Assembly: GCA_000004695.1 (NCBI GenBank)
Contig: CM000153.2
Span: forward strand, 3,648,001-3,712,000
DNA from: Dictyostelium discoideum
Taxonomy: Eukaryota
Direction of reading: 5' to 3'
Length of the DNA stretch: 64,000 nucleotides
Every line of letters begins with the position of its first letter. The first letter of the stretch is position 1. The notes below the pieces were generated by a model, which was given only the letters and a program-made list of their open reading frames with translations, searched no databases and was not told where the DNA came from. Both the position numbers and the translations under genes were made by a program. Shown here piece after piece: positions 1 to 64,000 of the stretch.

Positions 1-7523
<7,523 letters not shown>

Positions 7524-7654
7524 AAAAAAAAATAAAAAATATAATGAAAATAAAATAAAAATAGAATGACAAAAAAAAAAAAAAAAAAAAAATTATTGAA
7601 ATAAAAAATAATTGTAAATGGTATTTTTCATTTTTTTAATTTTTTTTTTTTAAT

Positions 7655-7853
7655 TTTTTACCACACCAATGATTTAAATCTCACAAACAAGATAAACTGT
7701 TTTTTTTTTTTGGAATTTTTTTTTTTTTTTTTATTATTTTTTGTAAGTGGGGTGTGAGATTTAAATCATTGGGCTATGTTGGGGTTGAAAAAAACGGTTT
7801 TTTTGGATTATTTTCACACAAGCTGTTTTTTTTTGGTGTGGTAAAAAATTAAA
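7655..7853. promoter_or_regulatory. Nested inverted repeats with G-box/CA-rich half-sites, lying between the 3' end of the large ORF and the cadA promoter
   Basis: CCAATGATTTAAATCTCACA (7666-7685) is the reverse complement of TGTGAGATTTAAATCATTGG (7753-7772). Outer arms TTTTTTACCACACC (7655-7667) and GGTGTGGTAAAAAA (7838-7848) are also complementary. GTGGGGTGTGAG at 7747-7758 resembles the GT-rich G-box bound by Dictyostelium GBF. Confidence 0.3.
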
Positions 7854-8016
7854 AAACTTCTCATTTATGAACGACAAGGGCATGATTAATTGAAAAAAGA
7901 GTATATTTTCATTTCCCAACAGAAAATATCATTATCACACACTTAATCTAGATATTAGAAAATTTATAATTATTTGAATAATAAAAATTATTATATTAAT
8001 TTTATTATTTTAAATT

Positions 8017-8047
<31 letters not shown>

Positions 8048-8148
8048 GTTTTTATCATTAAAAAAAAAACTATAAAAAGAAATTTTTTTTGTTTTCTTTT
8101 CATTAAATAAATTTCAAAAGTAAAAGGTATAGTATTAAAAATTAAAAA

Positions 8149-8978
8149 ATGTCTGTTGATGCAAATAAAGTAAAATTCTTCTTTGGTAAAAACTGCACTG
8201 GTGAATCATTTGAATACAACAAAGGTGAAACTGTAAGATTCAACAATGGTGATAAATGGAATGATAAATTCATGTCATGTTTGGTTGGTTCAAATGTTAG
8301 ATGTAACATTTGGGAGCATAATGAAATTGGTAAGTATTTATAAATATTTTCTATTTTTATAAATTATAAATAATATTAATAGGTTTAATTTATTATTATT
8401 ATTTTAATTTTAAAATATAGATACTCCAACTCCAGGAAAATTCCAAGAATTGGCTCAAGGCAGTACAAACAATGATTTAACCTCAATAAATGGTCTTTCA
8501 AAGTTCCAAGTCTTACCAGGAGCTTTTCAATGGGCAGTTGATGTTAAAATTGTCAACAAAGTTAATTCAACTGCTGGTTCATATGAAATGACCATTACTC
8601 CATACCAAGTTGATAAGGTTGCTTGCAAAGATGGTGATGACTTTGTTCAATTGCCAATTCCAAAACTTACTCCACCAGATTCTGAAATTGTTAGCCATTT
8701 AACAGTTCGTCAAACACATACACCATATGACTATGTAAGTTTATTATTATTATTATTATGATTATTATTAAATATATAATTAATTTCTCTTTTATTAATT
8801 TTTAATTTTTATCTTTCTATAAATAAAAAAGGTTGTAAATGGAAGTGTTTACTTTAAATACTCCCCAACAACTGGCCAAGTTACAGTTATTAAAAAAGAT
8901 GAGACATTCCCAAAGAATATGACTGTTACACAAGATGATAATACATCTTTCATCTTTAACTTAAACTCTGAAAAATAA
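8149..8978 (+). CDS. cadA: Calcium-dependent cell adhesion molecule DdCAD-1 (gp24), with 3 exons: 8149..8329, 8421..8734 and 8832..8978 (213 aa).
   Basis: Exon 1 encodes [60 protein letters not shown]. The donor is GTAAGT at 8330 and the acceptor ATAG at 8417-8420. Exon 2 ends ...HTPYDY with GTAAGT at 8735. Exon 3 reads [10 protein letters not shown]...NLNSEK*. The recalled DdCAD-1 sequence matches: a beta/gamma-crystallin-like N-terminal domain plus an Ig-like C-terminal domain, total 213 aa. Confidence 0.85.
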
Positions 8979-9063
8979 AACAATATGTTTTTTTTTCTCT
9001 TTAAGAAAACTTTAAATAATAAAATTATGAATTTCAGAAATTATTTAGGTCTTATTTTTATTT

Positions 9064-9297
9064 TATTTTTTTTTTTATTTGTTTCGATATTGGCTTAATT
9101 TGTAAATAACTTCATGTACACCAACGATATGACAAATTAAAATTGGGTCATTGCGATGGTGTTAAGAGATGTTTTATAGGCTCAGGGTTTCTAATTAGAA
9201 AATAAATCAGAAGTCAATAAAATTTCTTCAACTGGATCTTGGTGAAACGAAAGTGGTCTAATTTAATTATTTTTATTTATTTTTATGGAAGCGGGAA

Positions 9298-9331
<34 letters not shown>

Positions 9332-10440
9332 ACCTCAACCAATTAGGCAGTGTCTGAGTTTTATTTAATTTTATTTTGGTAGTATTTAAAAATTCTTAAT
9401 TATTTATGTAATTAGTATTGAATGAACAATAATGAACTAAATGTTCTGGTACATAAGTTCTCATTAATTGTGAATTCCAAGAGTGACTAAATTTTTCTAG
9501 CTTTTTCATTATTTTCCAAGTGTAGTCTAAATGAGGGTCTTTATTTCCAATCTTCTTAAATGATCTATTACTTTTAAAACGAAAGTATGGCGGGTCTTGA
9601 CGGCTTCTGTTGTGCCGTACCGGGGTGTCATGTCGGCCGTTTGTGCCGTCGGATGGTTTTGAAAACTACCTCCCCAGATTCGATTATAGTATTATAATCC
9701 CTCATTTCGGAGTTTTTAATTGCGGTACTTATTGGTCTGGTTATACATGTCTGAGGAGATTTTTGCTTTAACCCATCAATATGAGCAGTGTTTATTACTT
9801 CCTACTCTTGATCTAGGTCCTCTATGTTTATTACAAGCCAACAGGATATCGAACCGTTGTCCTAGGGTGTGCGTCGGTATTTACCTATCAGTGCCCTTCA
9901 AAGCGGGAAATTTTTTTTTTTTTTGAATTGGATAACGCAATTATTGGTTGCTTCTCCTTGAGATGCTAGATCTCATTTATTTTAGTATTTTTACAGGGTC
10001 TCTAAAAGAGGGGTTAGTTTACTTTTTTTTTTTTTTTTTTTTGTTTCTAATTTTGAATTGTATTATTACTTTTGATTAAAACATCTTTTTTGTCCAAACT
10101 TTTTTCAAAAACTTTTTTTATTTTATCGTCTGGCGACAGTTTGGCGGGTCTTGAAGTTGATGGTGTGACGAATACCCAACCTCCACTCATACTATCGGTG
10201 AAACCTTAAGCCACTTTCGTGACCGACACTCGCTCTCATCTCTCGCGCCACTCACTCGCCATTCGTCTTTATATATATTTTTACTTTTATCGACTTACTT
10301 TGTGTGAGCGCGATACCCCCTGTCTCCTTCCCGTTACTTGAAGTGTCTCGCCAGTGTACCACACGTTTACTATTGCAGTGACTGACTAACCAACGGCTTG
10401 CACTATCAGGGCCAATAAGCGGGAAATATGAAGCCAAAAA
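9064..10440 (-). mobile_element. Tandem array of three related non-coding, GC-richer repeat modules immediately upstream (19-26 bp) of the tRNA-Tyr gene. Likely remnants of tRNA-targeting retroelements (TRE5-type modules or DGLT-A solo LTRs); family not assignable.
   Basis: Units at about 9076-9300, 9590-9910 and 10143-10433. Units 2 and 3 both begin TGGCGGGTCTTGA and end CTATCAG(G/T)GCC..AAGCGGGAAAT, but their interiors differ. Read on the minus strand, each unit starts ATTTCCCGCTT and is followed at its low-coordinate end by an A-run (seen as plus-strand T-runs at 9301-9328, 9911-9924 and 9064-9075). This resembles successive poly(A)-terminated insertions with 5' ends facing the tRNA. Only short ORFs are present. 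The strand assignment is tentative. Confidence 0.4.
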
Positions 10441-10458
10441 ATAATTTAATTTCATCAA

Positions 10459-10541
10459 CCGGCTTTGGCGCAATGGTAGCGCGATTGACTGTAGTAATTA
10501 AAGTGATCAATCGGTTGCTAGTTCGAATCTGGCAAGCCGGA
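10459..10541 (+). tRNA. tRNA-Tyr (anticodon GTA) carrying an 11-nt intron after position 37
   Basis: Cloverleaf traced by hand. Acceptor CCGGCTT pairs with AAGCCGG. D-stem GCGC/GCGC with loop AATGGTA. Anticodon stem ATTGA/TCAAT. The anticodon loop CTGTAG is interrupted by TAATTAAAGTG. T-stem GCTAG/CTGGC with loop TTCGAAT. A T6 Pol III terminator lies at 10543-10548. Confidence 0.7.
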
Positions 10542-10567
10542 CTTTTTTAAAAAAATTTAAAGCCAAG

Positions 10568-10578
10568 GGTTCGATTCC
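10568..10578 (+). promoter_or_regulatory. External B-box (exB) about 27 bp downstream of tRNA-Tyr
   Basis: GGTTCGATTCC matches the B-box consensus GGTTCGANTCC. Extra downstream B boxes are a known feature of Dictyostelium tRNA genes and are implicated in TRE3 targeting. Confidence 0.45.
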
Positions 10579-10808
10579 TTGTAAAAAATGGTAGAATGAA
10601 AAAAGTCGAAACACACATGATCATGACTGTCACTTGCTGCTAAACCGTACCGCTATCAAGAGGATACAAGATACACGTGAAAAGTAATTCATCCTTTTCT
10701 ATCCTTAATCTCGGTCAATTTTAACCAATCTTTCGAAAAAAATCACCAATCCACCACGATCTACAGATCTAACTTACCAAATCGCCGATTCAAAGGAATC
10801 CCATCGAG

Positions 10809-11882
10809 ATGAATTCCTACGCAGACGCGGCTAAAATGGCCAACCCCTCCACCCATATGGACGAGGCATCGGAGAACTTCATTAAGGAATTCTCCACAAA
10901 AACAGCAGAGATAAAGGAAACTTACCCCAAACTATCAATAGGCCTCAAAGACATCTCCAAATACTGCGAGACCATATTGAACATGACTGCGCTCTCAACC
11001 TACGAGAAGAACAACGGATTCTACCCAATTACACTCGAATTCCCCAAAATGGATCTCAAGGGGTTAGAAGAAATGAGAAAAACACTCTCAAACTACGATA
11101 TCCCAATCGACAAGATATACATAGGCAAAGGAACTAGAAAAATGATCCACCTGATGATTAAAAACGAACAATCTCTCCTAAATATCATTAGAGATAGAAG
11201 CAAATTGGGAACCTTCATCACCTCCAGTAGAGACTTCCACGTCCTCACAGGAAGAGTAAGAATTCCCAGAGAAAAGGCAGGAATAGTGGACGCCCTCATC
11301 AAAACTGCCTTTGCAGAAGAAATACCCTATGCAATATACAATACTATATACTCCACCGACCACCTCATAGTATTCGGTCTAATAGAATGCAAAATAGGCG
11401 ATCAAATGAAATCTGGCCAACACATTACAGAAATCGCAAACTTTACCATCAGAACGGCCACCAAAACCTACTCCTCACAAAAGAAAAACAAGAAAGTAGA
11501 GACAAACAACACGGAGGAACCATTAGAAGATGAGATGACAGATCCTCCTAACACTCAAAACAGGATAGCAATCAAATCCTCTCAACCAAAACCACAACAA
11601 CAAACAAACAACTCAGCAAACAATCAGTCTGATAAACAATCAACACAAGAGAAAAAAGCTCAAGCAAAAAAGTCATCTCAACCTCTTCCCCCCAAAAACC
11701 CAGCAGAATTTCAATCTGTCAAACCCACCACAACCACTACCACAACATCCAACGCCATCCAAAAAGACAATGCCAACAAAACAAGCACTAACATCCATTC
11801 ATCCTCGGAAAACAGAGAGAAGACACTAAACATCCCTCCAACTATACACCGAATTTCAAAAACAAAACGACTACAACAATAA
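10809..11882 (+). CDS. TRE3 ORF1 protein (357 aa), basic with a Thr/Gln-rich C-terminus
   Basis: First long ORF of the element. Codon usage is GC-richer than host genes. It lies upstream of the RT-encoding ORF2. Confidence 0.65.
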   Translation: MNSYADAAKMANPSTHMDEASENFIKEFSTKTAEIKETYPKLSIGLKDISKYCETILNMTALSTYEKNNGFYPITLEFPKMDLKGLEEMRKTLSNYDIPIDKIYIGKGTRKMIHLMIKNEQSLLNIIRDRSKLGTFITSSRDFHVLTGRVRIPREKAGIVDALIKTAFAEEIPYAIYNTIYSTDHLIVFGLIECKIGDQMKSGQHITEIANFTIRTATKTYSSQKKNKKVETNNTEEPLEDEMTDPPNTQNRIAIKSSQPKPQQQTNNSANNQSDKQSTQEKKAQAKKSSQPLPPKNPAEFQSVKPTTTTTTTSNAIQKDNANKTSTNIHSSSENREKTLNIPPTIHRISKTKRLQQ

Positions 11883-11997
11883 GGCTAACATCAAAAATCT
11901 AATCTCCCTACTAGAGACAGAATTTAAAGACCAAGCCTTCGCAACCCTTTCAGCAATAAATGAATCTAAAAAAAGAGAAGAACAACTTAAACAAGAA

Positions 11998-14987
11998 TTG
12001 AACAACTATTGCGAAGAAACCTCACTCAAGTACATCTCCGCGAGAATCAAGAAAAGACACAATGATTTCACCATCAACGCAGTAAAAGATGCACAAGGTA
12101 GAACAATTAACAAACAGGAATTGATCGAAGAAGAATACGTAAAATATTACTCAAATCTTTATGACTACAAAGAAGATGACCCACTATCTCATTACGAAAT
12201 GTTGGAAAATTGGACAGTGACCAGGGACTCGACATGGGACAACCTTGAAAATGAATTCACCTCACAAGAAATCCTAGAAGTAATAAAACAACTGAACCCA
12301 CACAAATCTCCAGGTCCAGATGGAATTCCAAACTTATTCTACATAACACACAAAGAAAAACTAGCTCCAATACTGGCCTCAGCATTCAACGACACTCTAA
12401 GAAATCCTCATCTAATTAGCAAAAATTACAAAGAAGGCCTCATTATCACGATACCTAAAAAGGGAGACCCCGAACTAATCAAAAACAGAAGACCAATTAC
12501 ACTGGCTAACTGTATATATAAAATCCACTCAAAGCTAATAAACAATAGAATAATCCCAATACTAACGAAAGTGATCAACAACAATCAAAAAGGTTTCGTA
12601 CCAGGCAGATTCATTATAGATAATATCATATCAATGAACGAATTAATCAACTATTGTAATGATAAAAGAATTAACGGAATAATTACACTATATATTTCGA
12701 AAAAGCTTNNNNNNNNNNNNNNNNNNNNNNNNNNNNNNNNNNNNNNNNNNNNNNNNNNNNNNNNNNNNNNNNNNNNNNNNNNNNNNNNNNNNNNNNNNNN
12801 NNNNNNNNCTCATCTAATTAGCAAAAATACAAAGAAGGCCTCATTATCACGATACCTAAAAAGGGAGACCCCGAACTAATCAAAAACAGAAGACCAATTA
12901 CACTGGCTAACTGTATATATAAAATCCACTCAAAGCTAATAAACAATAGAATAATCCCAATACTAACGAAAGTGATCAACAACAATCAAAAAGGTTTCGT
13001 ACCAGGCAGATTCATTATAGATAATATCATATCAATGAACGAATTAATCAACTATTGTAATGATAAAAGAATTAACGGAATAATTACACTATATGATTTC
13101 GAAAAAGCTTTTGACTCGATCTCACACGGTTCAATACTTAGATCACTACAACACATCAACATTCCAACCAATATAATCAACCTGATAATGAATCTACTCA
13201 CCAAATCTGAAGCAAGAATTGAAATTAATGGTAGAACTACTATACCCTTTGAGATCAAAAGAGGAGTTAAACAAGGAGATCCACTATCACCCACACTGTT
13301 CGTCCTTGTAATAGAGGCTTTAGCTAGAAAAATTTTACAAGATGATCGAATTACTGGCCTTCCTCTAAACAACAGCAACCACAGAGAGAAATTCCAAAGC
13401 TTTGCAGACGACTCGGCTTCAATGGTCCCAGACTCTCAACAACTTGAATTAGTACTACAACACTTCAATTCATTTTGCAAAGCCACTTCCTCAAAACTAA
13501 ACATCGACAAATCTTCATCAATTCTTATAGGCAACCCAGACAATACCAACCAAAGAATTCCAATATCTACAAATCCAGAAAGATACTTGGGATACTTCTT
13601 CACAGGTAAAGGGATAACAAGAAAAATGCCAGAAATATTAAACACAATAAGATCATCCTTAGTACTATGGAAAACCACTGACTCAACAATAAAAACCAAA
13701 ACCAACATCCTCAAAGCATTCGCACTCTCTAAATTAACCTACTATTCATATGTAGAGAACTTTAAGGAAGAGGAATTAAACCAAATCAATAAATTAGTCG
13801 AATGGTTTTTATCGGCACCAAACAACAAAAATGCTAGTGGATTTCAAGTTATTAATTTAATGAGAACCAAAAGAGCAAGATACCCACTAAAAGTAGGGGG
13901 CTGGAACATTTGGAATATAGAATTGAGACAACTGGCGCAGAAACTTTGGATCATAAACCAGTTCATACTAGCACTAGAAACCAAACAAACAAACTCATCT
14001 CATCACAAAAGCTGGGAATATCAGATCCAAAAAAACAAATTCACATCCAGATACCTAAAAGAAAACTTAGACGAATGGAACAAAATAAGAATAAAAAAAG
14101 CAATCTTCAACAATAATCTCACATCCATAAAAAACGAAAATGGACAACCACTTTCACTGGCAGAATGGTATACCACAATTCAAGACCAAAATCCAACCAT
14201 CCCTAAAACTGAATTCCAATCATCTCTAAACTTAAGAGGCTACAGCTATAATCAACTCTTCAACAACATACTGAAGATAAAAGACCCTAAAACAAGAGAC
14301 ACAATGTTTAGATTCCATGCCAGATGTCTTCCAATAAACTACCTTCACAACAAACAATGCCCACTCTGCAAAGAAGATATGAGCAAAGACCCATACGGTC
14401 ACCTGTTCTTCTCATGCAAGAAAACAAAACAATTCATAAAAATAAATAAACTCAAAAATTTCATCTATATTACCACAGGCAAAGGTAAAAACTGGCACCA
14501 TACAAGAATTAGGCAAAATAACAATTTCATTAATAGAATAACTCCAAAATTATCACCGACATCCAAAAAAGATCAAGAAGTGAATGCAGATTACGCCAAC
14601 CACAGATCCCACAAAGAATACTTTGAATGGAACTATAAAGCAATAGACTATGATCTAACCAGATCATTCGCATATAGAAACCTAATGGCCCTTATCCTCC
14701 ACAACATTTGGATTTGGATTTGCAATCAAATATACAGTGAAGATCCTTTAACAGATGAATCACTATCATACAGCTCCCTTCTAAAGAAATGGCACAAATT
14801 GGCCACTCTAGAATACATCAAAAAAGCAAAAGATCTGAAAAACTTATCAGCAAAAGACCATAATAACTTCAAAGATCCTAAGATCCTTCTCACTTCAACG
14901 ATCAAGCTAAGAAAAACAACAGCTAATTACTATTGTATTCCAGAATCATCTCTCCCAAATATTATATCTTTTGATCAATTCATATGA
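11998..14987 (+). CDS. TRE3 ORF2 polyprotein (endonuclease/reverse transcriptase/Cys-rich C-terminal domain), interrupted by the 100-N gap and a flanking duplication
   Basis: ORF track pieces 11998..12879 and 12972..14987 share one reading frame logic. RT motifs and a CCHC-like motif are near the C-terminus. Sequence 12407..12708 is repeated at 12809..13110 with 2 small indels, flanking the N-run. Confidence 0.65.
12407..13110. other. Scaffold gap (100 N, 12709..12808) flanked by an approximately 300-bp near-identical direct duplication, a probable assembly artefact
   Basis: catctaattagcaaaaattacaaagaaggcctc...aattacactatat occurs on both sides of the N-run. The copies differ by 1-nt indels (aaaattacaaag vs aaaatacaaag; ctatatatttcg vs ctatatgatttcg). 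Confidence 0.6.
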
Positions 14988-15112
14988 TTAAAATAACCCT
15001 TCAGCTTAAATGATAAGCCTTTAAATAAATATTAAATAAAACTCGTATTAACACAGATGGACATATATCAATCTTGTTAATCCAATATTAAAAAAAAAAA
15101 AAAAAAAAAAAA

Positions 15113-15552
15113 CTTGCTGCTCAGGTTTAAAGAGTGATTTTTTCTGGGTAGTCAATCTTGTTAATATTAAAAAAAAAAAAAAAAAAAAAAAAATTCTGGG
15201 TATCAGGTAATGCAAATCCATGTCCATCAGGATGGTCAGTGGAATACCCAGTCAGAACTGCATCAATCACAAATAATCGATTAACTTGGTACTGGTGTGC
15301 AGATATATTCGATGTTGGTGGCATGTTGAGCAAAATACATTCTCATCAGTTCTAAATTGTGGTTATCAAGCCTATATTATTGGTACAATCACACCTTCAC
15401 AACAACCAATAGATATTTGGTTAATTCATTTTGTTCAAATGATGGTTCTATGGTTAGATCAAATACTAAACCAATAACATCTGATGCTACTAAAAATTTA
15501 TGTGCAAAAGGGAAAATAACAATCACCAATTCAAATATTGATACCTCTTGAT
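15113..15552 (+). pseudogene. Decayed fragment of the Cys-rich N-terminal domain (exon 1) of the EGF-repeat gene at 23667..24240. It has frameshifts and no start or signal peptide.
   Basis: Nucleotide and protein similarity to 23700-24150 (minus) and 52150-52540. The shared motif is ...SGNANPCPSGWSVEYPVRTASITNNRLTWYWCADI.... The reading frame is broken into three overlapping short ORFs (15158..15355, 15286..15477, 15357..15551). Confidence 0.6.
15151..15193 (+). mobile_element. Extremely 5'-truncated TRE3 insertion consisting of the last 18 nt of the element 3' UTR plus about A25, flanked by a 9-bp TSD
   Basis: GTCAATCTTGTTAATATT + A25 matches the terminus of the large element (ATCAATCTTGTTAATCCAATATT + An at 15067-15111). 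It is flanked by TTCTGGGTA at 15142-15150 and 15194-15202. The paralogous uninterrupted sequence at 52190 reads TTCTGGGCATCAGG. Confidence 0.6.
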
Positions 15553-15996
15553 AAAAAATAAGCCCAAAAACAAAAATAAAAAATAAAAAATAAAAAATAA
15601 AAATAAAAAAGTGAAAAAATAAAAAATAAAAAATTAATTTTATAATTTTATAATTTTATTATTTTATTATTTAATTTTATTATTTAATTTTATTATTTTA
15701 TTATTTATTATTTAATTATTTAATTATTTAATTATTTATAAAATTTTAAAAAATAAATAAACATCTATTGCTTAAGATGTAAATCTAGATCTTACAAATA
15801 GAATGTATTTTGGATCCATTTCACTATTTTATATTTTTTCTATTGTTTTTTAAAAGATTAAAGCAAGGAATTCTTAGTTTTAAAATTAAAAAAAAAAAAA
15901 AAAAAAAACGTATTGACGTTATTTTTTTTTTTTTTTTTCTAATCACTTTTTTTTTTTTTTTTTAATTTTTATTTACTTTTTTAATATTTATCAAAA

Positions 15997-17463
15997 ATGG
16001 AACTCATACTCTATAATAATAATAATAATAATAAAAATAAAAAAAAGAATTATAATGACAAATTATTTTTTAAAATTTGGAAAAATAAAATTATAAGGAA
16101 TGAAATAATTCATCATTTAAAAATTTATAATATCCATTCAATTAAATTAAATCCTTTTAATGGTAAAAAAGAATTTGAAGAATATAAATATAACAGTTAT
16201 CTTTTGTATTTAGATTTAATAGTATTTGAAAATGAAAATTTAGAAATTGGAACGATACCAAAGGATTCATGTATTAAAGAATTAACAATTAGACAATTTT
16301 TTAATTGTAAAAATGAATTAATAATAAAAGAGAATAGTTTACCCAAGTCGATAAAATCACTTGATATTAGTCGTTGTAATTTTAATCAAAACAATTTAAA
16401 TAATAAAATATTTGGTCAATCAATAACTCATCTTTATTTGGGTACTGGATTTAATAAAAGTCTTGGTGGCAATTGGTTACCTAGTAATTTACAACATTTA
16501 GAAATTCATAGCATGATGTTTAATCAAGATATTAAAATTGGACAATTACCAGAGTCACTTACAATTTTAAGGTTAAATCATTATTATGATGGTTTGATTG
16601 AAACTGGTTCAATTCCTCCCAAAGTTATAAATCTTCATTATAAATTTGATTCAAATTATAATAAGAGTTCATTTGATCAACATTGTTTTATTCCAAAGTA
16701 TATGACATCATTAGAATTTGATTATGAATTTAATCAACCAATCATTGTTGGTACCATTCCAAAGAATATAACATCAATTAAATTTGGTAATCAATTTAAT
16801 AGTGAAATTAAAGAGAATTCATTACCAAAATTAGTTTCTTCAATTACATTTGGTCATGGGTATAGTCAACCAATTAATAATATAAATATTTTACCACCAA
16901 ACCTAACAAAATTAGAATTTGGATATCATTTTGATCAACCAATTGATTCAAATAATTTTCCCTCCTCTATTACCTCTTTAAAATTTGGTGAAAATTTCAA
17001 TAGAGATCTAAATGAATCATTTTTTAAAAAACTTTATCATTTAAAGGTTTTAGAGGTTGGTTTGTATTTTAAAAAAATAATATCACCAAATTCATTACCT
17101 AATTCATTAAAACAATTAAGTTTGGGTGATAGATATAATCATAAATTAACAATTAATACCCTACCATCATCTTTAGAAATATTAAAATTGGGTAGATATT
17201 ATAATCATTCTATTGAAGCTGGTGTACTACCTCCAAATTTAAAATCATTATATCTTGATGGTAATAGTCATATTTTAGATCTAACTCCATCTGGTTGTTT
17301 ACCAAATAATCTACAATATATTTATTTTAAACATTCACCTCCAATTCTATGTCCAACTACAACTCCATCATCTTTAAAATCAATTATATTAACTTCAACT
17401 TTAGAATTAAATAAATTTAAAGAATTTATTGATAATCCCTTCTTTTTTAAATATTTAAAATAA
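15997..17463 (+). CDS. FNIP-repeat-containing protein (488 aa)
   Basis: Multiple approximately 22-aa repeats with F-N/G-x-x-F-N/D-Q-P-I motifs (FGNQFNSEI, FGYHFDQPI, FGENFNRDL). The N-terminus NNNNNNKNKKKNYNDKLFFKIWKNKIIRNEII is typical of the Dictyostelium FNIP family. Confidence 0.75.
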   Translation: MELILYNNNNNNKNKKKNYNDKLFFKIWKNKIIRNEIIHHLKIYNIHSIKLNPFNGKKEFEEYKYNSYLLYLDLIVFENENLEIGTIPKDSCIKELTIRQFFNCKNELIIKENSLPKSIKSLDISRCNFNQNNLNNKIFGQSITHLYLGTGFNKSLGGNWLPSNLQHLEIHSMMFNQDIKIGQLPESLTILRLNHYYDGLIETGSIPPKVINLHYKFDSNYNKSSFDQHCFIPKYMTSLEFDYEFNQPIIVGTIPKNITSIKFGNQFNSEIKENSLPKLVSSITFGHGYSQPINNINILPPNLTKLEFGYHFDQPIDSNNFPSSITSLKFGENFNRDLNESFFKKLYHLKVLEVGLYFKKIISPNSLPNSLKQLSLGDRYNHKLTINTLPSSLEILKLGRYYNHSIEAGVLPPNLKSLYLDGNSHILDLTPSGCLPNNLQYIYFKHSPPILCPTTTPSSLKSIILTSTLELNKFKEFIDNPFFFKYLK

Positions 17464-17543
17464 AAAAATAAAAAATAAAAAATAAAAAATTAAAAAAAAA
17501 AAAAAAAAAAAAAGTTTCCTTTTTTCTTGAGAATTAAAAAAAA

Positions 17544-17578
<35 letters not shown>

Positions 17579-17649
17579 CGGAAAATTGAATTGTCCTTAA
17601 AGAAAAAAAAAAAAAAAAAAAAAAAATTTCAATTACAATTTGTCGTGAA

Positions 17650-18684
17650 ATGAAGTTTTTTCAAATTTTATTAGTTTTTTTTATTGTTGTAATTAATTTA
17701 ATTAAAGCACAAATTGCTTCAAAATTTCAAATAACAATTTTAAATGGATGTGATCAAACTTTTACAGCTGAACTAGATAAATGCTCAACAATTGGTGCAT
17801 GTGGTTTTTCGTATGCCAAAGTAACATATGATTCATTCATGGGTGATTTTACTGTAAATATGTATAAAGAAAATATGTTTAGATGTAATGAAGCTATGCC
17901 AGACAATTTTATAATTTTTGATTGTGGATCTGGTAGTTCATTCCCAGGCCAATACTCAATAAAGTGTATTAAACCGTCTGCAACAACAGCAACAACAACA
18001 ACAATATCAACAACTTCACATTCAACAACAACAACAACAATATCAACAAGTTCTACAACTTCATCTACAACAAATGGAAATACAATTAGTAGTGGAGATA
18101 GTGGTAGTGGTGGTGGAACTAAATCATCAACAACTGCACATTTGTTTTCCTCTTTAAGTTCTACATCTTCTTCCTCTACATCACCACCACCAACTACAAC
18201 TTCAACTACAACTTCAACTACATCTTCTTCCTCTACATCACCACCACCAACTACAGCTTCAACTACAGCTTCAACTACAACTTCAACTACATCTTCTTCA
18301 TCAACTACTGGCGGAGTTAGTGGTGCAACTTGTGAAATAACTTCAAACTCAAGTTTAATAGTTAGTTATATAGCAAATACACCATATATTCAGTGCAATG
18401 GTTCCCCAGATTTAAACTGTAATGGTTTATGTTCAAATAATTCAAATTATACTAGAACTTGCTACGCTAATAAATTCATCAATTGTTCAGGTATATCTAT
18501 CAAATGTTCAATTGATAGTGTTGAAGTTTGCAAAGTACATTGGCAATATGACCCATCTTCAACTACCTCAACCTCTGAAGTTGGACCATTACCAAATCAT
18601 TCAATTTCAAATTTCAATTTCATTTCAACATTTTACATTACATTTATATTATTAACTATTTTTCAATATCATTTAATCATTTGA
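17650..18684 (+). CDS. Secreted or GPI-anchored Ser/Thr-rich (mucin-like) glycoprotein with Cys-containing N- and C-terminal domains (344 aa)
   Basis: N-terminal signal peptide MKFFQILLVFFIVVINLIKAQ. A long central T/S/P-rich region with reiterated SSSSTSPPPTT units. A Cys-rich C-terminal domain followed by the hydrophobic tail FYITFILLTIFQYHLII, which is GPI-signal-like. Confidence 0.6.
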   Translation: MKFFQILLVFFIVVINLIKAQIASKFQITILNGCDQTFTAELDKCSTIGACGFSYAKVTYDSFMGDFTVNMYKENMFRCNEAMPDNFIIFDCGSGSSFPGQYSIKCIKPSATTATTTTISTTSHSTTTTTISTSSTTSSTTNGNTISSGDSGSGGGTKSSTTAHLFSSLSSTSSSSTSPPPTTTSTTTSTTSSSSTSPPPTTASTTASTTTSTTSSSSTTGGVSGATCEITSNSSLIVSYIANTPYIQCNGSPDLNCNGLCSNNSNYTRTCYANKFINCSGISIKCSIDSVEVCKVHWQYDPSSTTSTSEVGPLPNHSISNFNFISTFYITFILLTIFQYHLII

Positions 18685-18929
18685 AAATTAAAATAATAAT
18701 AATAATAATAATAATTTAAAAAAAAAAAAAATATTCTTCCGCTGTGTATATAATAATAAATAAAAAATATTTTAAATTTTGAAACATTCCTTTTTTTTTT
18801 TTTTTTTTCTTTATCTATTTAAACTATTGTTTAAAATTATATATTTATCTTTAAAAAAAAAAAAAAATAGATAAAAAGTAGATATAAATTATAGTATATA
18901 TTTTTTATTATTGAAATAATTTGATTTAT

Positions 18930-21900
18930 TTATTTATTTATTTTTTTATTTAGCATAGTATTTAATTGTTTCTTTTTCTTTCTATCTCTAAATACAAAAG
19001 CACCTATACCAGCAATTGCAACAGCAGCAGCACCACCAATTGATACACCAGTTGCTAATTTCCAATCGACAGTTTTATCATCTTCACATATACCAGTTGG
19101 TTTATTATTGACATTTAAGAGCATACCAAAATCTGGATCAATTAATGATTCATTTTTAAAGTATGGTACGGAAATACCAATCACAGAAGTGGTTCTAGAT
19201 GGTGATTCTAAAGATTCAATATGTGCAATAACTGGATGACCATCAACTGATGCATAGGAAATGAATCTTGTGATCATACCAGTTTCAGGATTTTCAGTGG
19301 TTGTCCAAAGATGTTGATTATAAGTTGAAACGGTTGGTCCATCAATTGAACATTGATTGGCATCATCATTCAATAAAAGAGTTTCAGTTTGAACAACGAT
19401 TCTAAGGGAATTTAATTTTCTAAGGAATGGCCATTTTTGAGTTTTGAATGAAAGTTTAATTGATTCTGATGGAATTACAAAAGAGTTTGAAGCAAAGGTA
19501 ATATTACGTGATTGTTTAAAGTATTCAAATGTTGCTTCCAAATAAGATTGATTTTCAAGAGTAATATTGAAAGTCCATTGATTAGTTGATGAATGACGAC
19601 CCCATTTAGATTGTAATAAATCGATTGAAACTTCAACTTGATCATTAATATCTAATTCTTCAATTCTAATGATGGTGATTTTATAACCAAATCCATTTTC
19701 ACTATTATTGCTACCAACATTAATTGATGGAACATCGACTGTTGGTGGGATTGGATCAATTTCTGCACGAGTTTCATTACATGAAAGACCAGTGAAACCA
19801 ATATCACAAACACAACCACTTGGAGTACATTGACCTTTTCCACTACAATCCAATGGGCATCGAGTATCTTCCAATGTTGAGTAAGTGAAATAGTAATCAT
19901 TGGCAACTGGTAAATTATCAACAACCAAATCAATTAATTGAGAGTAAATAACAGATGTTGACTCTAATTCACAAGTTAACTCTGTATGAGATTTAATTTC
20001 AACATTACTACAATGTTTATTACCAACACTAAGAGTAGCAAAAGATTTAGTTACCAAACCAAAGTTTTCACCAAAAACTGTTAAAATACCACCACTTGAA
20101 TAGACGTTTGATGTTGATTTAATAATTGGATTTGCATAGGTTATATAGGTTGTATCTGTGTTTGTTACAGATTCATTATATAATCTAATATAATTGTAAC
20201 TACCTGAACCTTGACCAATTGTACAAGTAATCTGTTCATTTGATATTATTTGGGATACTGGGCAATTAATTGAGTTGATAATTATTTCAACTAAACCTAA
20301 AGTTGGGAGATTTCTACCAGTTATTGTAATTAAATCATTACCAATAGTTGGTGGATTATGTGAATAACTAACAATATATGGTGCACCAATAAAATTGAAA
20401 GGATCTGATAAAATGTTATTTGCTTCAACTATAACATTACCAATAACTTCTTTACCTTCTCTACTTGAACATTCAGTATATGTATCATTACCAGTAACAT
20501 AATCACAAATCATTTCACCAATTGTAACCTTTGTATCAAACTCTACGAAATTGATACCTTGAACAACAAATATATTGGATCTGAATGGTTTTTGATAAAA
20601 ATTTGTAATGATAGGTTTTGGTTCACATGTAAATGGAGATGAATGAGAATAATCTGATGGATTACATTGACAAACATAACTACCATTTCTATTTTCACAA
20701 ATTGTATTTGAACTACATTCATTCAATTCATTTGATAAACATTCATTAATATCTTCACAATAGGTACTATTATTTGAAAATCCATTCGATGGACAAATAC
20801 ATGAATAGGAACCATCGGTATTTTGACAAGAAGTAAATTCACCAACACATTTATTATCACCATTTTCACATTCATCAATATCATCACATGATAATTTATT
20901 TTCATTTAATGTAAAACCTGAATTACATGAACATGAGAAACTACCAACTGAATTTGTACAAACTTGAATACAACCACCATTATCAGTAGAACATTCATCA
21001 ATATCATCACATTTTTTATTGTCTTGATTTAATAAATAACCTGAATTACAAGAACATTGGAAACTACCTTGTAAGTTTTTACAAACGTGTTGACAATCAC
21101 CATTATTAGTTAAACATTCATCAATATCATCACAATTTTTGTTGTTTTGATTTAAAGTGAAACCTAAATTACATGAACATTGGTAACTACCTATTTGGTT
21201 TATACAAATTTGTCCACAATCACCGTTATTAGTTGAACATTCATCAATGTCATCACATGTTTTGTTATTTTTATTTAATGCAAAACCTGAGTTACAATAA
21301 CATCCGAAACTACCTGGAATATTTGCACATTTTTGATCACAACCACCATTATTTGAAATACATTCATCAATATCATCACAAGACTTTTTATTATCAACAT
21401 TTAAAGTATAACCTGAATCACATGAACATGAGAAACTACCAACTGAATTTGTACAAATTTGACTACAACCACCATTATCAGTAGAACATTCATCAATATC
21501 GATACAACCTGAACCTGTAAATGAGTAACCATTTGGACATGAACATTGATAACTTCCTGGAGAGTTTGCACAATTTGCAGTTCCACAAATATTTTGATCA
21601 CATTCATTTATATCATCACATGATAATTTATTTGAATTTAATGTAAAACCTGAATTACATGAACATGAGAAACTACCAACTGAATTTGTACAAATTTGAC
21701 TGCAACCACCATTATCAGCAGAACATTCATCAATATCAATACAACTTGAACCTGTAAATGAGTAACCACTTGGACATGAACATTGGTAACTTCCTGGTGA
21801 ATTTGTACAATTTGCAGTGCCACAAATCTTTTGATCGCATTCATCTATATCAATACAACCTGAACCAGTAAATGAATAACCACTTGGACATGAACATTGA

Positions 21901-23469
21901 TAACTTCCTGGTATATTAGTGCAATTTGCAGTTCCACAAATCTTTTGATCGCATTCATTTATATCATCACATGATAATTTATTTGAATTTAATATAAAAC
22001 CTGAATTACATGAACATGAGAAACTACCAACTGAATTTGTACAAACTTGTGTACAACCACCATTATTAGTTAAACATTCATTTTTATCTGTACAAGTCTT
22101 TTTATCAGTACTCAATAAATAACCTGAATTACATGAACATGAGAAACTACCTGCTGAATTTGTACAAACTTGACTACAGCCGCCATTATTAGTTGAACAT
22201 TCATTTATATCATTACAATTCTTTTTATCAGTACTTAATATATAACCAGAATTACATGAACATGAGAAACCACCTGCTGAATTTGTACAAACTTGTGCAC
22301 AACCCCCATTATTAGTTGAACATTCATCAATATCTACACAACTTGAACCTGTAAATGAGTAACCACTTGGACATGAACATTGATAACTTCCCACTGTATT
22401 TGTACAGTTTGCAGTACCACATATTTTTTGATCGCATTCATTTATATCTGCACAAGTCTTTTGGTCAGTACCTAATAAATAACCTTGATTACATGAACAT
22501 GAGAAACTACCTGCTGAATTTGTACAAACTTGATTACAACCACCATTATTAGTTGAACATTCATTTATATCTGTACAGGTCTTTTTATCAGTACCTAATG
22601 AATAACCTGAATTACATGAACATGAGAAACTACCAACTGAATTTGTACAAATTTGATTACAACCACCATTATTAGTTGAACATTCATTTATATCTGCACA
22701 AGTCTTTTGGTCAGTTCCTAATGAATAACCTGAATTACATGAACATGAGAAACTACCTGCTGAATTTGTACAAACTTGATTACAACCACCATTATTAGTT
22801 GAACATTCATTTATATCTGCACAAGTCTTTTTATCAGTACCTAATGAATAACCTGAATTACATGAACATGCGAAACTACCTGCTGAATTTGTACAAACTT
22901 GATTACAACCACCATTATTAGTTGAACATTCATTTATATCTGTACAGGTCTTTTTATCAGTACCTAATGAATAACCTGCATTACATGAACATGCGAAACT
23001 ACCTGCTGAATTTGTACAAACTTGATTACAACCACCATTATTAGTTGAACATTCATTTATATCTGTACAAGATTTTTTATCACTATTCAATGTGTAACCT
23101 GCTCTACAAGAACATGTGAAACTACCTGCTGTATTTGCACAATTATGAGCACAACCACCATTATTAGTTGAACATTCATTTATATCTACACAAGTCTTTT
23201 TATCAGTACCTAATGTGTAACCTGCTCTACATGAACATGCGAAACTACCTGCTGAATTTGTACAAACTTGATTACAACCACCATTATTAGTTGAACATTC
23301 ATTTATATCTGTACAAGATTTTTTATCACTATTCAATGTGTAACCTGCTCTACAAGAACATGTGAAACTACCTGCTGTATTTGCACAATTATGAGCACAA
23401 CCACCATTTGAAGTTGAACATTCATTTATATCTAAATTAAAGTTTATTTTTTGAAATTGAAAAAAAAAA

Positions 23470-23505
<36 letters not shown>

Positions 23506-24240
23506 GTTAGGAAAAGTGAAAAAAAAGTAGAGGGCAGGAAAAGTTGAAAAAAAAGTTGAGGGAAGGAAGAGTTTAAAAAAAAAAAGTTGAGAGAAGGAAA
23601 AGTTGAAAAATAGAAAAAAAAAAGAATTGAAACAAAATAAAAAATAAAAGAAAATATAATACAAACCTGTGCATGAAGGAGCTGTTCCTGTATAACCGCT
23701 TGGACAAACTGCTGAATAAATTTCTAGGTACCTAACATCTGTGATTGTTCCTTTTCCTTTTGTACATAAATTTTTAGTAGCATCAGATGTTATTGGTTTA
23801 GAATTTGATTCAACCATATCACCTTGATTTGAACAAAATGAAACAACCAAATATCTATTGGTTGTTGAGAAGGTGATTGTACCAATTGTATAGGCTTGAT
23901 AACCACCACAATTTAGCACTGATGAGAAAAGAACTTCTGTAGTGAAGCCTCCAACATCTAAAATGTCTACACACCAATACCAAGTTAATTGATTATTTGT
24001 AATTGGTGCAGTTCTGACTGGGTATTCCACTGACCATCCGGATGGACATGGATTTGCAGAACCTGATAACCAGTAAAAATCACTCTTTGAACCTGATCTA
24101 CAAGTGGCTGTAGTAATTTGAGTTATAACTTGTTTAACACATGCTCCATTAGCTAATGTTGTTCCTGCTGGACATGTTTGACAAAATACTCTCCCCAAAA
24201 AAATTAATAAAAATATAAAATTTAAAAATAATGACTTCAT
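18930..24240 (-). CDS. Large type-I membrane protein with signal peptide, a Cys-rich N-terminal domain, about 26 tandem calcium-binding EGF-like repeats, an extracellular beta-rich region and a single C-terminal TM helix. Two exons: 23667..24240 and 18930..23431 (about 1691 aa).
   Basis: Exon 1 starts MKSLFLNFIFLLIFLGRVFC... and ends ...GTAPSCT. The donor is G|GTTTGTATTA (minus strand about 23666) and the acceptor TTAATTTAG|ATATAAATGAATG (about 23432). The junction regenerates the reiterated CTDINEC motif. cbEGF repeats read D(I/K)NEC..NNGGC.Q.C.N..GSF.C.C. The C-terminus reads ...GVSIGGAAAVAIAGIGAFVFRDRKKKK. Confidence 0.8.
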
Positions 24241-24733
24241 TATTATTTTTATATATACACGAAATAGTATGAAATAAAAAAAGGGAAGCTTTAAAAAAAA
24301 AAATATGTGCACGAAAATAATCAAACAATAAATGTGATTAAACAAAAAAATTAGAAAAAATTCGAAAACACAAAAAACTATCTAGATTCCAACCCAAAAA
24401 AAAAGAAGGGCAATGGAAATTATCTAGATTAATATAAAAAAAAGTAAAAAATCATAATCCAACCTCAAAAAAAAAATATCTGATTTTGATTTTTTTTTTT
24501 TATTCCAAACCAACTCCCAAATTTTTTTTATTTTTTTTATTTTTTTTTTTTTTTTAATTTTCCTAAAACACCATAAAATTCTTTTTTTGGTTGCCGGTAC
24601 ATAGATTAAAATATGTTTTTGATTTTTTTTTTTTTTTTAGATGTGCAATTGTGTTTAATTTCGAGCTCAAATTTTTACCAGTGATCAAAATTAATTAATT
24701 TCATAAATTTATTTCTTTATTTTATTTCTTTTT

Positions 24734-24735
<2 letters not shown>

Positions 24736-24828
<93 letters not shown>

Positions 24829-24829
24829 C
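24736..24829. repeat. (AAT)n microsatellite of about 31 units. Similar (ATT)n/(AAT)n runs occur at 25429-25496, 43587-43653, 57736-57890 and 58795-58882.
   Basis: Perfect trinucleotide array, typical of Dictyostelium intergenic and intronic DNA. Confidence 0.9.
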
Positions 24830-24944
24830 TTTAAAAAAATCATAGATTTGCTGTGATATAACTTATTACCTATAATGATAAAAAAGGTATTGAATTAAAA
24901 AATAGAATTGTGGGATTCAATATACTTCAATTCTTTTTTTTAGT

Positions 24945-24987
<43 letters not shown>

Positions 24988-25055
24988 CACTTTTTTTCAT
25001 TTTTTAATTTTTATTTTATTTTTTTTTTTTTTTTTCCAAAAGGTTATAATTAAAA

Positions 25056-25419
25056 ATGTCGAATACAACAACAACCGCAACAACAACAAATATAAATGAA
25101 AATAAAGTTAGAGAAATATATAAAGCCCCAATGAAAATTGGGGAAATTGAATATATACCCTATCAAGGTGAATCACAAATTCAAGATTTAATGAGTTTAA
25201 TAGAGAAAGAATTACCAGAACCATATTCAATTTTCACATATAGATTTTTTTTAAATCAATGGCCAGAGTTATGTTTTTTAGCATATTGTAATGGTCAATT
25301 GATTGGTGTTATCATTTCAAAGAAACAAACCCATAAATTATTAGAAAGAGGTTATATTGGAATGATTGTTGTAGATAAAACATTTAGAAGACAAAAAATT
25401 GGTATGTTTGCTTATTAAA

Positions 25420-25499
<80 letters not shown>

Positions 25500-25826
25500 T
25501 ATTTGGTTTTTTTTTAAAAAAATAATTTAAATAAAACTTTCATTTATAAATATAAAATGGAAATTTCAAACAAATCCATCAATTGAAACCCCATAATAAT
25601 AATAATAAAATTAGGATCAACTCTTATTAAATTAACAATTGAAAAAATGATTGAAATGAAATGTGATGAAGTTGTTTTAGAAACTATTTTTACAAATATT
25701 CAAGCGATTTCATTATATGAAAATTTAGGTTTCACAAGAATAAAAAGATTATTTAGATATTATACAATGGGAGCAGATGCAGTTAGGTTACTTTTACCTT
25801 TGAATGATAAATTTTTAATAAAATAA
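25056..25826 (+). CDS. N-alpha-acetyltransferase 30 (NatC catalytic subunit, MAK3/NAA30 ortholog). Exons 25056..25401 and 25615..25826 (185 aa).
   Basis: GNAT motif ...YIGMIVVDKTFRRQKIG|STLIKLTIEKMIEMKCDEVVLETIFTNIQAISLYENLGFTRIKRLFRYYTMGADAVRL. An intron with GTATGT donor (25402) contains (ATT)n. The acceptor is TTAG at 25611-25614. Confidence 0.8.
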
Positions 25827-26058
25827 AAAAACCAAAATAAATCATTTCAAAGCTTTTTTTTGGTTTTTGTAATTATAAAATTATATTTTTTATTATCTTT
25901 TTTTTTTAATATTTATTCTTTCTTTCTTTTGTTAATTTGTTTTTTTTTTTTTATTTAAAAAAAGGTTAACATCATCTTTATGAATAAAAAAAAAAAACAT
26001 TAAAAATGAAATTTATAGGAATGTAATTTGTGATGAGTTTATTTATTTTTTTTTTCTC

Positions 26059-28096
26059 TTAATTAGATTTTGGAGGTCTTCCTCTACCTCTTTTAGATGG
26101 CGTTAAATTAACATTATTATTAATATTGTTATTATTATTATTGTTTTTAAAGCTTGGTCTACCTCTTCCTTTTGGTTTTGATTTTGGTTTTTCTAATAGA
26201 TTTAAAAATTCTTCATCATCAATATCACCACCATTATTTGATTCAGACTCACTTCCATCCTCACCACTATATCCATCCTCACCACCGCTTTCATTATCGC
26301 TATTATTATTACTATTTACATCTGATTGATCTTCGTCTTCTTCTTCTTCACTTTGATCAATCTTTTTTCTTCCTCTCTTTCTTGGTGTTGTTACTTTTGG
26401 TGTTGTTTGTTTTGATCTTGGTTTTGGTTTTGGTTTTTCTTGATAATCTTCTTCGTCCTCTTCTTGATTATTATCATCTTCATCTTCATCTTCAAATATT
26501 AACCTATTCGTTCTTTGTCTCTTTGTTATTGGTTCAGTTTGATTTTTAATTGATTTTCTCTTTTTATTGGTTGAATCTCCATCATTATCGTCATCGTCAT
26601 CATCATCATTATAATCATTATCAGTACCATTTTGGTTTTTATCGTCATTATCTGAATCATCTAAAATCTTTCCGCCATTTTGATGAGATGAATTATTATC
26701 ATCAATGAAACCATCATCATCACTTTCTTCATTTGACTGATTTGAACGAGATCTGGTGAGTCTACCTGTAATTAATCTCTTTGACGGTGTAGATGAAGTT
26801 GTAGTGGTAGTTGTAGTGGTGGTGGTGGTAGCGTTAGCCTTCTTTCTTCCTCTTTTCGATGGAGTTCTATTTACATTGATGCCACCTTCATCCTCTGAAG
26901 GACTTAATAATGATCTTGTGATATTTTTACCAGTTTTTGAATTATCATGTTCAGAATCTGATATACTAATATCACCTTCTAAACCATCACCATTACGACT
27001 TTTATTATTACCATGATTATTATTTGCAAGATTATCATCATCATCATCATCATCATTTGTTACACCACTAACCATACTATCATCCTCATCATCCAATTGA
27101 CTATCATCTTTATCGGCAGCCATCGATTTCAAAGTGAAAGAATCGAAACTACCACCACTTTGTAATAATATATCAGATGGAGTATAATTTGCAGCTTCTT
27201 TTAATATATCAGAGATCCTATGAAAAACCAATTTTGAGTTCTTTGCAACCATTGTATTTGGTTTATTATAAACGTAAGCATCAATCATAATTAACTTTGC
27301 ATCGAAATAGATTGCATCCAAACTTCTATAATAACTTGACTCTAATCTTTTTATAATTGTACTAATATCCATTGGATGTGGAACAAATCTAATATACAAT
27401 GGATATAATTTCAAATCTACAGGTTCACTATAAATATCGGTGATTTCGTCATTCTCTAAAAATTCTTTCATCTCTTTCTTTAAATTTTCAATCTTTTCAT
27501 CTTCAATACTTTCAACATATTGGATTTTAATTCTTAATATATTATCTTTAAAATTATTATTATTATTATTATTATTGTTGTTGTTGTTGTTGTTATTATT
27601 ATTATTAGATGTTTCTGTTGTGGTAGTGGTAGTGGTAGTAGTATTTGAAGTAGTTGCAGTTGGGGGTGAATTAAAATTGTTATTGGTATTATAATTCATA
27701 ATATTTGAAGAGCTATTATTAAAATTACTATAGTTTGTATTGAAATTATTGGTATAATTGTAATTTGTAGGTTGTAACTGTGAATTATAATAGATATTGT
27801 TTAATTGAGGTTGTTGTTGATTTTGCATGGTAGAATTTTGAGGATAGGTTTGCATATACATATTTGAATTGTTTGGGTCAAGATATGAATAATTTGAAGT
27901 ATTGTTGTTCATCATCATACCATTATAATTTCCTTGATACATATTATAATTCATAAAATTATTATTATTATTATTAAAATTTGTATAATCTAAAATTCCA
28001 CTCATTGATAAATTATTATTACTATTATAGTTGAAATTATTATTATTATTATTATTATTATTACCGCTATAATCAACTAAGCCACCATTTAAACTA

Positions 28097-28182
<86 letters not shown>

Positions 28183-28808
28183 TACATTGGTATTGTTAAT
28201 TGATAATTGTTGGTTATTTTGTATTGGTTGTTGTTGTGGTTGTTGTTGTGGTTGTTGTTGTTGTTGTTGTTGATTATTTTCAATAACTTTTTCATTTTCA
28301 TTTTCATCTTTGATTTCTTTAATTTTTTGAGGATTTTGATCATCGTCAAATTTTTCATCAATTTCCCAATAATTAACTCTGTCTTCTTCTTCAGTATCAT
28401 CCCAAAGTACTTTAATATTCTCCCAAGGACTATTTGGAAAGAGAGGATCAGAATCAGAGATTTCAATGATTGTACCATTATACCAACCACTTGCAGGATA
28501 AAACATTCTAAAACGTTTATTTGGAACGGTCCAATCTGTAAGCATAGATTTTCTAACCTTTGATGCCAATACTAAATAATCTGGAATATCAGAGACATGA
28601 TAAATAACCGTATAAAAGTTTGATTCATCATTTTGATTTTGTGGTGGTACTTGTTGATCAAACACAGGTAATAATGTAATTACAACTTTATGAGTACCAT
28701 CTGGTGATATAAAATAATTTAAATTCTTAATAATACATTCTTGATAACTCTTTTTAATAATTTTTTGACTATCATCATCATCACTATTAATTTGTTGATC
28801 ATCAACAC

Positions 28809-28881
<73 letters not shown>

Positions 28882-31800
28882 ATTATTATTATTTAAAATA
28901 TAATTAACTATTGATTTATTATCTAAATTTGATTCAATTCCATTTGGTGGGAATTTCTCTAAATATTTGGTATGACCTTGATAGAAATAGAAAATGAAAT
29001 CACCAACTTGTGGTGAATAGAATGTTTCGGATGTTGTGGAAGTAATAGATAACCATTTTGGACAAACTGGTAAAATTTCTTTCTTTTTTCTAATATCATT
29101 TAATTTCTTTAATGCACTTGCTGTAAGATGATTTTGGTTGTGAGAGGTGGAGGAGGAGGAGGATGTTGATGATTTCTTTCTACCTCTTTTTTGAACTTTC
29201 TTATTTTTAACATTTTTTTTACCTTTTTTATTTCTTTTACTTTTATCACCACGCTTATTTTTGTTTGATTTTGATCCAGAATAATCTGAATCACTACCAT
29301 TAGCGCTACTATCATTTTCGCTACTATTATCACTACTATTGTCGCTATCATCATCACCACCACCACCACCACCATCACTACCATTATAACTTTCGCTACC
29401 ACTAAATTCATCATTATCATATCTATTTCTATGTTCATAATCATTATCATCACTATCTAAAATATTATCATTTAAATATTGATCATCATCATCCATTTCA
29501 ATTTCACCATCGTTTATTAAATTGTAACGTTTCTTTTGTTTATTGGATAAACGTTTATTGGAGACAGCTTTTCTATTATTATTATTACTATTATTATCAT
29601 CATCCTCTGGTAAATCAAAAGTATTCATAATTTCATTAAATTTAGAAGGACTTGTATTCCTTCTAGTGAATTTTTTAGATTGCTTTAATAGACGTTTCTT
29701 TCTTTTATCGGCTTTAATTTTAGATTTCTTTCTTGTTGACATTTTCTTACCATCACTATCATAGTCTTCGTCATCGTCATCATCATCATCATCATCCTGT
29801 TGTTGTTGTTGATGCTGTTGTTGTTGTTCATCTTCTGATGAATTTTCTGAAGCATCAGATGGATTAAAATCTTCATCAGATGGATCACTTGGAAAAATGA
29901 TTTCATCATCAATGATTTCCTCTTCAATTTGATCCCATGGTCTACGTGGTTTTTTTGGTATTTTTTTAGGTTGAGGTTTTGGTTCAGATGCAACGAAAAT
30001 AACAATTGGATGAGATGGGATATTGGAAGGATTACCTTGGTTAAAAGTATAAACTTCACGTCTTTCAAATTCCTTTTGAATTTTTAAATCTCTCTTATAG
30101 TTTGAAGTATTTTTGTAAGGTTCTAAATGATAGATAGCATCTTGATCAGTGAAATTATAATGATCTGGATAAGGTAAACCTTGATAATTGACCAACATTG
30201 CTCTTGGCATGAGATGGGGTGGTGTTTGAGTGAGTTCATCCAAAACATTTCCATTGGCATCACGAATTAATGGATGATAATCTGTTAAAAAGTATTGTTC
30301 GTTTGGTACTAATTTCTTTAGATTATTAATATCGGAACCTAAACCCAACTCAAACATAAACCATTTTCCAGTCGAATTTGTCACAATGAATTTTTGACCA
30401 TCGGGTGAGAAACAACCATCTAAAATCTGACATTGAAAACCTGGTTCTTGTAAAACGAATTTCTTTATAATCTCACCAGTTTCAATTGACCATAGAATCA
30501 CTTGAGAGTCATAACCTGAACTCATTATCAATCTTGAATCGAACGGATGACAACTAGTTACATAGACCTCTGATGTATGTTCAGCCATTTCCAAATGAAA
30601 ACTACCATCCAATGAATTCCAAACCCTAATCATATTGTAATCGGTGGTGATGATAAAACGATCGTCATGTGACCAAATCACATTTTTAAAGGTTGCTTTT
30701 GATCTTGCCACTTTTTTAGGATGACTATTTGCTTGATTTGGACGTTGAGTATTTTTAATATTAAAAATTACATGATCCCATTTTGGTCCACCACTATGTC
30801 TCCAAATGATAACGGTACCATCATAACTACCCGACACAATTGCATCACTACCATGACTATATTGTAATGCTAAAATTGTAGTTGGATGACCCTCTAATGT
30901 ATTTACCAATTTTGGTGGATTAAATAATGTTGACCAAATCTTTAATGAACTATCAACACTAGCTACAATTAATGTACCACCTTTATTCATTGTTGTACCT
31001 GTAATTTCATTAGTTTTACCTGGTGTTGTTGTTGTTGTTGTTGTTGCTATTGTTGCTGTTGCTGTTGTTGCTGTTGTTGTTATTGCCGTTGTTATCGTAG
31101 TTGCAGTCAATATTGGTACTTCAGCATCTGTAATCATCTCTGTATCTATTTGTTCATCATTAATATTACCTGTATTGATTGTACTTTGACTACCATTATC
31201 ATTTAATGATAAAGAAATTACATGATTTGATTTATCTAAATTCCAAAGTTTACATTGACCAAATGAATCACTCGATACTAATAATCTAGTGGTTGGATTT
31301 GATAAAAAAGAGATTGAAGTGATCGTATTATTAACAGATGGATCATGACCAGTCAATGATGCTATTGAATCATATTGATTTGAATTTAAATTCCAAATTC
31401 TAATGACATTATCATTTGAAGCAGTTGCAAGTAAACTATTATCAAAACTTGTACACATATCTGTAATATCACCTAAATGACCTCTTAAAGTTGCAATTAA
31501 TCTACCACTATATGTTGACCAAACTTTAACTAAATGGTCATCTGATCCTGTAAAATATAATCTACCAGATTTGTCAAATTGTAAACAATATGTTGGTGCT
31601 TTATGACCATATACTATTAAACTCTAAATAATAAAAATTATTATTATTAATATAAAAATAAAAATAAATAAAAATTCAAAAAATAATAAATACATACATT
31701 TTTAAAATTTGAATAAAATGAAATTGGTAATTGACTTGTTGATTTCAAAGATTTACTTATAACTTCTTGACCAGAAAGTTTAACTGGTATTGGTATACTA

Positions 31801-32821
31801 AAATCGAATGGATTCTCGGTGAATCTCATCATTGTAAATGATTTATATCTATTTCTTTGAATTGATAATATATTATTATTATTATTTATATCCTCATTCT
31901 TTGATTTTGAAATTGTTTGTTGTTGCTGTTGTTGCTGTTGTTGTTGCTGCTGTTGAATATCTATATCTGGTACAGTTGTTGGTAATATCGGTATTTGTGG
32001 TGGTGGCGTTGTTAATGTTGTATTTGTTGTATTTGTTGGTGTTGTTTGTACATTTGTGTTATTGGTGGTTGTAGTAGTGGTAGTGGTAGTGGTAGTGGCA
32101 GTGGTGGTAGTAGTGGTGTTAGTAGTATTTTCAGGTTGTAGAGCAGTTGGAGTGACTACTTGAGGTCTATTATATAAATAAGAAACTTTTATTTTCTTTT
32201 TATTGGTATTACTATTACTACTACTACTACTACTACTATTATTATTATTATTATTATCTGGTATCTTTTCTTTATTTAATAAATTATTATCACCATTATT
32301 ATCATTATCTTTTTTATCATTAAAACCTTTTGGTATCATCGAATAAGCATTATCACCTAAAAGTGTATTAATTTGAAAAGGTAATTTTGAAAAATGACCG
32401 TGTTGTATCGCTAAATCCCTATAACTTGAGAAAATTGATTTTATATGATCAGATTGTATATGTTTATATTTTTCATTCTAAAATTAAAAAAATTAAAAAT
32501 ATATATATTAATAATCTTTGCTACATACTATATTTAGTTAAAAGTTTTAAAAAAAAAACTTACTAATTCATTTGATGTAAAATTTTCTTGTTGGCCTAAC
32601 CAATTCACTTTTTTTGGTAAAAGGTCATTTTTATTAAAATCTTGAAATAATGATGTTACTAAATTCTTATCGATACCATTTTGACTATTTAACCATCTAT
32701 AAACTAAATAATTTATTTCCCTATTTATATTATTGTCATCACATTGGTCTATTTCTTTATTATATATTTCTTTTTCATATTCTTTCCTTTTATCTAATAT
32801 TTTATTCTCTGTATTCTCCAT
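26059..32821 (-). CDS. Bromodomain and WD-repeat protein (BRWD1/PHIP/WDR9 ortholog). At least 3 exons: 32564..32821, about 31697..32477 and 26059..31623.
   Basis: The N-terminus EINYLVYRWLNSQNGIDKNLVTSLFQDF...LLPKKVNWLGQQ matches the BRWD N-terminal region. Donor GTAAGT at about 32563. WD repeats (...[35 protein letters not shown]...NVIRIWNL..., ...DGTVIIWRH...). A bromodomain (FVPHPMDISTIIKRLESSYYRSLDAIYFDAKLIMIDAYVYN). Long poly-N/Q/D/S low-complexity stretches. The exon-2 donor (AAAAAT|GTATGT) position is ±2 nt. Confidence 0.8.
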
Positions 32822-33492
32822 TATTTCTTTAATTTATTGGAAAAATATTTATATTGATAGATTTAATTGTTTTTATTATTGTTATTATTATTATTATTAA
32901 TTTTATTATTGTTATTTTTAATATGGTATTTTTTTTTTTTTTTTTTTTTTATCTGTTTTTATTTTTATGTTTTTGTGGGGAAAAGAAGGAGAGTGGGTTG
33001 TAAATTAATTGATTTTTTTAATTTTTCATGAGATATTTATAGTTTTTTAAAAAAAAAAAAAAAAATAAAAAAACTATAATTTTTTTGAATTATTTAAATA
33101 ATATTAATGATACAATATTAATATTAGTTTGGATTTTATAATATATATAAATATATATATATTATAGTATATATATATTTATATATTGTGTGAACTATAC
33201 AATTATTTGTGGTGAAAAGTGTAATTTTTTTTTTGGGAGGAAAAAATTTAAAATTAAAAAAAAAAAAATTAAAAAAAAAAAAAAAAAAAAAATTTTTTTA
33301 ATTTATTTTAAAAATTTAAGCGTGCGCGCCAAAACCGTTATTTGTTTTTAAAAAGTGAATAAAAAAAAATTTTTTTTTTTATGAAAATTTTTTTTTTTCT
33401 CCAATTATTTTTTTAAATTATAAAGCAACTTTTATATTCCATAGTTTTGTTAAAACTAAAAAAAAAAAAAAAAAAATCAAAATCAAAATCTA

Positions 33493-34165
33493 ATGACGAC
33501 TTCAAAGAGATCCTTAAAAAGGTCTCTTGAAACTAATGACGATTCTGATTCTGATAATAATAATTTATTAAGTCACTTATTAGAATTGCAATATGATAAT
33601 ATTAAAATAAACGAAAATTGTAATAACAATAATAATAATAATAATAATAATAAAATTAAATATTCTAGCCAAAATGAGGAAAATGGAAATGAAAATGAAA
33701 ATGAAAATAAAAATGAAAATGATAGGTACCAAAAAAAGAGAAAAATTATAAATTCACCACCAAAACCAAATTTTGAGCAACAACAAGCACCACCACAATC
33801 AAATATCCCATTTAGTACACCTAAGAAATTGGAAAATTCAAATAGTTATTTTAAAAGTTTTACACCATTTAAATCAAGGTTTTCAATATTACCAAATGGC
33901 AATAATTTTGGTGGTAATAATAATAATAATAATAATAATACCAACACCAATGGTAATAACAATAATAATAATGAAAATAATAATAATTTAATTCTAAAAA
34001 GTTCAAGTAAAAAATCAATTAAAACTCAAATTGAAAACGTTTATATCCCAGAATCACCATTTAATATAAAACTTAAAACTAATAAAATCATACCATTAAA
34101 ATCACTATCTCAATCACAACAAAATGTTTCAAACAGTCCAATTAAATCATCGAAAATACCTAATA

Positions 34166-34197
<32 letters not shown>

Positions 34198-34336
34198 GAT
34201 AACGATGAAGAAGATATTGATAAAAAATATTTCACAGAAAGTGATATGAAAGATGCAACTAATTTCTTAAATACTGAAATTTATAATACAACAATTAAAT
34301 TTAATATTAATAATAATGATACTGATAATAGTAGTA

Positions 34337-34371
<35 letters not shown>

Positions 34372-35887
34372 AATGGATTAATTGATAATCCATCAGCATT
34401 AAAACAACAAATGTATCATGGTAAACCTCAATTAATTATATTAAAACCTCCCGAGAATGAAAATGAAAATGAAAATGAAAATAATGAAAAAAGTATACCA
34501 TTTATTCCATTTGATTTAAGTTTAAAATCAACTATTCAATTTGTATCATCTACTTCATTCGATTGGTGCAGTAGATCTTTTTCAACATCATCAGTTTGTT
34601 CAACTTCATTATCATTATTTCAAAGTGAAATAGTATCAACATCAACAGCAACAGCAACAGCAACAACAACAACAACAAATAATAATAAAAAATTAGAAAT
34701 AGAATCATCAATTGATAAAGAGAATTCATTTATTAAATCATTAATGTATTATTCACATCCACAATCGATTCAATTACCATGGGATATCAATATACCAGTA
34801 TTTCAACATGAAGAATTTAAACATCAATGGATGAAACAACGTTGGTTAAGTTGGTATGAATCTTTTAATTCAATATATTCAAATTTTAGAGATGGTCAAA
34901 TTAATTATTTTTACCTTTTAAATGGTTTAGAATTTTCAATTTTATTTTTATCTGATCAATTAGATAATAATGATAATAATAATAATAAAAAACAACAAAA
35001 AGTAATAATGAATTCATCAACACCACGTATTCGTTCAATGCTAACAAGAGAGAATATTAATTGGCAAACTCCATTTATTAATTCTCAATTATATAACTCA
35101 ACTGATAGTGGTGGTGGTAGTGGTGGTGGTAGTGAAAAGAATGAAAATGGTAATTTGAAAATCACAAAAAAAACAATTGATCCAGCTTATTATCAAACAT
35201 CTTTATCATCATCACAATTAGTAATTCAAGGTAGTGATCAAATTGATAAATTTTTTAAACTTTTAAAAAAGAAATTAATTTGGTCAAATGATTTATCACA
35301 AATTAAACAGCAGCAGCAACAACAACAGCAACAACAACAACAACAAAATGGTTTAAACAATTCTAATAGTAGTACAAATTCAACTAGCAGTATGAATAGT
35401 TCACAATCATCACTTAGTAATACAATGTTATTATCATCATCAGCTCAAAATTTAAATAAGGTTATGTTCACTCCAAAGAAATCAAGATCAATGGATAATG
35501 TATTTACAAATGTAAATTCTCAACAACAACATCAACAACATCAACAACAGGCTCAAGATGATTTAGATGAATTTGGTGAAAATGTAATGATATTATGTAA
35601 AGATGTACCACAACTTTTAAGTAAACAGTGTTTTATTGGTTCAACTATTCAAATTAATAAAATTATATCATGTGGTCCATTCACTAAATCATTTCAAACT
35701 TCAAAAACTCAATTAGAAACTGCATTTAGAATTGAAATTGAAGGTCCAATCTTACCAGATACCTCCTATGATCTAATTAAGTTATTTTCTTTACATTTTA
35801 ATGATTTTCAATGTAAACAAAATTCTTTACCAATTACATATGGTTTTAATTATTCAAATAATAATAATAAAAATAATGATGAAAAAA

Positions 35888-35920
<33 letters not shown>

Positions 35921-36021
35921 TGAATGAAAAAATGGAAAAATCTTCAAAATTATTAGAAAGAAATGTAATTGAAAAAATTGATTTTATAAATAAAACCTTC
36001 CAAATTACACCTATTGGGTAA
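33493..36021 (+). CDS. Hypothetical Asn/Gln/Ser-rich protein (842 aa), single exon, no recognisable domain
   Basis: Long ORF with typical Dictyostelium codon bias. A/T-rich AAAATG-like start context (tctaATGacg). Contains poly-N, poly-Q and (NENE)n tracts. Confidence 0.5.
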
Positions 36022-36226
36022 ATTAAAACATAATTAATTGATGACTTTTTTTTATTTTTTTTATTTTTTTTTTATTTTTTTTTTTTTAAGCAAATCTTTT
36101 TTAATTTTTTATTTTTTATTTTTATATTTAATTTTTTATTTTTTATTTTATTTTTGCAATTATTATTATAAATAATATTATTTATTTATTGCTTTTCGAT
36201 ATCATTTTATTGTAATTAAAAAACTA

Positions 36227-36279
<53 letters not shown>

Positions 36280-36633
36280 TGTATTAAACCACACGAATTT
36301 ATGTATAATTATACTTGCCGCTTTGTAAAATTTTCATATTGTTTAATAGTGTGTATTAAAAAATATTAAAATTAATAATATTTTAAAAAGGTAAAATGTC
36401 TCTTTTATAAAACACACCATTTTATCATAATTTGGTGTTTTACTCCCATAAAATAATAATTTTTTGTGTGTGTGGGTTTATACGTATATGGTGTTGCGTT
36501 TAAATAAAATAAAAAATAAAAAAAAAAAAAAAAAAATAAAAAAAATAAAAAAAATTAAAATAAAAAAAAAAAAAAAATAAAAAAATTATGTGTGTAAAAT
36601 AAGCTTCTAGATGCTCTTTGTTACTAATTAATT

Positions 36634-36664
<31 letters not shown>

Positions 36665-36830
36665 CTAAATTTTGAAATTTCCAACTTGAAATGGAATATA
36701 AATTAAAATTTTTTATTTTATTTTTTTTAATTTTTATATAATATTAATTTTAAAACAATACAACAAATATATTCTCTATATTTTTTTTTAGTGTTTATAA
36801 AACATTCATAATAGAAATAAAGAAATCAAA

Positions 36831-37211
36831 ATGTCTTTTTCAAATGTAGGTTTTTAAAATAATTTATATTTTTCTTTTTTAGAAATAAAATTATTAAAAT
36901 ATTAATTATTTTTTTTTTATTATTTTATATTTTATATATAAAAAAAAAAAAAAAAAAAAAATTATTATTAATATTCTCAGAGTTTAGCTAGATTTGCAAT
37001 CATTTCAAAAAATAGTGGATCAAATGCAAAATATTTACAATACTATCCAGTACACAAATTTAATAAAATGCAATACAATGAAAAGCAACAACATATGAAA
37101 TTCCAAAAAATTTCAAACCCAGCTCCTCCTCAATCCAAATTTAATAAACAAAACACAAATAGCACTCATTTAAATACAAACTCTAATTACTTAGTTGTTG
37201 ACGATGCTTAA
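36831..37211 (+). CDS. Possible small 2-exon gene (about 81 aa): exons 36831..36845 and 36981..37211
   Basis: aaaATG start. MSFSN|GTAGGT...TTCTCAG|SLARFAIISKNSGSNAKYLQYYPVHKFNKMQYNEKQQHMKFQKISNPAPPQSKF...VVDDA*. Non-canonical-looking GTAGGT donor. No homology recognised. Confidence 0.3.
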
Positions 37212-37967
37212 AACATAAAAAATTATATTAAACAATTATATTTTATATTTTCGATTTTAAAAAATAATAAAAATAAAAATAAAAAAAAAAAAAATAAAAA
37301 AATAAAAAAATAAAATAATAATAATATATAATAAAATAATTTTTTTTAAATAAATAGATTTGCATCTATTTATTTTTAATTTAATCAACAAAAAAAAATA
37401 AAAATAAAAAAAAAAAGGTTATTTCAAAATAAAAAAAAAAAGTAAATTATTTTCACAACTATTTTTAAGTATACTATGAGGTTTAAATATTTTTTTTTTT
37501 TAAAATTTGATAGATTATTAAATTGTTTGTAAGAAACCCAATTTATTTTTATTAAATTTCTTGCTTTGGTTTTATTTTAAAAATTATAAAAAAAAAAAAA
37601 CAAACACAACTCCTCCCTAAAAAAAAATTATTAGAAAAAAAAAAAATAATAAAAAAAATTATTTGTTTTGGAATCCATGAGGAAAAATAAAATTTACAAA
37701 ACAATTTACAAACTTGTAAAAGAGTGGTGTGTGTGTGTGAATGTCAAATAAAGAGGTATGAATGTGTTTTTAACCCATTTACAAATTTTCTTTTTTTTTT
37801 AATTAATTTAATTATGAGTAAACATTTGCTATTTGTAAAAAATAAATTCCATTTTGGTTTATTTTATTTTTATATTTTTTTTATTATTTAATATTTTTTT
37901 ATTTTTTATTTTTTATTTTTTATTTTTTATTTAAATAACAAATAATAAGACCATTAAAATATCTTTA

Positions 37968-38002
<35 letters not shown>

Positions 38003-38006
<4 letters not shown>

Positions 38007-38739
38007 AATATAAAATTAAATTATTTTTATCATTTTTAATTATAAGATCAATCTTTGGGGAAGAAGTTAGACAATTATCATTTTTAAATGGAAATTGTGA
38101 TGGTATTCCATATGCTACGTATGCCAATACATTATGCTATCCAGACACATTTGCAATTGTAAATGAAAGTACAATTAAATTAAGAAATTCAAATGGTTTA
38201 CAAGATTGTAAAGTTGATACCACTAATTACAATGAACAACAACAAAGTGGTGATATTCATAATTTATATCAATGTACTGTTTTATCAGATTCTTATGAAA
38301 ATAGTATCAGTGAAAATTATGATACAATTATAGATAAAAAAACAATTATTAATAATGATGATGATTCATCATCACATCATCATCATATGAAATTCCATCA
38401 TTTTCATATTTATTCACCTATACTAAATCAAGATTACCATTAATGGTAAATGGATATTGTAATCAAATTAAATTATATAATTGTGAAAATTATCAAATTT
38501 ATTCATTTAAAAATGATAGTTGTTTCTCAAATACTGATTCATTTAGTTCATATTCATATTATAAACAAATGTGTAGAGGTGATTCAATTTTAACTTTTAA
38601 ATGTGAAGAATGTTCTTCAAATTCTTTAGAAACTTGTATACTTGATAATACTGAACCTTCAAATTTATCAGAATGTCCAAATATTAAATATACAACAATT
38701 GAAAAACTTTTAAAAGAAATTAAAAATAACAATAAATAA
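38003..38739 (+). CDS. Secreted Cys-rich protein encoded as two abutting ORFs (38003..38443 and 38443..38739) joined at a TAATG overlap. Either a frameshifted pseudogene, a sequencing error or an unrecognised short intron.
   Basis: ORF A has the signal peptide MEYKIKLFLSFLIIRSIFG and Cys residues. ORF B (MVNGYCNQIKLYNCENYQIY...) continues with a similar Cys spacing. The stop of A overlaps the ATG of B (ccatTAATGgtaaatgg). Confidence 0.4.
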
Positions 38740-38829
38740 ATAAATAAATAAAATAAAAAGAGATAATTTCATTTTTAAAAATTATTATTTTATTTTTATT
38801 TATTTTATATTTTTATATATAGTAATATT

Positions 38830-38854
<25 letters not shown>

Positions 38855-38860
<6 letters not shown>

Positions 38861-39620
38861 ATTTGGCTTTCCAAAGAAAGTTTGTCTTGGATTATAAGAA
38901 GCAACAATGATGAAAGCGATGAATGGACAAACTAACATTGCATAAAATGCACACCAAAATCCTTTGAAAATGCAAAATGTCCATTTTATTAACATACCTT
39001 CTGAACCTACTGCAACATATATTAAAATTAAACTAATTGGTCCTGCTAAAATAAATCCAACACAACCTAAAATAACTGATCTCTTTAAAACTGATTTCCA
39101 ATAAATACCTATATTTGGAGAGAGAGGAGAAAAGAAAAAAAAAAAAAAAAAGTATTATTAATAATTTTTAAAATTGGATTTCAGAGAAGAGATAAATAAA
39201 ATAATAAATACCAGTTGGAACTCTTCTTATTAATGGATGATTTAACCAACGTTCGTCGATTGGTTGAATCATTTTACCTTTTCTAAGGTCTAAAGTTACC
39301 ATAAATGAACCTGCAATATTCGAAAGGAATGGTAATACAAAACATGTTACTGTGATATCTGTGAAAAGACATTCTGTGAATTTTCCACTATAAGTAATCC
39401 AATAATTTTCGGTTTTTGGATACATTAACCATGTAAGGAAAAAATTTAAAACAAAATTCAATACAAAATTTGCAATTGCTTGATTTACAATAAAATAAAA
39501 CCATTGTTTTCTTGTAAATGGTATTCTATGTGTTGCCCAACCATATTTTGATTTTGGATATTCTTCGAAATCTTCTTCCAACTCGAAATGAACTGGTTCA
39601 TCTTGACTAACTAAAATCAT
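38855..39620 (-). CDS. Multi-pass membrane protein of unknown family (about 220 aa). Exons 39212..39620 and 38855..39108.
   Basis: MILVSQDEPVHFELEEDFEEYPKSKYGWATHRIPFTRKQWFYFIVNQAIANFVLNFVLNFFLTWLMYP... The donor is ACTG|GTATTTATT and the acceptor AAATATAG|GTATTTATTGG, in phase 1. Four or five predicted TM segments. C-terminus ...SYNPRQTFFGKPN*. Confidence 0.6.
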
Positions 39621-40402
39621 ACTAATTTTATATATATATATTATTTTATTTATGCGTGTGTGTGTATTATTATTGTTATGGTATTACTTTTTTATTATTA
39701 TTATTATTACTATTATTATTTTATATGGCTATAATGTTATAGTTTTATTTATATTTATATATATATTATATTAAATAAATGAGTCGTTTTGAATTATATA
39801 AAAATTTTTTTTTTTTTTTTTTTTTTTATATACTGTTTTTATTATTTTATTTTTTTTATTTTATTTTTCAAAAAATAAATATTATATTATTATTTTTTTT
39901 TTTTTTTTCAATTTTTATAAAATTTTAAATGTTTTTTTTAAAATATATATATTTTGTATTGTTACTTTATTTATTATTTTTAAAAGATATTTTTTTATTT
40001 TTTTTTTTTTGTGGGGGGTGTTTTTTTTTTTTTCTTTATATGTTTTTGTGCATACAGTTCATAAAAAAAATGAAAATTGACTTGAAAAATTATTTTCATT
40101 TTTTTTAATTTTTTTTTAATTTTTTTTATTTTATTTTTTTTTATTTTTTTTTTTTATTTTTTTTTTTTTTTATAAAAATCTGTGTGTTTTTACAACCCTG
40201 TATTTAATTTTTTTTTTTTTTAAAAAACAAAATTAAAAAAATAAAAAAAATAAAGATATACGTATATCTGTGTGTGTGGTAATTTTTCGATTTGTTAATT
40301 TTAAAAAATAAAACAAAATTAAATTAAATTAAAATAAAATTAAATTAAAATAAAATAAAAATAAAAATAAAATAAAAATAAAAATAAAAATAAAATAAAG
40401 CA

Positions 40403-42416
40403 ATGGATGAGGCTGATGGAATTATCTTAATTACACTCAAAGATTTAGGATGGTAAATATCCTCACTTTTTCTTTATATATTAATCAATAATAAATTAAC
40501 TAATAATTTCTATTAATTTTTATTTTATTTTATTTTAAAATTTATTTAATAGTGAAATTGAAGAAAATGAAACAATTAAAAATTTTGATTCAGAGATGGT
40601 ATATAAATGTATTTTAGCATATTTAAGAGTTATTAATGAACAAAAAGTTATAAATTTAACCAATACATTACCAAAGAATATGTCAGCACGTGTTAATGCA
40701 TGTTCATTGATTGCCAATATTATAAAAGATAGTGGATATAGATCAGAGTTGTCATATCATAATTTATTATATCCAAATGTTAATGATATTAGAAAGATCT
40801 TTATATTTTTAGGACAATTATTACCAAAGAAGGAAGTTGAAAGTGGTGGTGTTAGCATTCAAAAATTGGAAGACCAAATATGTCAATATCTTCAAGGATG
40901 CGTTAAAGAATCATGGATACCTTATTTTTGTCCATTTTCAAAACGTATACCAGGTAATTACTCAACAGCAACTCTATTCACAACCACAGGTGGTAATCTT
41001 AGAATTCCATCACGTGGTCGTCAATTAAAGGTGACACCTGGATTGGAGCAATACTATAGCCAATATTTAGAACCATTAACATTACAAACCAATCGTTTCG
41101 AAGATATTGCACCATCAGTTTTCGAATATAATCTATCGATTTATGCAGAAGCACAAGAACGTGATAATGAATGGAATGATAAAGGTGTAAGCTCTGGTAT
41201 GAATCCAATTGATTATCGTAAGAATAAACAAAAACAAGTTTTATCAAAAATGAATGATTCAATTCGTCAATCCATCATTGATGGTGGAAATAATCAAATT
41301 AGTAGTAATTGTAATAGTGGTGATAGTTTTCTTGATATTATCTCTGAATTTCGTGGTAATTCATTAGATGTTGGTGGTCAATTTAATAGAAAGAAAGCAT
41401 TTACAAATGAATTAAATAATAATAATAATAATAATAATGATAGCACTACCAACACCAATAAAGTTGAGACAGAAATCGAAACAGAAGAACAAAGACAATT
41501 AAAACGTCAAGCTGAAATTGATGCATTACAATCACAAATTGATGAAATTTCAGAATCAATTCAATTACATAATAAAGAGATGTTAGATTTCTTATCATTG
41601 ATGCGTCAATCAGAGAGTGAAAATCTTGAACAAGATCAACAACGTGAAGTATTGGAGAAACAATATAAAATCAAAAAGAAGACATTCTCATTATTGGATG
41701 ATGCAGAGGGTAACATGAAAGAACTTCAATCACTTTGTAATCAAACCTCATCCAATCTATTGGAAATGTCTGGTGAATGGGAGAAGGTTCGTAAACCAAT
41801 CATTGAGAAATACCGTTCACTAAAGGATAAACAAAATAATCAAGCAGATGAAACTAAATCCAAATTGGATCGTATTAAAGAGATGAGAATATTGATAAAG
41901 AAATTGGTTAGTGAAGTCCAACAAAAGGATGACCAATTCCAACAGTTACAAGATCAATATAAACAAGCTCCAAAAGATTCAAATCGTTCACAATATACTC
42001 GTCGTATATTGGAAACTGTGAAAAATATAAAGAAACAAAAAGTTGATATCGATAAAGTACTATTGGATACTAAAAACTTACAAAAGGAAATCAATACCAT
42101 CACAGATACCGCCGTTCGTACCTTTGAATTGGTTAAAGATTTACTCTACAATGATGCTAAAAAGGATCAAACCGCCAAACAAGCCATTAAATCATTTGCC
42201 ATCATTGATGATAAATTCCAAAAACTCTTTAAAACTATCGATGAAACTGGTAACTTTCAAAATAATATTCTCAATCTTAATTCAAAGATTGAACATGTAT
42301 CTCAAAAAACAAATACTCTTAATTCTGATCGTGTAGTTCAAGATCTTAAAAATATTAAATCTGAAAATCAATCTTTAATTAAACAAATTAAAACTTTAAT
42401 AGAAACTAAAAATTAA
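40403..42416 (+). CDS. CCDC22 (coiled-coil domain-containing protein 22, CCC/Commander complex) ortholog. Exons 40403..40452 and 40553..42416 (about 637 aa).
   Basis: Exon 1 MDEADGIILITLKDLGC (cf. human MEEADRILIHSLRQAG), donor TG|GTAAAT. In exon 2, ...AYLRVINEQ...PKNMSARVNACSLIANIIKDSGYRSELSYHNLLYPNVNDIRKIFIFLGQLLP closely parallels the human CCDC22 N-terminal domain. The C-terminal half is coiled-coil rich. Confidence 0.8.
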
Positions 42417-42561
42417 AAAAAAAAAAAAAATATATTTATAAATATTTAAATAAAATGGTAATAATAATAATAATAATAAATCTAAATTCGAAGATAAATA
42501 TTGTTTTATTTAAAATTAATTTTTTTTTTTTTTGATCAAAAATTTTCATTTCTCTCTATGG

Positions 42562-42596
<35 letters not shown>

Positions 42597-42695
42597 TAGA
42601 TTTTTTTTTATATATTTTTGAATATAATTTTTATGACAACAACAATCCAACGATTACAAAAAAAACCTTTTTTTTTTTTTTTTTTTTCAAAGTTT

Positions 42696-42734
<39 letters not shown>

Positions 42735-43005
42735 GTTTAATTTTTTTTGGTGGTTTGAAAACTAAAAAGAATTTACTTTTTTTTTTTTTATTTTTATTTT
42801 TATTTTTGTTTTTATTTTTTTTTTTTTTTTATTTTTTTTTTATTTTTATTTTTATTTTTATTTTAATTTTTTTTTTTTTTTTTCAAATCATTATCTTCAC
42901 ACACCCACACACACAAACAAAAATAAAAAAAATAAAAAAAAGATATATGACATTATAATGAAAATATTTTAGGTTTTAAAAAAAATTTATACATTCTCAG
43001 AAAAT

Positions 43006-43036
<31 letters not shown>

Positions 43037-43116
43037 AATTTATTAAACTAAAACAAAAACAAAAAAAAAAACAACCCCACGAATTTACTTTATTTAATAT
43101 ATACCAACTTTAAAAA

Positions 43117-47040
<3,924 letters not shown>

Positions 47041-47619
47041 AGATCTTTATCAAAATTTTACAATTATATTTATTACAAAATAATATTAAATTAAATAAAA
47101 AAAAATTAAATAATAAAATTAAATAAAAATAACAATTAATAATACAAACCAAATAAAAAAAAAAAAGATTAAAACTCTAATTTTTTTTTTTCTTTTTTTT
47201 TTTATTAATTATACAGGATATTTAAAAGTGACTTATTTTTTTATTTCTTCCCTTTATTATTTTTTTTTAGTCAAACCCTTTCAAATAAATAAAATAATAA
47301 ATTAATGGAAAGTCAATAGTTGGGGAAATGCATCTTTGGGTGTGGATTAGAAATTTAAATTAACAATGAAGTTAAAATAAATCAAAAATCCTAAAATAAT
47401 TTTAATAAATTTCTTACGAATTAAAAAAAGTATAAGTAAGACTATTAATTATTATTTATTCATTTTCTTATTTATTTTTTCAAAAAATGTTGATATAATA
47501 TTAGATTATTAAGTTTTTTTGTTTTTTCATATATTAAAAAAAATAATAATTTTTAGATTGTTTTTTATAATAAAAATTTGAGCTTTATTTAAATTTAAAA
47601 ATTTAATTGTAAAAAAAAA

Positions 47620-48444
47620 TTAAGCAGTAGCGTTTAAGTTGAAGATGAAAGAGGTATTATCATCTTGAACAGTATCCATATTTGGTGGGAAAGTTTCTAC
47701 TGGTTTTCTAATTGAAACTTGACCAGTTGATGGATCATATTTGAAATAACAACTACCATTTGCAACCTAATTTTTAAAATAAGAATATTAATATTATTTT
47801 TTTTTATTTGTTTAATAAAATTTTTAAAAAAAAAAAAAAAAATTCTTACATATACACCGGTTCTAGTATCACGCACAGCAACTTGAGTAACAATTTCTGA
47901 ATCAGCTGGTGAGAGTTGTGGAATTGGCATTTGAACGAAATCATCTCCATCACGGCAAACAACTTGTGGGACACCAAATGGAATTAAGGTCATTTCATAT
48001 GATCCGACTGGTGTATTTGCAATATTATCAACAATCTTAACATCAACTGCCCATTGGAAATCACCTGGGATGACTTGGAACTTAGATAAACCATTAATTG
48101 AGGTTAAATCATTGTTGGTGCTACCTTGAGCTAATTGTTCATATTTACCTGGAGTTGGGGTATCTATAAAATTTTTTTTTTAAAATTAAATAATAAATAT
48201 AATAATAAATAATTTTGAAAAGAGAATATAAAGATAATTATGAAATCTTATTTTTCAACATACCAATTTCATTGTGTTCCCAAATGTTACATTTGACACT
48301 TGCACCGACAATACATGACATGAATTTATCATTCCATTCATCACCATAGTTGAATCTTACAGTTTCACCTTCATCATACTCGAATGATTCACCAGTGCAG
48401 TTTTTGCCAAAGAAGAATTTAACTTTTGTTGGAGCTACAGACAT
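47620..48444 (-). CDS. Paralog of DdCAD-1 (cad2/cad3-like Ca-dependent adhesion molecule). 3 exons: 48264..48444, 47856..48163 and 47620..47766 (211 aa).
   Basis: Exon 1 [60 protein letters not shown]. Exon 2 [103 protein letters not shown]. Exon 3 [48 protein letters not shown]. Intron positions and phases are identical to cadA. Confidence 0.85.
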
Positions 48445-49021
48445 TTTGAAATAATTTGTTTGAATTGATAAATTTGATTTGTATTGAAACTTAATGTTTA
48501 TTGATTTGATTTTAAAAAAAAAAAAAAAAGGTCCTTTTATAGTTTTTTTTTTTAAAATAAAAAATAATTATTATTTTATTTTTATTAATAAAATATAAAA
48601 AAAAAAAAGAAAATTTAATTTAAAAAAAAAGAAATTCAAATAATATTGTAAGATCTTTCTAAAAATTAGAATCTCTATTGGGGGAGTGATTGAATTTGTA
48701 CAAAAATAAAATTAATTAAACACCCAAAAATTATTTTAAATAAAAATCCCCCATAAAAATTGGTTTTATTTTATCCATTAGTGAATTTTAGTGCCCAATA
48801 AAATTTTAAACATTTATTTTTTAATTAAATTTTTTTTTTTTTGGTGTAAAAAAAAAAAAAAATTAAATCTGATTTTTTTTTTTTGTCCAATAAAAAAAAA
48901 AAAAAAAAATTTTTGCTCAATTATTAAAAAATCTATGAACGTAAAATGTTAAAAACATCCAAAAAATAAATTGATTGAAAATGGTTATCGGGGTAATTTT
49001 AGTTTGTTAATTAATTGGCCA

Positions 49022-49061
<40 letters not shown>

Positions 49062-50105
49062 CTGAAAGATATTGAACAATGATTTAATTTTATTTTAATA
49101 ATAATAAAAATGGATCACTCAAAAATACCCAAAATGATATTAAATTTTAAAAATCATTTTTTAAATTAATTTTTTTTCAGCCATTTTATTTTAAGAATTA
49201 TTTATCATTTATTTTTTTGTAATTGTCTTTTTTATTTCGAGGAACAACTGGAATATATTTTATAAAGATAGATTTGATTATTGAATTGGTATTTTTTTTT
49301 TTTTTTTTTTAATTTGGATTTTTAAAAAAGCTAATACTGGATTTTTTTGATTTAAAATTATAAAAAATAGTTATAACTATTTAATTTAAAATTTTTATTT
49401 TGTCGGGATTTTTTTTTTATTAAAATAGAATATAACCATTCTATTTTTTTTTTTTTTATTAAAATAGAATGGTTATGTTCATTTTTTTATCATTTTGTGT
49501 ATTTTTGAGTGTTCTATTTAGATATACCAAATATCTTTCAATAACAAAAATGATATGATAAATCTTTCTTGATTGAAAAAAAAAGGTAAAAAAAAAAATA
49601 AAAAAATAGATTTTTTCGAGTTTTAGAAATAAAAATAAATAAAGATAAAATTATTAATAAAAATAAAAAATTTTATAGTTGACAACTCATAGTAAAAAAA
49701 TAATAATAACCAAATATTTTTAAACACAACTTTGAGTTTTTTTAATAAAAAAAAAAAAATAAAATAAAAAAAAAAAAAATGAATATAAAAAATTTAATTT
49801 TACAAATTCTCACACTACTGTTTAATATAAATAATTTCTATTTCAATGAGATCTCTAACCCACTCCCCCATTTTAATTGGTGGTATAAAAAAAGAAATAC
49901 AAAAAAAAAAAAAAAAAATAAAAAGTGTTAAATTAATTTAATTTTGCGCTATTAAGGAAACCAAAATGTGAAAAAATATTTAACATTTATAAATACTTTT
50001 TTCAAAAAAATTTTATTATTTTAAACCCCAATATATGAGTATAATCTAAACTTTTTATTTGTTATAAAATAATAATAATAAAAAAAAAAAAAGATTAAAA
50101 AAACT

Positions 50106-50142
<37 letters not shown>

Positions 50143-50144
<2 letters not shown>

Positions 50145-51668
50145 GGAACCAATTACATACGATTATGAAGATCAAGAACCTCCTTCACCATTACAAAATA
50201 TAAAATTAGAAATAAAACAAAAAGAATTATATAATCAAATTAAAAACAATGATAAAATATTATTAATGGAAAATGAAACTATATCAACTGACCAACTCAA
50301 TATTATAAATAAATTTTTAATAAAATTAAAAAAGATCCCAAGTGAAATAAATAAAATTCTAAAATCAAATTTTTTATTATGTATTTGGATGTTTATAAAT
50401 TTATCTTCATTATTAATGAATCAGTAAGTTGTTTATTTTTATCTTTTTTTTTGGGAGAAAAGAAAAAAAAAAAAACTAAAATCAATTAATTAATATTTTT
50501 TTATATTATTCACTATTTTAGAAGTTTAGAAGAAAATTTTAATTTTAATTCATATAACACATTAATAGGTTGTCAATTAATAATTTCATTTATTATTTCA
50601 CATTTTTATCAAAAAATAAAAAAAAAATATCAAATTAGAAAATTAATGGATATAATTTCAATAAATAAAAACAATTGTAATAATAGTAATAATATTGGCA
50701 ATAATAATAATAATAATTATAATGAAGAATATGAAATTAATAGTGAAGATAATATTAGTTTAGATATTAATTATAATAATAATAATAATTATAAAAATAA
50801 TAATAATAATATAATAATATCAATAAAAGAAATGATTATAATAATAATACCATTATCATTCATATTTGTAATTAATTGTATATTCAATAGTAAATTATCA
50901 GAGAGTATAGTTGAATTTTCAAAAACAGTTGTACCATTAACAGTTGTTGGATTACAATTTATTTTAACTAAAAAAAGATATGGTAAATCATTATATTATT
51001 CAATGATTGTTTTAGTTGTTGGGTCATGTATTTTCTTATTAGAACCTAGTGAATCGTTTAATCAATTATTACCAAATTTTAAACAATTCATTCTATCAAT
51101 TATAATCATTTCATTTCTTTCATTAACATTAATTTATTCTCATTCAATATTTTCAACTAGATTATCTACAATCGATCCAATAATAATAATTCATTACTTT
51201 TCACCAATATCTTTAATAATGTTATTACCTTTTATAATTTCAGAGAGATCATCATTAAACTTTTTCATTGAAACTTTTCAAAGTGAAAAAACTTTAAATG
51301 ATATTTATAATTTTTTAATTTGTTTAATAATTAGTGGTATTTTTTCTTATTTTACATGTAAGTGTGTTTTTAACAAATTAATAAAATAAAAAACACTAAT
51401 AATTTTTTTTTTTATTTTTTTTTTAGTTTATATTACATTTATCGCAAATAAAAAATATAATATATTAATTATGTCAATTTCTAGAAATTCAAAATCTGTA
51501 TTATTGAAATTATTTTCAAGTGGAGTATTTCATGAACCAATTTCAAATAGTAATTGGTTAGGATTTTTTATTTCAAGTGCTGGAATTTTAATATCCTATC
51601 AAAACTCTGATAGTGAAATAGATATTGATAATAAAACTGATGATATTGATACTGAACGTCAAAATTAA
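50143..51668 (+). CDS. Putative nucleotide-sugar/triose-phosphate-translocator family (SLC35-like) multi-pass membrane protein. Exons 50143..50423, 50522..51357 and 51427..51668 (about 452 aa).
   Basis: Three ORF-track pieces (50143..50427, 50646..51389, 51471..51668) join in frame through GTAAGT donors (50424, 51358) and TTTTAG acceptors. There are about 8-10 hydrophobic segments. Family assignment is tentative, based on topology only. Confidence 0.55.
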
Positions 51669-52039
51669 AAATTAAAACAAATACAAACAATATTGTATAA
51701 TAGTATAATTCAGTCAAATATACCCAAATAATTAGAAATTAATATGGTTAACTCCAAATCCATTCAATTCAATGGCAATTATTTAATTGGAATTGCTCAA
51801 AATTAATTTTAAAAATAAAAAAATTAAAATAGGTAAAATAAATATACAAAATAAAAAAATCAAATAAATAATAATAGTTTTAATAAAAAATTAACAGACT
51901 AGAAAATAACAAATAAATTATTATTATTTTTTTTTTTTTTTTTTTTTTTTCTGGTTATTTATTTTTTTTTTTTTTTTCTTCAATTTGATTATTTTTTTAT
52001 TATTATATGTTTGTACCGCCCATGTTGATTATGTTAAAA

Positions 52040-52690
52040 GTTCTGGATATACTTGTGCTTTTTGTGAAATTCTTTCACCTGGTCGTCATGCTAGTCATTT
52101 TGGTGTTTGTAGAAGAATTCAATGTTTTGTGGGTTTTGATGTTCAGTTCACCAAAATCAGGCTCTGGATCAGGTTTAAAGAGTGATTTTTTCTGGGCATC
52201 AGGTAATGCAAATCCATGTCCATCCGGATGGTCAGTGGAATACCCAGTTAGAACTGCATCAATTAAAAATAATCAATTAACTTGGTACTGGTGTGCAGAT
52301 ATATTGGATGTTGGTGGCTTGATGAGCAATATACATTTCTCATCAGTGCTAAATTGTGGTGGTTATCAAGCCTATATTATTGGTACAATCACCTTCTCAA
52401 CAACCAATAGATATTTGGTTAATTCATTTTGTTCAAATGAAGGTGATATGGTTGAATCAAATTCTAAACCAATAACATCTGATTCTACTAAATATCTATG
52501 TTCAAAAGGAAAAGGAACAATCAATCACAGATGTTAGGTACCTAGAAAATGGTTATACAGTAACAGCTCCTTCATGTACAGGTTTGTATTAGTGTAAGAT
52601 ACATTTCTCATCAGTTCTTAACCGTGGTGGTTACAGAGCCTATTCGAAGGTTTTAAAGATGATCTACTAAAATGAATATCAACAATCTAT
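52040..52690 (+). pseudogene. Second decayed copy of exon 1 (Cys-rich N-domain) of the EGF-repeat gene. It includes the relic of the exon-1 donor site and a partial tandem re-duplication.
   Basis: 52150-52540 is collinear with the intact exon (…SGNANPCPSGWSVEYPVRTASIKNNQLTWYWCADILDVGG…NCGGYQAYIIGTITFSTTNRYLV…). 52540-52585 retains …CTGgtttgtatta with a deletion. 52590-52680 repeats the …ISSVLNRGGYRAY… segment. Frameshift between 51985..52185 and 52007..52537 frames. No signal peptide and no downstream EGF exon. Confidence 0.55.
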
Positions 52691-53083
52691 CACCAATTCA
52701 AATACTTTGTTTATAATATGAATAATACTTTATCAATAACAATTCATGATTCGACCGGCCACTCTAAAATATTCGAATACAAAAAATTAAAAATTAACTC
52801 TTTCAAAATATCTGAGCAATTTTAAAGATCCAAATGATCGTTTCTTTAAGTAATAATAAATTAAGAAAATAAACATATATTTAAAAAAAAAAAATTTTAA
52901 ATATGGATAAATCAGTGTTTATCCATATTTAAAACTGGATATTTTAAAAAAAAATAATAAAAATAAAGACAGTACTTTATTTTAAATTAATTTCTTTATT
53001 TGATTGACCTTTTTTTATTTTTTTTTTTAATTTTTTTTTATTTTTTTTTTTACTTTTTCAAATTTTGCTGACACCCTTAGTTT

Positions 53084-53125
<42 letters not shown>

Positions 53126-53202
53126 GTTTCTTCAACATCATATTAAATTTTTTTTTTTTTTTCTAGAATTCTCATTTTTTAAAAAAAAAAAAAATAGTAA
53201 CA

Positions 53203-55163
53203 ATGGCAACAAATATATCAACATCACCAAAAGAAGATGTTCCAAAAGAAAAATTTCATTTAGATAGTAGTGTATTTAAATAAATAAATAAAATAAAATA
53301 AAAAATAAAAATAAAATAAAATAAAAATAAATAAAATAAATATTAATGATTATTTATTAATTTTAATTTTAATTTTAAAAAGTTTTAAATTTTTCACAAA
53401 CATCACAAATTCAATTTGGTTTAAGATTACAAGATTATAAAAAGTATAGACAATATTGTAGTAAAAGAATTCAACGTTTAAGAAGTCAATTAAGAAAACA
53501 ATATGGTAAAAAGAATTATGTTAATAAGATTGTACTTAATGGTGGAGAGACAGAAAAACAAATTAATGATGTTAGATATTTACAAATTTCATTATTAAAG
53601 ACTGAAAGGGCATGGAGTTATGCAATGGATTTGAAAGCACAATTTGAAAAGGATAACGATTCACGTATTGGTTTTCATATGAATAGAAGATTTGGTAAAG
53701 CATCAAGAAATTCAACACAACTCTATGAACTTTGTAAATTGGTAGCTGATCAATATACAATCATCGAGGCACATGCTTATTCCTCTTGGATGGCATCATC
53801 ATTGTCATTGACTAAACAGGATTTCAAAAAGGCATTAGAAGAAATCAACATTTCAAAAACAATTTATGAAAAACTCTCTGAACAAGGTGACCATTCTCAA
53901 AAAGAATTATATCAAAAAAGAATTGAAGAAACTGAACCAATCATTAGATTTTGTTTATATAATCTTAAAAATGAAAAGAATACTTCTAATAAAGTTTCAC
54001 AAAATACATTAACAATTATTGAACAATCTTTAGAAGAATTAAAAAATCAAGAAAATAAAAAGAAATCGTCAACTTCTTCAACTACTACCACTACCGCTAC
54101 AACAACAATTGAATGGAAATCAAAATCAATTAAAGTTGATGAAAAACTTGATGAAAAATTAAAAATATTTAATGAATTTAAAAAAGAGAATGAAAATAAA
54201 TTACCAAAGAATATTAATGCATCAATTGATACAACATCAAATATTTCACCAATTTTCAATATTTATGATAAATTGGTTTATAATTTAATCAATTGTGAAA
54301 CCATTGTAAAGAATGATCTATCAACATTGGTTAGAGTAAACTTAAAGAATAAATCGGTAAAGAGTGAAATTGAAGAACAATCAACTAGAATACTCTTGGC
54401 CTACATTATGTATCATAAAATGAAGTATCTCTATGAGAGAAATTCAATTTTAATCACAATGATGCAAAGAGTATTGGATGGTGAAAAGGTGGATGAATCT
54501 GCAATTAAAAAGAAAGTTAAGAAAGTAACTTGGAATGATTTGGTACGTTTATCAACTCATCAAGTTAAAGTCTATACAATCATGAGTGAAAGTAGGGATA
54601 CCGATTCAAATAAAGAGATTGCAAGAGACCAAGATGCTCAGCTAATCCTATTGAAATCTATTAGACTCTATTATATTGCAGTTTGTTTAGCTAAATCTTT
54701 GAAATTCTCTGAAACTATGGCTGTATTGGATAGAGTACTTACAAACATTCAAAATGTTCGTAAAACCAATACTAAAAATCAACAAATTCTTAATGATACA
54801 AATGAATTGGAATCAAATATAAAGAAACAAAGATCACAAATTCATGCAAACTCTTTCATTCAACAATTGTCAGAGAATCAAGATTTAAAAAATCAAATGT
54901 CTTCTTTATCAATTGGTGGTATTACCACTGCCTCTGGCAAATCAAATGATTTAATCTCTGGTTTAGATTCATTCGATACCTCTTTCTTGACTGAAAAGAA
55001 ATTGGTTCAATTACCACCACAACTTCAACCTGTTCAAGCCAAACCAATCTTTTTCGATTTAGCTTTCAATAGTGTTACTTTCCCATCATTAGATCAAAGA
55101 AAGAAAGGTAGTTCAACTGGTACTCCTTCAAAAGGTTTATTTGGTTTTTGGGGTAGAGGTTAA
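53203..55163 (+). CDS. srp68: Signal recognition particle 68 kDa subunit (SRP68). Exons 53203..53266 and 53383..55163 (about 614 aa).
   Basis: ...FSQTSQIQFGLRLQDYKKYRQYCSKRIQRLRSQL...DVRYLQISLLKTERAWSYAMDLKAQFEKDNDSRIGFHMNRRFGKASRNSTQLYELC...ISKTIYEKLSEQ... is collinear with human SRP68 (LEILQIIKES..GLRHGDFQRYRGYCSRRQRRLRKTL...AERAWSYAMQLKQE...). Short 5' exon MATNISTSPKEDVPKEKFHLD. The donor choice (GTAGTG at 53267 vs GTGTAT at 53270) is uncertain. Confidence 0.85.
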
Positions 55164-55416
55164 AATTTTTTAATTTTAAAAATAATAATAACTAAAAATA
55201 AAAAAATAAACAATTAACCATAATATTAAAAAAAAAACATTAAAAAAATTAAATAATTAAAAATTTAAAAATAAAAAAATAAAAAAAAAAAAAATGGAAA
55301 AGAAAAATCCATTTCTTGTCGGTTGGTTTTGATTAAAAGATTAAAAACTGTTTTTTTTTTTTTATTTTTTTATTTTTTTTTTTTATTTTTAATTTTGTGA
55401 TTAAAAATTTTGTTTT

Positions 55417-55456
<40 letters not shown>

Positions 55457-55816
55457 TAAAGTTTGCATTGTTAATAACCCCTATTCGGATTATTACAAAA
55501 TTAAATAAAATAAATAAAATTTTATATAATGTATAATGGCTTCACAATATACTAAATTACAATCAATTGAGGTTGAGGATAATTTATTATTACCCTATCA
55601 AGTTTCAAATCCGACACAAAAGAAATCACAAAATAAATTTGCATCTTATTTTTATAGAGTGTAAAATTATTTACCTACAAACAAAAAAAAAAAAAAACTA
55701 AATTTTTCCATATTTCTATGCGCATATTAATTTTTTTTTTTTTTTTTTTGCACTAATTATTATAATTTTTTAGAAAAGGATACATAATAAAGAAATGGAA
55801 AATTTTATTATTATTA

Positions 55817-57269
55817 ATGTTTGTATTATTATTAATTGCTGGTGTTATTTTAATTCCAGTTTTAGTTTTAAGATGTAAGTTTAAATAATAATAAAAATTA
55901 TTATAATATGTAAATTTACATATTAACCAATTGTTATTTTTATTATTAAAAAAAAAAAAAAAAAAAAAAAAAAGATAAAACATCAACAATATCGGATCAA
56001 TGTGATGAATATGGTAAAGAGATTATTAATAATGCAGTACAAAAAGGTACAGAAGCATATAGTAGATTATCAACATTGGTAACATTATTTCCAGGTAGAT
56101 TATCAGGTAGTGAACAATTAGAGAATGCAATCGATTGGATACAAGATATGATGTTAGATGATGGATTTGATTTAGTTAAAACCGATGATGTTGAAGTTAC
56201 ACATTGGGTTAGAGGTGATGAAAGTGCAACTATTTTACAACCATACCATAGAAAAATGAATATGTTGGGATTGGGTGGATCAATTGCAGGTAATGTTACG
56301 GCAGAGGTTATTGTAGTATCAAGTTTTGATGAATTGGATACACTTCAAGATCAAGTTAAAGGTAAAATAGTATTATTCAATGCAATTTTCACCAACTATT
56401 CATCCACTGTTCAATATAGAAGTGGTGGTGCATCTGCAGCCGCAAAATATGGTGGTGTTGCAGCATTGGTTAGATCTATTACACCCTACAGTTTAGGTAC
56501 ACCACATACTGGTGTAATGTTTTATCAGGATGGTATCGACAAAATTCCAACTGCTGCCATTACATTGGAAGATGCAGATTTAATTCAAAATTTAGCAATA
56601 TTGAATCAAACAGTGATTGTAAATTTATATATGGAAGCACAAACTATGCCAACTAATGCAATCAGTAGAAATGTTATGGCACAAATTAATGGCTCCACTT
56701 ATCCTGATGAAGTGGTTGTAATTGGTGGTCATACAGATTCTTGGGACGTTGCACAGGGTGCAATGGATGATGGTGGTGGTATAGTTGTCGCATGGGAAGC
56801 ATTAAGATTAATAAAATCATTGGGTATCATACCAAAGAGAACTATTAGAGTAGTGGGTTGGACAAATGAAGAAAATGGTGCCGCTGGTGGTGCTGCTTAT
56901 GCTCAACTCTATACCAATGAAACTTTCTTCTCTATTGAATCTGATATTGGTGTAACTCAACCATTAGGTTTCAATGTTATGGCATCAGAACAAACTATCA
57001 CTGATTTACAATTGATCGCTGATAAAGTTTTATCACCAATTAAAACAACTTCAATCGTAGAAGGTGAAGTTGGTACTGATAATGGTTTCTTGGTTTCAAA
57101 TGGTAAACCTGGTGCTCAATTAATCACTGATGAATCAAAATATTTTTGGTATCATCATACAGCTGGTGATGCTATGGATAAAATGGACCCTTCTCAAATG
57201 AATCAATGTGTTGCTGCAATGGCAACAATGGCATTATGTATTTCAAATTGGGTTGGTCAATTAAATTAA
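55817..57269 (+). CDS. Carboxypeptidase Q / plasma glutamate carboxypeptidase-like M28 metallopeptidase. Exons 55817..55874 and 55975..57269 (about 450 aa).
   Basis: Exon 1 gives the signal peptide MFVLLLLIAGVILIPVLVLR, donor T|GTAAGT. Exon 2 reads ...LFPGRLSGSEQLENAIDW...VTHWVRGDESATILQP...LGLGGSIAG...AEVIVVSSFDELD...GKIVLFN...YRSGGASAAAKYGGVAALVRSITP...HTDSWDVAQGAMDDGGGIVVAWEALRLIKSLGIIPKRTIRVVGWTNEENG..., collinear with human CPQ including the Zn ligands. Confidence 0.8.
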
Positions 57270-57298
57270 ATAATAATAATAATAATAATAAAAACTGG

Positions 57299-57330
<32 letters not shown>

Positions 57331-57429
57331 GAATAATAATAAATCTGTAAACTACTATATACATGCTTTAAATTTTTTTAATTTTTCTATATTTTTTTTT
57401 TTAATTTTTTTTTTTATATAAATAGATTA

Positions 57430-58121
<692 letters not shown>

Positions 58122-58473
58122 TATTTATAAATTTAAGAATGATTCAAAAAATTAAAAAAAAAATAAAAATAAAATGAAAAAAAAAATTTTGATCGTTTTT
58201 TAAGTTTTTTTTTGCGCAAAAATTTATAATGCTTTTTTTTATTTTTTATTTTTTATTTTTTTTTTTTTTTTTTATTTTTTTAATTTTTTAAAACTTTAAT
58301 TAACCCTTGTAAGTAATCATTTTCCAGAAAAAAAAAAATAAAAAAAATAAAAAATAAAAAATAAAAAATCTTTTTTTTTTTTTTTTCAAAAAAATTTCAA
58401 AAACTTCACACTTCACGCTCTAATAATAATATATCATACAATACTTTTTAAAAAATAAAATAAAAAAAGAAAA

Positions 58474-58786
58474 ATGCAAGCTAAATTTGAAGAATTTTTT
58501 CAAAAAGTTAAAAATCAAACAACTTATGATGAAGAAGAATTATTTAAATTAGTTGAATTATCAAAAGTTACCCAAGAGGATAAAAAAGAAAAAGTTGCAA
58601 ATTTTGCAAATATTTTATTTAAATTAACAAAATCAACACCATCAGATTCAATAAATGCAACTATCATCAAACAAGTCAATGATGATGCTCGAAAATATAT
58701 TGATGAAGTTGGCGATGATGTTAATGTTAGTTTTACAATTGCTTTAATTTTCGTTACAATTGTAAGATTATTATATTATTATATTA

Positions 58787-58882
<96 letters not shown>

Positions 58883-59930
58883 TCATCTCCATTTTATCAA
58901 CAAACTTACTAATTAATTATAAATTATCACAGATACAATTATTTAAACAAGATGCAAGTATTAATTCACTCCTTAATAATGCATCAACAATTTTAGTAAA
59001 TATCCTTTATAAACAAGGTAATCACATTGATTCAATGGATTTATTAATTGAAACTTTTGAAATACTTGTATGTATAATAAATTTTTAATAAAAAAAAAGA
59101 AATAAAAATAATAATAATAATAATAATTATAATAATATTAATTTATTCATTTTATATTTCATTTGTTTTTTTTATCATAGTCAAAAAAAACAAATGATGA
59201 AAATAAAAGAATGTATTATGTATCAAGAAGTAATGAAATTGCTCGTTATAAATCTGATTTCCAATCTGGTAAACAAGTTGTAAGCTATTATAATATTAAT
59301 AATAATGTATAATAAAGATATATTTTTTAACATAATATATTTTATATATATATTTATATATATATAGAAACTTTCACCAACATCATCAGAAAAACTTCAA
59401 AAAGCATTTACCTATAAAGAAAAAGGTACTGATGCATTTAAAAAAAGTGATTGGAAAGGTGCAATTTTTAATTATCATTGTGTATGTAATTTTTTTTTTA
59501 AATTATTTTCAATATTTATTATTATTATAATTATTAATATTAATATTAAAATTTAATATAATAGGCAAATAATTATGTAACAGGATTAATGGGGTTAGGA
59601 GATGAAGAAGATACAATTTCAAAGAATTTAGTATTAGTTTTAACAAATAATATTGCAATTTGTAATATGAAATTAGGTAAATTCAAAAGATCAATCGAAT
59701 TATTAGATCAAGTTTTAAAGAGTGATCCAAACAATGTCAAAGCATTATATAGAAGAGGTAAATGTTTGGTAGCAGAGAAAGAATATATACATGCTGAAGA
59801 AGATTTAGAAAAAGCTCTAACTCTCACTCCAAATGATAAAGAAATTATAGCTGAATTGAAAATTTGTAGACAAAAATCAAATGAATTCAAAAAGGTTGAA
59901 GCAAAAGCTTATAGTAAAATGTTTGATTAG
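58474..59930 (+). CDS. TPR-repeat protein, TTC9-like. Proposed 5 exons 58474..58761, 58933..59067, 59181..59279, 59368..59481 and 59565..59930 (about 333 aa). Alternatively two genes: an N-terminal ORF ending at 59088, and a TTC9-like gene starting at an internal Met in exon 3.
   Basis: All junctions are phase 0 with donors GTAAGA, GTATGT, GTAAGC, GTATGT and acceptors CACAG, CATAG, TATAG, AATAG. The C-terminal exons encode KAFTYKEKGTDAFKKSDWKGAIFNYHC...NIAICNMKLGKFKRSIELLDQVLKSDPNNVKALYRRGKCLVAEKEYIHAEEDLEKALTLTPNDKEI...KAYSKMFD, resembling human TTC9C. Intron 1 contains (TTA)n. Confidence 0.55.
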
Positions 59931-60076
59931 AATAATAAAAATGTATTTGAAAATATTAATATCCATATATTGTCAAAAAAAAAAATATATATATATAACC
60001 TTTTTTTTATTAATTGTTTTTTTATTTTTTTGTTTTTTTTTTTTTTTGTTTTGTTTTGTTTTTTTTTTTTTTTTTT

Positions 60077-61133
60077 TTATAAAACAAATTTCTTTCTATC
60101 AACATCCATATTATGTTGATGAAGATGAATATATTCACCAGTTGAAGTATTGAAAGAACCTTTTTGAAGTGATTTTAATTTTAAAGTGAAACGTGGTCCT
60201 AATTCTTGTACGTTTGCATCTTCTTTTGATTCGAAAATATAACGATGTTGTCTAAAAAATATGAAATCACGTTGATTATGAAGTGTACAAACTCTACGAC
60301 CTTTAAAATTTGGATCTTGTGCAAACATTGATGCAAACATTCTACCAATTGAATGACCTAAACGTGTTGTAAAATTATTAACAATTAATTCTGCTTTATG
60401 TGATGTCATTTCACCACCACCTGGTATATCCTCTGGCATAACTAAATTTGTTAATCTAAATACTGCTGTTGGTCCATTTGGTAAATGTGAAATTGTTAAT
60501 TCATCTATATAAAAAATAAAAAAAATAAAAAAATAAAATAAAAAAAAACCAGTTAATAATTATGAATATTATAAATATTATAAATATATATATATATATA
60601 TATTTACCTATAATTCCTTTTGTTTCATTTACAACAATAATATCAGTATAATCTCTATTATTACAAAATTGAACGATTTCTTTTAAATGATATTTTCTAC
60701 GATGAAAGAATTCACAATTTGGTAAAAGTTTAGTAAATACTTGAGCAAACTCAACGGCTTCTTTAGTTGATCTTTGATTTGTGGTTACTACAATCTTTGG
60801 TACTCTACCATCGAAATAGGATTCAAATTCATCCTTATTAATTTCTTCTTCAAATTCTTTATCATTCTCTGTATCTACAATGGTTTCATCAGCTCTTCTC
60901 ATAGATTCAATGGTTCTTGGTACTTCTTTGGCTGGTGCTGCATCACCTAATATCTCTCTTTCTTTCTTTCTTTGTTTTCTTGCTTTTTCTCTTGCAGTTT
61001 TCTTTGCTGCTTGAAGTTTTTGTACTAATAAAACCCTTTTGGCTTTACATTTTATATCTGTTGGTGATCTTCTTAATTTTAATTCTTCTTTTGTTAAATC
61101 ATCTTTATCAACTTCTTTTTTTGGTTTTACCAT
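60077..61133 (-). CDS. Ribosome production factor 1 (RPF1, Brix-domain) ortholog. Exons 60608..61133 and 60077..60504 (about 317 aa).
   Basis: ...PKIVVTTNQRSTKEAVEFAQVFTKLLPNCEFFHRRKYHLKEIVQFCNNRDYTDIIVVNETKGII|DELTISHLPNGPTAVF...AELIVNNFTTRLGHSIGRMFASMFAQDPNFKGRRVCTLHNQRDFIFFRQHRYIF...ELGPRFTLKLKSLQKG is collinear with human RPF1. Donor G|GTAAAT, acceptor TATAG. Confidence 0.85.
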
Positions 61134-61395
61134 TTTTTTATTTTATTTATTTTTTTTTTTTTTTTTCACTCCCCACAAATACAAAAAAACTTTAATTGAA
61201 AAAAAAAAAAAGATTTATAAATAAAAAAAAGTTTTTTTAAAAAACGATTGTTTTTTCGCTTTTTTCGGTTTTTTTTTTTTTTTTTTTTTTTTTTCTCAAA
61301 ATTAATTTTATTTTAATTAAATTTTTTTTATTTTTTATTTTTTATTTTTTATTTTTAATTTTTTTTTTTTTAATTTTTATTTATTTAAAAAAAAG

Positions 61396-61917
61396 ATGAC
61401 AGAATCAACATTAATTTCAACAGAAATAAATTCAGATTTATTCAAAGATATTAAAAAGATTAGATATGATGTTTTTGTAATTGAACAAGAATGTCCAGAA
61501 GAAGAGGAATGGGATGAATATGATGAAAAAGCAAAACATCTTTTATTAAAGATTAATGGTGATTCAGTTGGATGTGCAAGATGGAGAAAGATTTATTATC
61601 CAGATTATCAAGGTAATATGGATTGTGATGTTATAAAGATGGAAAGATTCGCAGTATTAAAACAATTTAGAGGTAAAAACTATGGTAAAGAATTGGTTAA
61701 AAAAGTAGTTCAAGAAATTTACCAAAAAACAAACATTGAACAAAACACTGATTATCCATTATTCATGATTAATGCTCAACAATATGTTGAAAAATTTTAT
61801 CAATCACTTGGTTTTGAAACTGATAAAAATATTCCAATCTTTTATGAAGCTGGTATTCCACATGTCCGTATGATCATTCCAAAAGATACTATAAAAAATT
61901 TATATTTTTCAAATTAA
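61396..61917 (+). CDS. GNAT-family N-acetyltransferase, ElaA-like (173 aa), single exon
   Basis: ...IRYDVFVIEQECPEEEEWDEYDEKAKHLLL...CARWR...RFAVLKQFRGKNYGKELVK... matches the ElaA-type GNAT core. No intron. Confidence 0.7.
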   Translation: MTESTLISTEINSDLFKDIKKIRYDVFVIEQECPEEEEWDEYDEKAKHLLLKINGDSVGCARWRKIYYPDYQGNMDCDVIKMERFAVLKQFRGKNYGKELVKKVVQEIYQKTNIEQNTDYPLFMINAQQYVEKFYQSLGFETDKNIPIFYEAGIPHVRMIIPKDTIKNLYFSN

Positions 61918-61922
61918 TTATT

Positions 61923-61983
<61 letters not shown>

Positions 61984-62356
61984 ATGACATATTAAAAAAA
62001 ATTTTTTTTTATAAATTAATAATTTCAATATTATTTATCATTATTGATATTATATTTTTTTTAATTTTTTTTTCTTTATATCCATGAAAGTCAATTATCA
62101 AATAATTTAATTAACCTTTAAAAGTTTTTTTTTTTTTTTCAAAGTTAAATTAAATTTTGTACTTTATGAATTCATTTTTTAAATGGGTCTTATATTTTTT
62201 TGTTATAAAGTAGAAAAATATTTTGAATTTTTTTGATCATTATTTATAAAAATCTTAAACAGACGATAATAATAAAATATTTTTTAAAAAATATTACTAA
62301 AAATTCCAGTATTTGATTTTATTTTTTTCGGTATTTTTACAAAAATTTTCATGTGA

Positions 62357-62446
62357 GCCCGTGTCGTATAGTGGTTATTATATCTGTCTTGTACTTAGTA
62401 CCAAAGCGATAACAGAGGGTCCTCAGTTCGATTCTGAGCTCGGGCA
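62357..62446 (+). tRNA. Intron-containing tRNA gene. The hand fold gives anticodon TGT (Thr) with a 17-nt intron after position 37. An external B-box-like GGTTCGAAGTC lies at 62477-62487.
   Basis: Acceptor GCCCGTG/CTCGGGC (one U-U mismatch at 6:67). D-loop AGTGGTTA. Anticodon stem TCTGT/ACAGA. Loop CTTGTA[intron CTTAGTACCAAAGCGAT]A. T-stem CTCAG/CTGAG with loop TTCGATT. Isotype is less certain than for the first tRNA. Confidence 0.55.
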
Positions 62447-62565
62447 CTTTTCCTCGCAGACAGAATTTCGGTCACAGGTTCGAAGTCTGTCTTCAAATAG
62501 TAAAACTATTAATTATTGTATATTCCCTTTAAAGGAACAATGATTAATCAAAGTTTATCCTTTAA

Positions 62566-64000
62566 ACGAATTAATCAACTATTGTAATGATAAAAGAATT
62601 AACGGAATAATTACACTATATGATTTCGAAAAAGCTTTTGACTCGATCTCACACGGTTCAATACTTAGATCACTACAACACATCAACATTCCAACCAATA
62701 TAATCAACCTGATAATGAATCTACTCACCAAATCTGAAGCAAGAATTGAAATTAATGGTAGAACTACTATACCCTTTGAGATCAAAAGAGGAGTTAAACA
62801 AGGAGATCCACTATCACCCACACTGTTCGTCCTTGTAATAGAGGCTTTAGCTAGAAAAATTTTACAAGATGATCGAATTACTGGCCTTCCTCTAAACAAC
62901 AGCAACCACAGAGAGAAATTCCAAAGCTTTGCAGACGACTCGGCTTCAATGGTCCCAGACTCTCAACAACTTGAATTAGTACTACAACACTTCAATTCAT
63001 TTTGCAAAGCCACTTCCTCAAAACTTAACATCGACAAATCTTCATCAATTCTTATAGGCAACCCAGACAATACCAACCAAAGAATTCCAATATCTACAAA
63101 TCCAGAAAGATACTTGGGATACTTCTTCACAGGTAAAGGGATAACAAGAAAAATGCCAGAAATATTAAACACAATAAGATCATCCTTAGTACTATGGAAA
63201 ACCACTGACTCAACAATAAAAACCAAAACCAACATCCTCAAAGCATTCGCACTNNNNNNNNNNNNNNNNNNNNNNNNNNNNNNNNNNNNNNNNNNNNNNN
63301 NNNNNNNNNNNNNNNNNNNNNNNNNNNNNNNNNNNNNNNNNNNNNNNNNNNNNCAAAGAAGATATGAGCAAAGACCCATACTTCTCATGCAAGAAAACAA
63401 AACAATTCATAAAAATAAATAAACTCAAAAATTTCATCTATATTACCACAGGCAAAGGTAAAAACTGGCACCATACAAGAATTAGGCAAAATAACAATTT
63501 CATTAATAGAATAACTCCAAAATTATCACCGACAGCCAAAAAAGATCAAGAAGTGAATGCAGATTACGCCAACCACAGATTCCACAAAGAATACTTTGAA
63601 TGGAACTATAAAGCAATAGACTATGATCTAACCAGATCATTCGCATATAGAAACCTAATGGCCCTTATCCTCCACAACATTTGGATTTGGATTTGCAATC
63701 AAATATACAGTGAAGATCCTTTAACAAATGAATCACTACCATACAGCTCCCTTCTAAAGAAATGGCACAAATTGGCCACTCTAGAATACATCAAAAAAGC
63801 AAAAGATCTGAAAAACTTATCAGCAAAAGACCATAATAATTTCAAAGATCCTAAGATCCTTCTCACCTCAACGACCAAGCTAAGAAAAACAACAGCTAAT
63901 TACTATTGTATTCCAGAATCATCTCTCCCAAATATTATATCTTTTGATCAATTCATATGATTAAAATAACCCTTCAGCTTAAATGATAAGCCTATAAATA
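62566..64000 (+). mobile_element. 5'-truncated TRE3-type retrotransposon copy (the 3' part of ORF2 onward), inserted about 108 bp downstream of the second tRNA in the same orientation. It runs off the window end and contains a 100-N gap at 63254..63353.
   Basis: 62566-64000 is at least 97% identical to 13040-15030 of the first element. Homology starts abruptly at AATTAATCAACTATTG. The 100-N gap replaces about 650 bp. A 12-bp deletion (ggtcacctgttc) lies relative to copy 1 near 63380. The poly(A) end is not in the window. Confidence 0.8.
62567..63960 (+). CDS. TRE3 ORF2 3' portion (the RT C-terminal and Cys-rich domain), gapped and partial
   Basis: ORF-track pieces 62715..63422 and 63364..63960 are collinear with 13191..14987. 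Confidence 0.6.

Follow-up and report, generated by a model that had tools for sequence, protein, structure and literature searches.

The DNA analysed is a 64-kb stretch of Dictyostelium discoideum (the window), and the features described here lie in its cadA-FNIP intergenic region around a tRNA-Tyr(GUA) gene (Table 1). ARAGORN names this gene wrongly as Thr or Asn; with the canonical 37/38 intron taken out, the anticodon is GTA and the gene is one for tRNA-Tyr. Among four copies of the gene compared, every difference is confined to the 11 intron bases. An external B box (exB, a concept taken from PMC5911963) follows 26 nt past the tRNA end and 63 nt ahead of the TRE3 insertion point, the expected place at which a preliminary description of this DNA had put it. 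The box sits within a T-arm-like hairpin (CAAGG-GTTCGATT-CCTTG), and both are kept in the wild strains L006 and L007 despite a flank divergence of ~10%. Retroelement-derived sequence is found on both sides of the gene, as had been described: two TRE5-type elements (B and C) upstream, and a large TRE3 copy with a second, very short one downstream.

Table 1. Features of the tRNA-Tyr locus, in window coordinates
Feature	Position	Strand	Basis
Distal TRE5 TSD copy, AAGCGGGAAAT	9289-9299	.	exact copy
Element B, TRE5-type, internally deleted, head-to-head with tRNA	9301-9900	-	matches to L008, P0028/P0031
B: A38	9338-9301	-	
B: 3'UTR, TRE5-B-like end	9395-9339	-	
B: last roughly 60 codons of ORF2	9578-9396	-	60% identity to P0028, 56% to P0031
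B: last 21 nt of UTR part Y	9600-9580	-	
B: 5'UTR part X	9900-9601	-	
Middle TRE5 TSD copy, AAGCGGGAAAT	9901-9911	.	exact copy
Element C, TRE5-type "head plus tail", head-to-head with tRNA	9912-10416	-	
C: A13	9924-9912	-	
C: C-module	10022-9925	-	
C: A21	10043-10023	-	
C: last roughly 90 nt of TRE5-A B-module	10133-10044	-	
C: UTR part Y	10399-10134	-	~90% identity to L008 2936-3205
C: first roughly 17 nt of UTR part X	10416-10400	-	
tRNA-proximal TRE5 TSD copy, AAGCGGGAAAT	10417-10427	.	exact copy
tRNA-Tyr(GUA) gene	10459-10541	+	Rfam tRNA, 57.8 bits; ARAGORN with introns
Anticodon	10491-10493	+	
Intron, 11 nt, TAATTAAAGTG	10495-10505	+	canonical 37/38 position
Internal B box, AGTTCGAATCT	10520-10530	+	
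T6 Pol III terminator	10543-10548	+	
External B box (exB), GGTTCGATTCC	10568-10578	+	read from sequence
Left TSD of TRE3-A, ACTTGCTGCT	10632-10641	.	two copies in window
TRE3 non-LTR retrotransposon, most likely TRE3-A	10642-15111	+	ORFs, RVT_1, cluster P0001, alignment to L001
TRE3 5'UTR	10642-10808	+	
TRE3 ORF1, 3' end missing through deletion	10809-11882	+	ORFs and translation
TRE3 ORF2 remainder	11884-14987	+	ORFs and translation
RT in ORF2	about 12451-13595	+	RVT_1, E=1e-33
Assembly artefact	12709-13110	.	100 N (12709-12808) plus redundant copy (12809-13110) of 12407-12708
Cys/His motif in ORF2	14358-14417	+	
TRE3 3'UTR	14988-15089	+	
TRE3 poly(A)	15090-15111	+	A22-23
Right TSD of TRE3-A, ACTTGCTGCT	15112-15121	.	
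Second TRE3-A insertion with TSDs, extremely 5'-truncated	15142-15202	+	matches 3' end of large copy

Judged from its sequence, the large downstream element is of TRE3 type, as first proposed, based on its ORF2 matches, RT, poly(A) and position, with an orientation and distance that match the published TRE3 window (40-150 bp downstream of tRNA genes, same orientation; PMC5911963). It shares with TRE3-A (Tdd-3) the poly(A) tail, the two ORFs, the RT and the Cys/His motif, as well as a TSD-flanked position ~100 bp downstream of a tRNA gene, whose orientation it has. Its ORF2 is 100% identical to the D. discoideum ORF2 cluster P0001 (79 members), the most abundant TRE3-like ORF2 cluster; identity is 40-44% to a GenBank "pol" cluster with APE and RT domains and falls to 32-37% for the ORF2s of elements upstream of tRNAs. 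Full-length copies measure 5247 bp, compared with published consensus lengths of 5229 (TRE3-A), 5279 (TRE3-B) and 4734 bp (TRE3-C; PMC5006619). From element length, copy abundance and the exclusion of the "pol" cluster we infer that the subfamily is most likely TRE3-A, a name drawn from comparison with the published description. Deletion aside, the element is 99.6-99.8% identical to a full-length copy (L001 6051-11305). It differs from TRE3-A by a 1175-bp internal deletion (junction 11839/11840, with 2-nt microhomology only); because the ORF1 end and the endonuclease domain are missing, this copy is unable to move alone. The segment deleted here has a weak Exo_endo_phos (APE) match, below the Pfam threshold (E=8e-4).

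The length of 4.5 kb originally given to the element is inflated by the assembly. In a self-alignment, 12407-12708 and 12809-13110 are 99.3% identical, a 302-303-bp duplicate around the gap, and a gapless assembly of the same locus (L005) is continuous at this point, where its two alignments overlap by 303 bp. Since the 100-N gap and the duplicate are artefacts, the true length is 4069 bp, not the 4470-bp span. The perfect 10-bp TSD stands: ACTTGCTGCT occurs exactly twice within the 64 kb (0.01 expected by chance), at the two flanks, and was not found in full-length copies of the element, of which it might have been an internal part. With 10641 joined to 15122, the empty-site check that had been suggested, the flanks are colinear with two paralogues and the D. 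cf. discoideum orthologous gene, each of which has a single copy of the 10-mer equivalent across the joined site; the comparison draws on paralogues and a sister species, as L006 and L007 carry, downstream of tRNA-Tyr, each a different deletion spanning the TRE3 site. Counted from the discriminator base (10541), the insertion point lies at 100 nt; counted from the end that ARAGORN gives (10542), it lies at 99 nt, in agreement with the 99 bp first given. Target-primed reverse transcription would have placed the element 99-100 bp past the tRNA and 63 bp past the exB box and made the 10-bp TSD; the copy has a complete 5' end, a poly(A) tail and the orientation of the tRNA. On the basis of the literature, this targeting would depend on TFIIIC/TFIIIB, Pol III factors that occupy the B and exB boxes.

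Upstream of the gene, the preliminary description had seen three tandem modules with shared termini, the last of them ending 19-26 bp from the tRNA. The recurrence of the termini is confirmed, with GGCGGGTCTTGA found twice and AAGCGGGAAAT three times at the places reported, but their reading as module termini fails. AAGCGGGAAAT is a host target-site duplication, present three times because two TRE5-type insertions hit the same site, and the left "terminus" (TGGCGGGTCTTGA, the end of a TRE5-family 5'UTR) is the last 13 of 21 conserved bases of that UTR, kept by both insertions. "Module 1" is without a left terminus, and ordinary cadA-tRNA intergenic flank lies left of 9289, which leaves two inserted units and a first "module" that is plain flank. 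The last AAGCGGGAAAT ends 31 bp ahead of the tRNA, and the real retroelement 5' end, that of element C (10416), is 42 bp away.

Elements B and C belong to the TRE5 type; they run on the minus strand, end in poly(A) and are neither LTRs nor tandem repeats. Each keeps an exact 5' end, the last 21 nt of a 5'UTR composed of parts X and Y, and a TRE5 3' end with poly(A). X and Y are contiguous in the 5'UTR of L008, a full-length, TSD-flanked TRE5-type element found 49 bp upstream of tRNA-Ala in a sister-species assembly only. That the two GC-rich bodies share no homology is explained by their origin from different halves of this one UTR. In element B, 9600-9872 is 91.7% identical to L008 2942-2668 and the ORF2 remnant is homologous to the C-terminal end of TRE5 ORF2s, while the tail of C matches the 3' ends of three TRE5-A copies (L002, L003, L004). 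Both B and C are absent from the wild strains, in which the flank is uninterrupted: L006 reads ...TTTTATGGAAATGAGAGGCC...tRNA, equivalent to window positions 9280-9299 joined to 10428-10458, and L007 has the same 31-nt spacing, with the TSD TTTATGGAAAT at L007 12388-12398 and the tRNA at 12430. These strains carry other TRE5 fragments stacked on a TSD at the same 31-nt distance from the tRNA, and this pattern of TSD reuse is also seen at other tRNAs. In the window, two TRE5-type events struck one staggered-cut site, in the orientation opposite to the tRNA and with 5' ends at about -42. Element B probably came first and element C next; because the second event would have entered the tRNA-proximal TSD copy, the pattern is TSD-B-TSD-C-TSD, with the youngest element nearest the tRNA.

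TRE5 elements are described about 44-54 bp upstream of tRNA genes in opposite orientation (PMC5911963), with a genomic range of 34-95 bp (PMC5006619); the 42 bp of element C is at the short end compared with the published 46-49 bp for de novo TRE5-A insertions. B and C share with TRE5-A (DRE) and TRE5-A.2 the head-to-head placement upstream of the tRNA, at ~42 bp, and C ends in a partial B-module, a C-module, which is essential for retrotransposition by experiment (PMC3159450), and an oligo(A) tail. With no ORF of their own, both derivatives would, like TRE5-A.2, depend on proteins provided in trans. However, their 5' ends come from the GC-rich X+Y 5'UTR of another TRE5 lineage, not from an AT-rich A-module, and B has a TRE5-B-like end that lacks a C-module. 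TRE5-C has been published as an 879-bp partial consensus of 18 copies, none full-length, with a C-module end. By description, X (~305), Y (~270), the B part (~90) and the C-module would add up to roughly this length, and TRE5-C is likewise ORF-less and at the same position upstream of tRNAs; yet its published C-module is 78% identical to that of TRE5-A, whereas that of element C is ~94% identical to the TRE5-A copy L004.

It is highly improbable that the upstream sequence represents three tandem modules bounded by TGGCGGGTCTTGA and AAGCGGGAAAT, such as solo LTRs of DGLT-A (H3R) or of another tRNA-targeting LTR element. The termini do recur, the bodies measure 286 and 324 bp, not far from the 265 bp of the DGLT-A LTR, the last ends 31 bp from the tRNA, within the DGLT-A window of 13-33 bp (PMC5006619), and positions 10131-10138 read TGGCGACA, identical to the published DGLT-A primer-binding site over its first 8 nt. 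DGLT-A and yeast Ty3 indeed insert close upstream of tRNA genes, but they are integrase-integrated LTR elements with short TSDs, and the bodies here are without a TG...CA pair, a 4-6-bp TSD or inverted termini. Moreover, there are two left termini only, "module 1" having nothing else in common with the others, and the insertion-free strains show the 11-mer position as host flank. The solo-LTR reading is contradicted by the 90-92% identity of the bodies to the 5'UTR of a non-LTR element with ORF1, ORF2 and poly(A), and by the TRE5 3' end and poly(A) into which each body runs, the 11-bp repeat flanking the whole unit. We give practically no credence to the GC-rich bodies being unrelated cellular small-RNA cDNAs, template-switched onto 5'-truncated TRE5 as in U6/L1-type chimeric retro-pseudogenes. 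The architecture would fit (complete foreign sequence on the 5' side, truncated LINE sequence on the 3' side, then poly(A), all within one TSD), the bodies share defined 5' and 3' ends, and their 3' boundary, ...CCCGCCA, is like a tRNA 3' end; but no Rfam match was obtained for them, their folding energies are no better than those of shuffles (z = -0.05 and -0.9), and L008 contradicts this origin, since X and Y adjoin in the 5'UTR of this full-length TRE5-type element and Y contains the ORF1 start codon.

That B, C and TRE3-A inserted as longer or full-length copies, whose interiors were lost later by deletion in place, is a rather unlikely prospect, albeit one with evidence behind it: such deletions are frequent in AT-rich Dictyostelium intergenic DNA, L006 and L007 are differently deleted beside tRNA-Tyr, the TRE3-A junction has just 2 nt of microhomology, and ~190 kb of other D. 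discoideum DNA yielded no further copy deleted in the same way. Against this, B and C would each need two separate internal deletions sparing the exact 5' terminus, the last 21 UTR nt and the 3' end. In C, the Y-encoded ORF1 start is fused in frame to TRE5-A B-module codons, much as in a TRE5-A.2-like B-to-B recombinant or template switch. It is known that TRE5-A.2 copies, though deleted and non-autonomous, can be mobilised in trans. We favour insertion of already shortened copies, in which B and C would be short non-coding "head plus tail" derivatives of a GC-rich X+Y TRE5 lineage and the internal deletions would predate insertion, deleted or template-switched RNAs having been copied and mobilised in trans. 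[quoted passage not shown] It is a clean yet ordinary locus, the biology being already known and the genome being the reference.

The second TRE3-A insertion lies 30 bp beyond the large copy, ~129 bp after the tRNA before that copy inserted. It is a 43-bp stub at 15151-15193, composed of GTCAATCTTGTTAATATT and A25 (~19 nt plus poly(A)), with a 9-bp TSD, TTCTGGGTA, at 15142-15150 and 15194-15202; the three homologous sequences have one TTCTGGGYA and no stub insert. Human L1 5'-truncated insertions are comparable, given that target-primed reverse transcription leads to variable 5' truncation, and in their poly(A) tails and 9-13 bp TSDs; L1, however, is not position-specific, whereas here the Pol III transcription complex would set the site. 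Positions 15152-15191 align with the 3' terminus of the large copy, and just ~19 nt and a poly(A) tail are left of this second TRE3-A event.

Retrotransposons of Dictyostelium spare genes by attaching themselves to the Pol III machinery of tRNA genes, as has been described since 1989, with TRE5 elements found ~45 bp upstream and TRE3 elements ~100 bp downstream of such genes. The tRNA-Tyr(GUA) gene of the window is a landing pad of this kind, as the preliminary description had proposed, with two TRE5-type insertions (elements B and C) upstream and two TRE3-type insertions downstream (Table). The elements could be identified and delimited together with their TSDs, orientations and distances; they are polymorphic among strains, and one nucleotide position has been used repeatedly. 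Since all of this agrees with what is known of D. discoideum and lies in a reference genome, the novelty is low: the locus is a neat, nucleotide-resolved example of known targeting and brings no new principle, its practical use being the cautions drawn below.

Features of the tRNA-Tyr locus, of the rest of the window and of the compared loci (positions within the window unless a locus is named)
Feature	Position	Strand	Remarks
cadA (DdCAD-1, calcium-dependent cell adhesion molecule 1)	~8144-8976		213 aa, three exons; directly upstream of the tRNA locus
Element B, poly(A) tail	9338-9301	-	A38, from sequence
Element C, poly(A) tail	9924-9912	-	A13, from sequence
tRNA-Tyr(GUA) gene	10459-10541	+	Rfam tRNA, 57.8 bits; 14-nt insertion in anticodon loop
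Candidate external B box GGTTCGATTCC	10568-10578		within a T-arm-like hairpin
TRE3 element	10642-15111	+ (as tRNA)	167-bp leader, ORF1, RT-containing ORF2, short 3'UTR, A22-23 tail
ORF1 of TRE3 element	10809-11882	+	ORF reading
ORF2 end of TRE3 element	14987	+	ORF reading
Second insertion (probably TRE3-A) with TSDs	15142-15202		last ~19 nt of the element + poly(A); 30 bp past the large copy
Second tRNA gene, Thr-UGU	62357-62447		intron-containing; ARAGORN
exB-like AGGTTCGAAGTCT	62477-62489		downstream of second tRNA gene
5'-truncated element (probably TRE3-A)	from 62565		118 bp downstream of second tRNA; runs past window end (64000)
Reused TSD GTTTAATATAAT, x3	L001 11950-12230		
Reused TSD TTTATGGAAAT, x5	L007 11500-12400		
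Reused TSD TAATTAGAAAG, x4	L008 2620-9790		
5'UTR part X	L008 2637-2942		from sequence
5'UTR part Y	L008 2936-3205		from sequence; directly after X

The identity of the tRNA gene required manual inspection, as ARAGORN called Thr(tgt) in default mode and, with introns allowed, Asn(gtt) with a non-canonical intron position. Parsed by hand, the anticodon loop reads CUGUAG-TAATTAAAGTG-A, so that a cloverleaf with a GUA anticodon and an intron one base 3' of it is obtained. Differences among the four copies of the gene (the window, the D. discoideum locus L001 and the wild strains L006 and L007) are confined to the 11 bases of the intron, as expected of an intron. Intron-containing tRNAs are given wrong names by the bacterial mode of ARAGORN. 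On the 3' side of the gene, a T6 terminator comes first, with GGTTCGATTCC beyond it. External B boxes are a reported feature of most D. discoideum tRNA genes (PMC5911963), and the sequence of GGTTCGATTCC is consistent with such a box; both the motif and its hairpin are kept in strains whose surrounding DNA is ~10% diverged, in agreement with the exB box claimed previously.

The downstream element has two ORFs, a poly(A) tail, no LTRs and a 10-bp TSD, as expected of a non-LTR retrotransposon. Its ORF2 contains a reverse transcriptase domain (RVT_1, E=1e-33) and a weak zf-RVT match (E=0.028), although a CX2C...H...C motif is visible, and is 100% identical to a cluster of 79 D. discoideum proteins, an identity that settles the organism. 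[quoted passage not shown] In the gapless assembly at L001, another tRNA-Tyr gene is followed, at +63 and ~+105 bp, by two full-length 5247-bp copies with separate TSDs; the distance is +100 bp at the main locus and +118 bp at the second tRNA gene of the window, and all these copies have the orientation of their tRNA gene. This corresponds to the placement reported for TRE3, which has the direction of its tRNA gene and lies 40-150 bp downstream (PMC5911963). The element is probably TRE3-A, judging from the full-length size (5247 versus 5229 bp for the TRE3-A consensus; PMC5006619) and from its membership in the largest cluster. The observation is real, and the TRE3 half of the preliminary description was essentially right, except for the length of 4.5 kb. 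The 100-N gap at 12709-12808 is bordered on both sides by the same 302-303 bp and the sequence is continuous across it in a gapless assembly of the locus (L005, 99.8% identical), which gives a true length of 4069 bp. Element lengths can therefore be inflated by N-gaps inside repeats. Both 100-N gaps of the window (the other at 63254-63353) fall inside copies of this probable TRE3-A element, the first being an assembly artefact whose flanks overlap by 303 bp.

Relative to the full-length copies, 1175 bp are gone at 11839/11840, with a 2-nt microhomology. The lost segment encodes the end of ORF1 and a stretch with endonuclease motifs, which in full-length relatives gives an Exo_endo_phos match that is weak (E=8e-4) and below the Pfam cut-off; owing to the deletion, the window copy has no APE. 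In the rest of its sequence this copy shares 99.6-99.8% identity with a full-length one; it is young yet not autonomous.

The 10-bp repeat ACTTGCTGCT is a genuine TSD, as had been claimed: it borders the element on both sides, has no further copy in the window (0.01 expected) and is missing from the full-length copies. The empty site proposed previously, obtained by joining 10641 to 15122, aligns colinearly with a pair of window paralogues (52169-52523, and 24106-23741 on the minus strand) and with the orthologous EGF-repeat gene of D. cf. discoideum (L009), which lies downstream of the same tRNA-Tyr, and in each of these three homologues the equivalent of the 10-mer is single. The strains L006 and L007 also lack the TRE3 copy, but their deletions span the site and they offer no precise empty sites. 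A second insertion follows, in which a ~19-nt 3' end of the same probable TRE3-A element plus poly(A) (15151-15193) lies between copies of the 9-bp TSD TTCTGGGTA; in homologous sequences TTCTGGGTA is single and the insert absent. The landing DNA itself (10585-10641 and 15122 to ~15560) is a remnant of an EGF-repeat gene without its 5' end, with further deletions in L006 and L007 that differ from each other. In L009 the gene is intact (9175-12903, >1771 aa) and starts ~690 bp past the tRNA.

The upstream side had been described as an array of three modules with shared termini. The supposed left terminus GGCGGGTCTTGA occurs only twice and the right one, AAGCGGGAAAT, three times; in alignments, the sequence common to two bodies is limited to ~35 nt at one end and ~21-45 nt at the opposite end, and the leftmost module shares with them only the 11-mer AAGCGGGAAAT. 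Read on the minus strand, each unit begins directly after AAGCGGGAAAT and closes in poly(A). Both are absent from L006 and L007, and L006 reads TTTTATGGAAATGAGAGGCC towards the tRNA, equivalent to window 9280-9299 joined to 10428-10458. Thus, AAGCGGGAAAT is host sequence, an 11-bp TSD made twice at the same staggered cut; the leftmost module is simply flanking DNA, and the units are arranged as TSD-B-TSD-C-TSD. Instead of an array, the region holds two TRE5-type insertions with a reused TSD. Of the alleged termini, the right one is this TSD and the left one is sequence from a UTR end common to B and C. Repeated 'termini' beside a tRNA gene can hence be reused TSDs and not element ends. The tail of the tRNA-proximal element C is a TRE5-A 3' end (part of the B-module and the C-module), and that of the distal element B consists of the last ~60 codons of a TRE5-type ORF2, 56-60% identical to the proteins P0031 and P0028, and then a TRE5-B-like 3' end; the heads match a TRE5-family 5'UTR (see below). 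Both elements lie on the minus strand, opposite to the tRNA, with distal poly(A), and 42 nt separate the 5' end of C from the gene, a distance within the placement reported for TRE5 (about 40-54 bp upstream, genomic range 34-95; PMC5911963, PMC5006619).

In L007, stacked TRE5 fragments at the same tRNA share five copies of their TSD, and the proximal copy ends the same 31 nt from the gene; fragments sharing one TSD are also stacked at other tRNAs in L001 and in the D. cf. discoideum locus L008. The same nucleotide position upstream of tRNA-Tyr has been struck independently in three lineages, which underlines the precision of targeting. TRE5-A cannot do without an intact B box, and the protein encoded by its ORF1 makes contact with TFIIIB, while TRE3 inserts downstream of an internal or external B box (literature including PMC5911963); on this basis, the Pol III complex on the tRNA-Tyr gene most likely positioned all four insertions. 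Element B would have arrived before element C, and the internal deletions were probably already present in the RNA templates. TSD reuse by stacked TRE5 insertions was seen at every tRNA gene inspected (L001, L007 and L008 loci), some inserts being only 7-14 nt of C-module plus poly(A). A ~200-bp poly(A)-ended repeat (...CACAATAATTACCACACACAAGAAAC...GCCCAGCCAATGTGGGT(A)n; L004 9795-9990, L007 12200-12387 on the reverse strand) adjoins TRE5 insertions on the upstream side of two separate tRNA genes.

The GC-rich bodies of B and C were explained through P0028, which among the relatives has the ORF2 C-terminus most similar to the tail of B. Its locus, L008, carries a full-length, TSD-flanked TRE5-type element (ORF1 of 610 aa, ORF2 of 1143 aa) head-to-head with a tRNA-Ala gene, 49 bp upstream, whose 5'UTR consists of parts X and Y. 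The window matches X at 9600-9872 (91.7% identity) and Y at 10134-10399 (~90% identity), so that B comprises X, the last 21 nt of Y and its tail, and C the first ~17 nt of X, Y and its tail. The shared termini are the start of X and the end of Y that B and C have in common, TCAAGACCCGCCAWACTKTCG (reverse complement TGGCGGGTCTTGA). An LTR origin was considered, as the PBS-like TGGCGGGTC and TGGCGACA, the latter equal to the published start of the DGLT-A PBS, pointed to a DGLT-A LTR/PBS or strong-stop cDNA; these scenarios were dropped since L008 identifies the bodies as a non-LTR 5'UTR. A DGLT-A solo LTR (H3R), compared by description (~265 bp, short TSD, 13-33 bp upstream of a tRNA, no poly(A); PMC5006619), is compatible in position and size but does not fit otherwise: the bodies are non-LTR 5'UTR sequence that runs on into poly(A)-tailed TRE5 tails, and no separate TSD brackets them. 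As for a structured RNA, folding energies of the bodies on both strands were no better than those of shuffled sequences, an Rfam scan of 8500-11000 returned the tRNA alone, and one of the L008 5'UTR gave no credible match, leaving the tRNA-like look of X without support. Nor did the bodies show significant similarity to the A/B modules of TRE5-A or TRE5-B, even when these were treated as hyper-edited in a purine/pyrimidine alphabet. X/Y was not found at the TRE5-A loci L003 and L004, a metagenome scan for TCAAGACCCGCCAWACTKTCG gave 0 matches, a full-text literature search for the terminal motifs returned unrelated primers only, and an exact look-up of P0016 found no record.

In element C, the ORF1 start codon within Y is joined in frame to codons of the TRE5-A B-module. 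Such a fusion points to TRE5 RNAs having recombined or switched templates, as in the known non-autonomous TRE5-A.2. The X+Y family may be the TRE5-C of the literature, to which it was likened by description (879-bp partial consensus, no ORFs, C-module end; PMC5006619). We consider it improbable, though worth stating, that the X+Y 5'UTR marks a TRE5 lineage left in AX4 only as short, ORF-less, SINE-like 'head plus tail' elements that retain the exact 5' terminus, the last 21 UTR nt and a partner 3' end. In that case the one copy that took the TRE5-A C-module would rely on TRE5-A proteins for mobilisation in trans, and such elements, given box-like motifs at the X start, might bind TFIIIC themselves. 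If true and not simply TRE5-C, the family would be an undescribed non-autonomous tRNA-targeting element. The A-box-/B-box-like motifs read GATAGTGCAGTGGTA ... GGTTCGATACC at L008 2637-2700 and GGTTCGATATCC, with one extra base, in the window copy (9855-9844, minus strand); neither ARAGORN nor Rfam calls a tRNA there, and the motifs may be due to chance or to a decayed tRNA-derived head. The presence of cadA places the window on the AX4 chromosome that bears DDB_G0285795 to DDB_G0285835.

Follow-up and report, generated by a model that had tools for sequence, protein, structure and literature searches.

A tRNA-Tyr(GUA) gene of Dictyostelium discoideum is preceded, in the window analysed here (the whole 64-kb stretch of DNA), by an array that most probably resulted from two independent insertions by target-primed reverse transcription. 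The inserted sequences, here called E2 and E3, would be short, non-coding and non-autonomous elements of the TRE5 type, both composites, that entered head-first upstream of the tRNA gene at the same site. In this reconstruction, each consists of a GC-rich leader of ≈0.3 kb with an intact 5′ terminus, joined at CAAGACCCGCCAWACTKTCG to a TRE5 3′ end and a poly(A) tail. The first-pass annotation had described three co-oriented modules (units 1–3) with identical ends, different interiors and a homopolymer run after each. Its view of the modules as co-oriented, poly(A)-terminated insertions whose 5′ ends point to the tRNA gene is borne out, since both elements are of the TRE5 non-LTR type, with distal A13 and A28 tails; the number of insertions is reduced to two, and unit 1 matches no element. 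The array was found at 99.8% identity in the independent assembly GCA_054883475.1, and is thus not an assembly artefact. No further copies of 9001–10460 were found in the window by self-BLAST.

Target locus and anatomy of the elements

The target tRNA-Tyr(GUA) gene is located on the plus strand at 10459–10541 and has an 11-nt intron. It was identified with ARAGORN, which in bacterial mode wrongly labels it Thr-tgt, and with the Rfam tRNA model (57.8 bits); the anticodon arm was inspected manually. The insertion site corresponds to the spacer between cadA and the tRNA gene. Downstream of the tRNA gene, at 10568–10578 on the plus strand, lies the external B box, GGTTCGATTCC, the only strict match to GGTTCGANNCC in the 64-kb window.

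E3, which corresponds to unit 3, runs on the minus strand from 10416 to 9925 and is followed by A13. Its leader (10134–10416; 283 nt, 48% GC) starts with ATTGGCCCTGATAG, ends at the boundary CAAGACCCGCCAAACTGTCG, and is 86% identical to positions 15859–16129 of L002, another D. discoideum locus. The leader is followed by the last 91 nt of a TRE5-A B-module (10043–10133, minus strand), with 90–96% identity to the B-module in locus L009 and further matches in L001 and L002. Next comes an internal A20 run at 10023–10042, which is the junction between the B- and C-modules rather than a poly(A) tail; TRE5-A copies in L001, L002 and L009 have the same run at this junction. Unit 3 therefore extends to 9925, and the true poly(A) tail is the A13 at 9912–9924. 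The C-module itself (9925–10022, minus strand) is of the TRE5-A type, with 94% identity to the TRE5-A.1 C-module in L001 compared to 71% for a TRE5-C-type C-module. Its 3′ hairpins are kept, and its fold has a z-score of −2.56.

E2, corresponding to unit 2, runs on the minus strand from 9900 to 9329 and is followed by A28. The leader (9581–9900; ≈320 nt, 45% GC) has the 5′ end TGAAGGGCACTGATAG and the 3′ boundary CAAGACCCGCCATACTTTCG, with a TTTT on its 3′ side, and is 89% identical to L002 15607–15865. A B-box-like sequence, GGTTCGATATCC, had been noted in this unit at 9850–9861; it is indeed present, but at 9855→9844, and exceeds the GGTTCGANNCC consensus by one base. The tail of E2 (9329–9580, minus strand) comprises a remnant of the ORF2 C-terminus of ≈60 codons and a 3′UTR, both of a TRE5-B-group lineage: the remnant peptide has 62% identity to D. 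discoideum P0001, and the DNA is 72–83% identical to copies in L001, L003, L007 and L012. The poly(A) tail (A28) occupies 9301–9328 on the minus strand. Neither element has ORF1 and ORF2 with the APE, RT and zinc finger regions of an autonomous element. The coding remnants are limited to the ≈60 ORF2 codons in E2 and the start of ORF1 in E3, and E2 and E3 are thus non-autonomous derivatives.

Unit 1 (9064–9288) is best considered as original intergenic sequence together with the 3′ flank of the neighbouring gene upstream (gene end at 8977). It has a GC content of 28%, and no match to it was found either in 213 kb of TRE5-rich loci or in the rest of the window. The adjoining T11 run (9066–9076) belongs to an ordinary class: A or T runs of at least 10 nt occur 143 times in the window, or ≈2.2 per kb. 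The absence of a match to any element and the ordinary nature of this run are the reasons for reading unit 1 as flank. Of the homopolymers proposed to follow each module, then, the T20 at 10023–10042 is internal to unit 3 and the T11 beside unit 1 is unremarkable.

The GC-rich leaders and their origin

The interiors of the two leaders do not align with each other, as the first-pass annotation had observed. What they share lies at the ends. The sequence GGCGGGTCTTGA occurs twice, at 9589 and 10143, where 0.01 occurrences would be expected, and extends to a 21-nt match with 90% identity (9580–9600 versus 10134–10154). At the other end, units 2 and 3 have a few bases in common (GGSC.CTGATAG) next to an 11-mer that is present in three places in the array. 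The claim of identical ends thus stands for the 11-mer, but the second end is common to units 2 and 3 only, unit 1 having the 11-mer alone.

A search of ten TRE5-containing loci (213 kb, a sample biased to TRE5 loci) yielded one more leader copy, that in L002, and neither a full-length element with a leader nor a stand-alone leader. In L002, the two leader bodies abut (15607–15865 and 15859–16129); after them come the last 220 nt of TRE5-A ORF2, the B- and C-modules and poly(A), the whole forming a composite with its own target-site duplication (TSD). The leader is thus known in three forms: body 2, body 3 and both together. Its 3′ boundary (CAAGACCCGCCAWACTKTCG) is identical in the three composites, and the TRE5 partner differs in each, being the TRE5-B-group ORF2 C-terminus in E2, position −91 of the B-module in E3 and position −220 of TRE5-A ORF2 in L002. 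All three composites therefore have the layout of a template-switch product, with a fixed leader 3′ end on variable LINE positions and with one TSD and one poly(A) tail. The suggestion that retroelement parts had been recombined in a modular fashion agrees with these data: the tails come from two TRE5 lineages, and unit 3 contains both B- and C-modules.

We considered the TRE5-A A-module as a source of the leader, but those in L001, L009 and L006 are AT-rich, without significant similarity to either leader. The proposed alignment to TRE5-A modules thus succeeds for the B- and C-modules of unit 3 and fails for the cores. TRE5-C was rejected as well; the TRE5-C-type copy in L009 consists of an ORF2 end, an A-run and a divergent C-module. 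Comparison with the 5′UTRs of TRE5-A, the TRE5-B-like element in L006 and TRE3 gave nothing above shuffled controls. Searches of Rfam at permissive E-values, with the window region and the contiguous L002 leader, returned the tRNA as the sole match, and neither six-frame translation nor searches of Pfam with the longest core ORFs on both strands gave any signal. The leader reading frames differ between the window and L002 and are not conserved. Folding of the two cores gave z-scores of −0.9 and −0.05, with no structured-RNA signal, and exact-match scans of metagenomes with leader 21-mers gave no matches. The GT...AG-like ends of body 2 and a "CCA" at the leader 3′ end were set aside as probable coincidences.

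We suggest that template switching by the reverse transcriptase, or else modular recombination, produced the composites, in an event of the kind that duplicated the TRE5-A B-module. The leader would then serve as a putative 5′ promoter or UTR module in place of the A-module, and the elements would have been mobilised in trans by a TRE5 ORF2 protein recognising the 3′ tail. In published work, an unrelated promoter could stand in for the TRE5-A 5′UTR, the hairpin of the C-module proved essential, and elements lacking ORF2 were mobilised in trans (PMC3159450).

That three different composites share one fixed leader boundary would be explained by the capture of a separate RNA no less well than by a 5′UTR module. 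In such a scenario, the architecture is the same, but the leader is an independent RNA of cellular origin or from another element, possibly of the Pol III type, onto whose 3′ end the TRE5 reverse transcriptase repeatedly switched template. The constant boundary with three different partners, the intact leader 5′ end common to E2 and E3, and the lack of relationship to the TRE5-A, TRE5-B-like and TRE3 5′UTRs all argue for capture, as do the B-box-like GGTTCGAT(A/T)TCC, conserved between the window and L002, and the TTTT after the E2 leader. However, that T-run is missing in E3 and L002, the B-box-like motif is one base too long, and an A box was not found. The leader belongs to no Rfam family, its folding stability is unremarkable, and no stand-alone copy was seen in the TRE5-biased sample. 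Three leader forms would also be odd for a single cellular RNA. Overall, we regard the capture of an independent RNA as a credible but rather unlikely origin.

A more specific proposal, which we put forward as speculative, is that the leader is a discrete RNA or promoter module, with the 5′ end GGSCMCTGATAG, the 3′ end CAAGACCCGCCAWACTKTCG[CC] and a conserved B-box-like motif, repeatedly fused by the reverse transcriptases of at least two TRE5 lineages to their own 3′ tails. It could then have been the seed of a SINE- or SVA-like composite family that uses the TRE5-A or TRE5-B machinery.

Target-site duplications and order of insertion

The 11-mer AAGCGGGAAAT is present in three exact copies in the 64-kb window, all on the plus strand, where the chance expectation is 0.58 even with one mismatch allowed. 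Each copy abuts the 5′ end of an element, directly follows a poly(A) tail, or both. Copy 1 (10417–10427) is proximal to the tRNA gene and separated from its +1 position by a 31-nt spacer (10428–10458). The distal copy 3 (9289–9299) is the same as copy 1 over 13 nt (9289–9301 versus 10417–10429). Copy 2, in the middle (9901–9911), was presumably made by the E3 insertion; when extended to 13 nt, it departs from the outer copies at position 12, the base at which the E3 poly(A) starts. The minus-strand form, ATTTCCCGCTT, had been taken for the start of each module. It is best read as a TSD, regenerated by re-integration at the same position, a reading based on the internal logic of the array and on analogy with other loci. 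Three copies of the TSD imply two insertions, and the search for TSDs proposed in the first-pass annotation finds the 11-mer as a direct repeat around both elements.

TRE5 elements are flanked by direct repeats, and here a repeat of 10–13 nt is found in three copies around two elements. With the 11-mer as TSD, the 5′ end of E3 (10416) is 42 nt from the tRNA +1 position (10459), within the reported range of TRE5 integration distances of 34–95 nt upstream of the tRNA gene (PMC5006619, Table 1). The preferred distance is 47 ± 3 nt (PMC5391098); 42 nt is slightly short of this 44–50 nt interval. Both elements are on the minus strand, with their poly(A) tails distal to the tRNA gene, and the same orientation of the 5′ end toward the tRNA was observed in L001, L005, L006 and L009. 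Re-insertion at precisely one position has been reported, along with TSD formation and additional nucleotides at the 5′ end (PMC5391098).

The same TSD pattern is seen in three other arrays. In L009, TTGATCGTTATA is located beside a tRNA-Lys gene and GATCGTTATATT follows each of three poly(A) tails; in L001, TTTCTAAT recurs; and the L002 composite is flanked by CAATTTTTTATTTTT. Re-insertion at the same site with a TSD is an ordinary outcome for the TRE5 family, and the array is of a known kind of tRNA-targeted array.

The nested duplications suggest the order of events. E2 would have inserted first, duplicating a target of 12–13 nt, (A)TATTTCCCGCTT. E3 would later have entered the copy nearest the tRNA gene, duplicating 10–11 nt of target and leaving three copies of ATTTCCCGCTT around two elements, with original flank beyond the distal copy. 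The predicted empty allele reads, on the plus strand, ...TTTATTTATTTTTATGG AAGCGGGAAAT ATGAAGCCAAAAAATAATTTAATTTCATCAAC-tRNA, with an expected pre-insertion junction of ...TTTATGG-AAGCGGGAAAT-ATGAAGCC... An intermediate allele with E2 alone is also predicted. Look-ups of an empty or single-insertion allele with two neighbouring single-exon proteins gave one other, near-identical assembly only.

We consider it quite improbable that the array instead reflects three poly(A)-terminated insertions, each from an RNA with ATTTCCCGCTT as its element-borne 5′ terminus and with unit 1 as a third subfamily. The three exact copies of the 11-mer, the bases that units 2 and 3 share beyond it and the A-run after unit 1 on the minus strand would all be accounted for in this way. 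However, past the 11-mer, unit 1 resembles neither the other units nor any element in the TRE5-rich loci, and its A11 is of the common run class. An element-borne 11-mer would leave every insertion without a TSD and place the proximal element 31 nt from the tRNA gene, outside the TRE5 ranges (PMC5006619). It would also be at odds with the locus-specific TSDs that recur after each poly(A) tail in the three other arrays. Finally, the 11-mer is absent from all other sampled loci, including the L002 leader copy, although that copy, the only other one, is 5′-truncated and gives no direct view of the bases before the leader 5′ end.

The LTR-like character attributed to the cores fares worst: that a Ty3/gypsy element which targets tRNA genes, either DGLT-A (H3R) or Skipper-2, left them as solo LTRs in between TRE5 fragments is very improbable in spite of their size (≈0.28–0.32 kb), their site upstream of a tRNA gene, the plus strand start TGG... 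and a match at 10131–10138 to the first 8 nt of the DGLT-A primer binding site (PBS), TGGCGACA (PBS from PMC5006619), since neither strand has TG...CA ends, no short TSD surrounds a core alone, and the cores run straight into TRE5 tails and poly(A), with the TSD enclosing core and tail as one unit. The PBS 8-mer is on the wrong side, straddling the junction between leader and B-module, and a search that allowed 3 mismatches did not find the full 17-nt PBS. DGLT-A inserts on average 15 nt (range 13–33 nt) upstream of tRNA genes (PMC5006619), compared to 42 nt here; only the 31 nt obtained by counting the 11-mer would reach the edge of this range. A DGLT-A-like LTR in L002, 16 bp upstream of a tRNA-Lys gene (394 bp, 12% GC, TGTAAC...TTACA, PBS TGGCGACATC), is unlike the cores, in a comparison made with this LTR, from another strain, in place of the AX4 265-bp DGLT-A/H3R consensus.

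Implications

With two TRE5-type composites as the preferred reading, the locus would be a clean natural record of precise TRE5 site re-use: two events, years apart, within the same 13 nt and 32–44 nt upstream of one tRNA gene, their order given by nested TSDs. The 3′ tails of two TRE5 lineages are joined here, always at the same boundary, to a shared GC-rich leader that matched no Rfam or Pfam family. If the leader is an independent promoter or RNA, the array would be a natural counterpart of the experiment in which a heterologous 5′ region and the C-module suffice for mobilisation, and would point to a composite non-autonomous family in D. discoideum; we know of no such family described in this genome. 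If the leader is instead the 5′UTR of a TRE5-B-group lineage, the matter becomes one of routine annotation.

Comparison with known systems

TRE5-A (DRE) and its non-autonomous derivative TRE5-A.2 are tRNA-gene-targeted non-LTR retrotransposons of D. discoideum. Like TRE5-A, the elements sit upstream of a tRNA gene at a distance of ≈45 nt, point their 5′ end at it and have both a TSD and a poly(A) tail, and E3 has the B-module remnant, the A-run between B- and C-modules and a hairpin-bearing C-module 94% identical to that of TRE5-A.1. Unlike TRE5-A, E3 is only ≈0.5 kb long and lacks the A-module, ORF1 and ORF2, and its 5′ part is an unrelated leader (leaders 45–48% GC). The TRE5-A family is known to undergo modular rearrangement and to be mobilised in trans (PMC3159450).

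E2 resembles the TRE5-B-group copies in L001, L003, L005 and L007. Its 3′ 250 nt encode the last ≈60 ORF2 residues (62% amino acid identity), its short 3′UTR is of the same type and ends in ...GAGGTCAT-poly(A), and the integration position and orientation are the same. Homology to TRE5 3′UTRs is thus present in both elements, in the C-module of E3 and in the 3′ end of E2. Unlike in the TRE5-B group, the 3′ hairpin of E2 is degraded, the DNA identity is only 72–83%, and the GC-rich leader takes the place of all sequence 5′ to the ORF2 end; the sampled copies of the group are all 5′-truncated.

DGLT-A solo LTRs (H3R) are likewise a few hundred bp long and located upstream of tRNA genes. The elements described here differ from them in the distance to the tRNA gene, in the lack of LTR termini and of an LTR-type TSD, and in having cores continuous with TRE5 tails and without similarity to the DGLT-A-like LTR in L002.

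U6–L1 chimeric retrocopies arise by reverse-transcriptase template switching onto captured RNA. The Dictyostelium composites, of which three were seen, are built on TRE5 rather than L1, unlike those chimeras and SVA. As in U6–L1 chimeras and SVA, however, a foreign 5′ segment is joined at a fixed 3′ boundary to variably shortened LINE 3′ ends, with one poly(A) tail and one TSD around the whole composite.

Locus and repeats

The array is bordered by a tRNA gene (10459-10541) and by a three-exon gene (8149-8977) that we take to be cadA/DdCAD-1; its 213-aa product carries the Pfam domains Crystall_3 and Membrane_bind. The GC content of the window is 25%, and its proteins match D. discoideum entries. 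The 11-mer AAGCGGGAAAT (plus strand) occurs exactly three times in the 64-kb window, at 9289, 9901 and 10417, always inside the array, while GGCGGGTCTTGA occurs twice, as part of a longer 21-nt motif. The repeat is real and far above chance expectation. No alignment was obtained between the two GC-rich interiors, in which GC reaches 45% and 48%, well above the window's 25%. The first-pass annotation had described three co-oriented modules with identical ends, each followed by a homopolymer. This observation is confirmed in part. The repeat itself was reproduced in an independent assembly, GCA_054883475.1, in which the array is present and its region is 99.8% identical, but the unit boundaries and the roles of the homopolymers need to be revised.

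The tRNA gene scored 57.8 bits with the Rfam tRNA model and was labelled Thr(tgt) by ARAGORN in bacterial mode. This label is wrong, because the anticodon arm, read by hand, is ATTGA-CUGUAG^[TAATTAAAGTG]^A-TCAAT; this identifies a tRNA-Tyr(GUA) gene interrupted after position 37 by an 11-nt intron. An intron is also present in the second tRNA gene of the window (62357-62447), whose label may be similarly wrong. An external B box, GGTTCGATTCC, is found 3' of the first tRNA (10568-10578), followed downstream by a TRE3-type non-LTR element (10596-15000; ORF1 10809-11882, ORF2 to 14987). A second, 5'-truncated TRE3-type copy (62540-64000) lies downstream of the second tRNA. Both are broken by a 100-N assembly gap (12709-12808 and 63254-63353), and the gapless assembly at comparison locus L004 is ≈400 bp longer in these regions.

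Two insertions at a probable shared target site

Read on the minus strand outward from the tRNA, the array consists of a 31-nt spacer, ATTTCCCGCTT, the proximal insertion E3 with A13, (A)TTTCCCGCTT, the distal insertion E2 with A28, and T-ATTTCCCGCTT, followed by unrelated AT-rich DNA. The outer copies of the 11-mer agree over 13 nt, while the middle copy deviates at position 12, where the E3 poly(A) starts. The explanation that we consider likely, taken as a whole, is that the 11-mer is a target-site duplication (TSD), the layout being that of two successive target-primed reverse transcription events at the same staggered cut. Since only the middle copy diverges, E2, whose TSD measures 12-13 nt, would have been inserted before E3, whose TSD measures 10-11 nt; the nesting of the TSDs gives the order.

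Counting the 11-mer as target DNA places the start of E3 42 nt from the tRNA +1, inside the published 34-95 nt range of TRE5-A, -B and -C insertions (PMC5006619), whereas counting it as element gives 31 nt, outside this range. Most TRE5-A integrations fall at 47±3 nt, and independent events often hit exactly the same nucleotide; TSDs are formed and extra 5' nucleotides added (PMC5391098). The sequence AAGCGGGAAAT was absent from all other D. discoideum loci compared. Three other arrays carry the same recurring-target signature. In L009 (7698-11950), at least four TRE5 insertions lie upstream of tRNA-Lys; the target TTGATCGTTATA beside the tRNA returns as GATCGTTATATT behind three successive poly(A) tails, and (TT)GATCGTTATA(TT) is regenerated behind every poly(A). 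In L001, TTTCTAAT recurs as the targets do in L009, and CAATTTTTTATTTTT stands on either side of a composite element in L002. Also present in the L009 array are a mini-element of B-module and C-module and a TRE5-C-type fragment, which consists of an ORF2 end, an A-run and a divergent C-module.

The 11-mer, previously taken as the start of each module, is best read as target DNA, as argued by the pattern of outer and middle copies, the 42-nt distance and the likeness to the three other arrays. The proposal of poly(A)-terminated, tRNA-targeted insertions holds, given the A13 and A28 tails and the TRE5 orientation and position, and the suggested search for flanking TSDs found them around both composites. 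The insertions number two rather than three. Unit 1 (9064-9288) matched no element, either elsewhere in the window or among the TRE5-rich loci, which total 213 kb. It has 28% GC and lies directly 3' of the neighbouring gene, and its T11 run is unremarkable, the window holding 143 runs of this kind. Unit 1 is best read as original flank.

Anatomy of E2 and E3

Related loci were reached via a short ORF in E2, and 12 D. discoideum loci were compared with the region. The E2 tail (9329-9580, minus strand) comprises the last ≈60 codons of ORF2 and the 3'UTR of a TRE5-B-group lineage, followed by A28. Its peptide is 62% identical, and its DNA 72-83% identical to the copies in L001, L003, L007 and L012. 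The name TRE5-B is ambiguous for this tail, as D. discoideum strains between them harbour at least three TRE5-B-like lineages. An apparently full-length TRE5 of ≈5.97 kb in L006 (6552-12520; strain GCA_054859355.1) has an AT-rich 5'UTR resembling A- and B-modules and a reverse transcriptase that shares 57% identity with the L003-type lineage and 39% with TRE5-A.

In E3, the last 91 nt of a TRE5-A B-module (10043-10133; 90-96% identical to L009) are followed by the plus-strand T20 run (10023-10042), which corresponds to the A-run found between B- and C-module in all TRE5-A copies examined (L001, L002 and L009). The C-module (9925-10022) is 94% identical to that of the full-length TRE5-A.1 of L001, versus only 71% to a TRE5-C-type C-module. 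The hairpins that are essential for retrotransposition (PMC3159450) can still be formed by its 3' 54 nt (z-score -2.56). The element therefore extends from 10416 to 9925, and the T20 run, formerly read as a tail, is internal; the true tail is the A13 at 9912-9924.

GC-rich leaders

The 5' part of each element is a GC-rich leader (E3, 10134-10416; E2, 9581-9900). The two share a homologous 5' terminus, GGSC.CTGATAG, which starts within 1-2 nt of the first base of each element, and end at the same 3' boundary, CAAGACCCGCCAWACTKTCG. One further copy was found, in L002, where a segment 89% identical to the E2 leader body (15607-15865) abuts, at a common AAGCCGT, one 86% identical to the E3 body (15859-16129). 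In these alignments, the differing interiors of the window leaders are two consecutive segments of one ≈0.55 kb sequence. The L002 composite continues with the last 220 nt of TRE5-A ORF2 (97% identical to L001), an A-run, a B-module, an A-run, a C-module and poly(A), and a TSD of its own encloses the entire composite. Across the three composites, one and the same leader boundary is joined to three different TRE5 positions: the B-group ORF2 end, B-module position -91 and TRE5-A ORF2 position -220.

Body 2 (9600-9884, minus strand), present in E2 and missing from E3, begins with GTAAAT right behind the common CTGATAG and ends with ...ACAACAG ahead of AAGCCGT. These GT...AG-like ends are probably coincidental, since its size (≈290 nt) and GC content (45%) are unlike those of Dictyostelium introns. 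The L002 copy of body 3 contains a perfect palindrome, GGCCCAGAGGC-TGG-TGCCTCTGGGCC (15924-15953); the window copy is unrelated in sequence at this point.

Origin of the composites

Both composites are TSD-flanked, poly(A)-tailed insertions in TRE5 orientation and position, with TRE5 tails of two lineages. They may have been made by template switching of the reverse transcriptase or by modular recombination, both demonstrable in the TRE5 family from a TRE5-A B-module duplication, an A/B/C mini-element in L001 and a B-module-ORF2 fusion protein (P0012). The modular recombination of retroelement parts proposed earlier is borne out by the two tail lineages and by the B- and C-module pieces in E3, and the first interpretation is, overall, partly supported. 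The composites would be mobilised in trans via their 3' tails, with the leader supplying the transcription start. This is plausible because in TRE5-A an unrelated promoter can stand in for the 5'UTR, the C-module is indispensable, and elements lacking ORF2 are mobile in trans (PMC3159450).

We lean somewhat towards the leader being a 5'UTR module, perhaps the authentic 5'UTR of a TRE5-B-group lineage. The less likely alternative is that it was transcribed independently, as an RNA whose 3' end was captured. All sampled copies of the TRE5-B-group lineage of the E2 tail are 5'-truncated.

Other identities for the leaders were rejected. The leaders are not A-modules, which in L001 and L009 consist of AT-rich units in tandem. 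Local alignment scores with TRE5-A, TRE5-B-like and TRE3 5'UTRs did not exceed those of shuffled controls, no Rfam family matched, folding was not unusually stable, and the leaders are not coding sequence. The analogy to LTRs was likewise set aside. The leaders are unrelated to the DGLT-A-like LTR recovered in L002 (394 bp, 12% GC, TGTAAC...TTACA, 16 bp upstream of tRNA-Lys), and the 17-nt DGLT-A primer binding site (PBS) was not found in the window. Its first 8 nt, TGGCGACA, do occur at 10131-10138 (plus strand), probably by coincidence. The site spans the leader/B-module junction, on the opposite side from the expected place of a PBS, and the 3' end of the leader is therefore ...GUCGCCA-3' in the RNA sense. 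For the DGLT-A PBS, a complementary primer has yet to be identified, as noted in PMC5006619.

Comparison with known systems

The L002 LTR pair (7119-7545 and 10012-10405), with a PBS-like TGGCGACATC 3 nt inside, is an internally deleted DGLT-A-like element of strain GCA_054859385.1; its 394-bp LTR exceeds the 265 bp given for DGLT-A in AX4. The locus in the window, with TRE5-type insertions, a tRNA and a TRE3-type element, fits the classic D. discoideum layout of TRE5 upstream and TRE3 downstream of tRNA genes (PMC5006619, PMC3159450). In itself the array is a textbook case of piled-up TRE5 insertions, and any novelty may be confined to the GC-rich leader and the fixed boundary at which it is fused.

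Follow-up and report, generated by a model that had tools for sequence, protein, structure and literature searches.

A 43-nt insertion in a pseudogene of Dictyostelium discoideum (strain AX4) is very probably the product of an independent, endonuclease-dependent target-primed reverse transcription (TPRT) event of a TRE3-A-type retrotransposon, 5'-truncated to the extreme after about 17 nt. It lies in a 64-kb stretch of DNA, referred to here as the window, where a much larger element of the same family occurs next to it. An initial annotation of the window had described a micro-insertion composed of a TRE3 tail and a poly(A) with a 9-bp target site duplication (TSD) inside a pseudogene. This description was borne out by the sequence itself, by seven tails of the family and by the TSDs of all four scorable family copies. 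Likewise, the nearly maximal 5' truncation that it proposed agrees with our results, since 17 nt were kept of an element of about 5.2 kb belonging to the family of the neighbouring copy. The direct observations comprise the tail identity, the poly(A), the TSD, the empty sites in paralogues, the family-typical duplication length of 9 bp and, in coordinates without the large element, where the insert lies and which way it points with respect to a tRNA gene.

Anatomy of the insertion

The micro-insertion and its flanks are composed of the following features.

15142 to 15150, plus strand: 5' copy of the micro-insertion TSD, TTCTGGGTA (sequence and 9-mer count)
15151, plus strand: extra G at the 5' junction, matched by no family copy
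15152 to 15168, plus strand: 17 nt corresponding to the TRE3-A-type 3' terminus save for a 5-nt CCAAT deletion (tail comparison)
15169 to 15193, plus strand: pure poly(A), A25 (sequence and second assembly)
15194 to 15202, plus strand: 3' copy of the micro-insertion TSD, TTCTGGGTA (sequence and 9-mer count)

As read from the sequence, the 43-nt insert (15151-15193) consists of G, TCAATCTTGTTAATATT and A25, with exact 9-bp repeats on either side (15142-15150 and 15194-15202), and the whole site displays the order GATTTT, TTCTGGGTA, G, TCAATCTTGTTAATATT, A25, TTCTGGGTA, TCAGGTAATGC. The nine base pairs of the duplication are unambiguous, the preceding base being a T. The tail had been given as 18 nt long; 17 of these match the family, while the leading G does not, this position being occupied by A in the D. 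discoideum copies and by C in the D. citrinum ones. No convincing microhomology was found at the 5' junction of the insert because this G intervenes, and the G itself is probably an untemplated nucleotide or a substitution. As expected for such a length, ORFs and ORF2 domains (APE, RT, zinc finger) were absent from the 17-nt remnant. The same insert, A25 included, was present in a second, independent assembly of this locus (L008, GCA_054883475.1), which is collinear and 99.85% identical; an assembly error is thereby excluded.

Within the window, the 9-mer TTCTGGGTA occurred only twice, at both flanks of the insert, with 0.25 occurrences expected; it was present at least twice, anywhere in the window, in 3 of 100 shuffles. 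The 14-mer TCAATCTTGTTAAT also displayed two occurrences, one in the micro-insertion and the other in the tail of the large element (15068-15081), and was found in none of the 100 shuffles. Pure A or T runs of at least 18 nt were so frequent (40 in 64 kb) that the poly(A) alone is uninformative; the evidential weight lies in the tail match together with the flanking repeat. The abundance of such runs is the one point in favour of a chance poly(A) microsatellite expansion accompanied by fortuitous 9-mers and unrelated to TRE3. The probability of this explanation is practically nil, as it would have to account for a 14-mer tail match never seen in shuffles, for a 9-mer restricted to the two flanks and for three homologues devoid of all 52 extra nucleotides (see below).

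The neighbouring element and its family

The large element and its TSD are delimited as follows.

10633 to 10641, plus strand: 5' copy of the large-element TSD, CTTGCTGCT (sequence and junction survey)
10642 to 15112, plus strand: large TRE3-A-type non-LTR retrotransposon (ORF2 identity, Pfam RVT_1, comparison with L001 and L008)
15113 to 15121, plus strand: 3' copy of the large-element TSD, CTTGCTGCT (sequence and junction survey)

This element starts with AAACCGTACCGC and its tail reads ...TCAATCTTGTTAATCCAATATT, followed by A23 (15090-15112). Its ORF2 displayed 99-100% identity to D. discoideum RT proteins, the ORF at 12972-14984 being 100% identical to DDB_G0285835 (strain AX4), and an RT domain was recognized by Pfam (RVT_1, E = 2e-24). 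A gap of 100 N (12709-12808) was bounded by a 303-bp duplicate (12407-12708 = 12809-13110, 99.3% identical). Both gap and duplicate are an assembly artefact, since assembly L008 is continuous here, and the true length of the element, once the artefact is removed, is 4070 bp. Compared to a full-length copy, 1175 bp were missing (positions 1209-2383 of the latter, covering the 3' end of ORF1 and the 5' end of ORF2), and the element is therefore non-autonomous.

At the protein level, the ORF2 of the large element belonged to a cluster of 79 members from D. discoideum and D. citrinum, the largest of the ORF2 clusters, and a full-length family copy in L001 measured about 5.23-5.26 kb. The TRE3-A consensus is 5229 bp long and this subfamily is the most abundant of TRE3 (PMC5006619 Table 1). 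The family was provisionally named TRE3-A-type, an assignment by full-length size and abundance only, because the length found in L001 fits the consensus and the ORF2 cluster is the largest one.

The comparison of family tails involved seven independent copies, namely the large element of the window, two copies in L001 and four in D. citrinum (L004-L007), all ending in ...TCAATCTTGTTAATCCAATATT(T)-poly(A). The micro-insertion was identical to them over 14/14 plus 3/3 nucleotides, interrupted by a single 5-nt gap (CCAAT) located between two AAT direct repeats. No match was obtained with the tails of two related families displaying 43% and 54% ORF2 identity, which end in ...TTTATTTATATC-An (L002) and ...AATTTAAACTGG-An (L013), respectively; a further related family (L003, 65% identity) was represented by a 3'-truncated copy and contributed no tail. 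The micro-insertion had been said to lack the CCA of the neighbouring tail, but comparison with TCAATCTTGTTAATCCAATATT shows that the difference amounts to five nucleotides, CCAAT. None of the seven other family tails, a small sample, carried this deletion. It may reflect a variant source copy or, equally well, a slip from one AAT repeat to the other, either in the course of reverse transcription or in a later round of replication, and the different source copy originally put forward is therefore possible, though unproven.

TSDs of 9 bp were present in all four scorable copies of the family (CTTGCTGCT and TTCTGGGTA in the window, TAATGCATA in L001 and GATCTTATA in L006). As 9 bp is the family-typical length, the micro-insertion appears to have been made by the same staggered cleavage geometry, and this shared length favours endonuclease-dependent TPRT over capture during break repair. 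As is known from L1 biology, breaks can take up very short pieces of retroelements, and a fragment of TRE3 cDNA or RNA might have been joined in this way, independently of the endonuclease, to a chance double-strand break. Such insertions, however, typically lack TSDs and are often 3'-truncated, whereas the one studied here has its 3' end complete, carries a long poly(A) and is flanked by an exact duplication of family length, so that capture at a break is extremely improbable.

A tandem duplication of the neighbour's tail was considered and rejected, as the second poly(A) is followed by a repeat of the 9 nt preceding the insert and not by the sequence found after the first poly(A).

The start of full-length TRE3-A-type copies often adjoins another TRE3-like tail and poly(A) or lies no more than about 45 bp beyond it, so that head-to-tail arrays are formed (L005 1-58, L007 1-58 and L001 946-1062). 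The upstream tails were variant in L005 (CTTGTTAAGCTAATATTT) and L007 (TTAAGTTAATCTAATATT); these could be short stubs and are situated at locus edges. A scan for further stubs, carried out on 228 kb of Dictyostelium sequence with 285 A-runs, revealed no second clear one, and a single ambiguous tail at the edge of L007.

The 3' UTR hairpin and the truncation point

The end of the TRE3-A-type 3' UTR is predicted to form a hairpin, AUUAACA.AGAU...AUCU-UGUUAAU, located 8 nt before the poly(A) (15047-15081 in the window, 5241-5273 in L004), with modest z values of -1.8 to -2.6. Its arms were identical in D. citrinum and hence provide no covariation signal to assess. The stub holds only the 3' arm of this hairpin and, with its 17 nt, has no fold of its own. 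Its truncation point coincides with the boundary between the loop and the 3' arm of the predicted structure, which is a curiosity rather than evidence.

The stub had also been taken to show the minimal 3' recognition region of the element. This does not follow, because the length of an integrated cDNA marks the point where synthesis or joining stopped and not the part of the RNA that was bound; moreover, the stub comprises just one hairpin arm. A broader extrapolation, which we regard as unlikely, would be that TRE3 stubs downstream of many Dictyostelium tRNA genes form a hidden class of abortive integration footprints missed by homology-based annotation, the loop boundary possibly marking a point of RT stalling or hand-over on a recognition structure. 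If this were true, a genome-wide catalogue of stubs would map the recognition structure and record past integration activity.

The host pseudogene and its homologues

The pieces of the pseudogene and its uninterrupted paralogues are found at the following positions.

10596 to 10641, plus strand: pseudogene 5' piece (MKKVETHMIMTVTCC...), upstream of the large element (alignment with paralogues and the L011 gene, translation)
15113 to 15150, plus strand: pseudogene middle piece of 38 bp between the two insertions (28/28 identity with paralogue positions 52169-52196, alignments)
15194 to 15552, plus strand: pseudogene 3' piece (alignments, translation; homology to the paralogues stops near 15526)
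52169 to 52523, plus strand: uninterrupted paralogue with the empty site TTCTGGGCA
23741 to 24073, minus strand: second uninterrupted paralogue with the single-copy site TTACTGGTTA

The gene fragment that received both insertions, at points 38 bp apart, derives from a secreted-protein gene family and is a genuine pseudogene: its frame is broken by deletions of 1 and 3 nt and an insertion of 2 nt, and both of its ends are truncated. It had been reported to abut the poly(A) of the large element. It does adjoin this poly(A), but it also continues on the upstream side (10596-10641) and is thus not merely abutting, the large element having itself been inserted into the pseudogene with CTTGCTGCT as its 9-bp TSD.

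The initial annotation correctly pointed to an uninterrupted paralogue at 52190, in which the target site TTCTGGGCA occurred once (52190-52198). Two more homologues agreed with it, namely the second paralogue of the window and an intact gene in the D. cf. discoideum assembly L011, where the site was also present once (TTTTGGGGA). Compared to these three homologues, the AX4 pseudogene displayed 52 additional nucleotides, corresponding exactly to the 43-nt insert plus the 9-nt duplication.

The orthologous locus was taken from four further assemblies (L009 to L012) by means of the neighbouring FNIP-repeat gene. No orthologous empty site was found among these four, and the empty-site evidence consists of the paralogues and homologues described above. 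In L009 and L010 (other D. discoideum strains) and in L012 (D. cf. discoideum), both TRE3 insertions were absent, and so was the target segment, together with the retroelement fragments located upstream of the tRNA gene in the window (see below). In these three assemblies, the tRNA and about 47 bp run directly into more distal portions of the pseudogene or into the flanking sequence beyond it. L011 (D. cf. discoideum) displayed a different arrangement with an intact gene of 1771 aa, coding for EGF repeats, downstream of the tRNA. The structural differences downstream of the orthologous tRNA were located at 9590-9620 (L009), 9225-9260 (L010), 9620-9700 (L012) and 2854-9100 (L011); three of the assemblies represented different pseudogene deletions, with a short AAATATT filler at the L010 junction. 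The region downstream of the tRNA is clearly deletion-prone across strains.

This instability, as well as the internal deletions known in the family (see the 1175 bp missing from the neighbour), could be invoked for a longer TRE3 copy that was inserted and later mostly deleted down to 17 nt and the poly(A). Such a scenario is highly improbable: a breakpoint would be needed exactly at the junction between element and target, with the upstream TSD left intact save for one G, a demand that makes it much less economical than 5' truncation, the rule in this family (54 of 67 TRE3-A copies fall short of full length; PMC5006619).

Targeting and order of the insertions

Two landmarks for TRE3 integration were recognized upstream of the pseudogene.

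10459 to 10542, plus strand: tRNA gene with intron, presumed targeting landmark (ARAGORN; Rfam RF00005, 57.8 bits)
10568 to 10578, plus strand: external B-box-like motif GGTTCGATTCC, past the tRNA terminator and conserved in other strains

The tRNA gene was called Thr-TGT by ARAGORN in bacterial mode. By eye, its anticodon arm (ATTGA-CT-GTA-G[intron]A-TCAAT) corresponds to a eukaryotic tRNA-Tyr(GUA) with an intron. Its internal B box, AGTTCGAATCT, is located at 10520-10530, and the motif further downstream resembles the external B box (ex-B) as previously conceived (PMC5911963). [quoted passage not shown]

Counted downstream, the distance from the tRNA 3' end to the start of the large element is 99 bp, that from the internal B box 111 bp, and the element has the orientation of the tRNA. 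The micro-insertion displays the same orientation, and its site is 128 bp from the tRNA 3' end and 92 bp from the external B box in pre-insertion coordinates, i.e. after subtracting the large element along with one of its two TSD copies; its present distance to the tRNA gene is about 4.6 kb, the value of 128 bp applying only with the large element removed. Both sites thus fall within the published TRE3 range, that of the micro-insertion only if it is older than the large element. Since the stub is inside the targeting range only when the 4-kb element is taken away, it was probably inserted first. The tandem copies in L001, L005 and L007 suggest that new TRE3 arrivals near a tRNA gene displace older ones outward. 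Among the strains compared, none carried one of the two insertions without the other.

These observations, together with the standard TPRT model, suggest the following course of events. The ribonucleoprotein (RNP) of the element would have been guided to a position some 100 bp beyond a B box belonging to the tRNA gene (10459-10542), where the ORF2 endonuclease would nick the bottom strand, and the freed 3'-OH would prime reverse transcription on the poly(A) of a TRE3-A RNA. Synthesis, or joining of the 5' end, would then stop after about 17 nt of the 3' UTR, leaving one extra G at the junction, and a second nick in the top strand, 9 bp away, would give rise to the TTCTGGGTA duplication.

Both insertions might also derive from one compound event, in which a single RNP (or a burst) aborted at the distal site and re-initiated 29 bp upstream to produce the large element. 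The two inserts are indeed only 38 bp apart and share orientation, family, a TSD length of 9 bp and pure poly(A) tails (A25 and A23). [quoted passage not shown] A compound origin is therefore very unlikely and two independent insertions are preferred here.

Upstream of the tRNA gene, positions 9289-10429 contained two unrelated, minus-oriented fragments ending in poly(A): the first with T28 at 9301-9328 and a body at 9329-9900, the second with T15 at 9912-9926 and a body at 9927-10416. The motif AAGCGGGAAAT, found three times (9289, 9901 and 10417), separates and flanks them. They resemble two retroelement insertions into one and the same site of TRE5 type, some 42 bp 5' of the tRNA, and both were absent from strains L009 and L010. 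A second tRNA gene with its own external B-box-like motif was found at 62357-62447 (plus strand). A 5'-truncated TRE3-A-type copy starts 118 bp downstream of it, at 62565, which corresponds to position 3182 of the full-length element; this copy is broken by an N gap (63254-63353) and leaves the window (64000) before its tail.

Implications and comparison with known elements

The micro-insertion indicates that TRE3-A integration can abort at less than 20 nt and nevertheless be resolved with a normal 9-bp TSD. It also illustrates how a single tRNA gene can gather several insertions, here two TRE3 elements on its downstream side and, on its upstream side, two fragments with a poly(A) end. As stubs of this kind escape standard repeat masking, comparisons between paralogues or strains may misread them as microsatellites or indels. 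The significance of the finding lies mainly in annotation; it neither defines the recognition element nor opens a new question. The stub is remarkably short, but its family and the mechanism behind it are known and the genome has been studied well, so that it belongs to what is already known.

The closest known system is TRE3-A of D. discoideum, an L1-like non-LTR element with the same 3' terminus, poly(A), 9-bp TSD and orientation. The position, about 100-130 bp downstream of a tRNA gene, would be shared as well if the stub preceded the large element. Full-length TRE3-A copies are a minority (13 of 67) and 5' truncation is usual (PMC5006619). The stub stands out from these copies by the extent of its truncation (17 nt of about 5.2 kb) and by a CCAAT deletion unseen in seven other copies; unlike the usual copies, it is far below the reach of repeat annotation based on BLAST or TBLASTX.

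Severe 5' truncations by TPRT are likewise encountered in human LINE-1, where poly(A) and TSD are retained and nearly all 5' sequence is lost. 5' truncation affects the majority of de novo L1 events, one extreme case containing no L1 sequence at all (PMC3514663). L1 does not target tRNA genes, produces TSDs of variable length and displays a TTTT/AA nick preference, whereas the nick sites of the stub show no such consensus and its TSD has the fixed length of 9 bp.

TRE5-A, a sister family in the same genome, also gives rise to 5'-truncated insertions near tRNA genes, and 5' deletion is typical of its de novo events (PMC3159450). TRE5 elements, however, insert about 50 bp upstream of tRNA genes and in the opposite orientation, and their truncated events are often accompanied by target-site deletions, in contrast to the clean TSD that flanks the stub.
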